Assembly (NCBI GenBank): GCA_963782055.1
Contig: CAWAIF010000003.1
Coordinates: 992,001 to 1,056,000 of the forward strand
From: an uncultured delta proteobacterium
GTDB taxonomy: Bacteria > Myxococcota_A > Polyangia > Polyangiales > Polyangiaceae
Length of the DNA: 64,000 bases
Direction of reading: 5' to 3'
How positions within the stretch are numbered: position 1 is the stretch's first letter; each line of letters begins with the position of its first letter. Below are positions 1-64,000 of this stretch, one piece after another. The translations under genes were made by a program, and so were the position numbers. The notes under the pieces are model-generated. The model was not told the origin of the DNA and did no database searches. It saw only the letters and a program-made list of their open reading frames with translations.

Positions 1-35
1 AGGAGCAGCCCCATCAGCAGGAGCAGCGAGCTCAC
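1..35 (-). CDS. 5' end of a probable membrane protein (runs off the window)
   Basis: GTG 4 nt after the MscS stop, reading VSSLLLLMGLL (hydrophobic); only 11 codons are visible. Confidence 0.35.
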   Translation of the reverse strand, partial: MSSLLLLMGLL

Positions 36-39
36 GGGC

Positions 40-1659
40 TCAAGCGCCCCTCGCGCGGCCGAGCGCGATGCCCGCGTCGGCGAGCGCCTGCGCCACCGCG
101 ACCGCGGGGTCCGGATCGTCGAGGTCCCGCTTGGCGACCACCTCGTAGCGCGCGCCGTCGGCGTCGATGCCGAGCAGTCGCACGCGCGGCGCGCCGTGCC
201 GGGTGGCGCCCGCCGCGAGCAGCACCTCGCGCACCTCGGGCTGCGATGCCTTCGGGTCGACGACGACGTCCACCACCGCGAGCGGGTAGGGGCCGAGCAC
301 GCGCACCGGTCGCACGAGCGTCGCGAGGTGCGGGACGCGCAGCTCGGTGCCCTCGCCGTCGTGGATGCGGATGTCCAGAAGGGTGAGCGTGGCGACGCGC
401 CCCTGGCGCCCGTCGTAGGAGACGAAGTCCCCCACGCGCAGGCGCCGCCAGAAGACGCTCACGAAGCCGACCGCCGCAGACGCGAGCAAGGGCACAGTCG
501 CCAGCCCGAGCGCGCCCATCATCACGAACGCCGCGCGCCCCGCCGTCCCCTGCTCGGACCCGGTCACCAGCGGCGCGCCGACGACCAGCGCGGCCACCAC
601 GATGCCCAGCCGAACGACCGCGCTCGTCGGCCCCGCGAAGTCCTGCGGCAGCCACACGAACTGCGTCTCGCCGCTCTCGACGCTCTGGAAGAAGAGGCGC
701 ACGAACCGCAGGAGGAGCGCGAGCGCGAGGGTGGCGATGACGCCCACCACGATGAGCGGCAGCGACACCGCGAGGCGGCCCGCCAGCGCGCCGAAGGGCA
801 CGAGCACCAGCCCGGTGACGCGCTTTCCCACGTCGCGCGTGCTCTCGAACAAGGAGAGCACGAAGACGAGCCACACGTAGAGCAGCGCGAGCTGCATCGC
901 GCGCTCGAGGGCGGAGACGCCGAGGCGTATCGCGCCCTGGAAGGCGGCCGGACGCAGGACCTCGATGGCGCCGGCGCGCAGGCCCGGCAGGCGCTTGGCG
1001 TTCTTCTGGATCCAGACGCGCAGCTTCCGCGAGATGTCGCTCAGCCGTCGGATGGCGAGGAAGGCGAGCAGGCCGGTGAAGACCACGAGCGACCACGCGA
1101 AGACGGTGTGCGCGACGTCGCGGCGCGTGCGCTCCGCGTGGACCGCGTCGCGCACCGCCTGGGCGACGGCCGCGCCGTGCACCTGCAGCGATGCATCGCC
1201 CGCCGCGCGCGCGTCCTCGGGGCCGAGCTGGACGACGGGCGCCTTGCCCAGCATCACCACGGCGACGTCCGGCCGCGTCCGCTCGACGGTGACGTCGGCG
1301 TCGGGATCGCTCTCGAAGGCGTGCTCGAGGGCCTGCTGCGCTCGCCGCGCGCGCTCCTCCGCCGGCACGCCGAGGCGCCCCACGCGCAGGACGAAGACCT
1401 CGTGGTCGTGGAGGTGGACCGGGAAGCTCTCTGCCGGCGCCGGCGCTTGCGGTTCGGCGCTCGTGACGGCTGTCGCGGCGGGTACGACGGCCGCCGAGGC
1501 GCCTGCGCCCGCGTCGACGGCGACGGCGACCGCCCCCGCCTCGGGTGCGGCCCACGCGAGCGCCGCGAGCAGCGTCACCACGAGCAGCGCGAGCCCCGCG
1601 ACCGCCCAGGGTCCACGAGCTCGAGCGAGACGAGTCCGTGAGAGACGGGTCACGTGCAT
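40..1659 (-). CDS. MscS-family mechanosensitive channel with N-terminal periplasmic extension
   Basis: Several TM segments followed by the MscS beta-domain motif RLRVGDFVSYDGRQGRV...IRIHDGEGTELRVPH; ATG at 1659 preceded by GGAGG and TACATT. Confidence 0.8.
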   Translation of the reverse strand: MHVTRLSRTRLARARGPWAVAGLALLVVTLLAALAWAAPEAGAVAVAVDAGAGASAAVVPAATAVTSAEPQAPAPAESFPVHLHDHEVFVLRVGRLGVPAEERARRAQQALEHAFESDPDADVTVERTRPDVAVVMLGKAPVVQLGPEDARAAGDASLQVHGAAVAQAVRDAVHAERTRRDVAHTVFAWSLVVFTGLLAFLAIRRLSDISRKLRVWIQKNAKRLPGLRAGAIEVLRPAAFQGAIRLGVSALERAMQLALLYVWLVFVLSLFESTRDVGKRVTGLVLVPFGALAGRLAVSLPLIVVGVIATLALALLLRFVRLFFQSVESGETQFVWLPQDFAGPTSAVVRLGIVVAALVVGAPLVTGSEQGTAGRAAFVMMGALGLATVPLLASAAVGFVSVFWRRLRVGDFVSYDGRQGRVATLTLLDIRIHDGEGTELRVPHLATLVRPVRVLGPYPLAVVDVVVDPKASQPEVREVLLAAGATRHGAPRVRLLGIDADGARYEVVAKRDLDDPDPAVAVAQALADAGIALGRARGA

Positions 1660-1708
1660 TCCTCCGGAATGTACACGAACGGCATCACGCGCCACCGCCG
1701 ACCGGACG

Positions 1709-3268
1709 TCAGCCCGGCGTCCCCTTCCCCCGACGCTTGCGGAGCAGCTCGGCCACCATGCGCAGGTCCTCCCGCCCAATCTCCCGCAGCAGGGCGAGCA
1801 GCAGCAGGAACACACCCATCAGGCCCACGGCCTCCACCGGAGCGAGCAGGCGCCCGACGGCGGGGAGGCGCAGCCCGATGGAGACCGTCCCGGCGAGCGC
1901 GATGAGGACGCGCACCGCCGTGCCGAGGCCCACGAAGGCGCCGGTCGCGCGCCGCACGAGCCACGCGGAGAGCAGCAGCGCAGCGCCGAGCGCGAGGGAG
2001 ACGGCCCACGCGGTGGCGTGGAGCTGCGCGGCGCCGAACGGCGCGTGGCGCGCGGCGAGGGTGCACGCGGAGGCGGCCATCACCGCGGCACCCGCGGTGA
2101 GCCACGCGCTCGTGCGCTCCTTGCCGATGCTGGACAGGATGGTGCAGGCGATGCCGAGCATGGCGAAGCCGCCCTGGCCGATCGCCAGCACCCGCAGGGT
2201 GGAGGCGCCACGCGCCGCGACCGTCGCGCCGTAGGCGAAGCGCAGGGAGGTCTCCGGCATGGCCGCGACGACGGCGACCATGGCGCCGGTGGCGATCGCC
2301 CCCAGGCGGGCGCCGCGCGCGACGTACGTGCGTACCGCCTCCCGATCGCCGTTGGCCGTGGCGTGAGCGAGCATGGGGAAGAGGACCTGCGTCAGGCTGA
2401 AGAGGAGCTGGTAGGGCAGGAAGGCGAAGAGCTGGCAGGCGCGGTAGACCGCCACCCACTCGTCCGCCGCGTGGGCGGCGGCCTCGCCGGTGAGCCCGGA
2501 GGCGAAGGCGCTCTTGGAGAGGAAGCGCCCCAGCAGGGTGATGTCCTGCTGCATGAGCGCGTTGGTGAAGAACTGCGCGAGCGCGAGCGGAAGCAGGATG
2601 CGCAGGTACTCGCGATTGGAGAGCAGCCCCGTCCGGTCCCCCCGCTTGCCCCAGCCCGTCATGCCGAGCGCGACCACGAGCACGAGCGCGGCGGCGACGA
2701 CGAAGCCGACGGAGGCGCCGAGGGTGCCCGCGCCGGAGTGGTGGAAGAAGAGCCAGCCGAAGCCCAGCACCGCCGCGGTGCGGAGGGTGGCGGAGAGCAC
2801 GTCGAGGGACGCCTGCTTGCCGAACCACCCGCGCCCGTTGAGCGCGCCGATGAGCGGCGCGTAGACGCCGTAGAGGAAGAGCACGCCGCTCATCACGAGC
2901 AGCGGCAGGCGTATGTACGGCGCGTCCTCGAACCAGGCGATGGCCCCGGACAGGGCCGCCATGACGATCCCCACCCCCGCCGCGATGGGCGTGTGCACGC
3001 GGAGGGCGGCGCGCTGCGCGACGTCGGCGCGGTCCTTCGCCTGCGCGACCGAGCGGCTCACGCCCTGCGTGGAGGCGGACACCACCACGTTCTTGACCAC
3101 GTTGGTCGCCGCGAGCACGCGGGAGAGCGCGCCGTAGCCGGCCAGGCCGATCACCCTGGGGAGCAGCGCCTGCTGCACCAGGCCGGTGAGGATGAAGAAG
3201 ACCTTGGCGCCAAGGACGAAAACGCCGCCGCGTCCGGCGCGCTTCGCGATGCCCTCGTCCTCGCTCAC
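1709..3268 (-). CDS. MOP-superfamily oligosaccharide/lipid II flippase (Wzx/MurJ/SpoVB-like)
   Basis: About 12-14 hydrophobic segments; N-terminal GGVFVLGAKVFFILTG..LPRVIGLAGYG and central AVYRACQLFAFLPYQLL..VLFPMLA pattern; GTG start inferred. Confidence 0.7.
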   Translation of the reverse strand: MSEDEGIAKRAGRGGVFVLGAKVFFILTGLVQQALLPRVIGLAGYGALSRVLAATNVVKNVVVSASTQGVSRSVAQAKDRADVAQRAALRVHTPIAAGVGIVMAALSGAIAWFEDAPYIRLPLLVMSGVLFLYGVYAPLIGALNGRGWFGKQASLDVLSATLRTAAVLGFGWLFFHHSGAGTLGASVGFVVAAALVLVVALGMTGWGKRGDRTGLLSNREYLRILLPLALAQFFTNALMQQDITLLGRFLSKSAFASGLTGEAAAHAADEWVAVYRACQLFAFLPYQLLFSLTQVLFPMLAHATANGDREAVRTYVARGARLGAIATGAMVAVVAAMPETSLRFAYGATVAARGASTLRVLAIGQGGFAMLGIACTILSSIGKERTSAWLTAGAAVMAASACTLAARHAPFGAAQLHATAWAVSLALGAALLLSAWLVRRATGAFVGLGTAVRVLIALAGTVSIGLRLPAVGRLLAPVEAVGLMGVFLLLLALLREIGREDLRMVAELLRKRRGKGTPG

Positions 3269-3327
3269 CAAGCGAAGCCGTAGCAGGGAAGTGCGGGGCG
3301 CCGGAAGCGCAATCGGCTGCGGCTGAC

Positions 3328-4452
3328 TCAGTGCGTGGCGAAGGCGACGGGCGGGAGCGGAAGGAAGAGGTCGGGGCCCTTGCCGAGCAGGCAGCTGTCC
3401 CCGCGGTAGAAGGTGTGCACCGCGTACCCCGCGTCCACCTTGCGCCTGTCCCCGACCAGCAGCCGGTCGTCCACCCACACGAGCCCCGTCAGGTCGAAGC
3501 CCGGCGTGGGGCCGTACGACGGGCTGGAGAAGGTCTGCGTGGTCTGTCCGCTGTTCGCGTCGAAGGTGACCAGCACCGTGCGGTTCAGGTTGGGCGTCGC
3601 GTCGGCGAGAATGGCCGCGCCGCAGCCGCCGTTGCCGATGGCGACCTGGACGACGCTGCCGCCGAGCTGCGACTCGCGGAGCAGCAGCGAGCCCGTCCTC
3701 GTGGCGGGGGAGAAGCGCTCCACGCCCGCGTCGCTCTCGTGGTCGGCGTCGAAGCTGCCTGGCTCGGCGAGGTAGAAGTTGCCGCCCTGCTCTGTCATCA
3801 GCCCGAACGGGTTGCGGCCGGCGAGGGTGACGGTGCCCTCCACCTTGCGCGTGGCCAGGTCCACGACCGCCATGAGCGACGGCTGCGTGGACCTGGCTCC
3901 GCGCAGCATCCCCAGCGCGAAGAAGGCCTTGGGGGCACCCTGCGAGGTGGCGATGCGCACCGAGCTGGCGTCGGGGTTGCCGTCGGCGTCGAGGAAGCTC
4001 AGGTCCACCGTCGCCAGGGGCGCCCCGCCCGGCCCGAGCACCAGCTGGCTCGCGGTCAAGAAGCGCGCGATCCACAGCGACCCGTCGGGGGCGACCGCCA
4101 CGTCCTGCGGGTCGATGTTGCCCGGCTGCTCGCCCGCCTGCAGCGCCGAGAAGCTGTGGGTCCCCTTACCGCACGGGCTGAGCCCGACCTCGAAGATGGC
4201 CGCCGTCGTCCGGTTGAGGAAGAACTGGCGCCCCCCGGAGACCGCGAACGCCGGGTCGCCGCCGAGCGCCACGCTGCTCCCCAGCACCGCCGGCGGGCCG
4301 TCGAGGGGCAGGTAGCCGACCTCGCTGGTCTGGTCGTAGTCGCTGACGACGACGAGGACCGAATCCGCGGGACAGTCGTTGGCCGTCGCCCCGAGGCCTC
4401 CCGACCCGCAGCCGAGCAAGGTCAGGCAAGTGAAGAGCGCGCCCCGCCGCAT
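3328..4452 (-). CDS. Lipoprotein, probable YncE-like beta-propeller
   Basis: Lipobox TLLGC; blade-like motifs PQDVAVAPDGSLWIA and MAVVDLATRKVEGTVTLAGRNP. Confidence 0.6.
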   Translation of the reverse strand: MRRGALFTCLTLLGCGSGGLGATANDCPADSVLVVVSDYDQTSEVGYLPLDGPPAVLGSSVALGGDPAFAVSGGRQFFLNRTTAAIFEVGLSPCGKGTHSFSALQAGEQPGNIDPQDVAVAPDGSLWIARFLTASQLVLGPGGAPLATVDLSFLDADGNPDASSVRIATSQGAPKAFFALGMLRGARSTQPSLMAVVDLATRKVEGTVTLAGRNPFGLMTEQGGNFYLAEPGSFDADHESDAGVERFSPATRTGSLLLRESQLGGSVVQVAIGNGGCGAAILADATPNLNRTVLVTFDANSGQTTQTFSSPSYGPTPGFDLTGLVWVDDRLLVGDRRKVDAGYAVHTFYRGDSCLLGKGPDLFLPLPPVAFATH

Positions 4453-4495
4453 CGGCGCCGAACCTAGCACGCTCCCGCCTGCGTGCAGCGGCCGG

Positions 4496-5017
4496 TCACT
4501 CCAGGTGCTGCGGGTCGAGCACCTGGCCGTTCGGCTTCAGTCCGGCCGCTCGCCACCGCGCCGCCTCGTCCGGCAGCTGCGGCGCCTGCACCGGCGTCAC
4601 GTCGTGGATCTCCAGCTCCGAGCCGTTCCCCCCGGACGCGGCGCGCACGTAGATGGTGATCTCCTTGTCCGGCTGGGCCGGCACCTTGACCCGGTCGAAG
4701 ACCGTCTGGGTGGCCCCGGCGGTGACCTTGCCCTCCCGCACCCGCGCCCGCACGTAGTTGGCGAGCGCGTCGGGGGTGGCCGGGTCGCTGGCGTAGACGA
4801 CGTCCACGAAGCGGTGCTTGACGTTGATGTTGCGCGGCAGCGGCAGGCCGAACGCCCGCTCCTTGCCCTCGAGCAGCTCACCCGGCGCGAGGTGGTCCAC
4901 CGGCACGGCCGAGGCGCTGGCGACGGCCTGCCCCGTCTGCTGCACCGGCGCTGCCTTGTGGCAGGCGGCGAGCGAGCAGCCCAGAAGCAGGAGGGCGGTC
5001 GTTCCCCGTCCGATCAC
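4496..5017 (-). CDS. Hypothetical lipoprotein translationally coupled to pilY1
   Basis: Lipobox SLAAC; GTG start overlaps the pilY1 TGA (GTGA). Confidence 0.7.
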   Translation of the reverse strand: MIGRGTTALLLLGCSLAACHKAAPVQQTGQAVASASAVPVDHLAPGELLEGKERAFGLPLPRNINVKHRFVDVVYASDPATPDALANYVRARVREGKVTAGATQTVFDRVKVPAQPDKEITIYVRAASGGNGSELEIHDVTPVQAPQLPDEAARWRAAGLKPNGQVLDPQHLE

Positions 5018-8000
5018 TCGACCACCGCCGCCCAGGAATCCACGACCGAGACGGTACGCGGAGCGGGCAGCGAAACGGAGAACGTCGCGTTGCTCGCGCC
5101 GTTGTTGCCAGCGTTCTTTCCGCCGACCTGCGCCACGAGCGAATAGTTACCCGGCGTGACGTAATTGGCCAGCGTGTGCACACCGCCGGTGTAGGCGTCG
5201 GTCCCCGTGGCCGAGGTGTCGGCGCACGCCGGCGTGACGTTGATGGAGACGCCGGGGATGACCTTGCCGGCGAGCGACGTGTCGTAGGTGGCCGGCACGA
5301 TGTAGTCCGGCGGCTGAGGCGGCGGGTTCTGCGGCGGCTGCAGCCGCGGCACGCCGCCCTGCGACAGGTCCTGCGAGTCCTTGGGCAGCTCGTAGTCGCG
5401 GCCCCACATCTTGGCGGTGCCGCCCTGGCACACGCCCGCGTTGGAGGCGGCGGCGTAGGTGGTGAAGTAGAAGGTGCTGTCGAAGATGGTCATCGGCCCG
5501 GAGACGCGCTCGCCGTCGGTGAAGGGCAGGTACCAGTTCACCTTCGAGCGCAGGATGTTCGACTGCGTGTCGGCCGTCTCCGTCGTGGAGTAGACGAAGT
5601 TGGTTCCGGTCGGGGTGTAGGTCTCCTGGTCGCCCGTGGCGAAGGTGACGACCACCGAGCCGATGCGGTCCACCGCCACCACCGGGGCGACCTGGATGGG
5701 CTGCCCGTCGTTCCAGGAGGTCGCGCTCTTGTCGACGTCCTGGTTGTAGGCGTCGATGTACAGGCCGCCCGTCCACTTCTGCGGGTCGGTGTCGGTCAGG
5801 TCGAACTTCCAGATGGTGCCGTCGGCGTCACCGATGAACACCTTCTGCGCCACCGAGCCGGTGGTCGCGGGGTAGACGACCGGGACGCCCGTCATCGGGG
5901 AGTCGAGCGGCGTCTCGACGAGGCCGACGCGCTGCGCGTCGATGAGGGCCTGCGGCAGGTCCGCCTTGCGGCCGAAGACCCGCAGCACCTCGCCGGTGTC
6001 CAGCCGGACAATCGTGAGGGAGCGGCCGGGCACCGGGTCGGTCCCTGCCGACCAGCACCGGACCTTGTCGCGGCGGGCGAAGGTGTTGGTGGGGGCGAAG
6101 TCGTTGCCCGGCGCACCGTAGCGCGCGCAGGGGCCTCCCACCGCGGCGCCGTCGGACCCGCCCGGCAGGATCGCCACGCCCACCTCGTGCGGGCCGTTGC
6201 CGTCCAGGTCGGCGTAGACCGTGGTGATCGCCGGCGTCGCGCCGTGCTGGCCGAAGAGCTGCCGGTCCGCCTTGCCCTGGTAGTCCGGCATGTCGGTGAG
6301 CTGCCAGAGGAACTGCGGACCCTTGGTGAGGTCGGAGTTGGGGGCGGGATCCGTCACGTCCATCGCGTAGTAGCCGCGGTTGCCGGTGCCGAACCCGGCG
6401 ACCAGCGCGGTGTGCCAGTTGGTCGCCGCGAGCAGGCTCCCCGCGCCCTTGTCACGGTCGAACACCACGTCCTGGACGACGGGCGCGCCGTCGAGCAAGA
6501 GCTGGTGCGAGGACGGGTAGCTCGAGAGGAGCTTGGGCAGCACCGCCGGGGGCATGAACGCCCAGAGCTCGCCCTGCTCGCGCGTGGTCTTGTCCACGTC
6601 GGCGTCGAACGCGTGCAGCAGGCCGTCGTTGGTGGCCACGTAGAGCACCGTCTTGCGCGTGGCGTGGAGCGAGGCGAACGTGCGGTACGACTCGTCGCTC
6701 AGGTCCGCGCCCGGCGGGCCGACGACGGCGGGCGTCGAGTGGAAGACGTCGCCCATGGCCGAGCCCGCGCGCGACTGGAACGGCTGGAAGGTGAAGTCGG
6801 GCATGGCGTCGGTGGAGGGCTCCGCCATCGTGAAGTTGAGCGCGAGGTGCGCGCAGGAGGTCGTCGACAGCCACTCGGTGTTGGTGGTGTTCGGGCAGCT
6901 CGTCGCGCCGATCTTGAGCGAGAGCGGCGTCAGCGAGGAGAGGATCTGCCCCGCCGTCGAGCCCACCAGCGCGCCGCTGTAGGTGCCCAGCTTGTCGTCG
7001 CGGTGCACGCCGGGGAGGCTCGCGTTGGTGACGTTCGGCCGCATGGTCCCGCCGGAGTTGACGACGCCCGAGACGTTGTCGCCCAGCACCGAGCGGAAGG
7101 AGCGGTTCGCCTCCGAGCCGGGCAGGTTCAGGTTGACGCCGAAGTCGTCGCCCTCGTTCGGGTCCACCACCGGCGGCGGCACCGTGTAGGTGTTGTTGTT
7201 GAACGTGCACTGGAAGCGCTGCCGCTGCACCGTGCCCACCCACGGGCGCCCGGGGATGGGCGCGAAGGACGAGAGGAACATCGCCGCGTTCGTGACCTTG
7301 GCGTTCGGGTTCACCGAGGGGTTGGCCACCACAGGCGAGTACGCCGGCACCGTGCGCGTCGTCACGTTCTGCGCGATGTTGGCGACGATCGCGCCGAGCG
7401 CCTTGTTCAGGTCGCCCGCGGTGTCGGCGAAGTACGCCGAGCCCGTGCCTCCGGCGATGGCCATCTTCTGCAGCTCGCAGCACGGGCCGTAGAGCGCCTG
7501 CACGTTCGGGTCCGGGTTGCTGCACGTCGCCGAGAGCACGTTGTTCTGCACCAGGTCGGCGCACTTGACGATGGTGTTGCCGTCCTTGATCTGGCTCACC
7601 GCGAAGCCGATGACGAACGTCTTGACCTTGTGCTTGTTGGCGCCGCCCTGCGCGAGCTCGGCGATGGTGTCCTCCGGCAGCTGGTACGGGCAGACGCCGG
7701 GCTGGTTGGGGTCCTGCGGCGTGTACGCGCAGGCCGGGCGCAGGTCCATGTTGGGCGCGCCGTCGGTGATGTGAATGATGTACTCGTCGCGGCAGTCGCC
7801 CTGGACGTACGGGTCCGTCTGCTGCGGGCCCTTCGGGTCTTGCCAGAAGTAGTACTTCGCGTCGGCGAAGAGGCCGGCGGTGGGCGTCGCGCCGTAGGGG
7901 CGCATCGCGTTGACGGCGAGCTGGATCTGGTCGTTCGTCGTCTCCACCTGCGCGAGCGTGCCGTTGGGGTCGGGCAGCATGACCAGGCGCCCCTCCCAGG

Positions 8001-8868
8001 GCGGGGCCGCCGGGTTGCGGGCCCCCACCTCGAACGGCGAGTACGCCGAGCAGTCCGCGGGCTTGCCCTGGTTGCCGGCTCCGCCGCCGTTCCACCCGTC
8101 GAAGTAGCTCCAGCCTCCGCTGAACGGCGTGGTCGGCGTGTTGGCGATCTGCAGCCCGGTGAAGCTCGCGCCGGTGCCGGCGGCCGAGTCGGTGTCGTAC
8201 GTCATCAGCCCGAAGCGGATCATGTCGCGGGCCGAGTCCAGGATGCCGTTGGAGTACTGGCCGAAGGTGCATGTCCCGGCCGCGCCGGAGGCGAGGCGCG
8301 TGGTGATGGAGCCAGCGGGGAAGTCGGTCGCGTTGCCGCCCGCGCTCTTGGGGGGCGTACCCACGCCCTGCCCGCCGGGCACGCCCGGGAGCGCGCCCGG
8401 CGCGACGAGGCACGCCGTCGCCGCGCTGCTGCCCGTCGCGGGACGGTGGTACTTGAGGAAGTAGTTCACGTCGTACGGCGAGATGCCGTTGATCTTGTAC
8501 TCGCTGTCGAACTCGCTCCCGCTCGCGCGCGACATCCCGTAGCAGCTGTAATAGGGCGCCATGTCGCCGGTGAGCGACTGCATGGCGATGCCCCACCGGT
8601 TGGGCAGCGTCGAGACGCCGGGCGAGCAGGTGGCGCCCTCCGACTCCGGGTCGTTGCCGTCGAGCATCTTCTCCATCGACCCCGAGGTGTCGAGCAGGAT
8701 GACGGCGTTGGGGAGCGGCGGGTTGACGTCGACCTGCTGCGCGCGCGCCGTGTGGCCGGCGGAGAGGGCGCAGGCCCCGCCGAGGAGTCCGAGCAGCGTG
8801 CCGCGAAGGGCGTGCCGGCGCCGCCGCGTCGCGGGTGCTGCTTGCAGGAAGGACGTACGGTTTCGCAT
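5014..8868 (-). CDS. pilY1: PilY1/PilC-like type IV pilus tip adhesin (vWA domain plus beta-propeller)
   Basis: Signal peptide; MIDAS motif LLDTSGSM, GATPT, ITDGAPN; PilY1 motifs LYVATNDGLLHAF, ELWAFMP, YYAMDVTDP, IGDADGTIWKFD; AGGAG RBS before ATG 8868; downstream of minor pilins. Confidence 0.88.
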   Translation of the reverse strand: MRNRTSFLQAAPATRRRRHALRGTLLGLLGGACALSAGHTARAQQVDVNPPLPNAVILLDTSGSMEKMLDGNDPESEGATCSPGVSTLPNRWGIAMQSLTGDMAPYYSCYGMSRASGSEFDSEYKINGISPYDVNYFLKYHRPATGSSAATACLVAPGALPGVPGGQGVGTPPKSAGGNATDFPAGSITTRLASGAAGTCTFGQYSNGILDSARDMIRFGLMTYDTDSAAGTGASFTGLQIANTPTTPFSGGWSYFDGWNGGGAGNQGKPADCSAYSPFEVGARNPAAPPWEGRLVMLPDPNGTLAQVETTNDQIQLAVNAMRPYGATPTAGLFADAKYYFWQDPKGPQQTDPYVQGDCRDEYIIHITDGAPNMDLRPACAYTPQDPNQPGVCPYQLPEDTIAELAQGGANKHKVKTFVIGFAVSQIKDGNTIVKCADLVQNNVLSATCSNPDPNVQALYGPCCELQKMAIAGGTGSAYFADTAGDLNKALGAIVANIAQNVTTRTVPAYSPVVANPSVNPNAKVTNAAMFLSSFAPIPGRPWVGTVQRQRFQCTFNNNTYTVPPPVVDPNEGDDFGVNLNLPGSEANRSFRSVLGDNVSGVVNSGGTMRPNVTNASLPGVHRDDKLGTYSGALVGSTAGQILSSLTPLSLKIGATSCPNTTNTEWLSTTSCAHLALNFTMAEPSTDAMPDFTFQPFQSRAGSAMGDVFHSTPAVVGPPGADLSDESYRTFASLHATRKTVLYVATNDGLLHAFDADVDKTTREQGELWAFMPPAVLPKLLSSYPSSHQLLLDGAPVVQDVVFDRDKGAGSLLAATNWHTALVAGFGTGNRGYYAMDVTDPAPNSDLTKGPQFLWQLTDMPDYQGKADRQLFGQHGATPAITTVYADLDGNGPHEVGVAILPGGSDGAAVGGPCARYGAPGNDFAPTNTFARRDKVRCWSAGTDPVPGRSLTIVRLDTGEVLRVFGRKADLPQALIDAQRVGLVETPLDSPMTGVPVVYPATTGSVAQKVFIGDADGTIWKFDLTDTDPQKWTGGLYIDAYNQDVDKSATSWNDGQPIQVAPVVAVDRIGSVVVTFATGDQETYTPTGTNFVYSTTETADTQSNILRSKVNWYLPFTDGERVSGPMTIFDSTFYFTTYAAASNAGVCQGGTAKMWGRDYELPKDSQDLSQGGVPRLQPPQNPPPQPPDYIVPATYDTSLAGKVIPGVSINVTPACADTSATGTDAYTGGVHTLANYVTPGNYSLVAQVGGKNAGNNGASNATFSVSLPAPRTVSVVDSWAAVVE

Positions 8869-8879
8869 GGCGGTGCTCC

Positions 8880-9572
8880 TCAGTTGCATCCTTCACGCAT
8901 CGGGCCGGCGGTGATCCGGGAGCGGCTCAGCTCTATCCCCTCCGAGCCGTAGAGGGCGGAGGGCGTCAGCGTCACGCCCTGCTGCTGCAACAGAACGGTG
9001 TCCGGCGCGGTGATGCCCACGGCGGTCACGGTGAACTGCTGGAAGCAGACGCCCAGGCGCGTGTCGATGCCGAACATGGAGCCCGCGGGCTCCGGGTCCG
9101 TCAGCTCCACGTAGAAGTCGCCCCGGAGCGGGTACGGCCCCAGGCTGCCTGCGGTGTTGTTCTGGAAGGACTCCACCGCCGGGAGGGAGGTGCCCCACGC
9201 CGCGGAGAGCTCCTGCGCCCCCATCCGGCGGCAGGCCTTGGACAGGTCCGACGCCGACACGTTCACGCTCGCCAGCGAGAGGCAGCCGGTGTCGCGCTGC
9301 GTGGGGTTCTTCATCATGCCGAGGTAGAGCTGGCCCGTCGTTCCGGCCATGGCCTGCGTACCCGCGAGCGCGCCGTACTCGCTGAGGTAGTGCGACTGCG
9401 CGGCCTGGCGGCCGTAGCCGCTCGTCTTCACCTCCACCGAGGCGGACTGCAGCGCGTACAGGCCGAGCGAGGCGAGCACGGCGAGCGTCATCGCCACGAT
9501 GAAGATGATGGCGCCCTGCTGCGTGGCACGCAGGCGGGCGCGGCGCTTGACGGCGGAGAGGGAGGTCGACAT
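8880..9572 (-). CDS. pilX: PilX-like minor pilin
   Basis: Class III signal QQG|AIIFIVAMTL lacking Glu5, as is typical of PilX; TGATG overlap with pilW. Confidence 0.75.
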   Translation of the reverse strand: MSTSLSAVKRRARLRATQQGAIIFIVAMTLAVLASLGLYALQSASVEVKTSGYGRQAAQSHYLSEYGALAGTQAMAGTTGQLYLGMMKNPTQRDTGCLSLASVNVSASDLSKACRRMGAQELSAAWGTSLPAVESFQNNTAGSLGPYPLRGDFYVELTDPEPAGSMFGIDTRLGVCFQQFTVTAVGITAPDTVLLQQQGVTLTPSALYGSEGIELSRSRITAGPMREGCN

Positions 9573-10921
9573 CAGTAAAACACCCCGGCTTGGTTGGGCA
9601 GGGCCACTTCGCTCGTGATCGTCCGCATGCGCGCCCACCCGGTGATGCCCGGCGTGCAGCCCTTGGCGAGGACGCAGTAGCGGAGCGGGTAGGCGCCCTG
9701 CTGGGCGTTGGCCGGCGGCGCGGCGAGGCTGTCGGTGCGGTCGGCGATCGCCGAGCGCGTGGCCAGGCGGAAGCGCACCGACCGGATGCGCTGCGGCGCC
9801 TCGGTCCCGCTCGAGAGCGTCACGTCGTCGGCGATGTCCTTGTTGCGCGGGTCGCTCAGGCCGTAGACGGTGAGCTGGCGCTGCTGCTGCGTCGCCAGGT
9901 CCAGGTCGGCGCTGAAGGCGAACTTCAGGTCCACCGCGTACTCGGCGACGATCTCGGTCTGGTTGGTGAGGGTGCCCAGCGCGTCGACGTAGGTGCGGAA
10001 CAGCTCGTACTTGTCCAGGTTGTTCGACACCAGCGCGGCGTAGGGGGCGTCGCGCGGCTGCGTCGTGTCCAGCGCGCGCAGCTCCCACCGCACGGTCTGC
10101 ACCGGGTTCACGCGCAGGCGGCCGATGCCGAGGCCGGTCGCGCCGCCGTTGGTGTGCGTCTCCTGCGCGGAGAGGATCTTCACCCCGCCGTTGGCCTCCA
10201 CGTCCACCCACGCCGTGGCCGCGAGGCCCGCGCCGTTCACGCCGGCGGCCTTGCCGCTGCACGTCGGGACATACTGGAAGTGGCCGGTGTCGTCCTCGAC
10301 GCGCACCAGAAACTGCGCACCCGGCACCGGCTGGAACGCCGCCTCCAGGGCCGCGTCAGGGTTGGCCTGCCCGAGGATGCGCCACATCGCCGGCGAGTCG
10401 ATCGCGAGCTCCAGCCGCTGGCCGCCGCACGAGCCCTGCCCGTTCTCCAGGATGCGCACCACGTACGCGTCGGTCGTCGTGAAGTTGCCCGAGATGTCGA
10501 TCGCGTCCGGCGCGAGGCCCTCCGCCGCCGAGAGCGGCGTGGCCGGCTTGGAGCCCTCGTAGTAAAGGTGCAGCCCGGCGAGCTTGTACAGGCCCTGGTA
10601 GCTGCCGGAGGTGGGCACGTTGGGCGCCCCGGGCAGGTGCGCGATGTGCGTGTCCTTCTGGATGTTGGCCGTGCTCATGAAGGCCGCGCGCTCCAGGTCG
10701 CTCCGCAGGCGCCCCACCGCGGTGCGCAGCGACATCTCCGCCGAGGCGGTGCGCGCCTCCTCGTGGAAGGTGTCGGTCGCGTCCTTGGACAGCGCCACCA
10801 CCGCCATCGCCACGAAGAGGCCGGCGACGAGCGAGACCATCAGCTCGATCAGCGTGAAGCCGCGACGGCGGGCGCGTCGGAAGGCCCTCGAGGGGCGCGG
10901 GAGGCGGCGGCGGGGGCTCAT
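9572..10921 (-). CDS. pilW: PilW-like minor pilin
   Basis: RRG|FTLIELMVSLVAG prepilin motif; C-terminal IRSVRFRLATRS...RMRTITSEVALPN; ATGA overlap with pilV. Confidence 0.8.
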   Translation of the reverse strand: MSPRRRLPRPSRAFRRARRRGFTLIELMVSLVAGLFVAMAVVALSKDATDTFHEEARTASAEMSLRTAVGRLRSDLERAAFMSTANIQKDTHIAHLPGAPNVPTSGSYQGLYKLAGLHLYYEGSKPATPLSAAEGLAPDAIDISGNFTTTDAYVVRILENGQGSCGGQRLELAIDSPAMWRILGQANPDAALEAAFQPVPGAQFLVRVEDDTGHFQYVPTCSGKAAGVNGAGLAATAWVDVEANGGVKILSAQETHTNGGATGLGIGRLRVNPVQTVRWELRALDTTQPRDAPYAALVSNNLDKYELFRTYVDALGTLTNQTEIVAEYAVDLKFAFSADLDLATQQQRQLTVYGLSDPRNKDIADDVTLSSGTEAPQRIRSVRFRLATRSAIADRTDSLAAPPANAQQGAYPLRYCVLAKGCTPGITGWARMRTITSEVALPNQAGVFY

Positions 10922-11535
10922 GGCTGCACGTTCTGTCGCAGGGCGGTGACGGCGTAGACGAAGTGGTAGATGTCGGTCTGCGTGTCGAGCGCGGCGGGCG
11001 GCGTCTGCTCGCAGTACTTGGGGTCCGGCGCCGCCGTGAGGTTGCGCGGCCAGAACACGCGCACCTCGGCGCGGATCAGCGTCTGGTCGGTGGTGGCGGG
11101 CGTGAGCCGGAGGTTGACGCAGTAGCGGAGGCCGTTGCCCGTCGCGAGCGAGGTCATGTCGCGGCCGAGGATGTCGAACCCGGCGCTCTCGTCGTCGAAC
11201 TGCTGGCCGCTCGTGGTCATCCGCGCCTTGGGCACGAACCACTGCCCGGTCAGGTTCTCGTTCACCAGGAGCGCGCTGCTGAGGTTGGCGGGCGGCACGC
11301 TCGGGATCTGCGAGGGCGTCCAGAGCGTCGCGTCGCGCGTGAGGCGATCCAGCCACTGGCGGGCGATGGCCTGCGCCTGGTCCATCTCGCGCGCGTCGAC
11401 GTTGCCCTGCACCGCCGCGCGCTGCATCGCCATCACGCCCATGGCGCCGATGGTGAGCACCGTGATGGACATGAGCACCTCCACCGCGGTGTAGGCGGCG
11501 GCGCGCGCGCGGCGGCGGGAGCGCGACAGCTTCAC
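10918..11535 (-). CDS. pilV: PilV-like minor pilin
   Basis: AA|YTAVEVLMSITVLTIGAMGVMAMQ prepilin-like motif; IRAEVRVFW; GTGA overlap with fimU. Confidence 0.75.
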   Translation of the reverse strand: MKLSRSRRRARAAAYTAVEVLMSITVLTIGAMGVMAMQRAAVQGNVDAREMDQAQAIARQWLDRLTRDATLWTPSQIPSVPPANLSSALLVNENLTGQWFVPKARMTTSGQQFDDESAGFDILGRDMTSLATGNGLRYCVNLRLTPATTDQTLIRAEVRVFWPRNLTAAPDPKYCEQTPPAALDTQTDIYHFVYAVTALRQNVQP

Positions 11536-12278
11536 GGCAACCCCGGGGTGGCGGTGGAGAGGATGCGGGTGTTGCCGCTCGAAGGGATGAGGATGCGCCG
11601 CACGATGCCCTCGTTGTTGGCGGCGGAGATGGTGGTCTGGTTGGGCCAGAGGCGCGCCACGTCCACCGCGATGACGCCGACGAAGGGCGTGGCGGCGGTG
11701 AACGTGGGCGTCGACCCGCCGCTCGACACGTAGGCGTGGCCGAGCGGGTTGAAGCACAGGTAGACAGGCGAGGTCGCCTCGGCGGCGGTGCCCGTCGCGT
11801 CGTAGGTCACCACGCGCGAGCGGATGTTGGCGTTCACCTCGCCGTTGCCGTCCAGGCTGATGCCGTCGATGTAGGCGTTGCGGGTGTCGCCGGGGAGCCA
11901 GGCGGAGGGGGTGGGGTTGACGCAGGTCCCGCGGGGCAGACGGTTGGCGATGGAGTTGGGGCCGCCCGGGTTGGGGTCGACCGCCTCGAACATCTGGTAG
12001 TTGCCGCGGGTGCTCTGGGCAGAGAAGGAGACCATCGTCGCGGCGCCGCGGCCGATGGCGCGCGTGCGGGCGTTGCGCACCAGCTCCAGGATCTGCCCGG
12101 CGTCGTCGTAGGCGCGCCGGTCCTTCACCGCGTCGCCCATCTCGGGCATCGCCATCATCGCCAGGATGCCGATGATCATGATGACCACCGCGAGCTCCAC
12201 GAGGGTGAAGCCGCCAGCCTGCGCGCGGCGCGCGCCGGGCCGCGAGGCAGGGGTCGGGGCAAATGGACGCTGGGCCAT
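11532..12278 (-). CDS. fimU: FimU/FimT-like minor pilin
   Basis: AGG|FTLVELAVVIMIIGILAMMAMP; RNARTRAIGRG; LCFNPLG. Confidence 0.8.
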   Translation of the reverse strand: MAQRPFAPTPASRPGARRAQAGGFTLVELAVVIMIIGILAMMAMPEMGDAVKDRRAYDDAGQILELVRNARTRAIGRGAATMVSFSAQSTRGNYQMFEAVDPNPGGPNSIANRLPRGTCVNPTPSAWLPGDTRNAYIDGISLDGNGEVNANIRSRVVTYDATGTAAEATSPVYLCFNPLGHAYVSSGGSTPTFTAATPFVGVIAVDVARLWPNQTTISAANNEGIVRRILIPSSGNTRILSTATPGLP

Positions 12279-12290
12279 CGGAGGGGATTG

Positions 12291-12306
12291 AGCAAAGTGT
12301 ATACCG
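12291..12306 (-). promoter_or_regulatory. Candidate sigma54 (-24/-12) promoter for the minor-pilin operon
   Basis: Minus strand reads CGGTATA-CACT-TTGCT, giving GG-N10-GC and matching TGGYRYR-N4-TTGCW except at the first base. Confidence 0.5.
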
Positions 12307-12535
12307 CGCCGCTGGATTTATAACATACCGAGACCGCTCATGTTTTTGAGCGGAGGCGGTCCCTCCCCCTCGTAAGGATTGCGACGGCTTGAAATCCTTT
12401 CATAGCGGCCGACGACCCCGGCCCCCCCAGCCCAGGGCCGGCCACCTCGACCGTTCGCCTGCCAACGATCGGGGCGCTCGCGCCGGATCGGGGGAGGGGA
12501 GCCCTCCGGCCAGTCCGTGTGGTAGAGGACGCGCC

Positions 12536-13666
12536 ATGTCCGTCGCATCGCTCAGGGTCCCCTTGCTCCTCGCTGTCCTGCTCGGCGTCGCGGCCTGCAA
12601 GGACGAGCCCAAGACGCAGGGGACGGCCCCGCCCCCGCTGCCGAGCGCGTCGTCCGGGACGAACGTGTGCGCCGGCGGCGGCGGGGAGGACACCGACACC
12701 CTGACCGCCCCCTACTTCCCGCGGCAGGTCTCCGGCTACTGCCTGGACCCCTCCGGCGACGTGAAGAGCTACGGCGAGAAGGCCAAGCTGGGGCTGGACC
12801 AGCTCTGCACCACCGCCCTCGACGGCGGGTGCGAGGAGTACAAGAAGTTCGGCGTGATGCGATCGGTCATCACCCGCTACGTCCAGGGGACGGGCGCGGG
12901 ATTGGTGGAGGTCTTCCTCTCCGAGTTCGCCGGCGAGGGCGCCTACAGCATCTACACGACGCGCCTCACCGGCGAGGTCGACCCGGCCGACGCGCACTCC
13001 ATGAAGCCGATCGACGCCGAGGCGCTCGGGGCGATGGGCACCGGCAAGGCCTACGCGTACCGCGGTCGCTACTTTTTGGAGCTCACCTACAGCAACGAGA
13101 CCGAGTCGCCGGAGGAGCTCAAGAAGAGCAGCGACGCGATCCTCCCCTCGCTCGCGAAGGAAATCGCCGCCAAGCTGCCCGCCAAGCCGGATGTCCCCGC
13201 CTCCACCAAGGCGCTGCCCACGACCGACCTCGTCCCCAACGGCGTGGCCTACTTCGCCAAGGACGCGATGGGCGTGAAGGGGCTGGGCGCGGCTTCGGTC
13301 GGGTACTACAAGCCGGCCACCGGCAAGCGCTACCGGCTGCTCTCCATCGTCAAGCCGGACGCGGACCAGGCGAAGGACGCGCTCAAGTCGCTGCGTGGCA
13401 AGCCGGGCGCGCTGCCGGTGGCCAGCCTGGGCGACGGCGCGGTGGACGTGGTGCTGCAGGCCACGCCGGACAGGCCGAAGGTGGAGTGGGTGGTGGCGCG
13501 CAAGGGCGGCATGCTGCTCGGCATTGGCGACGAGGAGTTCGTCCTGCACCCGGACACCCCGCTCGCCCAGCAGGGGGACGTGCGCATGAGCAAGGACGAG
13601 AAGATCGCCAAGCTGCGCGCGCTGATCACCCCGACGACGCCCGGCCCGGCGCCGAAGAATAAGTAG
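12536..13666 (+). CDS. Lipoprotein (DUF6599-like)
   Basis: Lipobox VAAC; LDGGCEEYKKFG...VEVFLSEF..GAYSIY...YRGRYFLEL pattern; stop abuts the convergent gene with a 0-bp gap. Confidence 0.6.
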   Translation: MSVASLRVPLLLAVLLGVAACKDEPKTQGTAPPPLPSASSGTNVCAGGGGEDTDTLTAPYFPRQVSGYCLDPSGDVKSYGEKAKLGLDQLCTTALDGGCEEYKKFGVMRSVITRYVQGTGAGLVEVFLSEFAGEGAYSIYTTRLTGEVDPADAHSMKPIDAEALGAMGTGKAYAYRGRYFLELTYSNETESPEELKKSSDAILPSLAKEIAAKLPAKPDVPASTKALPTTDLVPNGVAYFAKDAMGVKGLGAASVGYYKPATGKRYRLLSIVKPDADQAKDALKSLRGKPGALPVASLGDGAVDVVLQATPDRPKVEWVVARKGGMLLGIGDEEFVLHPDTPLAQQGDVRMSKDEKIAKLRALITPTTPGPAPKNK

Positions 13667-14602
13667 TCAGGACGCCTTCACGCGCTCGAAGCACCGGTCG
13701 GGGAGGCCGCGCTTCTTGCGGACGAGCGCGCTGGCCTCGACGAAGCGCGCGGTGATCGGGTCGTGGTACCCGCTCACCTCGGGCAGGGTGGCGTCCTCGG
13801 CGCGGTGGTAGCGCACGATGCGCGCCATGAGCGCGTCGCGCGCCCACTTGCCCACGAGCGACGCGAGGCACACCAGAAGGTGCGAGGCGTCGGCGTCGCG
13901 CACGAAGGCGACGCGCCCCACGCCGGGGAAGGCGTACTCGCTGCGCGCCCGGCCCTCCTGCACGACGGCGTGCAGCCGGCCCCCGAGCGGGCCGAAGGCG
14001 GGGGAGTAGCGATCGTAGCCGCCGACCTTCCCGCAGGTGGCGATGACGTCCTCGCCGGCGTGCTCGCGCGCCGCGAGCACGAGCCGCTCCATCGCGTTCA
14101 GGTCGACGACGAAGCGTGAGCGCCCCGCGCGCGCGGCCTCGTTGAGGCGGTGCGTGCAGACGATGGCCAGCCGCACGCCGGCGACGTGTACGCCCTTCGC
14201 GGTGAGCTTGCGCAGGTCCTTGCGGACGGCGGCGAGCGTCTCGTCGGTGGAGGCGAAGGTCTCGCCGTGATCGTCCCAGCACTGGGCGGCGTGATCGGTG
14301 GGGCAGGGGGAGCGGAGGATGGCGTCGTCGTCGATGGAGAGGGCGCGGAGCAGCTCCGACGGCGTCTGCGCGCTCCGCCCCGTCGCCTCCAGCAACACCC
14401 GTCCCCACGCCTCGCCGAGCGCCGAGTCCTTGTAGGAGACGAGCGCCTTGGAGTCGCCCACCCGCGCCGCCAGCGAGCGGGGCGGCTTGCGCGAGGCCAC
14501 GCGCTCACCGGCGCCCTCCGCGCGGGCCACGACGGACGTGACGAGCAGGGGCCCGAGCCGTGGGCCCAGTCCGTTCTCGTCGACGCCCATCAGAAACGGC
14601 AC
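13667..14602 (-). CDS. Divergent ribonuclease HII-like protein
   Basis: GVDENGLGPRLGPLLV, GDSK, DADASHLLVCLASLVGKWARD, SGYHD. Confidence 0.72.
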   Translation of the reverse strand: MPFLMGVDENGLGPRLGPLLVTSVVARAEGAGERVASRKPPRSLAARVGDSKALVSYKDSALGEAWGRVLLEATGRSAQTPSELLRALSIDDDAILRSPCPTDHAAQCWDDHGETFASTDETLAAVRKDLRKLTAKGVHVAGVRLAIVCTHRLNEAARAGRSRFVVDLNAMERLVLAAREHAGEDVIATCGKVGGYDRYSPAFGPLGGRLHAVVQEGRARSEYAFPGVGRVAFVRDADASHLLVCLASLVGKWARDALMARIVRYHRAEDATLPEVSGYHDPITARFVEASALVRKKRGLPDRCFERVKAS

Positions 14603-14694
14603 GCCCTCACGCTTAGACCAACGCGCACGACGCGGCTACGCCGAATCGTGCCGGTTCGGCGGGGCGCGCCCGCAGAGGCGCGCGGGCGCGGCGG

Positions 14695-15057
14695 TCAGCC
14701 GAAATCTTTCTCCAGCCGCTCCTGGTCCTCTTTGCAGCGGATGCAGAGCGTCGTCTCGGGGCGCGCTTCCAGGCGCTTGACCGAGATCTCCTCCCCGCAC
14801 TCCTCGCACACGCCGAAGGTGCCTTCCTCGATCTTCTTGAGCGCCTTGTTGATCTTGTCGAGGAAGCTCTTCTCCCGCCCGCGAAGGCGGAAGGTGAACG
14901 ACTGCAGGTATTCGCTCGAGGCGAGGTCCATCTCGTCGGGCAGATCGTTCGCGTCGAGGGCCATGTCCTCCTCGAGCGTCTGCTTGGCCTTCTTGATGAT
15001 CTCGTCGCGCTTCTCGGAGAGGAGCGTCTTGAATTTTTTGAGCTGCGTCTTGTTCAC
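14695..15057 (-). CDS. dksA: DksA/TraR C4 zinc-finger RNA polymerase-binding factor
   Basis: Coiled-coil tip DEMDLA (DxxDxA); CEECGEEI..RLEARP...CIRC. Confidence 0.93.
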   Translation of the reverse strand: MNKTQLKKFKTLLSEKRDEIIKKAKQTLEEDMALDANDLPDEMDLASSEYLQSFTFRLRGREKSFLDKINKALKKIEEGTFGVCEECGEEISVKRLEARPETTLCIRCKEDQERLEKDFG

Positions 15058-15149
15058 TTCACTCGCTCCGGTCGATTGGTTTCGCCGTCTCGGGGCGGGG
15101 CCCGCCCGCGAGGAGAGTGCGCCCAAAGATGAGGAATTTGGGGCGCAAG

Positions 15150-15178
15150 ACGGTAAGCATCCATGGCTTGCCCGTCAA
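15150..15178 (-). promoter_or_regulatory. Sigma70-type promoter of dksA
   Basis: TTGACG-N17-TACCGT on the minus strand. Confidence 0.65.
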
Positions 15179-15249
15179 CGGATATGAGAGGCGCGTCTCC
15201 CTTTTCGGACCATCCCGCCGGGCCTGTCCACCACGGGGGGCTGGAAGCC

Positions 15250-18180
<2,931 letters not shown>

Positions 18181-18259
18181 GGGGAGCCAGGCATCGTAAG
18201 GCTGATTGCCCCGTCCAGCAACGGGAGCTCCGCCGGGCCGCGCCCGGGGAGACTGCAAA

Positions 18260-19486
18260 CTAGAGTATTGCGGTGAGCAGATCGCGCTCGAGGTCGCCCC
18301 GGCCCTCCAGCCCGACCGAGACGCGGATCAGTCCGTCGGTGATGCCGGCGGCCTCGCGGCCGGCGCGTGGCATCGTCGAGTGCGTCGTCGACGCCGGGTG
18401 GACGACGAGCGTGCGCACGTCGCCGAGGCTCACCGCGTGCGTCGCCACGCGGACCCGGCCGAGCACGTCCTTGCCGCGGTCGATCGCCGAGCGGCCGGCC
18501 CCGTCGGCCAGCTCGAACGCGAGGACGGACCCGTACGCGTGCATCTGCGCGCGGGCGACGCCGTGGCCGGGGTGCGCGGGCAGTGACGGGTGGTGGACGC
18601 GCGCGACCGAGGGCTGGGCCGCCAGCCGCGCGGCGAGGTGCGCGGCCGTCGCGCACGCGCGCTCTTGCCGCAGGGGGAAGGTGCGCAGCCCGCGCAGCAC
18701 CATGTACGCGACGAAGGGGGAGAGCACGCCGCCCAGGCCCTTGACCACCAGGTCGCGCGCGGCCTCGACGCGCGCGCGCGCGCCGGCGATCGCCCCGCCG
18801 ATCGCGTCGCCGTGGCCGGCGATGGCCTTCGTCATGGAGTGGACGACCAGGTCCACGCCGAGCGCGAGCGGGTTCTGCCCGTAGGGCGTGGCGAAGGTGT
18901 TGTCGGCGATGGTGACGAGGCCTCGCTCCCGCGCGAGGGCCACGACCGGCGCGATGTCGGTGATGCGCAGCGTGGGGTTGGCTGGCGTTTCGATGTACAG
19001 TACACGTGTCTCCGGCGTGACCGCCGCGGCGTAGGCTCCGGGGTCGGACGCGTCGACGAAGGTGGCGCGGACGCCGAAGCGGGTGAGCCGCTCGCGCAGG
19101 AGGCGCGCGCTCTCGCCGTACATGGCCTGCGGCGCGACGACGTGGTCTCCCGACGCGCACACGCTCATCACGGCGCCGGCCACCGCGGCCATCCCGCTCG
19201 CGGTGACACAGCAGTCCTCGGCGCCCTCCAGCGCGGCGAGCTTCGTCTCCAGGGCGCGCGCGGTCGGGTTGGCCCAGCGGCCATAGATGAAGGCGTCGCT
19301 CTCGGCGCGGAAGGCGCGCGCGGCGTCGTCGGCGTCGGCGAAGCCGAAGGCGCTGGAGAGCACCAGCGGCGGGTCCAGCGCACGGGTGGTCGGGTCCATC
19401 GCCTCCCCGGCGTGCACCGCGAGGGTGGCGAGCGTCTCGGTGCGGGCGGCCAGCGCGGCCTCGTACGGCTCGGCAGGGATGGGCAC
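18260..19486 (-). CDS. PLP-dependent trans-sulfuration enzyme (methionine gamma-lyase / MetB / MetZ family)
   Basis: YGRWANPT, SGMAA, ETPANP, DNTFATP, HSMTK, VSLGD..LVVHPASTTH; GTG start inferred. Confidence 0.9.
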   Translation of the reverse strand: MPIPAEPYEAALAARTETLATLAVHAGEAMDPTTRALDPPLVLSSAFGFADADDAARAFRAESDAFIYGRWANPTARALETKLAALEGAEDCCVTASGMAAVAGAVMSVCASGDHVVAPQAMYGESARLLRERLTRFGVRATFVDASDPGAYAAAVTPETRVLYIETPANPTLRITDIAPVVALARERGLVTIADNTFATPYGQNPLALGVDLVVHSMTKAIAGHGDAIGGAIAGARARVEAARDLVVKGLGGVLSPFVAYMVLRGLRTFPLRQERACATAAHLAARLAAQPSVARVHHPSLPAHPGHGVARAQMHAYGSVLAFELADGAGRSAIDRGKDVLGRVRVATHAVSLGDVRTLVVHPASTTHSTMPRAGREAAGITDGLIRVSVGLEGRGDLERDLLTAIL

Positions 19487-19594
19487 GAGCTCGTGCGTAG
19501 CGTGACGGCGCCACCGCGTCGAGCGCCGCCCGCCGGGTTTTCGTCGCGTCTTGCGTCGTGTGGTACGCTCTCGCCCCGGAGTTTCAACGGACGG

Positions 19595-22500
19595 ATGCTG
19601 CGGATCGAGTGCGAGTCGTGCAAGGCGCCGTATCAGGTCGACGAGCGACGCGTGCCTCCGCAAGGCCTGAAGATGCGCTGCCCGAAGTGTGGGCACACCT
19701 TCCTGGTCACGCGGCCGGGTGAGGGTGCGTCCGGTCCTGCCGCGCCGCCCAAGAACGCCATGAAGATGACGATGGTCGGCCTGGGTAGTCAGGGTGGGGC
19801 AGACCTCCCGCCGGCGAAGCCGCCCGCGCCGGCGAAGCCGCCCGCGCCACCCGCCCCCGCGCCCGCCGCGCCGCCGCCCGCGGCGCCCGCCGCCGACGAA
19901 GCCGACCTGCCTGCGGCGCGTCCGATGCCGAAGACCTTCGGCCGGCCGGCGCCGCCGCGGCCTGGGGCACCGAAGGCGCCGCCCGTCCCGCCGCGTCCAC
20001 CTCCGCCCAAGCCGGCCGCGGCCGCGCCGCCGGCGCCAGTGGCACCACCACCGCCAACGCCGGAGGAAGCGGATCTCCCTGCGGCGCGCCCCGCGCCCGC
20101 CCGGCCCGGAGCGCGTCCGCCGCCGCCCGCGCCGCTCGCCGCCAGGCCCCCGCCACCCGCCGCGCCCGAGGCGCCCACCTTCGAGGTGGATCTGCCGGCG
20201 GCCCGTCCCGCCCCGCCCAAGCCCGGCGCACGCCCCGCGCCGCCGGCCGCCGCCGCCCCGCCTCCCAACGAGCTGGACGATCTGCTGGGGACCGCAGCGG
20301 ATCTGCCGTCGGCCGCGGTACCGAGGCGCTCGCCCAGCTTCCCGGCCGCGCTCGGCACCATCGACGATTCTGGATCTGCCCGCGCGTCCGGCCGCGGGGG
20401 CGAAGCCCACTGGCGGGTTCGGCGAGATCGACCTGGGCGGTGTCGACCTGCCCGCGGTCGCCGCCGATCTTCCCGCCCGGCCAGCCGCCGGCCTCCCCGC
20501 GCCGAAGGTGGGGGGCCACCCGGTCCGCGGCCCGGCGCCCATCGACTTCGAGCTGGACCTGCCGAGCGCGCCCGCCAAGCCGGCGAAGGACAGCGGCGAG
20601 CTGGACCTCGGCCCCCCCGCCGCGGACCTGCCGATGCCGCTCGCGGCGGGCTTGCCCGCGCGCGCGGACAACCTCCCGGCGCCGGCGGGGATCCTCCCGT
20701 CCCCGGCGGCCGCCGGTGCGCGCCGTGGCGGGGCGGAGCCGGCGTTCGGGGAGATTGACCTGCCCACCGTCGGCGCGGCGCTGCCGGAGGTGGCCTCGCA
20801 GCTCCCGGACGTCGCGGGCGTGCTTCCGCAGGTGGCGAGCTCGCTTCCCCAGGTCGCGGGGACACTGCCCCAGGTCGCGGGGACACTGCCCCAGGTCGCG
20901 GGGACACTGCCCCAGGTCGCGGGGACACTGCCCCAGGTCGCGGGGACACTGCCGCAGGTCGCCAACGTCATGCCCGCGACCGCCGGCAAGGGAGAGCTCG
21001 CCGATTTCGGCGAGCTGGACCTCGGCGCCGTCGACAGGCCGCCCGTGTCCGGTCCCCCCGTGCCCGGCGCCGGCCCCAGCTCGGGGGAGTTCGGCCTCCT
21101 CGATCTCGGCAGCGACCTGAAGAGTGTGCCCCCGTCCGGCCCGCCCGCCGGCCCGCCAGGCCCCGCACCCGGTCAGGCTTCGAGCAACGCCCTGAAGTTC
21201 GGCGAGCTGGATCTCGGTGGCGGGGGCGAGGACGCCTCCATCCAGACCGAGGCTCCCATCCCGTCCTCGCACGGCGGCGGCGGCGAGCTGCCCCTGCCGC
21301 AGGCCCCCGAGGAGCGCGTGTCCGGCGCCGGCACCTCCGGCGAGGTGGCGCTCCCCACCGCGCCGGCGACGCCGAAGCGCGAACGGCCGGAGGGGCAGCG
21401 CAAGCCCTCGCGCGCGGGCAAGGTCGTGCTCGGCGTCCTCGTCGTCATCCTGCTGGGTGGCGGTGCGCTGCAGTTCACCAAGCACGGCGCCTTCGCGTAC
21501 CTGACGATCACCGATCGCCTCCACGCCAAGGACTACGCCGCGGCCACGACGGCGGCGGCGGCGGCGGCGCGCAAGCACATGGACAGGGACCTCTTCCTGG
21601 AGGCGCGCGGCGCGGTCGACGCGCTGGCGCAGGCCCACGACAGGACCCCGCGCGCGCGGGCGCTCTCCGCGTACGCGGCGTTCGGCACCTTCGCCTACGA
21701 GACGCGCTTCGGCTCGGACATCCCACGCGACAACAAGGCGAAGGCCTGGCTCGGCGCGATCAAGACCGAGCCGGAGACCCGCTTCTTGGGCGCCGCCCTC
21801 GCGGCGCAGGACGCCGCCGGCGGCGACTGGGCAAAGGCGCGCACCGGCCTGGAGGCCGCGAGCAAGCACGACCTGGGCGACCCCATCCAGCAGGACATCG
21901 CCTACCTGCGCGGCGAGGTGGAGCTCGCGGCCGGCAACCCGAAGGCCGCGACCACCTTCTTCACCACCGCGATGAAGGGCGGCAGCACCGCGCGCGGTCA
22001 CTTCGGTCTGGCGCGCGCCGCGCACGCACTGGGTGACGACACCACCGCGACGAAGGAGGTGGCCACCACGCTCGCCGCCACGCCCAACCACCCGGGCGCG
22101 CTGCTGCTGCGCGCGCGCATCGAGTGGGCGTCGCTCGACGAGAAGGCGGCGCTGGCCGACCTCGCCACCGTGGCGGAGGGCCCGGCGAAGGTGAACGCGG
22201 CGCCGCGGCAGGTGGCGGCGGCCTTCGCGCTGCGCGGCGACATCCACGCGGCGCGAGGCCGTGGGAGCGAGGCGCGCGCGGCGTTCGACGCGGCGCTCAA
22301 GCTGGAGCCGCGCAACGTCACGGCGCTCTTCGGCCAGGGGCAGCTCCTCTACGACGAAGGCCGTTACACCGAGGCCCTCTCGCGGTTCGACACCGCGCTC
22401 GGCGCGGCCCCTGCCGACTTGAGGGTCATCGCCGCCGACGCCATGACCAAGCTGAAGCTGGAGCGTCTCAAGGACGCCAAGGACCAGCTCACCGCCGCCC

Positions 22501-23858
22501 ACGCGAAGTTCCCCAAGTCGGTGCGCATCGCCAACGTCCTGTCCAAGGTGGACACCGCCCTCGGCGACAAGAAGGCCGCCGAGAAGCTGCTGCAGGAGGC
22601 GACGGAGCTCGCCACCGCCAAGGACGGCGACGACGCCATCGACGTCTACATCGCGTACGTCGGCTTCCTCGCGAGCGACGGCCGCACCAAGGACGCCGAC
22701 GCCAAGCTGGAGGAGATGAAGGGCAAGCTGCCCGACTCGCCGAAGATGCAGCGCGCCCTGGGCGACTACCTCGCCTCTCGCGGCAAGTACGACGAGGCGG
22801 TGGGTCACCTGCGCGACGCGCTCGCCAAGGACCCGGAGGACGTCTCCACCCGCTTCGACCTGGGCGTGACCCTCCGCCACATGGGCAAGATGGACGAGGC
22901 GTCGGCCGAGCTGGACCGCGTGCTCGCCGCCGACAAGGACTACCCCGGGCTGGCGCTGGAGCGCGGCCTGCTCTTCGAGGAGTCCGGGCAGGTGGACAAG
23001 GCCCTCGAGCAGTTCAAGAACGCGCTCGCCAAGGCGCCCGACGACCCTGACCTCATGCTTCGCGTGGGCGCGGCGTACGTCGCCATCGGCCGCCCGGACG
23101 ACGCGCTGCCCATGCTGCGCAAGGTCCTCGACAAGCGCAGCTCCAGCGCCGAGGCCAACCACTACCTGGGGCGCGCGCTCTTCGCGAAGGACCACCAGAG
23201 CGCCGACGCGATGCGCTACCTGAAGCACGCCGTCGAGCTGGACCCCAACCGCCCGGAGTACCACCTGTACGTCGCCTGGGCGGCGAACGAGGCGAGCCCC
23301 GCCGAGCTCGGCCTCGCCAAGGACGAGGTCGACAAGGCGCTGAAGCTCGACCAGCTCCTGCCCGAGGCGTACTGGCAGCGCGGCGAGGTGGAGCGCAAGG
23401 AGGGCGCCGTCGACGACGCTCTCAAGGACCTGCGCCACGCCCTGGAGCTCCGCCCAGGCCGCTTCGAGGCGCACGCCACGATGGCCGAGTGTTACGAGGA
23501 CAAGAACCAGACGGAGACGGCCATCGCCGAGTGGCGCAAGGCGCTGGCAGGCGACGCGAACAACGCCTTCTGGCACTACCGCTTCGGCAAGCTGCTGCTC
23601 GACCGCAACGCCGCGGCGGAGGCCGCCCAGAACCTGACGTTCGCGGTGGACGCCGGGCTGAAGGCGGACAACCGGCCGCCGTGGCTCACCGACGCCGAGT
23701 TCAACGCCGCCGAGGCGCTCCGCAGGAGCGGGCACCGCAAGGAGGCCATCGACCTGTACCGGAAGTTCCTGCAGGTCGCGCCCACCAACTCCCCCGACCG
23801 CCGCGACGCCTTCAACGCGCTCAACGCGCTGGGGGCATCCGCCAACCCGGACAACTGA
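19595..23858 (+). CDS. MJ0042-type zinc-ribbon / Pro-rich linker / TM / TPR protein, interrupted by a +1 frameshift near 20369
   Basis: MLRIECESCKAPYQV...MRCPKCGHTF in one frame; the DLP-repeat linker, TM (VVLGVLVVILLGGGAL) and many TPRs continue in the next frame after GAC GAT T CTG GAT CTG. Confidence 0.8.
20847..20951 (+). repeat. Coding 21-bp tandem repeat, 5 perfect copies of CCCCAGGTCGCGGGGACACTG (PQVAGTL)
   Basis: Read directly; flanked by degenerate heptads LPEVASQ, LPDVAGV, LPQVASS and LPQVANV. Confidence 0.95.
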
Positions 23859-23866
23859 GGCGTCGC

Positions 23867-24715
23867 TCAGCCTGGCAGGCTCGCGGCGACCCGGGCGAAG
23901 TCCTCCGGGAGCAGGGTCTCGCCGCGCGCGCCCAGCGACACCCCCGCGGCCTCTGCCGCGCGCTCCAGGACCTCGCGCGGGGCGACGCCCTTCCACGCGT
24001 TGCGCAGCGTCTTGCGGCGCGCGCCGAAGGCTGCCCGCACCAGCGCGCGGAACGTGCCCGTCTCCTCGATCCGCGCCGCCCGCGGCACCAGCGCCACCAC
24101 CGCGCTGTCCACCTCGGGCGCGGGGTAGAAGCTCCCCCGGGAGACGGCGAGCACCCGGGTCACGTCGAAGGCGGCCCGCACGAAGACGGTGAGCGCGCCG
24201 TACTCCTTGCCGCCGGGCGCCGCCAGCAGGCGCGCGGCGACCTCCGCCTGGACCATCACCACCGCCCGCTCCATGACACGTGCATTCTGCACGCATCGCT
24301 CCAGCAGCGGGCCGGTGAGCTGGTAGGGCAGGTTGCCGGCGAGGACGCGCGGCGCCTCGGCGCCCAGCAGCGCGCCGAGGTCCACCCGCTTCGCGTCCGC
24401 CTCCTGGACGTCCAGCGCGCCGCGGGCGATCGCGCCGGCGAAGGTCGCGCGCAGCAGCGGCACCAGGTCGCGGTCGCGCTCCACCCCCACCACCCGCCGC
24501 GCCCGCTCGAGCAGCGCCGCGGTGAGCACCCCGGTGCCCGCGCCGATCTCCACCACCACCGCGCGGCCCACCTCGGCCTCGGGCACGCAGGCGCGCGCGA
24601 TGGCGTCGACGGCGTGGGGGGAGACCAGGAAGTTCTGCCCGAAGCTCTTCTTGGGCGCGAGCCCCGCCTCGCGCAGGACGCGTCGCGGGTCCGCGCGCTC
24701 GCCGCCCGACGTCAC
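23867..24715 (-). CDS. rsmA: 16S rRNA m6,2A1518/1519 dimethyltransferase
   Basis: PKKSFGQNFL, VEIGAGTGVLT, GNLPYQ, MVQAEVAARL, FYPAPEVDSAVV, RRKTLRN; GTGA overlap with the DUF58 gene. Confidence 0.94.
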   Translation of the reverse strand: MTSGGERADPRRVLREAGLAPKKSFGQNFLVSPHAVDAIARACVPEAEVGRAVVVEIGAGTGVLTAALLERARRVVGVERDRDLVPLLRATFAGAIARGALDVQEADAKRVDLGALLGAEAPRVLAGNLPYQLTGPLLERCVQNARVMERAVVMVQAEVAARLLAAPGGKEYGALTVFVRAAFDVTRVLAVSRGSFYPAPEVDSAVVALVPRAARIEETGTFRALVRAAFGARRKTLRNAWKGVAPREVLERAAEAAGVSLGARGETLLPEDFARVAASLPG

Positions 24716-26340
24716 GACTCCTCGCCCGTGGGCTTCGCCGCGGCGGGCTCCGCCTCGACCGGAGCCTCCGTCGCCGGCCGCGGGCGCGTCTCCAGGCGTC
24801 GCAAGGGCCGAGCGCCCAGTCGCCGGAGCACGTGCTCCTCCTTGTTGCGCAGCACCGCCGCGCGGACGCGCACCGCCTCGAAGACGGCGTGGCGTACCCG
24901 CGACGCGCTCTCGTCGTCGGCGTCCTCGGGCAGGTCCACGGCCGGCAGCACCCACCGCACCTCGACGTGCCGGTTGCGCAGCCGCCGCACCGCCTGGGCG
25001 AGCGCCGAGGCGCCCGGCGGCGCGGGCGCCCACACCTGCACGATGCTCGGCCGCAGCTTCTCCTTGAGCAGCTTGTCGAAGGCCGCCGCCAGCATGGTGG
25101 CCGTCTTCTCCCGCTCACCCTCGGTGCGGGGCGGGACCTCGATGCCGAAGCTCGCCAGGTAGTGACGCAGCGTGCGGTCCCGCGCGCTCGCCGCCTGCGG
25201 CAGGCGCGGCGCGAACGGCGCGCGCGAGCGCAGCGACTCGGCGCGGGAGGCCAGGCGCGCCAGGTCGCCGCGGCCCACGTCGGCCAGGCCGCGCGGGTCG
25301 AGCGGCCGCGCGTGCTCGGCGACGCGCTGCGCGACCTCGGTCTCGTCCAGGTCGCAGCGGTCGGCGTCCACCATGCTCGCGGCGCTCGCCAGCGCCGCGG
25401 CGATCTTCATGGCGTGCGCCGGGCCGGAGCGCGGCGGCAACCAGGTGCGCAGCCGCGACGCCGAGACCACCAGGCCGACCCTGTCGCCCTTGGCGAGGTG
25501 GCGAGCCGTCATCGCCGCCACCTCCTCCACGGCGTGGTCCAGCGGCGCGTGACCCGGCTCCCCCGCCCAGAGCTCCACCGAGGCGTCCAGCACCAGCCAC
25601 ACGACGTCGCGCTGATCGCGCTCCATCTCGCGCACCATCAGCTTGCCGCGGCGCGCGCTCGCCTTCCACGCGATGCGCTTGAACGGGTCGCCTGGAACGT
25701 GGTCGCGCAGCTCCTTCAGGGTCTCTCCCTCGCCGGCGAGGTTGGTCGGCCGCCCGGCCTCGACCCCGCGGCGCGCGCGCCCGCCGCGCGGGGAGTCCAC
25801 CAGCAGCTTGAGCGGCACCGGCAGCACCTCCACGCCGAAGGGGTTGGCGAACATGAGCGGCACCTCGTACAGGCTCTCGCTCGCCGCCTCGGTGCCACGC
25901 ACCTCCAGCGCCATGCCGTGCACGCCCCAGCGGCCCACGCGCTTCGCCTTCACGCTCACCTTCACGAAGACGCGGCTCTCCGGCGGCAGGTCGACGACCG
26001 CAGGCTCAATCGTCGCCTCCAGCATGCTGGAGGTGATGACGCGCAGCGCGACGCCGCGCATGTCGTCCACGCCGCGGTTGCGCAGCTCGGCCTCCATCTC
26101 CACCACGCCGCCCTTGCTCGTCCGCGCGACGCGCTTGGGGGTGTTCCACACCATCTCGAAGCCCGCGGCGCGCAGGCGCGTCACGGCGGTGAGGGCCATC
26201 GAGCGGCCGACGGCGACGGCGAGCACCATCGCCGCGCCGAAGGCGACGACGGCAGGCGTCTTGATCGCCATGCCCGCCGCGAGCACCGCCGCCCCGGCGA
26301 AGGCGACGTGGAAGGTGGGGCGTGTGGGGTGGAGCCGCAC
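24712..26340 (-). CDS. DUF58 family protein (MoxR partner)
   Basis: LRDHVPGDPFKRIAWKASARRGKLMVREME, VLDAS, GDRVGL; N-terminal TM pair. Confidence 0.85.
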   Translation of the reverse strand: MRLHPTRPTFHVAFAGAAVLAAGMAIKTPAVVAFGAAMVLAVAVGRSMALTAVTRLRAAGFEMVWNTPKRVARTSKGGVVEMEAELRNRGVDDMRGVALRVITSSMLEATIEPAVVDLPPESRVFVKVSVKAKRVGRWGVHGMALEVRGTEAASESLYEVPLMFANPFGVEVLPVPLKLLVDSPRGGRARRGVEAGRPTNLAGEGETLKELRDHVPGDPFKRIAWKASARRGKLMVREMERDQRDVVWLVLDASVELWAGEPGHAPLDHAVEEVAAMTARHLAKGDRVGLVVSASRLRTWLPPRSGPAHAMKIAAALASAASMVDADRCDLDETEVAQRVAEHARPLDPRGLADVGRGDLARLASRAESLRSRAPFAPRLPQAASARDRTLRHYLASFGIEVPPRTEGEREKTATMLAAAFDKLLKEKLRPSIVQVWAPAPPGASALAQAVRRLRNRHVEVRWVLPAVDLPEDADDESASRVRHAVFEAVRVRAAVLRNKEEHVLRRLGARPLRRLETRPRPATEAPVEAEPAAAKPTGEES

Positions 26341-26349
26341 GTCACCGCT

Positions 26350-27318
<969 letters not shown>

Positions 27319-27330
27319 TGGGCGTGGATC

Positions 27331-28707
27331 CTAGCTCAGCGCGGGGCCGTCGGCATAGTGGGCCGCGTTCTCCCTGGCCTCGGCGAGGATGCGCGTGGCC
27401 TCGTTGGAGCAGAGGACCACCTCGGCGTCGTGGACGCGCCGCATGGCCTCCGCCCGGCGCGACAGTACGAGCGTCTCCACCTCGCCCATGCGCTTGAGCA
27501 GCACCCGCAGCGCGCTCGCCGCCCGCGCCGACAGCAGGCCGCGGTCCTGGGCGCTCTGAGCGAGCGCGTCCGGCGCCGGCGCGCGGTCCATGCCCAGCAG
27601 GCTGGCCATCTCTTCCTCCACCGCCGACTTGATCTCCAGCACGGCCAGCGCGCGCGTGGTCCCGGGCGCGGCGACCACCGCCGCGTGTCCGGCGACGCCG
27701 CCCTGCGCGGCGAGCGGCACCGCGCGGGTGTAGCGCGGGACGATGGCCCGGTGGACCCGGCCCGCGCGCGATCCCACCCAGAGCACCAGCCCCAGGCCCA
27801 CCGCGATGGCGAGGAGGTAGGCGACGAGGGGCGGCGCGCCCTCGTCGCGGAGCTGGGTCCACATCTCCGCGATGGCGTGCAGGTGTCCCTTGAGCCTCCC
27901 GGAGAGGGACGCGTCTCCGAAGCTCCCCGTCTGCGCGAAGTCGCCCGAGACGACGTACAGCTTGCCGTGACGCGACCACGCGGCGTCGTCCTCCACGGCG
28001 TACTCGATGACGTTGCGCGCGAAGGTCCGGTTGCCCGGGTAGCGGAGCATGCCGTTGATGACGATGGACGAGTCGCCCACCGCGAGCAGCCGGCCCGCCC
28101 CCACCGCGCCGGCCATGGCGACCAGCACGCCCCGACCACTGCCGGCGCCGCGCACCTGCAGCAGCGGGGAGAGGTCGGGGTGCTTCAGGCCGGTGGCGTG
28201 GTTGAGCACCACCCGCCGCACGCCGCGCACCGCCGGGTGGGCGCCGTCCTCGTCCGCCGGCTCGGCGATCGCGAAGGCGGGCTTGCCGCGCAGCATCAGG
28301 GCCGGGTGCGCAGGGAGCGCCGTGCGCTCGATGCCGAAGTGCCGCAGCAGCTCGTCGCTGGTGCCGAAGTCGTCCAGGACGATGACCCTGCCGCCGTCGT
28401 GCATGAAGCGCGACAGGCTGTCGATGTCCAGCGCGTGCTGGGGGTGAACCAGCACCACCCCGTCCTCGCGGCGCAGGGTGTCGTAGCTCAGGGTGCTGGT
28501 CGCCACGACGCGCGCGGGGGTCAGATCCTCGCGCGCCAGGTCCATGAAGTCGGACAGCCCCTGCCAGTCTCGACCGGACGTGTCGAAGGGGGCAGCCACA
28601 GCCGTGCCACGAAGGGTGCAGAGTGCAACGATGCCCAGGAGCACCAAAAAAACCGCGGGTCCCCGCGGCCTTGCGCGTGGCGGTGAGCGACGCGACATCT
28701 CAGCCAT
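27331..28707 (-). CDS. DUF4350 / GldG-like membrane-anchored protein
   Basis: Signal/TM, WQGLSDF, FMHDGGRVIVLDD, GAGRLLAVGDSSIVINGML..GN, internal TM; upstream of moxR. Confidence 0.7.
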   Translation of the reverse strand: MAEMSRRSPPRARPRGPAVFLVLLGIVALCTLRGTAVAAPFDTSGRDWQGLSDFMDLAREDLTPARVVATSTLSYDTLRREDGVVLVHPQHALDIDSLSRFMHDGGRVIVLDDFGTSDELLRHFGIERTALPAHPALMLRGKPAFAIAEPADEDGAHPAVRGVRRVVLNHATGLKHPDLSPLLQVRGAGSGRGVLVAMAGAVGAGRLLAVGDSSIVINGMLRYPGNRTFARNVIEYAVEDDAAWSRHGKLYVVSGDFAQTGSFGDASLSGRLKGHLHAIAEMWTQLRDEGAPPLVAYLLAIAVGLGLVLWVGSRAGRVHRAIVPRYTRAVPLAAQGGVAGHAAVVAAPGTTRALAVLEIKSAVEEEMASLLGMDRAPAPDALAQSAQDRGLLSARAASALRVLLKRMGEVETLVLSRRAEAMRRVHDAEVVLCSNEATRILAEARENAAHYADGPALS

Positions 28708-28774
28708 GGCCGGCCATCGACCTGGAAGCATAGCGTCAAGCGGCGCCCTCCGCCGCGCCGGAGCAGCCGTTCTC

Positions 28775-28802
28775 TTGACCGCTCGGGTGGCGTTGCTACG
28801 TT
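28775..28802 (+). promoter_or_regulatory. Sigma70-type promoter of the small ORF
   Basis: TTGACC-N16-TACGTT with extended -10 TG. Confidence 0.55.
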
Positions 28803-28845
28803 AGCTGCAGGTAGGCGGCCGTATTCCCGAGGAGGCTCCTCGCAC

Positions 28846-29007
28846 ATGCTCCCTCCCTTCATCATCGAGCAAATCCGCAAGCGCGAGAGCGAAGAGCACG
28901 TGCGCAGGGAGCAGCCCCAGCTCGAGTTGCCGCTGGAGCCTGCCCGGCGTCCCTCCGTGGACCCGCAGGAAGAAGAGCGCCGCGGCGTCATCATCGTGGA
29001 GCTCTGA
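28846..29007 (+). CDS. 53-aa small protein, absent from the ORF track
   Basis: MLPPFIIEQIRKRESEEHVRREQPQLELPLEPARRPSVDPQEEERRGVIIVEL*; GGAGG RBS, upstream promoter and host-like codon usage. Confidence 0.75.
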   Translation: MLPPFIIEQIRKRESEEHVRREQPQLELPLEPARRPSVDPQEEERRGVIIVEL

Positions 29008-29128
29008 AGGCGCGTCCGGCCTCGCCCACGCACCTTCGGCGCCCGACGCGTAGCGGAGGGTCTGTGGAAGTGGGGCAAAACCTCTCCCTTGGCGTTGCGC
29101 GTCTGGCCGACTAGGCTCCGCCCCGTCC

Positions 29129-30961
29129 ATGGGCGCGGCACCGGGAAAATCGACGCACACCCCGCGAGCCTTCGGCCCTCGCTCGCGCGGGCTGCAGGCG
29201 CTGGGCCTCGTCGCCGGCCTCTGCGTCGGGGCGGGGCTCGTGCCCGGCTGCTACACCGACGCGGGTGGTGGCCAGCCCCCGCCGACAGCCCAGTTCTACT
29301 TCCCGGTGGCGCTCGCCGTGTCCCGCGGCGGCAACGTGCTCTACGCCGTGAACTCCGATTTCGACCTGCAGTGGAACGGCGGCACCCTCCAGGCTTACGA
29401 CCTGCACCTGATCCGCAAGCACGCGGTCGCGGCCATCGCCGACCCGCGCGATCCCATGCTCCCGGTGCCGAAGGAGTTCCTCCCGCCGCCCAACGCGTGC
29501 CCGGGCAACCCCCCCGCCGCCCGCCCCGACGGGTCCGGCCGCGCGCAGCCCTCCGGCTGGACCTGCGTCCCGCCGACGGACGCCGCCTTCTACGAGCGCG
29601 ACTCGGTCATCGTGGGCGCGTTCGCCACCGATCTGCGCCTCGCCCTGGGCGGCTCGCGCCTCTTCGCGCCCATACGCGGGGACGCGTCGCTGACCTGGGC
29701 CAACGTGGCGCCGGACGATCCGGGCGTGGCCCCGACCCAGGACGCCACCGCCGAGACCTACGCCCCCTTCCGCATCGACTGCGGCACCCGCACCAGCGAC
29801 GGCCGCTGCGATCAGGCCCACCACGCCGGCGACGACCCCAACGAGCCTGGTAACACGCGCAACATCACCATGCCCGGCGAGCCCTTCGGCATCGCCCTCA
29901 CGGAGGATGGCACCGGGCTCATCGTCACCCACCAGACGGACACCAAGACCAGCCTCTTCTCCACCGGCAACGGCGGGCCCGCGGGAGACACGCCCGCGCT
30001 GCAGTACGTCCTCGACGGCCTGCCCACCGGGGGGATCGCGGCCGCCGCCATCCCGCACGACCCGCTCGCCTACCCGGAGTGCATCGCCTCCGTGGACTCG
30101 CCCGCGTGCGCCGCCGCCATGCCGCGAGAGGCCTTCCTGCAGACGAGCCGTGCGGTCGCGGCGGTGAGCCTCATCCGCTACTACAGCGACGACGGCACGT
30201 TCTCCGCCGGCAGCACGGGCACCACGTCGGCGCCCTATCGTCCGTACCTCATCAACGAGGCGAACGCCGCCATCACCGCCCAGGCAGGCGGGACCGACTC
30301 CCGCGGGATCGTCATCGACCCCACGCCCCGCATCCGGTGCGAGGCGGCCGTCCCCGCGGCCGACCCCTTCGCGACCCCGCCGCGCACGCAGGCGGACGTC
30401 GACGCCGACATCCTCGCGTGCGCCCGGCGCCCCGCCCGCGTCTTCATCGCCAGCCGCTCGCCCGCGGCGCTCCTCTACGGAGAGGTGGGCGACCGCAGCA
30501 GCACCGACGGCACCTACGACGCCGACTCCTTCCGCATCTCCGGCAACGTGCCGCTGCCCGCGGGGCCGTCGCAGGTCTACCTGGCCCCCATCGTGGACGC
30601 GACCGGCCACTATGCGCTGCGCATCTTCGCCGTCTGCTACGACGCCAGCCAGATCATCGTGCTGGACCCCGACGGCGGCCCAGACGGTCCGTCGCTCGAG
30701 TCGGTCATCGACGTCGGCCCTGGCCCCTTCGGCATGGCCTTCGACCCGTTCGACATGCACGACGTCGCGCTCCACGCCGAGGTGCCGATCGACACGCGCG
30801 ACCCCTCGCTCCTGCTGCGCCGCTACCGCTTCGCCTACGTGGCCAGCTTCACCCAGTCCTACGTGCAGGTCGTCGATCTCGACGGGGCGCGCCCGGACAA
30901 GAGCACCTACGCGACCGTCGTCTACAAGGTGGGCGTGCCGACCGCGCCGAAGGGATCGTGA
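29129..30961 (+). CDS. Cys-containing lipoprotein, probable beta-propeller
   Basis: Lipobox-like VPGC; FYFPVALAVSRGGNVLYAVNSDFD, EPFGIAL, VIDVGPGPFGMAF, AYVASFTQSYVQVVDL; TTGGCG-N17-TAGGCT upstream. Confidence 0.7.
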   Translation: MGAAPGKSTHTPRAFGPRSRGLQALGLVAGLCVGAGLVPGCYTDAGGGQPPPTAQFYFPVALAVSRGGNVLYAVNSDFDLQWNGGTLQAYDLHLIRKHAVAAIADPRDPMLPVPKEFLPPPNACPGNPPAARPDGSGRAQPSGWTCVPPTDAAFYERDSVIVGAFATDLRLALGGSRLFAPIRGDASLTWANVAPDDPGVAPTQDATAETYAPFRIDCGTRTSDGRCDQAHHAGDDPNEPGNTRNITMPGEPFGIALTEDGTGLIVTHQTDTKTSLFSTGNGGPAGDTPALQYVLDGLPTGGIAAAAIPHDPLAYPECIASVDSPACAAAMPREAFLQTSRAVAAVSLIRYYSDDGTFSAGSTGTTSAPYRPYLINEANAAITAQAGGTDSRGIVIDPTPRIRCEAAVPAADPFATPPRTQADVDADILACARRPARVFIASRSPAALLYGEVGDRSSTDGTYDADSFRISGNVPLPAGPSQVYLAPIVDATGHYALRIFAVCYDASQIIVLDPDGGPDGPSLESVIDVGPGPFGMAFDPFDMHDVALHAEVPIDTRDPSLLLRRYRFAYVASFTQSYVQVVDLDGARPDKSTYATVVYKVGVPTAPKGS

Positions 30962-33900
30962 TGCCGCCCGTGCGCCGCCGCCGTCTTCTGCTCGCCGGGC
31001 TCGGGGGGACCCTCGTCGTCGGCCTCCTGGGCGTCCTCGCCGCGCTGCTGGCGAGCTGCTCCAGCTCGCCCGCGCCGGTGGCCGTGCACACCTTCGAGCG
31101 CGCCCAGCGCGTCGACATCGTCTGCCTGCAGGTGCTGGACACGACCACCTTCGCGCCCATCACGCCGACGCCGGTCACCCCGTCGCACTGCGGCCCCACG
31201 CCGACGGACATCGACCCCGCGACGGAGCCCTACCACCTGTACGCCCTGGTCACCCAGACACTCCGCGGCGAGCTCGCGGTGGTGGATCTCACGGCCGGCC
31301 AGGAGGTGGACGTCAACGCCGCGCTGCCGGGCACCAGCTTCCTGCCCGTCGGCGCCAACCCGACCGACGTGGCCGCCACGCCGGACGGCGCCATGGTCTT
31401 CGTGGCCTCCGCGGAGGCTAACAAGCCGGCGATCTACGGCATCCCGGGCGCCAGCATTCTGGGCGACGCGACGGCGGTGAATGGCGGCGTCGTCACCGGG
31501 GCGCCCCCGGTGCTCGCCTCGTGGCCCGCCTGCGCGCTGCCGCAGGCACCCGGGCGCATCGCCATCGTGCCGACGACCGCCGCCCCGGGCGATGCCGGCG
31601 CCGACGCGGGCGCGTCGGCCGCCGGGTACGAGGTGGTCGTCGTGCTCCCCGGCAGCGCCACCCAGTCGGCGAAGGTGGTCACGCTGGACACCGCGCGCTT
31701 CATCGACCAGAGCCGCCCGGACCACATCGCCCCCGGGTCCCTCGCGCCGTGCCCCATCTCCGGCGCGGTCGCGCTGAGCGACAAGGTGCCTGGTTCGTGG
31801 CAGCCCGGCCCTGCCTGGCCGGACGGCGTGCCCTACGCCGACGGCGGTGTGGACCTCTTCCAGCCGCTGGACTCAGGCCTGCCTCAGCTCCCCACCTGGG
31901 CGTGCACGTCCACCGCCGACGCCGGCGCCGCCTCCGACGCCGGCATCGCCCTGCGGCCGCTCCCGGGCTCCACGCCGCGGGGCGCGGGCATCGTGACCGA
32001 CGGCAAGTACGTCTACGTGGCGGACAACGGCCTGCCGATCATCCACGTCTTCGACGCCGGCCAGCCGGGGAGCCTGCAGGAGCTCGCGCCCCTCCTCGTC
32101 ACCAGCCGCAACCGGCCGCAGAGCATCGTCACGGCGGGGGAGCTCGCGCTCAGCCCGCCCACGCACGACTACAAGCGTTACCTCTATGCGCTCGACAAGG
32201 AGAACGGCAGCCTCATCGTGTACGACGTGACCGACCCGGTCGCCGGGCCGCACACCCCGCTGGAGCGCCCCAACGCCGAGCTCGATCCCTTCAAGGATCC
32301 GGACCGCATCAACTTCGGCGTGCCCATCACGACCGTGTCCTTCGCGCGGCACGACTTCCCGCTCAGCACCGACGTGATCGCCACGCCGGGCGGCCTGCTC
32401 TGCAACCCCAACCCCAACGTCGGCACGGGCGCCGGCACCTTCACCGACAACAGCGCGGACCCGGTGCACCGCGATCAGGTGCTCGGCGCCAACTACCGCG
32501 CCAACGTCACGCAGTCGGTGGACCTTGGTCCTGCGCGCCTGCGCGGCGTCTTCGCCTTCGCCACACTCTCCAACGGCACCGTCGCCGTGATCGACGTGGA
32601 CGACTGGGACGCGCCCTGCCGCCGGCCGGCGACGCTCTCCGCGTCGTCCCCCCCGCCCGGCGCCCTGGCGCTGCCGCAGGCGAGCTCCGGCCCGGCCGAT
32701 CTGGACCCGTATCACACGCCCGTCGCCGCCTCCGGCGTGGACGGCGGCGCGGAGGAGCAGTACTCGACGCAGGAGGTGAGCTTCCCGGTCGTGGTCCCCA
32801 ACGAGCCGCGGTCGCTCAACGCACTCGTCGACGACCCGACGCTGGGAAGCCACTGGCCGCAGGTCGTCGGCACGCCGCTGCTCTACCAGAACGACGCGCC
32901 GGTCCCCTCCAACAGCAAGTTCGCGCGCATCATGGCGCCGTACCTCCGGGGGGCCGCGGCCTCCGAGCCGGCGCTCAGCGCCGCCAGCCCGCCGAACATC
33001 CTCTTCTCCTTCGACCGGCTGCAGGCCCAGCTCGACCAGGACTGGACCGTCACCTACGAGGGCGCGCTCCCCGGCTTCGACGGCGTGGCGGCGAACCTCT
33101 CCACCGACGACAGCTTCGCGTCCATCCGCCTCGACAGCACCGACGCGCGCTTCTGCCGCGCCGGCGTCGAGGACCACCGCCTCGGGCAGGCCCGCGTGGC
33201 GGACATGGTCGCCGAGGACTCCGGCGCGCACGTGGGCTCCCAGCTCGCCGAGCGCATCGGTGACTACGTGCAGCTCACCGACGACATCCTCCCCGACACC
33301 GATCCGTACTGGCAGGTGGACAACGACTGCTGGGACGTGGACGTCCAGGTGGGCCAGAACAGCACCGTCAACCTGCAGTCCGCCAAGGACCAGCGGCAGC
33401 CGGTCTGCCAGAACAAGTTCGGCGACGCGGCCACGCAGCTCGGGCAGCGCGACTTCCCCATCCTGGAGGCGTACGAGGACCACGTGGTGGTCGGCCGCTA
33501 CCTCTACAACGACGCCGCCAACCGCCCGACCAACGGCCGGATCATCGCCCCGCGCGACACCTCCTCCCAGGTCGACTTCAAGCTCCTCAAGTGCTGTTTC
33601 CACAACCAGGCGCGCTTCCGCGTCCGCACGGGCGGCGAGTGGGTCGCGGTGGGCTCGCAGAGCGGGTACATGCACCACGTCCAGGCGGACCCCAAGACGC
33701 GCGCGTGCGTGTGGTCCTGCGACCCGAACGAGGTGCTCCTCAATTCGCGCGCCCCGGAGTGGGTGGCCGCGGCCAGCGACACCTCGGCGCCCGACCGCAG
33801 CAGCGCCTACGCCGCGCGGAACCCGATGTTTGCGTTCTACATGCGAGCCCCGCCGCTCGCCAACGCCGACAAGGGGTCCATCTTCACGTACACGACGCGT

Positions 33901-34098
33901 GACGCGCTGTGGAAGTGGACCACCACCGGCGGCTACCAGCCGTTCACGGTGAGCCTCACCACCGACACCAACGCGGTCACGCCGCAGTCGATGCGCTACA
34001 TCGCGCCGCTCGGACAGATGGCGGTGGTCGACGGCGCCTCGCAGGGGCTGATGCTCCTGGACCTCAACTCGCTCGCGCTCAGCGCCACCTACTACTAG
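30961..34098 (+). CDS. Large (1045 aa) Cys-rich lipoprotein of unknown function with propeller-like repeats
   Basis: Arg-rich N-terminus and lipobox LASC; LPVGANPTDVAATPDGAMVFVAS, KYVYVADN; TGATG overlap with the upstream gene. Confidence 0.72.
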   Translation: MPPVRRRRLLLAGLGGTLVVGLLGVLAALLASCSSSPAPVAVHTFERAQRVDIVCLQVLDTTTFAPITPTPVTPSHCGPTPTDIDPATEPYHLYALVTQTLRGELAVVDLTAGQEVDVNAALPGTSFLPVGANPTDVAATPDGAMVFVASAEANKPAIYGIPGASILGDATAVNGGVVTGAPPVLASWPACALPQAPGRIAIVPTTAAPGDAGADAGASAAGYEVVVVLPGSATQSAKVVTLDTARFIDQSRPDHIAPGSLAPCPISGAVALSDKVPGSWQPGPAWPDGVPYADGGVDLFQPLDSGLPQLPTWACTSTADAGAASDAGIALRPLPGSTPRGAGIVTDGKYVYVADNGLPIIHVFDAGQPGSLQELAPLLVTSRNRPQSIVTAGELALSPPTHDYKRYLYALDKENGSLIVYDVTDPVAGPHTPLERPNAELDPFKDPDRINFGVPITTVSFARHDFPLSTDVIATPGGLLCNPNPNVGTGAGTFTDNSADPVHRDQVLGANYRANVTQSVDLGPARLRGVFAFATLSNGTVAVIDVDDWDAPCRRPATLSASSPPPGALALPQASSGPADLDPYHTPVAASGVDGGAEEQYSTQEVSFPVVVPNEPRSLNALVDDPTLGSHWPQVVGTPLLYQNDAPVPSNSKFARIMAPYLRGAAASEPALSAASPPNILFSFDRLQAQLDQDWTVTYEGALPGFDGVAANLSTDDSFASIRLDSTDARFCRAGVEDHRLGQARVADMVAEDSGAHVGSQLAERIGDYVQLTDDILPDTDPYWQVDNDCWDVDVQVGQNSTVNLQSAKDQRQPVCQNKFGDAATQLGQRDFPILEAYEDHVVVGRYLYNDAANRPTNGRIIAPRDTSSQVDFKLLKCCFHNQARFRVRTGGEWVAVGSQSGYMHHVQADPKTRACVWSCDPNEVLLNSRAPEWVAAASDTSAPDRSSAYAARNPMFAFYMRAPPLANADKGSIFTYTTRDALWKWTTTGGYQPFTVSLTTDTNAVTPQSMRYIAPLGQMAVVDGASQGLMLLDLNSLALSATYY

Positions 34099-34103
34099 GC
34101 GCC

Positions 34104-36749
34104 ATGCCGAAGGAGGCTGCGGGCGCCGCCACGCCGGTGATGCGGCAGTACCTGGAGGCCAAGGCCCTCCACCCCGACGCGCTGCTCCTCTTCCGGCTGG
34201 GGGACTTCTACGAGCTGTTCTTCGAGGACGCGGTCGTGGCGGCGCGCGCGCTCGACCTCACCCTCACCAGCCGCAACAAGGGCGCGGCGGACCCCATCCC
34301 CATGGCCGGCGTGCCGTACCACGCCGCCAGCGGGTACATCCAGCGGCTGCTCGAGCAGGGCTTCAAGGTGGCCCTCTGCGAGCAGATGGCGGACCCGTCG
34401 AAGGTCAAGGGCATCGTCCCGCGTGAGGTGGTGCGGGTGGTGACGCCAGGGATCGTCTTCGACGACGCGGGCCTGAGCGCGCGGCGGAACCACTACGTGG
34501 CCGCCATCGAGCGCACGGCCGAGTCCTTCGGCGTCGCGGCGCTGGACATGTCGACGGGGGAGCTCGCCGCGTGCGACACGCCGGACGAGTCCGCCGCCGC
34601 CGCCGAGCTGCTCCGCCTGGATCCGGCCGAGGTGCTCGTCGGGCCGGGCGCCGAGTCCGCGGTCGCCCCCCTGCGCGAGCGCCGCCCGCGCCTCGCGGTG
34701 CGCGAGGTGCCCGGGCCGATGGAGGACGCCGCCGCGCGGGAGGCGGTGGACGCGCTCGTCGCGAAGGGCGAGGCGAAGCGGAGCGGGGCGAGCCCGGCGG
34801 CGCTGCGGGCGGCGGCGCGCGTGCTCCTGCTGGCGCGCGAGTGCGAGGCCGGCCGGGCGTCGCCGGTCGTCCGCCTCGCCGCGTACACGCTGGGCGATAC
34901 CCTGCTGCTGGACGAGGCGACGCAGTCGCACCTGGAGCTCGTCCGGACGATGGCGGGCGAGACCGAGGGATCGCTCCTCGCGCAGGTGGACGAGACGCGC
35001 ACCGGGCCGGGCGCGCGGCTGCTCCGCCGCCGGCTCCTCGCGCCTCGCACCGATGTGACGGAGGTGCGCCGGCGGCTGGACGCGGTGGAGTTCTTCGTCA
35101 CCCAGCCGGGCCTGCGGCGGGAGGTGCGCGAGCGCCTCGGGGAGGTGCGCGACCTGGAGCGGCTGGTGGTGAAGGCGACGATGGGGCGCGCCGGCCCGCG
35201 CGATCTCGCGGCGCTCCGGGCCTCCCTCGCGGTGCTCCCGGCGCTGCGCGATGCCCTGGAGGCGTGCCCGGACCCGACGGGCCGCGAGGCGTTCGGGATC
35301 GGGCCGGGGGTGCCGTGGCTGGACACGTGCGGCGAGCTCGGCGCCCTGCTGGACGCGCGCGTCGCGCCGGACCCGCCCCTGCGCGTCACGGAGGGCGGGG
35401 CGATGCGGGAGGGCTTCGACCCCGCGCTGGACGAGTCGCGCGCGCTGATGCGCGACGGGCAGCGGCTCATCGTCGACCTGGAGGCGCGCCTGCGGGAGTC
35501 GACCCAGATCGGCAGCCTGAAGCTGCGCTACACGCGCGTCTTCGGCTGGTACGCGGAGGTCACGCGCACGCACGCGGCGAAGGTGCCCCAGGCCTGGCGT
35601 CGCAAGCAGACGGTGGCCACGGGCGAGCGCTACACCACCGAGGAGCTGGACGACCTCGCCGACAAGCTCGCGCACGCCGAGGAGCGCGCGCAGGCGCGGG
35701 AGGCGGAGCTGTTCGAGGACACGGTGCGCGCGGTGGCGAGGGAGGCGGAGCGCGTGCGTCGCACCGCCGCGCGGGTCGCGGAGCTGGACGTCACCGCGGC
35801 GCTGGCGGAGGTCGCCCACCAGCGCGACTACTGCCGCCCGGAGGTGGACGACTCGCTGCGCCTGGAGCTACAGGACGCGCGCCACCCGGTCGTCGAGCGG
35901 CTCGCCGCCGAGGGCCGCTTCGTGCCCAACGACGTGACGCTCGACGCCTCCCCGGACGCCGACGAGGCGCGCCTGTGGCTGGTCACCGGCCCCAACATGG
36001 CGGGCAAGTCCACGCTCATGCGGCAGGTGGCCCTGGCGGTCATCCTCGCGCAGATGGGCTCCTTCGTCCCCGCGCGCCGCGCGCACGTGGGCGTCGTCGA
36101 CAGAGTGCTGACGCGCGTCGGCGCGAGCGACAACCTCTCCCGCGGGGAGAGCACCTTCATGGTGGAGATGAAGGAGACGGCCAACGTGCTGCGCCGGGCG
36201 ACGGCGCGATCGCTGGTGGTGCTGGACGAGATCGGCCGCGGCACCTCCACCTACGACGGCCTGTCCATCGCGTGGGCCGTCGCCGAGCACCTGCACGACA
36301 TCGCCGGCTGCCGCGCCATGTTCGCCACGCACTACCACGAGCTCACCGAGCTGGCGGCGACGCTCGCCGGTTGCGAGAACTGGAGCGTCTCGGCGCGGGA
36401 GCACGCCGGCGAGATCGTCTTCTTGCACAAGCTCCAGCGCGGGGCCGCCTCCCGCAGCTACGGCGTCGCGTGCGCGCGCCTCGCCGGGGTGCCGGAGCCG
36501 GTGCTCGCCCGCGCGCGCGCCATCCTGGCGGACCTCGAGCGCGGCGCGGCGCTGCCTGGCGGCGCGCACGCGAGCCTGCGAGGCCGCACCGCCGCCGGCC
36601 GCGCGCAGCTGGACCTCTTCGCCCGGGGCGCGCCGCCGCCGGCCGCGCCTGACCCGGCGCTGGAGACGCTGCGCGCGGTGGACGTGGACCGGCTCACGCC
36701 GCTCGAGGCGCTGCAGCTCGTGGCGAGCCTGAAGAAACAGCTCACGTGA
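34104..36749 (+). CDS. mutS: DNA mismatch repair protein MutS
   Basis: TPVMRQY, GDFYELF, GPNMAGKST, GESTFMVEM, DEIGRGTST, FATHYHEL, C-terminal clamp motif QLDLF. Confidence 0.97.
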   Translation: MPKEAAGAATPVMRQYLEAKALHPDALLLFRLGDFYELFFEDAVVAARALDLTLTSRNKGAADPIPMAGVPYHAASGYIQRLLEQGFKVALCEQMADPSKVKGIVPREVVRVVTPGIVFDDAGLSARRNHYVAAIERTAESFGVAALDMSTGELAACDTPDESAAAAELLRLDPAEVLVGPGAESAVAPLRERRPRLAVREVPGPMEDAAAREAVDALVAKGEAKRSGASPAALRAAARVLLLARECEAGRASPVVRLAAYTLGDTLLLDEATQSHLELVRTMAGETEGSLLAQVDETRTGPGARLLRRRLLAPRTDVTEVRRRLDAVEFFVTQPGLRREVRERLGEVRDLERLVVKATMGRAGPRDLAALRASLAVLPALRDALEACPDPTGREAFGIGPGVPWLDTCGELGALLDARVAPDPPLRVTEGGAMREGFDPALDESRALMRDGQRLIVDLEARLRESTQIGSLKLRYTRVFGWYAEVTRTHAAKVPQAWRRKQTVATGERYTTEELDDLADKLAHAEERAQAREAELFEDTVRAVAREAERVRRTAARVAELDVTAALAEVAHQRDYCRPEVDDSLRLELQDARHPVVERLAAEGRFVPNDVTLDASPDADEARLWLVTGPNMAGKSTLMRQVALAVILAQMGSFVPARRAHVGVVDRVLTRVGASDNLSRGESTFMVEMKETANVLRRATARSLVVLDEIGRGTSTYDGLSIAWAVAEHLHDIAGCRAMFATHYHELTELAATLAGCENWSVSAREHAGEIVFLHKLQRGAASRSYGVACARLAGVPEPVLARARAILADLERGAALPGGAHASLRGRTAAGRAQLDLFARGAPPPAAPDPALETLRAVDVDRLTPLEALQLVASLKKQLT

Positions 36750-37642
36750 CCGCCTCCTCCTCGCCCGCCCGCGGAGCCCTGGGCGGATACCTCATGGTGA
36801 TCGCCGCCGCGACGTCGTGGGGGTGCTGGCCGTTCATCCTGCGCCACGCGGAGCGCTTCGGCCCGGTGGACGCGCGCCTGGAGTCGGCGGTCGTCATGAT
36901 CACCCTCACGCTGGTGACGCTGCCGCTCGCGCTGCGATCGCGCGGGGCGTCGCGGCGGCGCACGGCGGCCGGGTGGCTCGGCGTGGCGTGGCTCGGCGTG
37001 AGCGACGCCCTCAACGTCGTCCTCCTCTTCACCGCCTACAGGACGACGAGCGTGAGCATCGCGGTGCTCACGCACTACCTCACACCGGTGCTCGTCGCCG
37101 TGGCCGCGCCGCTGGTGCTCGCCGAGCGCGCCACGCGTACGACGCTCCTTTCGGTCGTGGTCGCCGTGCTCGGGCTGCTGCTCCTGCTGCGTCCGTGGGA
37201 GGTCTCCGCCGCCCCGCACGACGCGCTGGGCGCGGCGTTCGGCGCCGGCAGCGCGGTCTTCTACGCCTCCAACGTGCTGGTCAACAAGCGCCTCGCCGGC
37301 GGCTTCACGCCCGCCGAGCTGATGGGCTACCACGGCGTCGTCGCCGCGCCGCTGCTGGCGGCGCTGGTACCCGCGGCGGCGTGGCACGCCGTGGCGTGGC
37401 CGTCGCTCGGCGTGCTGGTGCTCGGCGGGCTGGGGCCCGGGGCGATCGCGGGGCTGCTCTTCGTGGGCGCGCTGCACCGTGTCCCGGCGAGCCACGCCTC
37501 GACGCTGACGCTGCTGGAGCCGCTCGTCGCGGTGCTCTTCGCCGTGGTCACCTTGCACGAGCGCCTTTCGGTGCTCGCCGTGGTGGGAGCTGCCATGATC
37601 CTGGGCGGCGCCGTTGCCGTGATGCGTCAAGCGCCGACCTGA
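36746..37642 (+). CDS. DMT/EamA-family transporter
   Basis: About 10 TMs in two EamA repeats (AATSWG; TLLEPLVAVLFAVVTLHERLS); GTGA overlap with mutS. Confidence 0.88.
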   Translation: MTASSSPARGALGGYLMVIAAATSWGCWPFILRHAERFGPVDARLESAVVMITLTLVTLPLALRSRGASRRRTAAGWLGVAWLGVSDALNVVLLFTAYRTTSVSIAVLTHYLTPVLVAVAAPLVLAERATRTTLLSVVVAVLGLLLLLRPWEVSAAPHDALGAAFGAGSAVFYASNVLVNKRLAGGFTPAELMGYHGVVAAPLLAALVPAAAWHAVAWPSLGVLVLGGLGPGAIAGLLFVGALHRVPASHASTLTLLEPLVAVLFAVVTLHERLSVLAVVGAAMILGGAVAVMRQAPT

Positions 37643-37770
37643 TGTGCGCCCATGTGCGCGCCCACAATCGAAGTGCGCCATCGGTGGTGCTGCCGTACGA
37701 TTCCACACGGTGCGCGCTGCGCTGCGCGGTTCCCGCCGTCGTGATGGATCGCTTGCTTCGGAGGCGTGAG

Positions 37771-39588
37771 ATGAGGTTTCGCTGGGTCTCGGTCGGTTCC
37801 ATTCTTCTGCTCGCCACATGCGCCGCGTGCGGCGGCTCCGATCCGAGCAAGTTCGGCGAGGGCACCGACGGCGGGCCGGCCACCGACAGCGGGGTGCCCG
37901 GCGACGATGGCGGCGACCCCTTCGGCAACGTGGACGGAGGCGACGGCGGCGGCAAGAAGCTCGGCTGCAGCGGGGACCTTCGCAACGTCATCGACGAGCA
38001 GGGCGTCGTGCAGACGACGTGTCCGCCCGACCAGGGCTGCGCCGGCGGCAAGTGCATCGCCGCGTGCGACGCGGCCGCCGCCAGCAGGGGCAGCGTCGGG
38101 TGCGACTACGTCGTGCCGACGCCGTCCTTCTACGCCTACATCAAGCCGCCGTGCTTCGCGGTCTTCGTGGCCAACAACTGGCCGAAGGACGTCATGCTCA
38201 CCGTCACGCGCGGCGGCACGAGCTACGACGTCACCAAGTTCGGCCGCATCCCGCAGTCGGGCACTCCCGTCACGAGCTGGCCGGCCGTCCCGTCGACCGG
38301 CCTCCCCGCGGGCAAGGTGGCCATCCTCTTCATGTCCGACGATCCCAACTCGGTGAACGGCGGGCCGCTCACCTGCCCGATCACCCCGGCGATCCGCCAG
38401 ACCTACGGCACCGCCATCAGCGGCTCCGGCGGCGGGCCGAACGTCACCGGCCGCGGCGAGGCGTGGCACATCGTCAGCAGCGTCCCGGTCACCAACTACG
38501 ACATCCTGCCGTACGGCGGCGCCAGCTCCTACCTGCCCAGCGCCGAGCTGCTCTTTCCCACCACCGCGTGGGGCACCAACTACTTCGGCGTCGTCCCCCA
38601 GCGCGGCAACTCCAGCCCGCAGTGGGGCCAGATCGTGGCCTACAAGGACAACACCCAGGTCACCGTCTTCCCCAACGTCGCGCTCCCCTCCGGCACCAAC
38701 GTCGTCGCGGCCCCCGCCAACAAGCAGACCACCTACACGCTCAAGGCGGGCGAGTACGTCCAGTGGCAGGAGTCGAACGAGATGAGCGGCACGGTCATCC
38801 AGTCGACCAACCCCATCGGCTTCTTCGGTGGCCTCGGCTACGACTGCTACTCCTCCAAGACCTCCAGCGGCGGCGGCTGCGACTCCGCCCACCAGGAGGT
38901 GCCGCCGGTGTCCGCCTACGGCTCGGAGTACGCCATCCCGCCGTACACGACGCGCATGGCGAGCAAGCAGGACGAGTCCATCCGCTACCGCTTCGTCGGG
39001 GCGGTCAAGGGGACCAACCTCACCTACAGCCCGCAGATCGCCGGCGCGCCCGCGTCGCTCGCTGTCGGGCAGGTCGTCGATTTCGAGGCGACGGGGCCCT
39101 TCGTGGTGAAGGCGCAGGACAACGACCACCCCTTCTTCGTCGGGCAGGTCATGTCGGGCTGCAGCGTCTCCGGCGGAAGCGTGGGCGGCGGCTGCCTCGG
39201 CGACGAGGAGTACGTGAACATCCTCGCGCCCGCGCAGTTCCTCACCAAGTACGTCTTCTTCACCGACCCGACCTACAAGACCACCAACCTGGTCTTCACC
39301 CGCGTGAAGAACGGCAGCGGCTTCCACGACGTGAAGCTGGACTGTGCGGGCACGCTCACCGGCTGGAAGCCGCTCGGCGGCACGGGCAACTACGAGATCA
39401 CCAACATCGATCTCATCCGCAACGGCACCAAGAACGGCACGTGCGACAACGGCCCGCACACCGCGTCGAGCGACGGCCCCTTCGGCATCATGGTCTGGGG
39501 CCTCGACACCTACTCCTCGTACGCGTACCCGGCCGGCGGCAACATCGCGCCGATCAACACCGTCGTCGTGCCCCCGCAGCCGCATTGA
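37771..39588 (+). CDS. Lipoprotein with IgGFc-binding-protein N-terminal-type domain
   Basis: Lipobox CAAC; SVGCDY, SAELLFPTTAWGTNY, CDSAHQEVPP, QFLTKYVF, DGPFGIMVWG..SYAYPAG; GGAGG RBS. Confidence 0.8.
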   Translation: MRFRWVSVGSILLLATCAACGGSDPSKFGEGTDGGPATDSGVPGDDGGDPFGNVDGGDGGGKKLGCSGDLRNVIDEQGVVQTTCPPDQGCAGGKCIAACDAAAASRGSVGCDYVVPTPSFYAYIKPPCFAVFVANNWPKDVMLTVTRGGTSYDVTKFGRIPQSGTPVTSWPAVPSTGLPAGKVAILFMSDDPNSVNGGPLTCPITPAIRQTYGTAISGSGGGPNVTGRGEAWHIVSSVPVTNYDILPYGGASSYLPSAELLFPTTAWGTNYFGVVPQRGNSSPQWGQIVAYKDNTQVTVFPNVALPSGTNVVAAPANKQTTYTLKAGEYVQWQESNEMSGTVIQSTNPIGFFGGLGYDCYSSKTSSGGGCDSAHQEVPPVSAYGSEYAIPPYTTRMASKQDESIRYRFVGAVKGTNLTYSPQIAGAPASLAVGQVVDFEATGPFVVKAQDNDHPFFVGQVMSGCSVSGGSVGGGCLGDEEYVNILAPAQFLTKYVFFTDPTYKTTNLVFTRVKNGSGFHDVKLDCAGTLTGWKPLGGTGNYEITNIDLIRNGTKNGTCDNGPHTASSDGPFGIMVWGLDTYSSYAYPAGGNIAPINTVVVPPQPH

Positions 39589-39605
39589 GCCGCAGCCCCC
39601 GGCCC

Positions 39606-39626
39606 CCTCTCCCTGCGAGGGAGAGG
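39606..39626. terminator. Perfect hairpin between convergent genes (terminator or REP-like)
   Basis: CCTCTCCCT-GCG-AGGGAGAGG, 9-bp stem. Confidence 0.55.
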
Positions 39627-39635
39627 CTCCCCATT

Positions 39636-41114
39636 TCAGCGGCTGGGGTTGGTGTCCACGCAGGTGGCACCCTCCGGGCGCACCGCCACCTCGTCGGCCG
39701 GGAGGCCCAGGTCGGCGGCCAGGTGGCGGCCGGTGTCGCGCAGCGCCTCCTCCGCCACCTCCCGGAAGACGGCGAGCTTCGCCTCGTCGGCGAGCACCAC
39801 GTGAAACTGCCGTAGCCGCGTCCCGCCGAGGGCGAGGTGCCACTTGAGCGCGGTCATCATCGCGCTGGCGCACGTCTCCATGGTCACCCGCGCGACGCCC
39901 GTGCCGAGGGCGGGCACCGCGAGCGAGCGCAGGCCCAGCTCGTCGGCGAGCAGCAGGCTGCGGAGCATCGCCCGCGCGACGCACGAGGCCTCGTTCCAGG
40001 CGCTCACCGCGTGCAGCACGTACTTCGCCGAGAGCTTCCCCGCGGTGGTCGCCACGCAGCTCCCCAGCGGCTGCTGGCCGTCCTTCGTCGCCTCCTTCTC
40101 GATGACGTCGCCGCCCTTCTGGCGCAGCGCCTTGCCCACCCCGGTGCGCATGGTCATCTCGTAGTTGCTCGAGTTGACGATCCCGTCGGCGCGCGCGTCG
40201 GCGATGTCCCCCGCGCTGAAGTGGATGGTGCACTCGCCGATGCGGAAGGTGTGCCGCTCGACGAACACCACCGGCGCGCGGTTCACGTTCTGTCCGAGGG
40301 TGTGCTCCAGCTGCGCGAACTGCCGCGCGGGCTCGCGCAGGTCCGCCGGGCGGTGCTCCTCGTCCTTGGAGAGCATGTCGGAGAGGACGTGCTGGAAGTA
40401 CGCCTCCGCCGGGGTGTGCGGCGCCGGCATGCGCGGCGGACGTGCGGGATCGAGCGTCTGGTCCACCGTCTCGAAGGGCGGCTTCCCGTAGCGGAGGTCA
40501 CACGCGGTGGCGCCGGCGCCCCACACGTCGGTGCGACGGGAGACCTTGCCGTTGGCGAGCTGCTCCGGCGCCATGAAGCGCAGCGTGCCGGACACCTCCT
40601 TCGTCTCCTCGGCGTTCCTGACGGCGATCCCGAAGTCCCCGAGGCGAATGCCCGTCTCCGGCGTGGCGAAGAGATTGGACGGCTTGACGTCGCGGTGCAC
40701 CACGCCCGCCTGGTGCGCGGCCTGGAGCGCCTCGCACGACTGCTTCATCACGTGGCACACGAACCAGAGCGGCAGCCCGATGCCCAGTGACGCGCGGCGG
40801 CGGCGGTCCAGCTCGGCCAGGTCGATGCCGTCGACGTACTCCTGCACCAGGTACGGGATGTTGCCGTGCGTCCCCGCGTCGATGGCACGCACGACGTGGG
40901 GGTTGGTGATGCGCGCCATGAAGCGCGCCTCGTTGAGCACGCGCTCCGCCTCGCGTCCGGCCATCGTGCCGCTCGGGAAGTCGGCGCGCAGCGTCTTGAT
41001 GATGACCGGTACGCAGAGCACGGTGTGCTTGGCGAGCCACACCTCGCTCATCCCGCCCTCGCCGAGCCTCCCCCAGATCTCGTAGTCGCGAATGCGCGCC
41101 GGCAGCGTGCTCAT
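39636..41114 (-). CDS. Hanks-type Ser/Thr kinase fused to a C-terminal macrodomain
   Basis: Kinase: LGEGGMSEV, IIK, HRDVKPSN, DFG, MAPE, DVW. Macro: GDIA..ADGIVNSSN, TTAGKLSAKYVLHAV, SLAVPALGTGV. No TM. Confidence 0.9.
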   Translation of the reverse strand: MSTLPARIRDYEIWGRLGEGGMSEVWLAKHTVLCVPVIIKTLRADFPSGTMAGREAERVLNEARFMARITNPHVVRAIDAGTHGNIPYLVQEYVDGIDLAELDRRRRASLGIGLPLWFVCHVMKQSCEALQAAHQAGVVHRDVKPSNLFATPETGIRLGDFGIAVRNAEETKEVSGTLRFMAPEQLANGKVSRRTDVWGAGATACDLRYGKPPFETVDQTLDPARPPRMPAPHTPAEAYFQHVLSDMLSKDEEHRPADLREPARQFAQLEHTLGQNVNRAPVVFVERHTFRIGECTIHFSAGDIADARADGIVNSSNYEMTMRTGVGKALRQKGGDVIEKEATKDGQQPLGSCVATTAGKLSAKYVLHAVSAWNEASCVARAMLRSLLLADELGLRSLAVPALGTGVARVTMETCASAMMTALKWHLALGGTRLRQFHVVLADEAKLAVFREVAEEALRDTGRHLAADLGLPADEVAVRPEGATCVDTNPSR

Positions 41115-41218
41115 GGCGCCATCGTAGCATTCCGCCCCGCCGTCTCCCCTCAGCCTCGCGGCGGCACCCCGAGGAATTCACCTCACCCGGGGCGGGGCGG
41201 CGGGTGCCGCCCCGGCGA

Positions 41219-44101
<2,883 letters not shown>

Positions 44102-44185
44102 GGGACAACCTCGCAGAGTCGAAAAAACTGGCCGCCTATGTAGCACAGCGCGGCCGGCCGCGACGCGCCCTCCCGGCGCGCATCC

Positions 44186-45217
44186 TCAGAAGGCGCCGAG
44201 GACACCGAAGACCACGCCGCTCTCCGCGTGCCCGCCGCGGTCCCCGGCGCCGACGAGAGGCGTCACCGTCGGCATGATCCACGCTCCGGCCGCGGCTGAG
44301 CCGTGCTTGTCGGCGTCCCCGGGGTTGGTCGGGGCGCCGAGGAGGTCCGGGGGGAGCTCGCGCCGCCGCGTCCCGTGGATGTCGGGCACGTAGTGCCACT
44401 GCGCCTCCACGACGCCGGCGATCATGGTGGCGGCGAGGGCCCCGAGCACCACCAGATCCGCCGTGCGGATGTCCCCCGCGCGGTGGGCGTAGAAGTTGTA
44501 GACCTGCGTCTTGTAATTCGCCGAGGTGGTGCTGTCGTCGGCGAGCGCGCCGTAGGCGCTGTCCACGCTCAGGCGGTAGCTGACGAAGAGCACGCCCGAG
44601 GCGACGATCATCGCCGCCTCCGAGCCGAAGAAGAGCCCGCCGAGCACCGGCTTGCCGTTCTGGAACTGGCCCACCCCGAAGGGGAGCATGGCGATCCAGC
44701 GCGAGTGGTGGTCGGTGTAGGCTTCCGTCGAGGCGAGCTCCCGCAGCTTGCGGAGCTGCTCCGCTTGCCGCGCCTTCTCCGCGGCTTCCGCCGCGCGCTT
44801 CGCGGCCTCCTGCCGGGCCTTCTCCTCGGCCTGGTGCTGCAGCACGCCGCGCAGCTTGGACTGCTCGTCGGTGAAGGTGTTGAGGACGTCGGTGGGGTAG
44901 GTGAGCGGGTCCGGCTGGTACTGCGGGTTCTTGCGGATGACCTTCTCGAAGAGGCCGGTCGCTTCCTTCTTCTTCCCCAGCGCGATGTCGACGGCGCCCC
45001 AGCACATCTGCGCCTCGATGATGACGTCGGGGCTGTGGAGCGTGCCGGTCGCCGGGTCGAGCATCGCCCGGAAGCGGGTGTCGGCGTCCTGGTAGTCCTT
45101 CTTCAGGTAGGCGTTGCGCGCCTTCTCGAAGTCGGCGCGCTCGTCGGCGCGGGCCACGCCCGCCGTCGCGAGGATCGCGACGAAGAGCGCGGCGGCGAGG
45201 GCGAAGCGTCTACGCAT
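44186..45217 (-). CDS. Exported TPR-like protein with hydrophobic C-terminal region
   Basis: Signal peptide ARA|DE; helical TPR-like N-terminus, coiled coil, LPFGVGQFQNG and hydrophobic segments. Confidence 0.65.
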   Translation of the reverse strand: MRRRFALAAALFVAILATAGVARADERADFEKARNAYLKKDYQDADTRFRAMLDPATGTLHSPDVIIEAQMCWGAVDIALGKKKEATGLFEKVIRKNPQYQPDPLTYPTDVLNTFTDEQSKLRGVLQHQAEEKARQEAAKRAAEAAEKARQAEQLRKLRELASTEAYTDHHSRWIAMLPFGVGQFQNGKPVLGGLFFGSEAAMIVASGVLFVSYRLSVDSAYGALADDSTTSANYKTQVYNFYAHRAGDIRTADLVVLGALAATMIAGVVEAQWHYVPDIHGTRRRELPPDLLGAPTNPGDADKHGSAAAGAWIMPTVTPLVGAGDRGGHAESGVVFGVLGAF

Positions 45218-45326
45218 GTGTGGACCGGTCCCCGGGCCGATGCCGGCGCGAGCTCGGGGTCATCTTATGCGCACTGACACGGCGCCCGCGCCAAATATCG
45301 CCGGGCCGGAGCCGGGGGCAGGGGCC

Positions 45327-47165
45327 CTAGGGGCCGAAGACCACCTTGGTGGACTGGCCGGCGATCACGTTCTTGGTGCTGCAGTGGCTGGGGTCCGCGC
45401 GGTCGCAGATGGTCACCAGCGCGCTTCCGCTCGCGCCCGTCAGCGGGATGGTGACCGGCGCGCCGGGGTGGACCACCTGGCCGGGGTTGCTCGAGACGCT
45501 GAAGGTGGCCGAGGCGTCGTCGCTCTGCACCGTCAGCAGCGCGGGCTTCATCTTGAGGTGGACGCCGCGGGTCTCGTCCTTGTTGCCGGCGGAGAGCACC
45601 TGCACCTCCGGCTCGCACGCGTCGCCCTTGCACGCGAACTTGAGCGTGTGCTCGTGCGAGTCGAAGGTGAGCACGGTGCCGTTGAGGGCGTCCTGGGGCG
45701 GGCCGTTGTCCAGCGAGACGACGACGCCCACGACCGGGCGCACATCCAGCGTCACCTTCCGCTGCGCCTTCTCCGCGGCGATGGACGCGGTGTGGATCGC
45801 CGTCGCCGTCGGGGCCGTCTGCACCGGCGGCGTCGACGCGGAGGCCGCCGCGACGCTCTCGGTGGCCGACGCCACCGGCGCGGTGGCCGAGGGCGGCGCG
45901 CTCGCGGTCGTGTTCGGCGCGACGGAGGCCGTCGCCTGGGGCGGGTCGGGCTTCACCCTGGGCGTGCGCAGCGCGCGCGTGGCGAAGAAGGCGGCGGTGC
46001 CCAGCGCCACGGTCGCCAGCGCCACCGGCGCGGCCCGCCGCAGCAGCCTCGCGCGAGCCTCGGCGCGGTGCATCCCGGCGACCACCCGCAGCAGGTGCGG
46101 GTCGGTCGGGGCGTAGGCGAGGGCGCGGTTGTAGTCGCGCGCCGCGTCGAGGGCGCGCCCCTCCTTGCGCGCGGCGGTCGCGAGCTTGCACAGCACGTCG
46201 ATCATCCGTTGCTCGTGCGCGGTGGCGTAGGCCTCGGGATCGTCGAAGAAGGTGGCGATCTCCTCGCGCGCGTCCGCCACGCCCAGCCGCGCCAGCTCGC
46301 CGGCCATCGCCTCCCGCATCTCGGAGGCGTCCGCGTAGCGGTCGGCCGGGTCGTGCGCGAGCGCCCTGTCCACGATGGCGCTCCACTGCGCGCCCACGGT
46401 GGGCTGCTCCAGATCGGCCGGCGCGTACTCGCCACCCAGCACGCGGCGGAGGACCTGCGCGGGGTTGTTGCCCTCGAAGGGCAGGTGACCCACCAGGCAC
46501 TCGTAGAGCAGCACGCCCATGCCGAACACGTCGGAGCGGGCGTCCACCTCCCCGCCCTCGATCTGCTCCGGCGCCATGTGCGCGGGGCTCCCCAGCACCT
46601 GGCCGGTGGAGGTGACGCCCTTGGCGTCGAGGAGCTTGGCGATGCCGAAATCGGTCAGCTTCACCTTCACTCGCGGCTCGTTGCCGGAGGGCGGCGGTTC
46701 CGCCGAGAGCGCGCGGTGCTCGAGCAGCACGTTCTCCGGCTTCACGTCGCGGTGAACCACGCCCTCGCCGTGGGCGTGACCCAGCGCCGCGAGCAGGTCC
46801 ATCGCGATGGAGGCCGCCACCTCCGGCGGCAGGGGCGCGTGCTCCTTCAGCAGGGTGCGAAGGGTGTGTCCGCGCACCAGCTCCACGACCAGGTACTGGT
46901 CGCGGTCGTTCTCCGACGAGACGTCGAACACCTCCACGATGTTGGGGTGCCGCAGCTTCGCCACGGCCTGCGCCTCGACGACGAACCGGTGGGCGACCTC
47001 CGGCGAGTCGCGCAGGTGCGGGTGGATCACCTTGACGGCGACGTCGCGGCCGAGGCGCCTGTCGTGCGCGCGATACACCGTCGCCATGCCGCCGTGCCCG
47101 ATCTCCTCGAGCACGTCGTACTTGGAGAGCTCGGGGGGGCGCGCCCCCGTCGCCGTGGCGACCAT
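45327..47165 (-). CDS. Membrane-anchored Ser/Thr protein kinase with PEGA-like C-terminus
   Basis: IGHGGMATVY, VAVK, HRDVKPEN, DFGIAK, MAPE; one TM followed by an Ala/Thr/Pro linker and a beta-rich tail. Confidence 0.9.
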   Translation of the reverse strand: MVATATGARPPELSKYDVLEEIGHGGMATVYRAHDRRLGRDVAVKVIHPHLRDSPEVAHRFVVEAQAVAKLRHPNIVEVFDVSSENDRDQYLVVELVRGHTLRTLLKEHAPLPPEVAASIAMDLLAALGHAHGEGVVHRDVKPENVLLEHRALSAEPPPSGNEPRVKVKLTDFGIAKLLDAKGVTSTGQVLGSPAHMAPEQIEGGEVDARSDVFGMGVLLYECLVGHLPFEGNNPAQVLRRVLGGEYAPADLEQPTVGAQWSAIVDRALAHDPADRYADASEMREAMAGELARLGVADAREEIATFFDDPEAYATAHEQRMIDVLCKLATAARKEGRALDAARDYNRALAYAPTDPHLLRVVAGMHRAEARARLLRRAAPVALATVALGTAAFFATRALRTPRVKPDPPQATASVAPNTTASAPPSATAPVASATESVAAASASTPPVQTAPTATAIHTASIAAEKAQRKVTLDVRPVVGVVVSLDNGPPQDALNGTVLTFDSHEHTLKFACKGDACEPEVQVLSAGNKDETRGVHLKMKPALLTVQSDDASATFSVSSNPGQVVHPGAPVTIPLTGASGSALVTICDRADPSHCSTKNVIAGQSTKVVFGP

Positions 47166-47224
47166 GCGCGCATCGTATCACCGTCTCCCTGTCGAGGGCG
47201 GCGAAGCCCGAGGGGCAGGGTCGG

Positions 47225-48754
47225 TCAACCCTTCAGACCGAGGCGCTTCAGACGGCTGCGCAGGGTGCTCTCCGAGAGCCCGAGGGACCGCGCGGCCCGC
47301 GACTGGTTGCCGCCGTGGCGGGCCAGGATCTGGGCGAGGATGTCGCGCTCCAGCCGGTCGAAGGTCGTCCCGCCCTCCGGCATGTCCAGCACGAGGGTGG
47401 TCGGGTCCACCGCCGGGACGCCGCCCGACGCCGTCGCCGGGTTGGGCATGCGCCCGCCGGAGGAGGAGGGGGGGGTGCTGGGGCGGCTGGCCATGCGCTC
47501 CGGCGTCTCGTCCCCCAGGCTGGGCGGCAGGTCCAGGTCCTCGACGTCCACCTCGCGGCCGGCGTGGTAGATGGCGACCCGCTCCATCACGTTCGCCAGC
47601 TCGCGGACGTTGCCGGCCCAGCCGTGTCGCTCCAGCGCGCGCCACGAGGCGTCGGTCACGCGGGGGAGAGGCCGGCCGATGCGCCGGGCGGCGGCCTCGA
47701 GCATGGGCTGGCCGAGCCCGCGCACGTCCTCGATGCGCTCGCGCAGCGGCGGCACGGTGATGGGCGCGACGGCGAGGCGGTAGTAGAGGTCCAGCCGGAA
47801 GTGCCCCGCCTTGGCGGAGGCGAGCAGGTCGCGGTTGGTGGCGGCGATGATGCGCAGGTCCACCCGGCGCGGGTCGCTCGACCCCACCGGCCAGATCTCC
47901 CGCGACTCCAGCGCGCGCAGCAGCATCGCCTGCAGGTTCGGCGGCGCCTCGCCAATCTCGTCCAGGAACAGGGTGCCGCCATCGGCCAGCTCGAAGAGGC
48001 CGCGCCTGGAGGCCTGCGCCCCCGTGAAGGCGCCCTTGACGTGGCCGAACAGCTCGCTGGTCATGAGCTCGGGCGGCAGGGCCGCGAGGTTCTGGGCGAC
48101 GAAGCGCCCGCGCTTGCGCGCGCTGCGCTCGTGGATCGCCTGCGCCACCAGCTCCTTGCCGACGCCCGTCTCCCCGACGAGCAGCACGTTGGCGTCCGTC
48201 CCGGCGACGGCGACGACCTGGTCGAGCACCTTCGCCATCGCCGGCGAGGTGACCATCAGCCGCGGGCGCACGGTGGCGATGGCCCGCGCCGCCACCTCCA
48301 CGTCATCCTTCAGGCGCGCGTTGGCGGCCTGCAGCTCGGCGACGAGCCGCCGGTTCTCCAGCGAGAGCCGCCGCTGCTCCGCCGCGCTCTCCATCGTCAG
48401 CTTGAGCTGCTCGGCCTCCCACGGCTTCTGCACGTAGGCGAAGACGTGCCCGCGGTTGACGGCGTCGGCGAGGTCGTCGTGATCCGTGTAGCCGGTCAGG
48501 AGCACGCGCTGCACGTCGGGGTGCAGCTCGCAGGCGTGGGCGAGCAGCTCCGAGCCGCGCATCGGGTCCATGCGCATGTCGCTCACCAGCACGTCGAACT
48601 CGCCGCCCTCGAGCAGGGCGAGGGCCTCCGCGCCGCCGGGGGCGAGCGTCACGTCGAAGTCGCCGCCGAAGACCGCCGCGAAGACCTCGCGCACGTCCTC
48701 CTCGTCGTCGACGTAGAGGACGCGCGTACGAGGGGGGTCCGGTGTGGAGGTCAC
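47225..48754 (-). CDS. NtrC-family sigma54 response regulator (REC-AAA+-HTH)
   Basis: [56 protein letters not shown]. Confidence 0.93.
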
Positions 48755-48761
48755 GCGCCCT

Positions 48762-49508
48762 TCACGTTACCAAAAGCTGCGCGATCTCGTCGTGGAAGCT
48801 CTTGAACGCGCTCTCGTTCGGCCACTCGGGGGCGCCGGCGAGCAGGGCGCGCGCGTCCTTGCGCTTGCCGTGGTCGATGGCGACGACCGCGGCGCCGTAG
48901 CGCATCGCCCAGTGCACCAGCGGGGAGGTGGAGGCGGCACGGACGAGCCGCTTCTCGTCGACCGCGTCGCTCTGGTGGGCGAACGCCCGCGCCAGCGCGT
49001 ACATGCCCTGCCTGAGCCGGGTGATCCGCCGGCGCGCGAGCACCCCCCCACGGGGCAGCGGGAGCTGCACCAGCGCATTGGCCTTGGAGAGCGCCTGCTC
49101 GCGCTCGCCCTCGAAGGTGTCGAGGAGGGTCTCCACGAAGAGACGCTGCTCCAGCGCCGCATCCCACGCCGGACCGCGCACCGCCCGCGCGAGCGCGCGA
49201 CGCGCCGCCTCCACCCAGCCGTAGGAGGCGTAGGCGGTGGCGATCATCAGCGGGGCCATCGTCTCGGGGTACATGATGCGCTCGATGGAGCGCTGCCACG
49301 TCTCCAGCACGCGCTGCACGTTGCCGCTCATCAAGAGGTGGCGCATGCGGCGGCGCGCGAGGAGGGCGGGGAGCGCGGCCGCGACGATCACCAGGGCCAG
49401 CGGGAGCAGGAAGCGGCGGTCCTGCACCGACTCGTGCGCCAGCCACAGGGCGCACGCGAGGCTCACCAGGAAGGGGAGCAAGGTGAGCGGCCGGACGCGT
49501 ACCGTCAT
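48762..49508 (-). CDS. Hypothetical membrane protein (2 TM plus helical domain)
   Basis: Two hydrophobic N-terminal segments; fills the gap between co-oriented genes with short spacers. Confidence 0.65.
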   Translation of the reverse strand: MTVRVRPLTLLPFLVSLACALWLAHESVQDRRFLLPLALVIVAAALPALLARRRMRHLLMSGNVQRVLETWQRSIERIMYPETMAPLMIATAYASYGWVEAARRALARAVRGPAWDAALEQRLFVETLLDTFEGEREQALSKANALVQLPLPRGGVLARRRITRLRQGMYALARAFAHQSDAVDEKRLVRAASTSPLVHWAMRYGAAVVAIDHGKRKDARALLAGAPEWPNESAFKSFHDEIAQLLVT

Positions 49509-49519
49509 CGCACCTCGAC

Positions 49520-50839
<1,320 letters not shown>

Positions 50840-50906
50840 GGGGGTGTTTTTAGCACGGATCGCGCGGCTTTTCGCAAGCGCGACCGAAAGAGTCCCGGAC
50901 GCCGCT

Positions 50907-51926
50907 TCAGCGGCCGGGGAAGTCGTCCGTCGAGATGGTGTTCACCGTCACCTCGGTGTGGTCGTCGCTCGGCCACTCTTCCCGCACGACGAGGCGGCTG
51001 GGGCGGTCGCGCGGGGCGTTGCCCATGACCTGACAGACCTTGCGCCACTCCTCCAGCGCCTCGCGCGCCAGCCGGAAGCGCCGCTCGCGGTCGCGCGCCA
51101 TCATCCGCTCCAGAAATCGCTCGATCGCCTGCGGCCACTCGTCGCCGGTCGTGGCGGCGAGCGATGGCGCCTCGCGGTCCAGCTTGAGCGCGATGAGGGT
51201 GAGGGCGTTGGAGCCCTCGAAGGGGAGGCGGCCGGTGAGCGCGCGGAAGGCCACGGCGCCCAGGGCGTAGAGATCCGCCCGCTCGTCGACCCGCGCCGAC
51301 CCCCGCACCTGCTCCGGCGCCATGTAGGCGAAGCTGCCGAGCGTCGCGTCGAAGGCGGTGAGGGAGGGCTCGCTCGACTTCTTGCCCTGCCGCCGGAGCT
51401 TGGAGATGCCGAAATCCAGGATGCGCGTGCGCTCCTCGACCTCCCCGGCGGCGACCTGCCTGGCGGTGAGCTGGCGGCGCTCGATGTAGAGGTTGGCCGG
51501 CTTGATGTCGCGGTGGATGACGCCGGCGGCGTGCGCGGCCATCAGGCCCTGCGTGGCGTCGTCGACGATGGGCGCCACGTCGGCGAAGGAGAGGTACTGC
51601 TCGCGCCGGAGCCGTTCGTCCAGGCCCTCGCCCTCCAGCCGCTCGAAGGCGATCCACAGGCGGCCGGTGCGGTCCTTCCCCGCGCCCAGGATGCCGGCGA
51701 CGTACGGCGACTTGATGTGCGCGGCGATGGAGGACTCGCGCTGGAAGCGGGCGACGAGATCGGGATCCTGCGCCGCGCGGTCGTGCAGCACCTTGAGGGC
51801 CACCTTCTCGCCCGCCTTGCCGTCTGCGGCGTAGACCTCTCCCATGCCGCCGTGGCCGATGAGGCGGCGGACCTTGTAGATGCCACCGATGGTGGATCCG
51901 ACGAGCGTGCCGCTGTCGGCGCCCAT
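50907..51926 (-). CDS. Cytoplasmic Ser/Thr protein kinase
   Basis: IGHGGMGEVY, VALK, HRDIKPAN, DFGISK, YMAPE; no TM; Thr-rich tail. Confidence 0.92.
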   Translation of the reverse strand: MGADSGTLVGSTIGGIYKVRRLIGHGGMGEVYAADGKAGEKVALKVLHDRAAQDPDLVARFQRESSIAAHIKSPYVAGILGAGKDRTGRLWIAFERLEGEGLDERLRREQYLSFADVAPIVDDATQGLMAAHAAGVIHRDIKPANLYIERRQLTARQVAAGEVEERTRILDFGISKLRRQGKKSSEPSLTAFDATLGSFAYMAPEQVRGSARVDERADLYALGAVAFRALTGRLPFEGSNALTLIALKLDREAPSLAATTGDEWPQAIERFLERMMARDRERRFRLAREALEEWRKVCQVMGNAPRDRPSRLVVREEWPSDDHTEVTVNTISTDDFPGR

Positions 51927-52087
51927 GCCTCGTGAACGATATCACGGGGGTCATGGGAGCGCGCGTACAACCGCCGGGCCGCGGCCACGGGGCCGGCGCC
52001 GCGGCGAGCCGCCGCCAGCCCCCGCGGGCGCGGGGCCTCACGTCGTTCTGGCCAGGCCGGACCGCGGCGCATATCTTGGCCTCTACC

Positions 52088-52492
52088 ATGCGCAACGTGA
52101 AGGACGTCGAGGCCTACCTGGAGAAGCTGAATCGGCAGTTCTCGGCGGTCGAGGACCAGCCGGGCACTTTCGTGATCGCGTCGGTGGACGGCAAGCCGCC
52201 CATCGCCGTTCGCGTCGACACGCCCCTCGTCGTACTGCGCGTGCACATCGGGGACGTGTCCAAGGCCGACGGCCCCGGGCTGACGGCCCTCTTCAAGCGC
52301 CTCCTGCAGCTCAACGCCGGGGAGCTCGTGCACGCCAGCTATGGCCTGGAGGGAGAGCGCATCGTCCTCTCCGCCGCGCTGGAGCTGGAGAACCTGGACT
52401 TCAACGAGATCGAGGCGACGCTGGACGAGATGGACATCGCCCTCGCGGAGCAGGTCCCCGAGCTGTCCGAGCTCTCCAAGAAGGCTTCGTAG
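52088..52492 (+). CDS. CesT/YbjN-like (type III chaperone fold) small acidic protein
   Basis: 134 aa; LFKRLLQLNA..LVHASYGLEGERIVLS..LELENLDFNE pattern; directly upstream of pspA. Confidence 0.65.
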   Translation: MRNVKDVEAYLEKLNRQFSAVEDQPGTFVIASVDGKPPIAVRVDTPLVVLRVHIGDVSKADGPGLTALFKRLLQLNAGELVHASYGLEGERIVLSAALELENLDFNEIEATLDEMDIALAEQVPELSELSKKAS

Positions 52493-52525
52493 TCGTCCCC
52501 CTCACCGGTCCGACGGGAAAAATCG

Positions 52526-53356
52526 ATGGGAATTTTCAGCCGCCTCGCCCAGCTCATCAAGTCCAACATCAACGACCTGATCAGCAAGTCCGAAGACCCG
52601 GAGAAGATGCTCAACCAGGTCGTTCTGGACATGAACAACCAGCTCGTGGAGGCCAAGAAGCAGGTCGCCTCCTCGATCGCCGACGAGAAGCGCCTGGCGA
52701 AGCAGTGCGAGCAGGAGCAGGCCAACGCCGCGGAGTGGGAGCGCCGCGCGATGATGGCGCTCCGCGCGGGCAACGAGGAGCTCGCGCGCGAGGCGCTCAC
52801 GCGCAAGAAGGAGCACGACCAGCTCGCTGTCACCTTCAAGGAGCAGTGGCAGAAGCAGAAGGCCGCCGTCGAGAAGCTGAAGCAGGCGCTTCGCATGCTC
52901 AACGACAAGATCGAGGAGGCCAAGCGCAAGAAGAACGTCCTCGTCGCCCGGAAGAAGCGCGCGGAGGCACAGCGCGCCATCCAGGAGACGATGAGCGGCC
53001 TGAAGGACCAGAGCGCCTTCGAGACGTTCGATCGCATGTCGCAGAAGATCGACCAGATCGAGGCGGAGGCGGAGGCGGGCGAGGAGCTGGCGGAGGAGTA
53101 CACCGGCGACGTCCTCGCCTCGCAGTTCGCCAAGCTTGAGCGCACCGCTGGCGCCGACGACGAGCTGGAGGCGCTCAAGCGCAAGATGGGCATGCTCCCC
53201 GACGAGGGCCCCAAGCCCGCCGAGGAGGCCCCCGTCCAGGCTCGCGTCGAGGCGCCGGCCCCCAAGAAGGCCGCCAGCGAGCAGGACGAGCTCGCCGCCG
53301 CCCTGGAGGAGCTGGAGGCCGAGCAGCAGGCCGAACAGAAGAAGATGGGCCGCTGA
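52526..53356 (+). CDS. pspA: PspA/IM30 (ESCRT-III superfamily) protein with C-terminal extension
   Basis: MGIFSRLAQLIKSNINDLISKSEDPEKML, EELAREAL, FDRMSQKI, DDELEALK. Confidence 0.93.
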   Translation: MGIFSRLAQLIKSNINDLISKSEDPEKMLNQVVLDMNNQLVEAKKQVASSIADEKRLAKQCEQEQANAAEWERRAMMALRAGNEELAREALTRKKEHDQLAVTFKEQWQKQKAAVEKLKQALRMLNDKIEEAKRKKNVLVARKKRAEAQRAIQETMSGLKDQSAFETFDRMSQKIDQIEAEAEAGEELAEEYTGDVLASQFAKLERTAGADDELEALKRKMGMLPDEGPKPAEEAPVQARVEAPAPKKAASEQDELAAALEELEAEQQAEQKKMGR

Positions 53357-53359
53357 CGC

Positions 53360-56182
53360 GTGGCGAAGCCGGCTCACTCCGAGCGCGTCGAGGATCTGCT
53401 CGAGCGCCTCGCCGCTGATCCCGCCGCGGGCCTCGACGAGGGCGAGATCCAGAAGCGCCTCGTGCGCGACGGGCCGAACGAGCTGCCCGCCCCGCCCAAG
53501 CCGAGCGCCATCAAGAAGTTCTTCGAGCAGTTCGCCAACCCCATCGTGGGGACGCTGCTCGTCGCGGCCGTCATCGCGCTGATCAACGGCGCCCGCAGCC
53601 ACCACCACTCCTTCCTCGTCCGCTACGGGGACGCGACCGCGATCCTGCTCATCGTGGCGCTCAACGCGGTGCTCGGCTTCTACCAGGAGCGCCGCGCGGA
53701 AGAGGCGCTGGACGCCCTCCAGAAGATGCAGACGCCCAACGCGCGCGTGCGCCGCGGGGGCGCCATCCGCGTGGTGCCCGCGACGCAGGTCGTCGTCGGC
53801 GACATCCTGGAGCTGGAGACCGGCGACGCGGTCGCGGCGGACGCCCGCCTGCTGCAGACCGCCAACGCCGCCACGGAGGAGAGCTCGCTCACCGGCGAGA
53901 GCGTCCCGGTGGGAAAGGACGCCAAGGCCGCCATCGCCGACGACGCCACGCTCGGCGACCGCGCGACGATGGTCTACGTCGGCACCAGCGTCGTGCGCGG
54001 CCGCGCGCGGGCGGTCGTCGTGGCCACCGGCAAGAACACCGAGATCGGCAAGCTCAACGCTCTCATCCAGAGCGCCGAGCAGGGGCGCACCCCGCTGGAG
54101 GAGAAGCTGGAGGTCTTCGGCAAGAAGATCCTCTGGACCTGCCTCGCCCTCTCCGCCCTGCTGCTCGTCCGCGGCCTCATCAAGGGCGACCGCACCTGGA
54201 ACGAGGTCCTGCTGGAGGCCGTCAGCCTCGCGGTGGCCGCCATCCCGGAGGGGCTGCCGGCGATCACCACCATCACCCTCGCCCTCGGCATGCAGCGCAT
54301 GGCGCGCCGCGGGGCGATCATCCGCAAGCTCGCCGCGGTGGAGACGCTCGGGTCGGCCACCGTCATCTGCTCCGACAAGACCGGCACCCTCACGCAGAAC
54401 GAGATGACGGTGCGCGAGGTCTACGCGAGCGACGTCACCTACGAGGTGACTGGCATCGGCTACGACCCGGACGGCAGCATCGTCGACCCCAAGGGGAGCG
54501 AGGTGCACGAGCCCGGCGGCACGCTGCGCCACCTGCTGGCCACCGTCGCCCTCTGCAACAACGCGCATCTGGAGCAGCAGGACGACGGCGGCTGGAAGGT
54601 CGCCGGCGACCCGACGGAGGGCGCGCTGCTCACTCTCGCGGCGAAGGGAGGCTTGCCCAAGGAGTCCATCGCGCCGAGCGTGCAGGTGCTCCGCGAGCTG
54701 CCCTTCGACAGCGACCGCAAGCGCATGACGGTGCTCGCCCTGGACGAGAACGGGCGGGAGGTCGTGCACGTCAAGGGCTCGGCGGACGTGGTGCTGCACA
54801 TGTGCTCCAGCTACGCCACCGACGACGGCATGCACACCCTGGACGACGCCCGGCGCGAGCAGTTCCTCGCCGAGGGCGAGCGCATGAGCCGGCTCTCGCT
54901 GCGCGTGCTCGCCGTCGCGCGCCGCGTCTTCCGCGAGGCGCAGCCGGTCGACCCGCCCGACGACGACCCCGCGTCGCTCCCCGAACCGGAGCCCTCCGGC
55001 GTGGACCGCCCCAGCCTGGAGCTGGAGGAGCAGCTCACCTTCCTGGGCCTGGTGGGGATGATGGACCCCCCGCGCGAGGGCGTGAAGGAGGCCGTGCGGG
55101 CGTGTCACGAGGCGCAGGTGCGCGCCGTCATGATCACCGGCGACCACAAGCTCACCGCCGTCGCCATCGCCCGCGACCTCGGCATCTGGGACGAGGGCTC
55201 CATCGCCCTCACCGGGTCCGAGCTGGAGAAGATGAGCGACGCGGAGCTCGCCGCGCGCGTCGACAGCACGCGCGTCTTCGCCCGCGTCACGGCCGAGCAG
55301 AAGCTCCGGATCGTGCGCGCCTTCAAGGCGGTCGGGCACGTGGTGGCGATGACGGGCGACGGGGTCAACGACGCGCCCGCCCTGCGCGAGGCGCACATCG
55401 GCGTGGCGATGGGCAAGGAGGGGACCGACGTCGCGCGCCAGGCCGCCGACATGGTCATCGCCGACGACAACTTCGCGACGATCGTCGACGCCGTGCGCGA
55501 GGGGCGCGCGATCTACCGCAACATCCAGAAGTTCATCTTCTTCCTGCTCTCCTCCAACGCCGGCCTGCTCGTCGCCGTCTTCGTCGCCTCCTTCCTGCCG
55601 CACCTGCCGCCGCTGACGCCCCTGATGATCCTGTGGATCAACCTGGTCACCAACGGCATGCCCGCCCTCGCCCTGGGCGTGGACCCGCCGGACCCGACGC
55701 AGATGGAGGAGCCCCCGCGCAAGGCGACCAGCGGCCTGCTGACGGCGCGCGAGTACCTCGGCATCGGCGCCGTCGGGCTCTGGATGGGTGCCGCCGCGCT
55801 CGTCTGCTACTTCTGGCCCTGGCCGGGGCAGGCCCACCCGCAGTGGCAGCCGCGCGCCATCGCCTTCTCCCTGCTGGCGCTCTCCCCGCTCTTCCATGCC
55901 TTCAACTGCCGATCGGCGAGCGCGTCCATCGCCAGGCTCCGGCCCTTCGTCTCCAAGCCGCTGGTGCTGGCGGTGGTGCTCTCGGCGGCGATCCACCTGG
56001 TGGCGGTGCTGGTCCCGGTCCTGCGTCCCGTCTTCCGCACCTTCCCGCTGACGGCCTACGAGTGGGGCGTCATGCTCGCGCTGTCCGCCTCCATCATCCC
56101 GGCGATCGAGCTGCTCAAGCTGGTCCAGCGGCGGGGGATGTTCGCGAGCAAGCTCGGCCCCCTTTCGCGCCGCCCGGGGTGA
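53360..56182 (+). CDS. P2A-like cation-translocating P-type ATPase with atypical ion site
   Basis: TGES, IPEGLP, DKTGTLT, KGS, MITGD, TGDGVNDAPAL. Confidence 0.93.
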   Translation: MAKPAHSERVEDLLERLAADPAAGLDEGEIQKRLVRDGPNELPAPPKPSAIKKFFEQFANPIVGTLLVAAVIALINGARSHHHSFLVRYGDATAILLIVALNAVLGFYQERRAEEALDALQKMQTPNARVRRGGAIRVVPATQVVVGDILELETGDAVAADARLLQTANAATEESSLTGESVPVGKDAKAAIADDATLGDRATMVYVGTSVVRGRARAVVVATGKNTEIGKLNALIQSAEQGRTPLEEKLEVFGKKILWTCLALSALLLVRGLIKGDRTWNEVLLEAVSLAVAAIPEGLPAITTITLALGMQRMARRGAIIRKLAAVETLGSATVICSDKTGTLTQNEMTVREVYASDVTYEVTGIGYDPDGSIVDPKGSEVHEPGGTLRHLLATVALCNNAHLEQQDDGGWKVAGDPTEGALLTLAAKGGLPKESIAPSVQVLRELPFDSDRKRMTVLALDENGREVVHVKGSADVVLHMCSSYATDDGMHTLDDARREQFLAEGERMSRLSLRVLAVARRVFREAQPVDPPDDDPASLPEPEPSGVDRPSLELEEQLTFLGLVGMMDPPREGVKEAVRACHEAQVRAVMITGDHKLTAVAIARDLGIWDEGSIALTGSELEKMSDAELAARVDSTRVFARVTAEQKLRIVRAFKAVGHVVAMTGDGVNDAPALREAHIGVAMGKEGTDVARQAADMVIADDNFATIVDAVREGRAIYRNIQKFIFFLLSSNAGLLVAVFVASFLPHLPPLTPLMILWINLVTNGMPALALGVDPPDPTQMEEPPRKATSGLLTAREYLGIGAVGLWMGAAALVCYFWPWPGQAHPQWQPRAIAFSLLALSPLFHAFNCRSASASIARLRPFVSKPLVLAVVLSAAIHLVAVLVPVLRPVFRTFPLTAYEWGVMLALSASIIPAIELLKLVQRRGMFASKLGPLSRRPG

Positions 56183-56198
56183 TCCTATCGTGGCAACG

Positions 56199-58268
56199 AT
56201 GCGTGTCGCGGCCATACGCGTGGTGGGTGTGCTCTTCACGGCCTTGCTGGCCGCGTGCGGTGGCGGGGCCGGCGCGAGCGGTGGGGCGAAGACGGGCGGG
56301 GCCTCCGGCGCCTCCGGTGACGTCTCCATCGGCGATCTCGCCTCCAGCCAGGGCGGCCTCACGTCGCTGGGCGGCGGCGACAACGCCGCGGTCCCCGATA
56401 CCGGCTACGCCGGCGCGCTCAAGGCGGACATCGTCTTGCCGGGCAGCCCGGTGAAGCTGGACGGCGTGCTCAAGGAGTGGCCGGCGCGCGTCGCGGCGAA
56501 GACCGTCGTGTCCGGCAAGCCCGCGCGCCTGGCCTTCGCGTGCGCCGTCCAGTACGACGCGCACCACGTCTACTTCGCCGGGGACGCCAACGACCCGCAG
56601 TTTTACCGCACGTCCCACTTCGGCGCGGACGAGGACCACGCCTCGCTCATCCTGGCGGTCCCCGGCGCGGGCGGCGCCCTGGTCGCGACCGAGGTCGGCT
56701 TCTTCGCGGGCAAGCCCGGCGAGTACGCCGGCGTCGTGCGCTACCTCTCCGGGCAGATGAAGGGCAAGGAGGTGCCCGGCAGCAAGATCGTCGAGGCGCC
56801 CACCGCGCACGGCTACTCCTTCGAGGCGTCGGTCCCGTGGTCCACCTTCCCCGGCACGCAGACCGTCCGCGTCGGCCTCCACGGCGTGGGCCGGTACTAC
56901 GATGGCACGAGCGCCGTCGTCGCGACGGGCGCGGGGGACGTGCACCACGCCGCGGACATGCCCGCCCTGGAGACCGAGCCGGAGCAGTCCCTCGTGGAGA
57001 GCTTCCTCGTGCCCAAGGGCCTGCTCGCCGCGACGCCCCGCGCCGACGTCTACGCCGACATCACCGGCGACGCGATGAAGGAGCGCATCACCGTCTTCGA
57101 CCGCTTCGTGACGATCGTCGGGCCGGGCTACCGCGGGGGCAAGGAGTTCTTCTTCCGCGATCTCGGCGCGGATCTGGTGCACCTGGACGCCCGCCCCATC
57201 ACCGGGCGCGGCAAGGACAATCTGCTCTTCCGCGTCCGCTTCGATGGGGAGGACCAGCGCGAGTGGGTGGAGGTCTGGAGCTTCCTCTCCGGCGCCGAGC
57301 CCACCACGACCTTCACCCACGAGATCCTGGTCTCCCAGGGAAGCAACCAGGTCGCCAACAGCGTGCACCTCGGCCACAAGACGATCGAGGTCGGCTACGA
57401 GCCGGCGAAGGGCTGGACCGCGGCGACCTACCAGCGCCCCGTGGCGACGGACGTGGAGCCGGTGCTCTTGCCCTGGGGCCCCACCAGGTCGCAGCTCTTC
57501 CGCTTCGACGGATCCAAGTTCCGGAAGGTGAAGGAGGTGGCGCAGAAGGCCACCGGCCCCGCGCCCACCGGGTCGGTCTCGGTCGGCCACCGCCCCACCA
57601 TTCGCCGCGTCGAGCCGCCGACCCCGGTCGTGCATCACGACACCAATCTCTCCAAGGAGCTGCTCGCGCGCTACCGCGCCGACCGCGGCGTCCCGGCGAG
57701 CGTGAAGTCGCGCTTCGACATGTCGGTGCAGCTCACCGGCGACCCGCGTCCGGAGCGCGTGGTGCTCGTCGGGCGCGACGTGGTGGTCTTCGGCCCCGGC
57801 TTCAAGGGCGGCACCGCGTACGCGTACATCACCCTCTCGCAGTTCGCCGACCCGGCGGACATCCAGGACATCCACGCGCGGGATCTCACCGGGGACGGCG
57901 ACGCCGACCTGGTGGTGCGCGGCCTGCGCCACGTGACGGCCGCCGGCAGCGGCAAGATCGACATGGACGTGCTCTTCGTCTACCAGGTCAAGAGCGACTC
58001 CCTCGCGCGCATCTTCGGCATCGAGACGGGCCGCCAGCAGGGGCGCAAGCGCATCCAGGGGATGGTGCAGTTCATCCCCGGGCCGGGCGGCAAGGGCTTC
58101 ACCGTGGACGTGCGGCCGGGGCGCGCCGTCGGGTGGACAGAGAAGACCTACCCGTGGGCGCAGGACCCTCCGGGCGCGGGCCCGCTGGAGCCCCTCCTCC
58201 TGCCGTGGGGGAGCCCGAATCACTTGCAGTATACATACAACGGGAGCGCCTTCGCGCAGAGCCCCTGA
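56199..58268 (+). CDS. Lipoprotein with a CBM9/DOMON-like domain and two tandem repeated domains
   Basis: Lipobox LAAC; VKLDGVLKEW..QYDAHHVYFA..GYSFEASVPW; DLTGDGDADLVV. Confidence 0.65.
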   Translation: MRVAAIRVVGVLFTALLAACGGGAGASGGAKTGGASGASGDVSIGDLASSQGGLTSLGGGDNAAVPDTGYAGALKADIVLPGSPVKLDGVLKEWPARVAAKTVVSGKPARLAFACAVQYDAHHVYFAGDANDPQFYRTSHFGADEDHASLILAVPGAGGALVATEVGFFAGKPGEYAGVVRYLSGQMKGKEVPGSKIVEAPTAHGYSFEASVPWSTFPGTQTVRVGLHGVGRYYDGTSAVVATGAGDVHHAADMPALETEPEQSLVESFLVPKGLLAATPRADVYADITGDAMKERITVFDRFVTIVGPGYRGGKEFFFRDLGADLVHLDARPITGRGKDNLLFRVRFDGEDQREWVEVWSFLSGAEPTTTFTHEILVSQGSNQVANSVHLGHKTIEVGYEPAKGWTAATYQRPVATDVEPVLLPWGPTRSQLFRFDGSKFRKVKEVAQKATGPAPTGSVSVGHRPTIRRVEPPTPVVHHDTNLSKELLARYRADRGVPASVKSRFDMSVQLTGDPRPERVVLVGRDVVVFGPGFKGGTAYAYITLSQFADPADIQDIHARDLTGDGDADLVVRGLRHVTAAGSGKIDMDVLFVYQVKSDSLARIFGIETGRQQGRKRIQGMVQFIPGPGGKGFTVDVRPGRAVGWTEKTYPWAQDPPGAGPLEPLLLPWGSPNHLQYTYNGSAFAQSP

Positions 58269-58293
58269 GCGCGGGGTAGGTACGCGCCCGCGC
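58269..58293. terminator. Hairpin between convergent genes
   Basis: GCGCGGG-N11-CCCGCGC. Confidence 0.35.
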
Positions 58294-58297
58294 CTCG

Positions 58298-59872
58298 CTA
58301 CCTCCTGTTCAGGAACGGATCCGGCCCGAGCCCATCGCCGATGCCGCCCGCGTGACCGCCGCCCTGCTTGACGTGGCTCCCGCCGCTCTTGTGGACGCTG
58401 GGGACGGGGACCAGCTTGACGAAGCGCGACGCGTCGGTGGACGCGACGGTGACCGTCTGCGAGACGTACCCCCCGCGCGCCACCAGCAGCGTGGCGGACT
58501 CGCCGTCGGCGAGCGAGAGCACGACCGGGTTGTGGAGCACCTCGCCGTCGCGGGTGACCTTCGCGTCGGGGGGCTGCACGGCCACCGCGATGGCGTGCGT
58601 CGGCGCGGCGACGGGGGCGGTGGCGCTCGGCGGCGGCGCAGGCGCGCTCGACGCCACCGGCGTCGTGGTGACGGCGGCCGACGCCTTGTCCGCCGGATCC
58701 CGCCGGGCGTCTGCCTCCGAGGCGCTGGAGCGCGCGAAGATGGCGACGACGATCCCAATCGCCGTCAGCACGCCCGCCGCGCCGGCGACGAGCGGCCACC
58801 GGGTGCGCCGCGAGCGTCGCTGCGGCGAGCCCGGCACCGCCGGCGGCATGATGCTGGAGCGGAAGTAGTCCGCCGGGACGTTGAAGCCGCCGGAGCGCGC
58901 CATCATCTCGGCGACGGCCTCGGGCATGGTGCCCTTTTCCAGCCTCTCCAGGTCCTCCACCAGCGCGTCCATCGACTCGTAGCGCTGGTCCACCTTCTTG
59001 GAGAGGCACTTGAGGACGACGGCGTCCAGCCCGGAGGGGATCTCCTGCGGCGCGGGCACCAGCGCGCGCATGGGGACCGGCGCCTTGTACATGTGCATCG
59101 TCAGGATGCCCATGAAGTTCTCGGCGTCGAAGGGGACCTTCCCTGCCGCCATCTCGTAGAGCATCACGCCGAGCGAGTAGATGTCGGTCTTGTGGTTGAC
59201 CGCGGCGCCGGCGGCCTGCTCCGGCGACATGTAGTGCGGCGTCCCGAAGACGCTACCCGCCTTGGTGAGCTTGGCGGTCTCCCCGCTCACCTTCGCGATG
59301 CCGAAGTCCAGGATCTTGACGAAGTCCTTCTCCTGCCCGCGGGCGATGAGCATCACGTTGTCCGGCTTGAGATCCCGGTGGACGATGCCCGCGGCGTGCG
59401 CGGCGGAGAGCCCCTGGGCGATCTGCTTGGCGATGTGCAGGATCCGGGACACCGGGAGCGGGCGCGCCTCCTCCATCACGGTGGAGAGCGGCTTGCCGTC
59501 CAGGTACTCCATGATGAAGTACGTCGCGCCGTCGGGGAGCACGCCGAAGTCGGAGATGTCGATGATGTGCGGGTTGCCGATGGCGGACGCGGCGCGCGCC
59601 TCCTGGAGGAAGCGGTCGGTCACCTCCTTGTCGCGCGCCATCTCCCCGCGCAGCACCTTGATGGCCACCCTCTTGTCGATCAGCTTGTGCTTGCCCCGGT
59701 AGACGATGCCCATGCCGCCCTGGCCGAGCACGCCGTCCACCTGGTAGCGGCCGTCGATCACCTTGCCGACGTACGGGTCGACCTGGGCCGGAGGGTCGGT
59801 CACCTCGAGCAGGTCCACCTCCGAAGGAGAGCGCGTCGGAACATCCGCGCCGAACTGTTTGGTGTCGCCCAT
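58298..59872 (-). CDS. Membrane-anchored Ser/Thr protein kinase with PEGA-like tail
   Basis: LGQGGMGIVY, VAIK, HRDLKPDN, DFGIAK, GTPHYMSPE; TM; VQPPDAKV..RGGY. Confidence 0.93.
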   Translation of the reverse strand: MGDTKQFGADVPTRSPSEVDLLEVTDPPAQVDPYVGKVIDGRYQVDGVLGQGGMGIVYRGKHKLIDKRVAIKVLRGEMARDKEVTDRFLQEARAASAIGNPHIIDISDFGVLPDGATYFIMEYLDGKPLSTVMEEARPLPVSRILHIAKQIAQGLSAAHAAGIVHRDLKPDNVMLIARGQEKDFVKILDFGIAKVSGETAKLTKAGSVFGTPHYMSPEQAAGAAVNHKTDIYSLGVMLYEMAAGKVPFDAENFMGILTMHMYKAPVPMRALVPAPQEIPSGLDAVVLKCLSKKVDQRYESMDALVEDLERLEKGTMPEAVAEMMARSGGFNVPADYFRSSIMPPAVPGSPQRRSRRTRWPLVAGAAGVLTAIGIVVAIFARSSASEADARRDPADKASAAVTTTPVASSAPAPPPSATAPVAAPTHAIAVAVQPPDAKVTRDGEVLHNPVVLSLADGESATLLVARGGYVSQTVTVASTDASRFVKLVPVPSVHKSGGSHVKQGGGHAGGIGDGLGPDPFLNRR

Positions 59873-59999
59873 GAGGCCGACACCACTATACCCCGAACCC
59901 CGGCCGTCGCCACGTGACGGGCCTCGCCGCCGCTCCCCGCGGGGCTCCCCCTCTCCCGCCCCTTTCCCCGGGCCCTCTCCGTGCTAAGTGTGCCGGGCC

Positions 60000-61655
60000 A
60001 TGGGTTTCTCGCTCTCGCTCGCGCTCCGGTACCTCGGGTCGAAGAAGCGCGAGTTCATCTCGGTGGGGACGGCCTTCGCGATGATCGGCGTCACCCTCGG
60101 CGTCGCGGCCCTGGCGATCGTGATGAGCGTCACCGGCGGCTTCCAGCAGCAGTTCCGGGAGAAGGTGCTGGGCGTCAACGCCGACGTGCTCGTCCTCAAG
60201 TACTCCATCGACTTCCGCGAGTACCGCGAGATCATGGCCAAGCTCAACGGCATGAGCGTGACCAAGCCGGAGTTCTTCTTCTGCCCGTGGAGCTTCTGCC
60301 CGCAGCGCACGGTGCACGTCACCGGCGTGGCGCCCTTCGTCATCAACCCGATGATGCTCACCCACGGGGACCGCACCGCCACCGGCGTGCTCCTCAAGGG
60401 CGTCGACCCCGAGCTGATGCCCAAGGTGCTCGACCTGCCGAAGCACATCCTCCCCGGCGGCAGCCTCGCCGGCCTCCGCCGCCCCGGCGCCAAGCCCCCG
60501 CCCCCCAAGCGGGAGGGCAACTACCTGGAGAACCAGGGCGTGGCCACCCCGCCGCCGCCGCACATCGACCTGCCCAGCCACAAGGACCAGACCCTGCAGG
60601 GCATCCACGACCCGCTCGACGGCGGGCGTGAGGCGCTCTTCCAGGCCATCGCCGGCGACCTCGACTCCGACGCCGGCGCCCCCGCGCCCCCGCCGGACGA
60701 GCTCGAGGAGCTCGGCATGCTGGGCGGGGACCTGGACGCGGGCGTCGCCGGCGACCTCACCCCCGACGGCGGTTACGCCAGCTCGATGCCCGACGACATC
60801 GTCCTGCCCGACACCGTCGACCCCGACCCGTGCAAGAGCCCGGAGCAGATCGCCAAGCTCCCCGGCGTCGTCGTCGGCAAGACGCTGGCGAAGCAGCTCA
60901 ACGTCGGCATCGGCGACTGCGTCCAGATCACCTCCCCGAGCATCGGCATGACGCTCGGCGCCTCCTCGCGCGCGCCGGTGGCCAAGCAGTTCCGCGTCAT
61001 CGCCGAGTTCGATGCCGGCTTCGACCAGTACGACTCCAAGCTCGTCTACACCGACCTCTACGAGGCGCAGGCCTTCTACGATCAGGGCGACAGCGTCACC
61101 GGCGTCGAGATGAAGGTCGACGACATCGAGCACGCCCACGACGTCGCGCAGAAGATCGACGCCGACCTCAACAACAGCGTCTACCACACGATGGACTGGA
61201 TGGAGCTCAACCACGGCCTCTTCACCGCGCTGCTCATCCAGCAGATCGGCATGAGCGTCGTGCTCGCGCTCATCATCGTGGTCGCCGCCTTCACCGTCAT
61301 CGCCACGCTCATCATGGTCGTGCTCGACAAGAAGCGGGAGATCGCCCTGCTCAAGGCCCTCGGCGCGAAGGACTCGGCGATATTACGCGCCTTCCTCTAC
61401 CAGGGCGGGATCATAGGCTTCGTCGGCACCTCGCTCGGCCTGCTGCTCGGCTGGGTCTGCTGCAAGGGGGTGCTGGCCTACGGGTTCCCGCTCGACCCCA
61501 AGGTGTATTTCATCTCGCACCTGCCGGTGGTGATCCGCCCGACGGAGTTCATCATCACCGGGACCTTCTCCATCCTCATCTGCCTGCTCGGCACGGTCTT
61601 CCCGGCGCTCTACGCGGCGAACCTGCGCCCGGCGGACGGCCTGCGGGCGGAGTGA
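60000..61655 (+). CDS. LolC/E-family lipoprotein-releasing ABC permease with a large periplasmic insertion
   Basis: LALRYL, GVTLGVAALAIVMSVTGGF, KGVDP, DWMELN, LIIVVAAF, KKREIALLKALGA, VYFISHLP. Confidence 0.88.
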   Translation: MGFSLSLALRYLGSKKREFISVGTAFAMIGVTLGVAALAIVMSVTGGFQQQFREKVLGVNADVLVLKYSIDFREYREIMAKLNGMSVTKPEFFFCPWSFCPQRTVHVTGVAPFVINPMMLTHGDRTATGVLLKGVDPELMPKVLDLPKHILPGGSLAGLRRPGAKPPPPKREGNYLENQGVATPPPPHIDLPSHKDQTLQGIHDPLDGGREALFQAIAGDLDSDAGAPAPPPDELEELGMLGGDLDAGVAGDLTPDGGYASSMPDDIVLPDTVDPDPCKSPEQIAKLPGVVVGKTLAKQLNVGIGDCVQITSPSIGMTLGASSRAPVAKQFRVIAEFDAGFDQYDSKLVYTDLYEAQAFYDQGDSVTGVEMKVDDIEHAHDVAQKIDADLNNSVYHTMDWMELNHGLFTALLIQQIGMSVVLALIIVVAAFTVIATLIMVVLDKKREIALLKALGAKDSAILRAFLYQGGIIGFVGTSLGLLLGWVCCKGVLAYGFPLDPKVYFISHLPVVIRPTEFIITGTFSILICLLGTVFPALYAANLRPADGLRAE

Positions 61656-61734
61656 GGTCCGGCGGAAACAGCCCGAAGGGCAGCGTGACGCTCGCCGTCG
61701 CGTGTCACCCGAAAATTGGCGCCTCACGCGACAC

Positions 61735-61756
61735 GCCCGCGGCCCCGCTTTTTTTC
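61735..61756 (+). terminator. Possible intrinsic terminator after lolC/E
   Basis: GCGG-CC-CCGC followed by T7; the stem is short. Confidence 0.35.
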
Positions 61757-61954
61757 GTAACGGAGGCGCGCTCTACCCGCACCGGGCGTCGAGGCACGAC
61801 ACGCGTGTGGAGCGCCACGTTGACCCGCAGTCGGCGCGGCTGATAAGACCATCCAGCCCATGAGGATCTGCTTGTTCGCGACGTGTCGCGACCCGGAAAC
61901 GCGCCGCGGGGAATCGGGGGGCAGAACCACGACGGCGACGGAGAGGACCTGACG

Positions 61955-63670
61955 ATGCGCTGGGTCGTCGAGGTCGCCGCGCTGGACAAGTCCGCGTCGC
62001 ACACATACTGCGTCGAGGCCGAGTCCTGGCAGGGCGCGCTGCAGTCCGCACGGCGGCTGCGCGGTGACGCCAGCCGCATGTCCGGCTTCTCCATCGACAT
62101 CACGAACGATGGCTGCCGCGCCGTCGATCCGGCGAAGCAGCTCCGCTACGAGGTGAAGCGCACCGGCGACGAGACGCCGCTCACGCCGGGCGGCGAGGCG
62201 CCGCCGCCGTCGTCGAAGAAGAAGAGCGGCCCGACCTCCGGCAAGATCCCCGACTCCGCGCCCACGCAGCCGCGCCTGCCCGACACCACCATGCCGCTCG
62301 CGGCGCTGCCCTCCGACGTCGAGCTCCCGCCGGACTCCGGCCCCACCTCCGCACCCGCGAAGCCCGCGGCGCCGGCGAAGGCCGCGGCGGCGCCCGCGCC
62401 GGCGGCGAAGCCCGCACCGGCGGCGAAGCCCGCACCGGCGCCCGCGGCGAAGCCTGCGGCGCCCGCGCCGGCACCGAAGCCTGCAGCCCCCGCGCCGGCG
62501 GCGAAGCCTGCGGCCCCCGCCCCCGCGGCGATGCCCGCCGCTCAGGCCGCGCCCACCGGGCCGCCCGTGCCGCCCATCGTGATCCAGCGCGAGCAGGACG
62601 CGACGGCCGACGTCCCCCTCACGTACCGTGAGTACGCGTTTGCCCTGCCGCAAGGCACGACGGAAGAGGTCGCGGCGAAGGTGCTCCTGCAGCAGCAGGC
62701 GCGCATCGCGCAGCTGCTCACCGCCGCGCCGGCCGGCAAGCTGGTGAACCTGGCGGCGTTCGACGTGACCTTCCAGGGCCGTCCCCCGGTCCTGCCCCTC
62801 GCCACCCTCACGTGGAAAGACTGGCGCGGCGATCCCACCCTCGCCTTCCCCCGCCGCAACCGCCCCCAGCCCGCCCCCGCGCCCGCAGCCGCGCCCGCGC
62901 CCGCAGCCGCGCCCGCGCCCGCGCCCGCAGCCGCGCCCGCCCCCGCCCCCGCGCCCGCCCCCGCCCCCGCGCCCGCCCCCGCCCCCGCGCCCGCAGCCGC
63001 GCCCGCGCCCGCGCCCGCCCCCGCCCCCGCCCCCGCCCCCGTCGCGCCCACCCCCGCGGCAGCTCCCCCCACCTCCCAGGCTCACCCCAGGCCCCCCGTC
63101 CCGCAGAAGCCGCCCGTCCCCGCGAGCAAGGCCAAGCGCGTCCGCGGAGACGAGCTCATCGCCGTCCTCTTCGAGGCGATGCACGATCTCCACTTCCTGC
63201 GCGACGCGATCGAGGGCGGCGAGTTCTGCCTCGCCCTCGCGATGGACAAGCTCCCCTCCCGCCTGGGCGTCGTCTACCTCTACGACATCGACCATCGCGA
63301 GTTCGTCGTCGTGGGCGCCGCCGGCGCCGTGCCCGCCGGGCTCGCGCAGGCACGCTACCCCGAGAGCGAGGCGGTCCTTGCCCGCGCGATGAAGAAGCGG
63401 CGCGCCATCCTGCTCTCCGCCGCCGACAAGACGCTCGCCGCGCACGCCGGCGCCATGGGCGGCGGCAAGAGCGTGGTCCTCGCGCCGGTCATGCTGTCCG
63501 GTCGCTTCCTCGGCGCCATCGAGCTCTTCGATCCCGCCGACGGCGTCCCCTTCTCCGATCTGGACGCCAACGCCATGTCGTACATGGCCGAGCAGTTCGC
63601 GGAGTTCGTCGCGGCGCGCGGCGTCCTGCTTCGCCGCGACTCGCACCCCCCCGCCGCCTCCACCTCCTGA
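61955..63670 (+). CDS. Multi-domain protein with Pro/Ala-rich linkers and a C-terminal GAF domain
   Basis: GAF-like VYLYDIDHREFVVV..SVVLAPV..GRFLGAIEL..FSDLDANAMSYMAEQFA; GAGAGG RBS. Confidence 0.75.
   Translation: MRWVVEVAALDKSASHTYCVEAESWQGALQSARRLRGDASRMSGFSIDITNDGCRAVDPAKQLRYEVKRTGDETPLTPGGEAPPPSSKKKSGPTSGKIPDSAPTQPRLPDTTMPLAALPSDVELPPDSGPTSAPAKPAAPAKAAAAPAPAAKPAPAAKPAPAPAAKPAAPAPAPKPAAPAPAAKPAAPAPAAMPAAQAAPTGPPVPPIVIQREQDATADVPLTYREYAFALPQGTTEEVAAKVLLQQQARIAQLLTAAPAGKLVNLAAFDVTFQGRPPVLPLATLTWKDWRGDPTLAFPRRNRPQPAPAPAAAPAPAAAPAPAPAAAPAPAPAPAPAPAPAPAPAPAAAPAPAPAPAPAPAPVAPTPAAAPPTSQAHPRPPVPQKPPVPASKAKRVRGDELIAVLFEAMHDLHFLRDAIEGGEFCLALAMDKLPSRLGVVYLYDIDHREFVVVGAAGAVPAGLAQARYPESEAVLARAMKKRRAILLSAADKTLAAHAGAMGGGKSVVLAPVMLSGRFLGAIELFDPADGVPFSDLDANAMSYMAEQFAEFVAARGVLLRRDSHPPAASTS
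62868..63040 (+). repeat. Coding hexanucleotide low-complexity repeat (GCGCCC/GCCCCC/GCAGCC) encoding (AP)n
   Basis: Read directly; a second AKPAAPAP-type repeat lies at about 62350-62530. Confidence 0.9.
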
Positions 63671-63737
63671 GGCCGCGCCGGTCCCGAGCCAGTGACCCGG
63701 GAGCGCCCAGCCCGGGCCGAGGTGTTACGCTCCGCCC

Positions 63738-64000
63738 GTGGACTCCAGCCGTCGGGAGCGGATTCTGTCGTTCGTGCTGCTCCCGGCCGTGCTCGTCGCC
63801 GTCGGGGTCCTGGCGTTCTTCACCTTCCGCACCACCCTGCAGCTGGAGAAGCTCCGCCAGCAGTCGGTGCTCGAGTCCACGCTCGGCCTCGCGACCGAGA
63901 AGGCCGACCGCCTGGACAAGCGCATCATCACCGAGGACAACGTCGTCATCGCGGTGACCGATCCGGCCAATCTCTCCGGCCTGGCCGAGCGCTGGCTGCC
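63738..64000 (+). CDS. 5' part of a membrane protein, possibly a sensor histidine kinase (truncated by the window)
   Basis: GTG..RILSFVLLPAVLVAVGVLAFFTF TM followed by a helical region; open to the window end; no catalytic motifs visible. Confidence 0.5.
   Translation, partial: MDSSRRERILSFVLLPAVLVAVGVLAFFTFRTTLQLEKLRQQSVLESTLGLATEKADRLDKRIITEDNVVIAVTDPANLSGLAERWL

Follow-up and report, generated by a model that had tools for sequence, protein, structure and literature searches.

Is the P-type ATPase encoded three base pairs behind a pspA gene a working partner of PspA, or a neighbour placed there by history? The question is raised by a 64,000-nucleotide stretch of DNA (the window) from an uncultured member of the Polyangiaceae, in which three genes of the forward strand follow one another closely: one for a 134-aa CesT/Tir-like chaperone (52088..52492; CesT_Tir_1, PF22550, 106 bits against a cut-off of 27, E 1.5e-30), pspA, for a 276-aa ESCRT-III-like protein of the PspA/Vipp1 family (52526..53356; PspA_IM30, PF04012, 183 bits, E 7.9e-54), and one, starting with GTG, for a 940-aa P2A-derived P-type ATPase with ten helices (53360..56182; E1-E2/Cation_ATPase families). 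In the sequence itself, 33 bp separate cesT from pspA, 3 bp separate pspA from the ATPase gene, and 16 bp separate the latter from a gene on the same strand for a predicted lipoprotein (56199..58268, ATG at 56199; lipobox LAAC). A sequence-only reading had described this layout, lipoprotein gene included, and sequence and family assignments confirm it; since relatives have the trio too, chance alone does not account for it. A Pfam search with the lipoprotein reading frame gave no match, and its Atlas feature matches (0.91–0.92) are to clusters of a CBM9_1 and FG-GAP-like Myxococcota family (CBM9_1 in 46–70%, FG-GAP in 17–62%). On the reverse strand, the same conserved block contains a divergent Ser/Thr kinase gene (50907..51926; Pkinase), found in 56 of 63 informative core loci, and a gene assigned by family match to an FHA-sigma-54 activator (49520..50839).

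The first two genes are readily placed. They are the published CesT/Tir–PspA dyad, in which, as here, a CesT/Tir-like gene immediately precedes pspA (Ravi et al. 2024, PMC11237479), so the claim that CesT-like genes are known pspA neighbours is borne out: of 80 loci, 79 have cesT directly ahead of a pspA gene on the same strand, and the lone exception begins at a contig end. The dyad occurs alone or within larger operons containing membrane proteins and lipoproteins (PMC11237479); examples are yjfI–yjfJ of E. coli and bacA–bacB of P. aeruginosa (PMC10948618, where binding between BacA and BacB is cited as unpublished). Its described extensions are band-7/AAA+, spermidine-synthase-like and ATP-grasp/K+ channel operons, whereas in the window it is accompanied by genes for a P2A-like pump, a CBM9/FG-GAP-like lipoprotein and Ser/Thr kinases; passages of PMC11237479 and one text supplement contain no mention of a P-type ATPase beside the dyad. 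The chaperone gave no significant match to PDB sequences. For the PspA protein, the closest solved structures are of Vipp1 (E 2e-62; PspA entries follow at 1e-30 and 2.6e-23), and the tails of 77 relatives show a conserved C-terminal extension consisting of an RV[EQD]A-like motif and then an acidic predicted helix. Such an extension sets Vipp1 apart from PspA (reviewed in PMC7619361), and the likeness to Vipp1/IM30 lies in these nearest structures and in the presence of an extension; the host here differs in being non-photosynthetic.

How might the dyad be controlled, and with what does it work? Neither PspB (PF06667) nor PspC (PF04024) was found in this 97%-complete genome, in searches whose controls were positive, which bears out the earlier claim that pspB and pspC are missing. 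The PspA protein scores below the cut-offs of the PspA equivalog (TIGR02977, 165 against 243 bits) and LiaH (93 against 380) models, as does the FHA-type activator with the PspF model (226 against 444 bits). Control of a sigma-54/PspF-like kind by this divergent activator was considered and rejected: a strict -24/-12 motif is present in none of 77 upstream regions, which show a sigma-70-like pattern instead. In the window a -10-like hexamer, TATCTT (52072..52077, + strand), stands 10 nt before the cesT ATG and would suit a sigma-70-type promoter giving a short leader or none. Of 77 relatives, 26 have TAnnnT at a distance of 5–11 nt upstream of the ATG, where shuffled sequences gave 3, and 29 have the longer pattern TTGnnn-16..18-TAnnnT, where shuffling gave 1; a consensus promoter scanner called no site. 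The genes cesT and pspA may be transcribed together from a sigma-70-type promoter, the chaperone may bind PspA and tune its polymerisation, and the polymers would patch the inner membrane, as is established for the family.

The pump is less familiar. Its AlphaFold2 model (pLDDT 92.4, pTM 0.89) has the A, N and P domains and the ten-helix membrane domain of the P2A type, its best Foldseek matches are SPCA1 and SERCA (TM-score up to 0.87 to SERCA), and the DKTGT, TGES, GDGVND and PEGL motifs are intact. The alteration of the ion site noticed in the sequence-only reading is real, as judged by alignment against SERCA2 and SPCA1. E297 of PEGLP (54248..54250, + strand), the equivalent of SERCA E309, is kept, and is 100% conserved in the clade to which the pump belongs. 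In M5, L736 (55565..55567, +) takes the place of SERCA E771 in the SERCA2 alignment, the position being L, I or A across the clade; in M6, N765 (55652..55654, +) replaces D800; and in M8, P843 (55886..55888, +) occupies the E908 position, where it aligns with the M8 Asp of SPCA1, which the LMCA1 preprint also puts at that position (bioRxiv 10.1101/2020.06.23.166462). Three of the four acidic calcium-binding residues are therefore gone (E771L, D800N, E908P) and E309 remains; N733, N761 and T764 are also kept (the equivalents of E309, N768, N796 and T799 are thus retained). Across the clade M4 reads IPEG, no acidic residue of M5 or M6 is conserved, and small polar residues peculiar to the clade are conserved at S265 (M3) and T303 (M4). 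NCBIfam scores are below the cut-offs for IIA1 (659.9 against 703.4) and IIA2 (656.9 against 798.3), as are those for P2D/IID (496 against 645), P3A (421 against 616) and P4 (113 against 431 bits).

We considered whether this might be a pump in decay, and ruled it out: its motifs are intact and, in six pairs, dN/dS is 0.25–0.45 overall and 0.05–0.14 in the site helices M4, M5, M6 and M8. The signature is present in all 38 family loci covering M5–M8 and in 46 of 150 representatives, and the group is recovered with support of 1.0 and 0.986 when the signature columns are left out of the trees (one sequence, P0058, falls outside). It thus marks a pump clade spread through the class and under purifying selection, and a literature search found no paper on it.

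Among the members examined outside one myxobacterial lineage, this pump has no pspA beside it. The pspA gene is absent beside 12 of 12 distant clade members (one with just 1.1 kb of upstream sequence), and beside 14 of 14 distant metagenome loci (two of them outside the clade). In a class-level sample from other families, too, none of the 14 genomes has pspA next to the pump, the upstream sequence being 1.8 kb or longer in 13 of them. The 51 genes flanking unlinked members include those for USP (four), CBS, hemerythrin, FixH, BrkB (two) and S49 (two) proteins, with no Na+ or Ca2+ transporter among them. The link is limited to one subclade, comprising Polyangiaceae and close kin, in which it was seen in 29 of 36 informative metagenome loci and holds down to about 57% pump identity. 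Since the clade elsewhere lacks pspA beside the pump and the link is so confined, the altered site predates the link, which probably arose once, in an ancestor of Polyangiaceae and close kin (tree support 0.785). One locus (L241), with a PspA only 38% identical, was examined as a case of independent recruitment of a second PspA type and rejected: it lies inside the linked subclade, and its PspA is not among the best matches to the second PspA of the genome from which the window comes, so we read it as a diverged orthologue.

As to synteny, which the sequence-only reading proposed to check across Myxococcota, the neighbourhood is conserved within Polyangiaceae (the ATPase gene lies within 7 kb of pspA in 50 of 80 pspA-anchored loci) and the link was not seen in other families (0/14). 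Within the core family pspA and the pump gene are adjacent in 34 of 57 informative loci and within 7 kb in 50 of 57, and co-oriented neighbours in general are adjacent in 22 of 32 pairs and within 7 kb in 25 of 32, a background that is small (four genomes; G194 yielded none) and itself enriched for true operons; adjacency within the family matches it. Inserts are found in 16 of the 57 loci and the pump is missing within at least 4 kb in seven; five of six genomes of the same genus have inserts of at least 1 kb, and the inserted genes are unrelated, some of them antisense. Both genes are present but unlinked in G038, G040, G025 and G037, and the pump occurs without pspA even inside the subclade (7 of 36 metagenome loci, and G145). 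Two reduced genomes, G130 (1.8 Mb) and G042, keep pspA and the ATPase gene adjacent, with flanking kinase and activator genes fragmented and cesT found in neither; these are sister lineages and so count as one event.

Could the two genes nevertheless be expressed together? Short junctions occur in 19 of 29 linked metagenome loci scored, and the 3-bp junction of the window is atypical for its genus. A -10-like element and start precede the ATPase gene in 21 of 41 long-gap genome loci and in none of 28 short-gap ones, compared with 1 of 79 before pspA and a genome background of 12.6%. Labilithrix luteola (L034), a cultured, free-living relative, has a gap of about 130 bp with such a -10-like element. 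The metagenome set did not replicate this pattern under the strict -10 test (2 of 22 loci with gaps of at least 40, 2 of 10 with gaps of at least 70); there, 8 of 10 loci with gaps of at least 70 pass only with a looser motif picked after the data had been seen. There is thus partial evidence, from sequence pattern, that the pump may have a separate promoter in long-gap loci. The junction here would then likely reflect loss of a spacer together with the pump's own -10 element, so that in this genome transcripts from the cesT promoter would cover the pump gene. No terminator was found on the + strand between pspA and the pump gene, and co-expression of the two in this lineage is possible. The lipoprotein gene has its own -10-like element (TATCGT, 7 nt before the ATG).

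Given all this, the reading that we prefer, at about even confidence, is that a known CesT/Tir–PspA pair stands beside an intact one-acid, P2A-derived pump, likely exporting a monovalent cation, which was placed behind pspA once and is a sometimes co-transcribed neighbour but not a required partner. The pump is probably a neighbour because its family occurs without pspA outside one myxobacterial lineage. A tentative alternative is that selection in Polyangiaceae has kept the two co-expressed as a lineage-specific module without direct binding, with the pump re-establishing an ion gradient during membrane repair by PspA. The frequency of linkage in the ATPase-anchored sample (29/36), the many short junctions, the retention of the pair in the reduced genomes and the reported ties of PspA to other transporters (PMC11237479) are in keeping with this; against it, a single origin gives no independent recurrence, the pair is retained at the same rate as background pairs and as the divergent kinase (56/63), and there remain the inserts and losses described above and the pumps lacking pspA within the subclade. 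We think it improbable that the pump represents a P2 subfamily not yet described, with a single carboxylate in its site and a substrate new to the family (as a SERCA-build bacterial Na+/H+ pump or a lipid mover), and that Polyangiaceae recruited it as the ATP-driven arm of an ESCRT-III-like CesT–PspA repair module replacing PspBC. More doubtful still is the original proposal that the pump is the dedicated membrane receptor or effector bound by PspA in place of PspBC or LiaI, for although PspB and PspC are not found and the gap here is 3 bp, the alteration of the site came before the link, 59 of 74 genomes in the class-wide sample with a pspA orthologue gave no pump match with this query, 5 of 20 pump genomes had no pspA orthologue at the cut-off used, family adjacency is at background, and in most phyla pspA ordinarily lacks pspBC beside it (PMC9239133); a dedicated PspA–pump module is not supported. 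On present evidence the arrangement belongs to a single lineage, and the link therefore matters less than first thought, although it does give the dyad a new neighbourhood.

What does the pump move? It would cycle through a phosphoenzyme at DKTGT, and the alignment suggests that one ion may be held at site II by E297, N761, N765 and backbone oxygens of M4, site I being shut by L736 and P843. The likely cargo of such a site would be a monovalent cation, Na+ or H+/K+. It is possible but doubtful that Ca2+ or Mn2+ is still carried, by way of one site of low affinity with Asn standing in for Asp. P2A Ca2+ pumps head both the family and the structure matches, the equivalents of E309, N768, N796 and T799 persist, a SERCA-like site is lacking in all three of the genome's other P2/P3-type pumps that were aligned, and some clade members are named Ca2+-transporting ATPases in their sources (by annotation only). 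However, a single carboxylate would compensate a divalent ion poorly, and the scores lie under the IIA1 and IIA2 cut-offs. In SERCA, D800N abolishes transport. In contrast, one paper found it only two-fold slower (PMC7890198), and CtpF, with D800A, is a reported Ca2+ exporter (PMC6879984) and so a precedent, although E771 and E908 are both still present in it. Three single-site Ca2+ pumps that have been characterised, LMCA1, PMR1 and SPCA1, retain the M6 Asp (Asp720 in LMCA1, bioRxiv 10.1101/2020.06.23.166462), and its substitution disables PMR1 (D778A, PMC5143377) and largely disables SPCA1 (D742Y, PMC6712213). A flippase-like role, suited to membrane repair, in which the pocket with its lost acids would take a lipid or some other substrate that is not a metal, seems unlikely: the loss of three acidic residues and the conserved S265 and T303 would fit, but the fold matches P2A, the P4 score is far below its cut-off and the M4 glutamate is fully conserved. 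P4 flippases replace that glutamate. Whatever the cargo, the clade amounts to an experiment of nature on the most thoroughly studied ion site of the P-type ATPases, a SERCA-like scaffold retaining E309 alone of four acids, and its substrate would test the minimal number of carboxylates and how ion specificity shifts.

Among known pumps, two-site P2A enzymes have at site I the glutamates E771 and E908, replaced here by L736 and P843. In P3A H+-ATPases the M6 aspartate is the proton site, and our pump differs from them in having N765 there, as well as in its low P3A score. LMCA1 and SPCA1/PMR1 share with it the ten-helix fold, the PEGL glutamate and the loss of the E771 glutamate (SPCA1 is among its best sequence and structure matches, and LMCA1 also lacks the E908 glutamate; bioRxiv 10.1101/2020.06.23.166462), but in them the M6 aspartate is retained and the E908 position is occupied by Arg or Asp, whereas the clade has Asn in M6 and Pro at the E908 position. 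CtpF of Mycobacterium tuberculosis is likewise a bacterial P2 pump without D800, differing in its Ala there and in its two retained glutamates, and the USP, CBS, hemerythrin and cbb3-oxidase genes that adjoin basal clade members recall the reported low-oxygen regulation of ctpF (PMC6879984). As a functional analogy, the P2D ENA Na+/K+ pumps are P2 enzymes whose site II is less acidic and whose cargo is monovalent cations; they differ in having IPAS in M4 and acidic residues in M5 and M6 (E818, D860; PMC10779151), whereas the clade keeps PEGL and is non-acidic in M5 and M6.

The three forward-strand ORFs of the window (cesT, 52088–52492; pspA, 52526–53356; a P-type ATPase gene, 53360–56182, whose 940-aa product we call the pump) are as the sequence-only reading had them; the gaps, read from the sequence, are 33 bp and 3 bp, and a lipobox ORF begins 16 bp 3' of the ATPase gene (from 56199). 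Pfam assigned the trio to the CesT_Tir_1, PspA_IM30 and P2-type cation ATPase families and gave no match for the lipoprotein. A search of the whole genome (7.58 Mb, three contigs) likewise found neither PspB nor PspC; the closest named relatives of the window's PspA are from Polyangiaceae. A second PspA gene (G000:C3:4935093-4935800, locus L014 of the same genome), unlinked to the trio, has a Ser/Thr kinase gene on one side and, on the other, a 352-aa ORF that matches nothing in Pfam. The cesT–pspA pair is already known: it is the CesT/Tir–PspA dyad, which occurs by itself or as the centre of longer operons (Ravi et al., PMC11237479, accessible portion). The neighbourhood is this dyad with an unusual pump, real and lineage-limited, and it is the pump clade that is worth testing.

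The AlphaFold2 model of the pump is confident (pLDDT 92.4), its best structural matches are SPCA1 and SERCA, and its catalytic motifs are all intact. Four acidic residues, E309, E771, D800 and E908, form the SERCA transport site (accessible text of PMC7313052); the window's pump keeps E309 alone, with L736, N765 and P843 replacing the others. This signature was found in all 38 family loci that cover M5–M8. Of the 150 top-ranked representatives, 46 combine Asn at D800 with a residue other than Glu at E771, and 91 show the canonical E771/D800 pair together with Gln or Glu at E908. FastTree trees made from BLAST-projected rows, from which the three signature columns had been taken out, group the altered pumps in a single clade (support 1.0 in one tree, with representative P0058 outside, and 0.986 in a second). 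The clade alignment has no other conserved acidic residue in M5, M6 or M8, and selection on the site helices is strongly purifying (dN/dS 0.05–0.14, six pairs). The M6 motif was found in 46/401 genomes of the phylum, but 17 loci retrieved from outside the order comprise 14 with a different D800N family, two without a pump and one clade member. This second P2 family with Asn at D800, typically WLNLVTNGIQDVALAF, has Asp (or His) four residues on and mostly keeps the M5 glutamate; it is scattered across the phylum (L102, L104, L112, L117, L125–L129, L132–L134, L316–L322).

How widely does the pump accompany pspA? Among 66 core loci, delimited by a CesT identity of 44% or more and so independently of the pump, it lies within 450 bp of pspA in 34 and beyond inserts in 16, and is absent from seven with at least 4 kb read (nine were too short); all 14 outer loci lack it (4 kb or more was covered in 11 of them). 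In an ATPase-anchored metagenome sample (80 loci of a scan reaching at least 120; 30 too short), pspA is upstream of pumps with at least 56% identity in 29/36 informative loci, and of those below 56% in 0/14. A pspA orthologue is present in 74 of 121 genomes of the class, a pump in 20 and both in 15; the two are adjacent in five of these 15, all of the window's family, and one further family (genome G034) has the link as well. All 14 pumps of other families in the class carry the signature, and neither pspA nor cesT was found upstream of any, so the altered site predates the link. The link itself falls within one subclade (support 0.785). Since several genome records duplicate locus records and kin are not independent, these link counts are descriptive and do not amount to statistical testing. 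In the small genomes at L121 (G130:C1:280300-294400) and L106 (G042), pspA and pump are adjacent and cesT was not found. In pump-less L032, L066, L074, L084, L090 and L188 a CBM9/FG-GAP-like lipoprotein gene lies directly 3' of pspA, which puts the lipoprotein level with the pump as a candidate partner.

The trio had been proposed as a new envelope-stress module, with the pump as PspA's membrane partner or effector. Its synteny is kept within the window's family and close kin, at background level, and is missing in the other families sampled. As a background, 40 evenly spaced stretches of 20 kb were taken from five genomes of the family (G194 yielded no pairs): co-oriented orthologue pairs were adjacent in 22/32 cases and within 7 kb in 25/32, and divergent pairs were kept in 6/8; the pspA–pump pair falls inside this range (adjacent 34/57, within 7 kb 50/57), and the divergent kinase is retained in 56/63 loci. 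Five of six same-genus genomes have 1–4 kb between pspA and pump (about 85 bp in the sixth), and the intervening genes are unrelated to one another, some of them lying antisense. A possible separate promoter, scored as a -10-like hexamer with an in-frame start 6–11 nt further on, lies ahead of the pump in 21/41 long-gap genome loci, against 12.6% of genes genome-wide, and in 0/28 short-gap loci of the genome and metagenome sets. At long gaps in the metagenome set the strict test was not replicated (2/10), and a looser motif chosen post hoc gave 8/10 against a background of 14.2%. Against a reading of the two as ordinary neighbours, short junctions are frequent (19/29 linked metagenome loci), and two sister genomes, one of 1.8 Mb, keep pspA and pump adjacent with cesT not found. 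As a dedicated new stress unit, PspA–pump is unsupported, the link being that of a single subclade and within the range of ordinary synteny; a new stress module is possible.

Divergent from cesT, and conserved alongside it across the family, are genes for a Ser/Thr kinase and an FHA–sigma-54 activator (49520–51926, reverse strand); a second kinase gene (58298–59872, reverse strand) lies downstream and convergent. Phosphorylation may possibly regulate the locus. In G130 the flanking kinase and FHA–sigma-54 genes look fragmented and the lipoprotein looks shortened. In outer lineages L076–L093 a gene for a small zinc-ribbon protein (PF09723) recurs 3' of cesT–pspA at seven loci (e.g. L089:7854-8174). 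Another branch has Roadblock/LC7 and small-GTPase-like genes, an mglB/mglA-like pair, just 3' of the pump (L095:6959-8136, L100, L103, L181). Basal clade members often adjoin USP, CBS, hemerythrin or cbb3-oxidase genes, and unlinked members (L107, L209, L233, L259, L101, L110, L114) these or FixH, neighbours that suggest, as a lead only, a low-oxygen context; in M. xanthus the NmpR regulon, which responds to low oxygen, includes USP, CBS, hemerythrin and cbb3-oxidase gene types (PMC11841059, accessible part). A literature search, with subscription journals mostly beyond reach, found no paper joining PspA, CesT and a P-type ATPase, and a search by title none on the pump clade or trio. Neither is mentioned in the accessible parts of a 2023 review (PMC10654040) or of Popp et al. 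(PMC9239133); one Ravi supplement available as text gave no match, and the Ravi web tables and Popp external data sets may list the neighbourhood.

What might the pump carry? This single-site pump beside pspA would likely export a monovalent cation; given the charge lost from the transport site, we allow a monovalent substrate about an even chance. Without the Asp equivalent to D800, PMR1 is non-functional (PMC5143377) and SPCA1 largely so (PMC6712213), and LMCA1 retains this Asp (bioRxiv 2020.06.23.166462), according to the accessible portions of these sources. A Ca2+/Mn2+ substrate is a more doubtful proposition, to which the available excerpts of two papers lend something: CtpF lacks the equivalent Asp, yet is a reported Ca2+ exporter (PMC6879984), and D800N is said only to halve SERCA turnover (PMC7890198). 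Lipid or some other substrate seems improbable, and so does a role as sensor or otherwise.

For the dyad, cesT is upstream of pspA in 79/80 pspA-anchored loci (the best 80 of 227). Ahead of cesT, TTGnnn-16..18-TAnnnT, which is sigma-70-like, occurs in 29/77 upstream regions (against one when shuffled), no strict sigma-54 motif was found upstream of cesT in the 77 regions scanned, and a -10-like signal precedes pspA in just 1/79. From the sigma-70-like pattern before cesT and the rarity of such a signal before pspA, we infer that the two share one transcript; the pump in the window's genome would likely also be transcribed from the cesT promoter. Throughout that genome -10-like hexamers lie 6–11 nt 5' of the start codon at 12.6% of 5047 called genes, a closeness that suggests numerous leaderless transcripts; the window has such hexamers at 52072 and 56186. 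PspA would act as a CesT-chaperoned repair protein. The best structure matches of its profile are to Vipp1, and its C-terminal tail is conserved, as can be seen in 76 of 77 listed sequences (L070 is frameshifted). In the window (53186–53356) this tail, a candidate chaperone-binding site, carries an RV[EQD]A-like motif, also conserved, followed by an acidic predicted helix, and it resembles the C-terminal extension of Vipp1.
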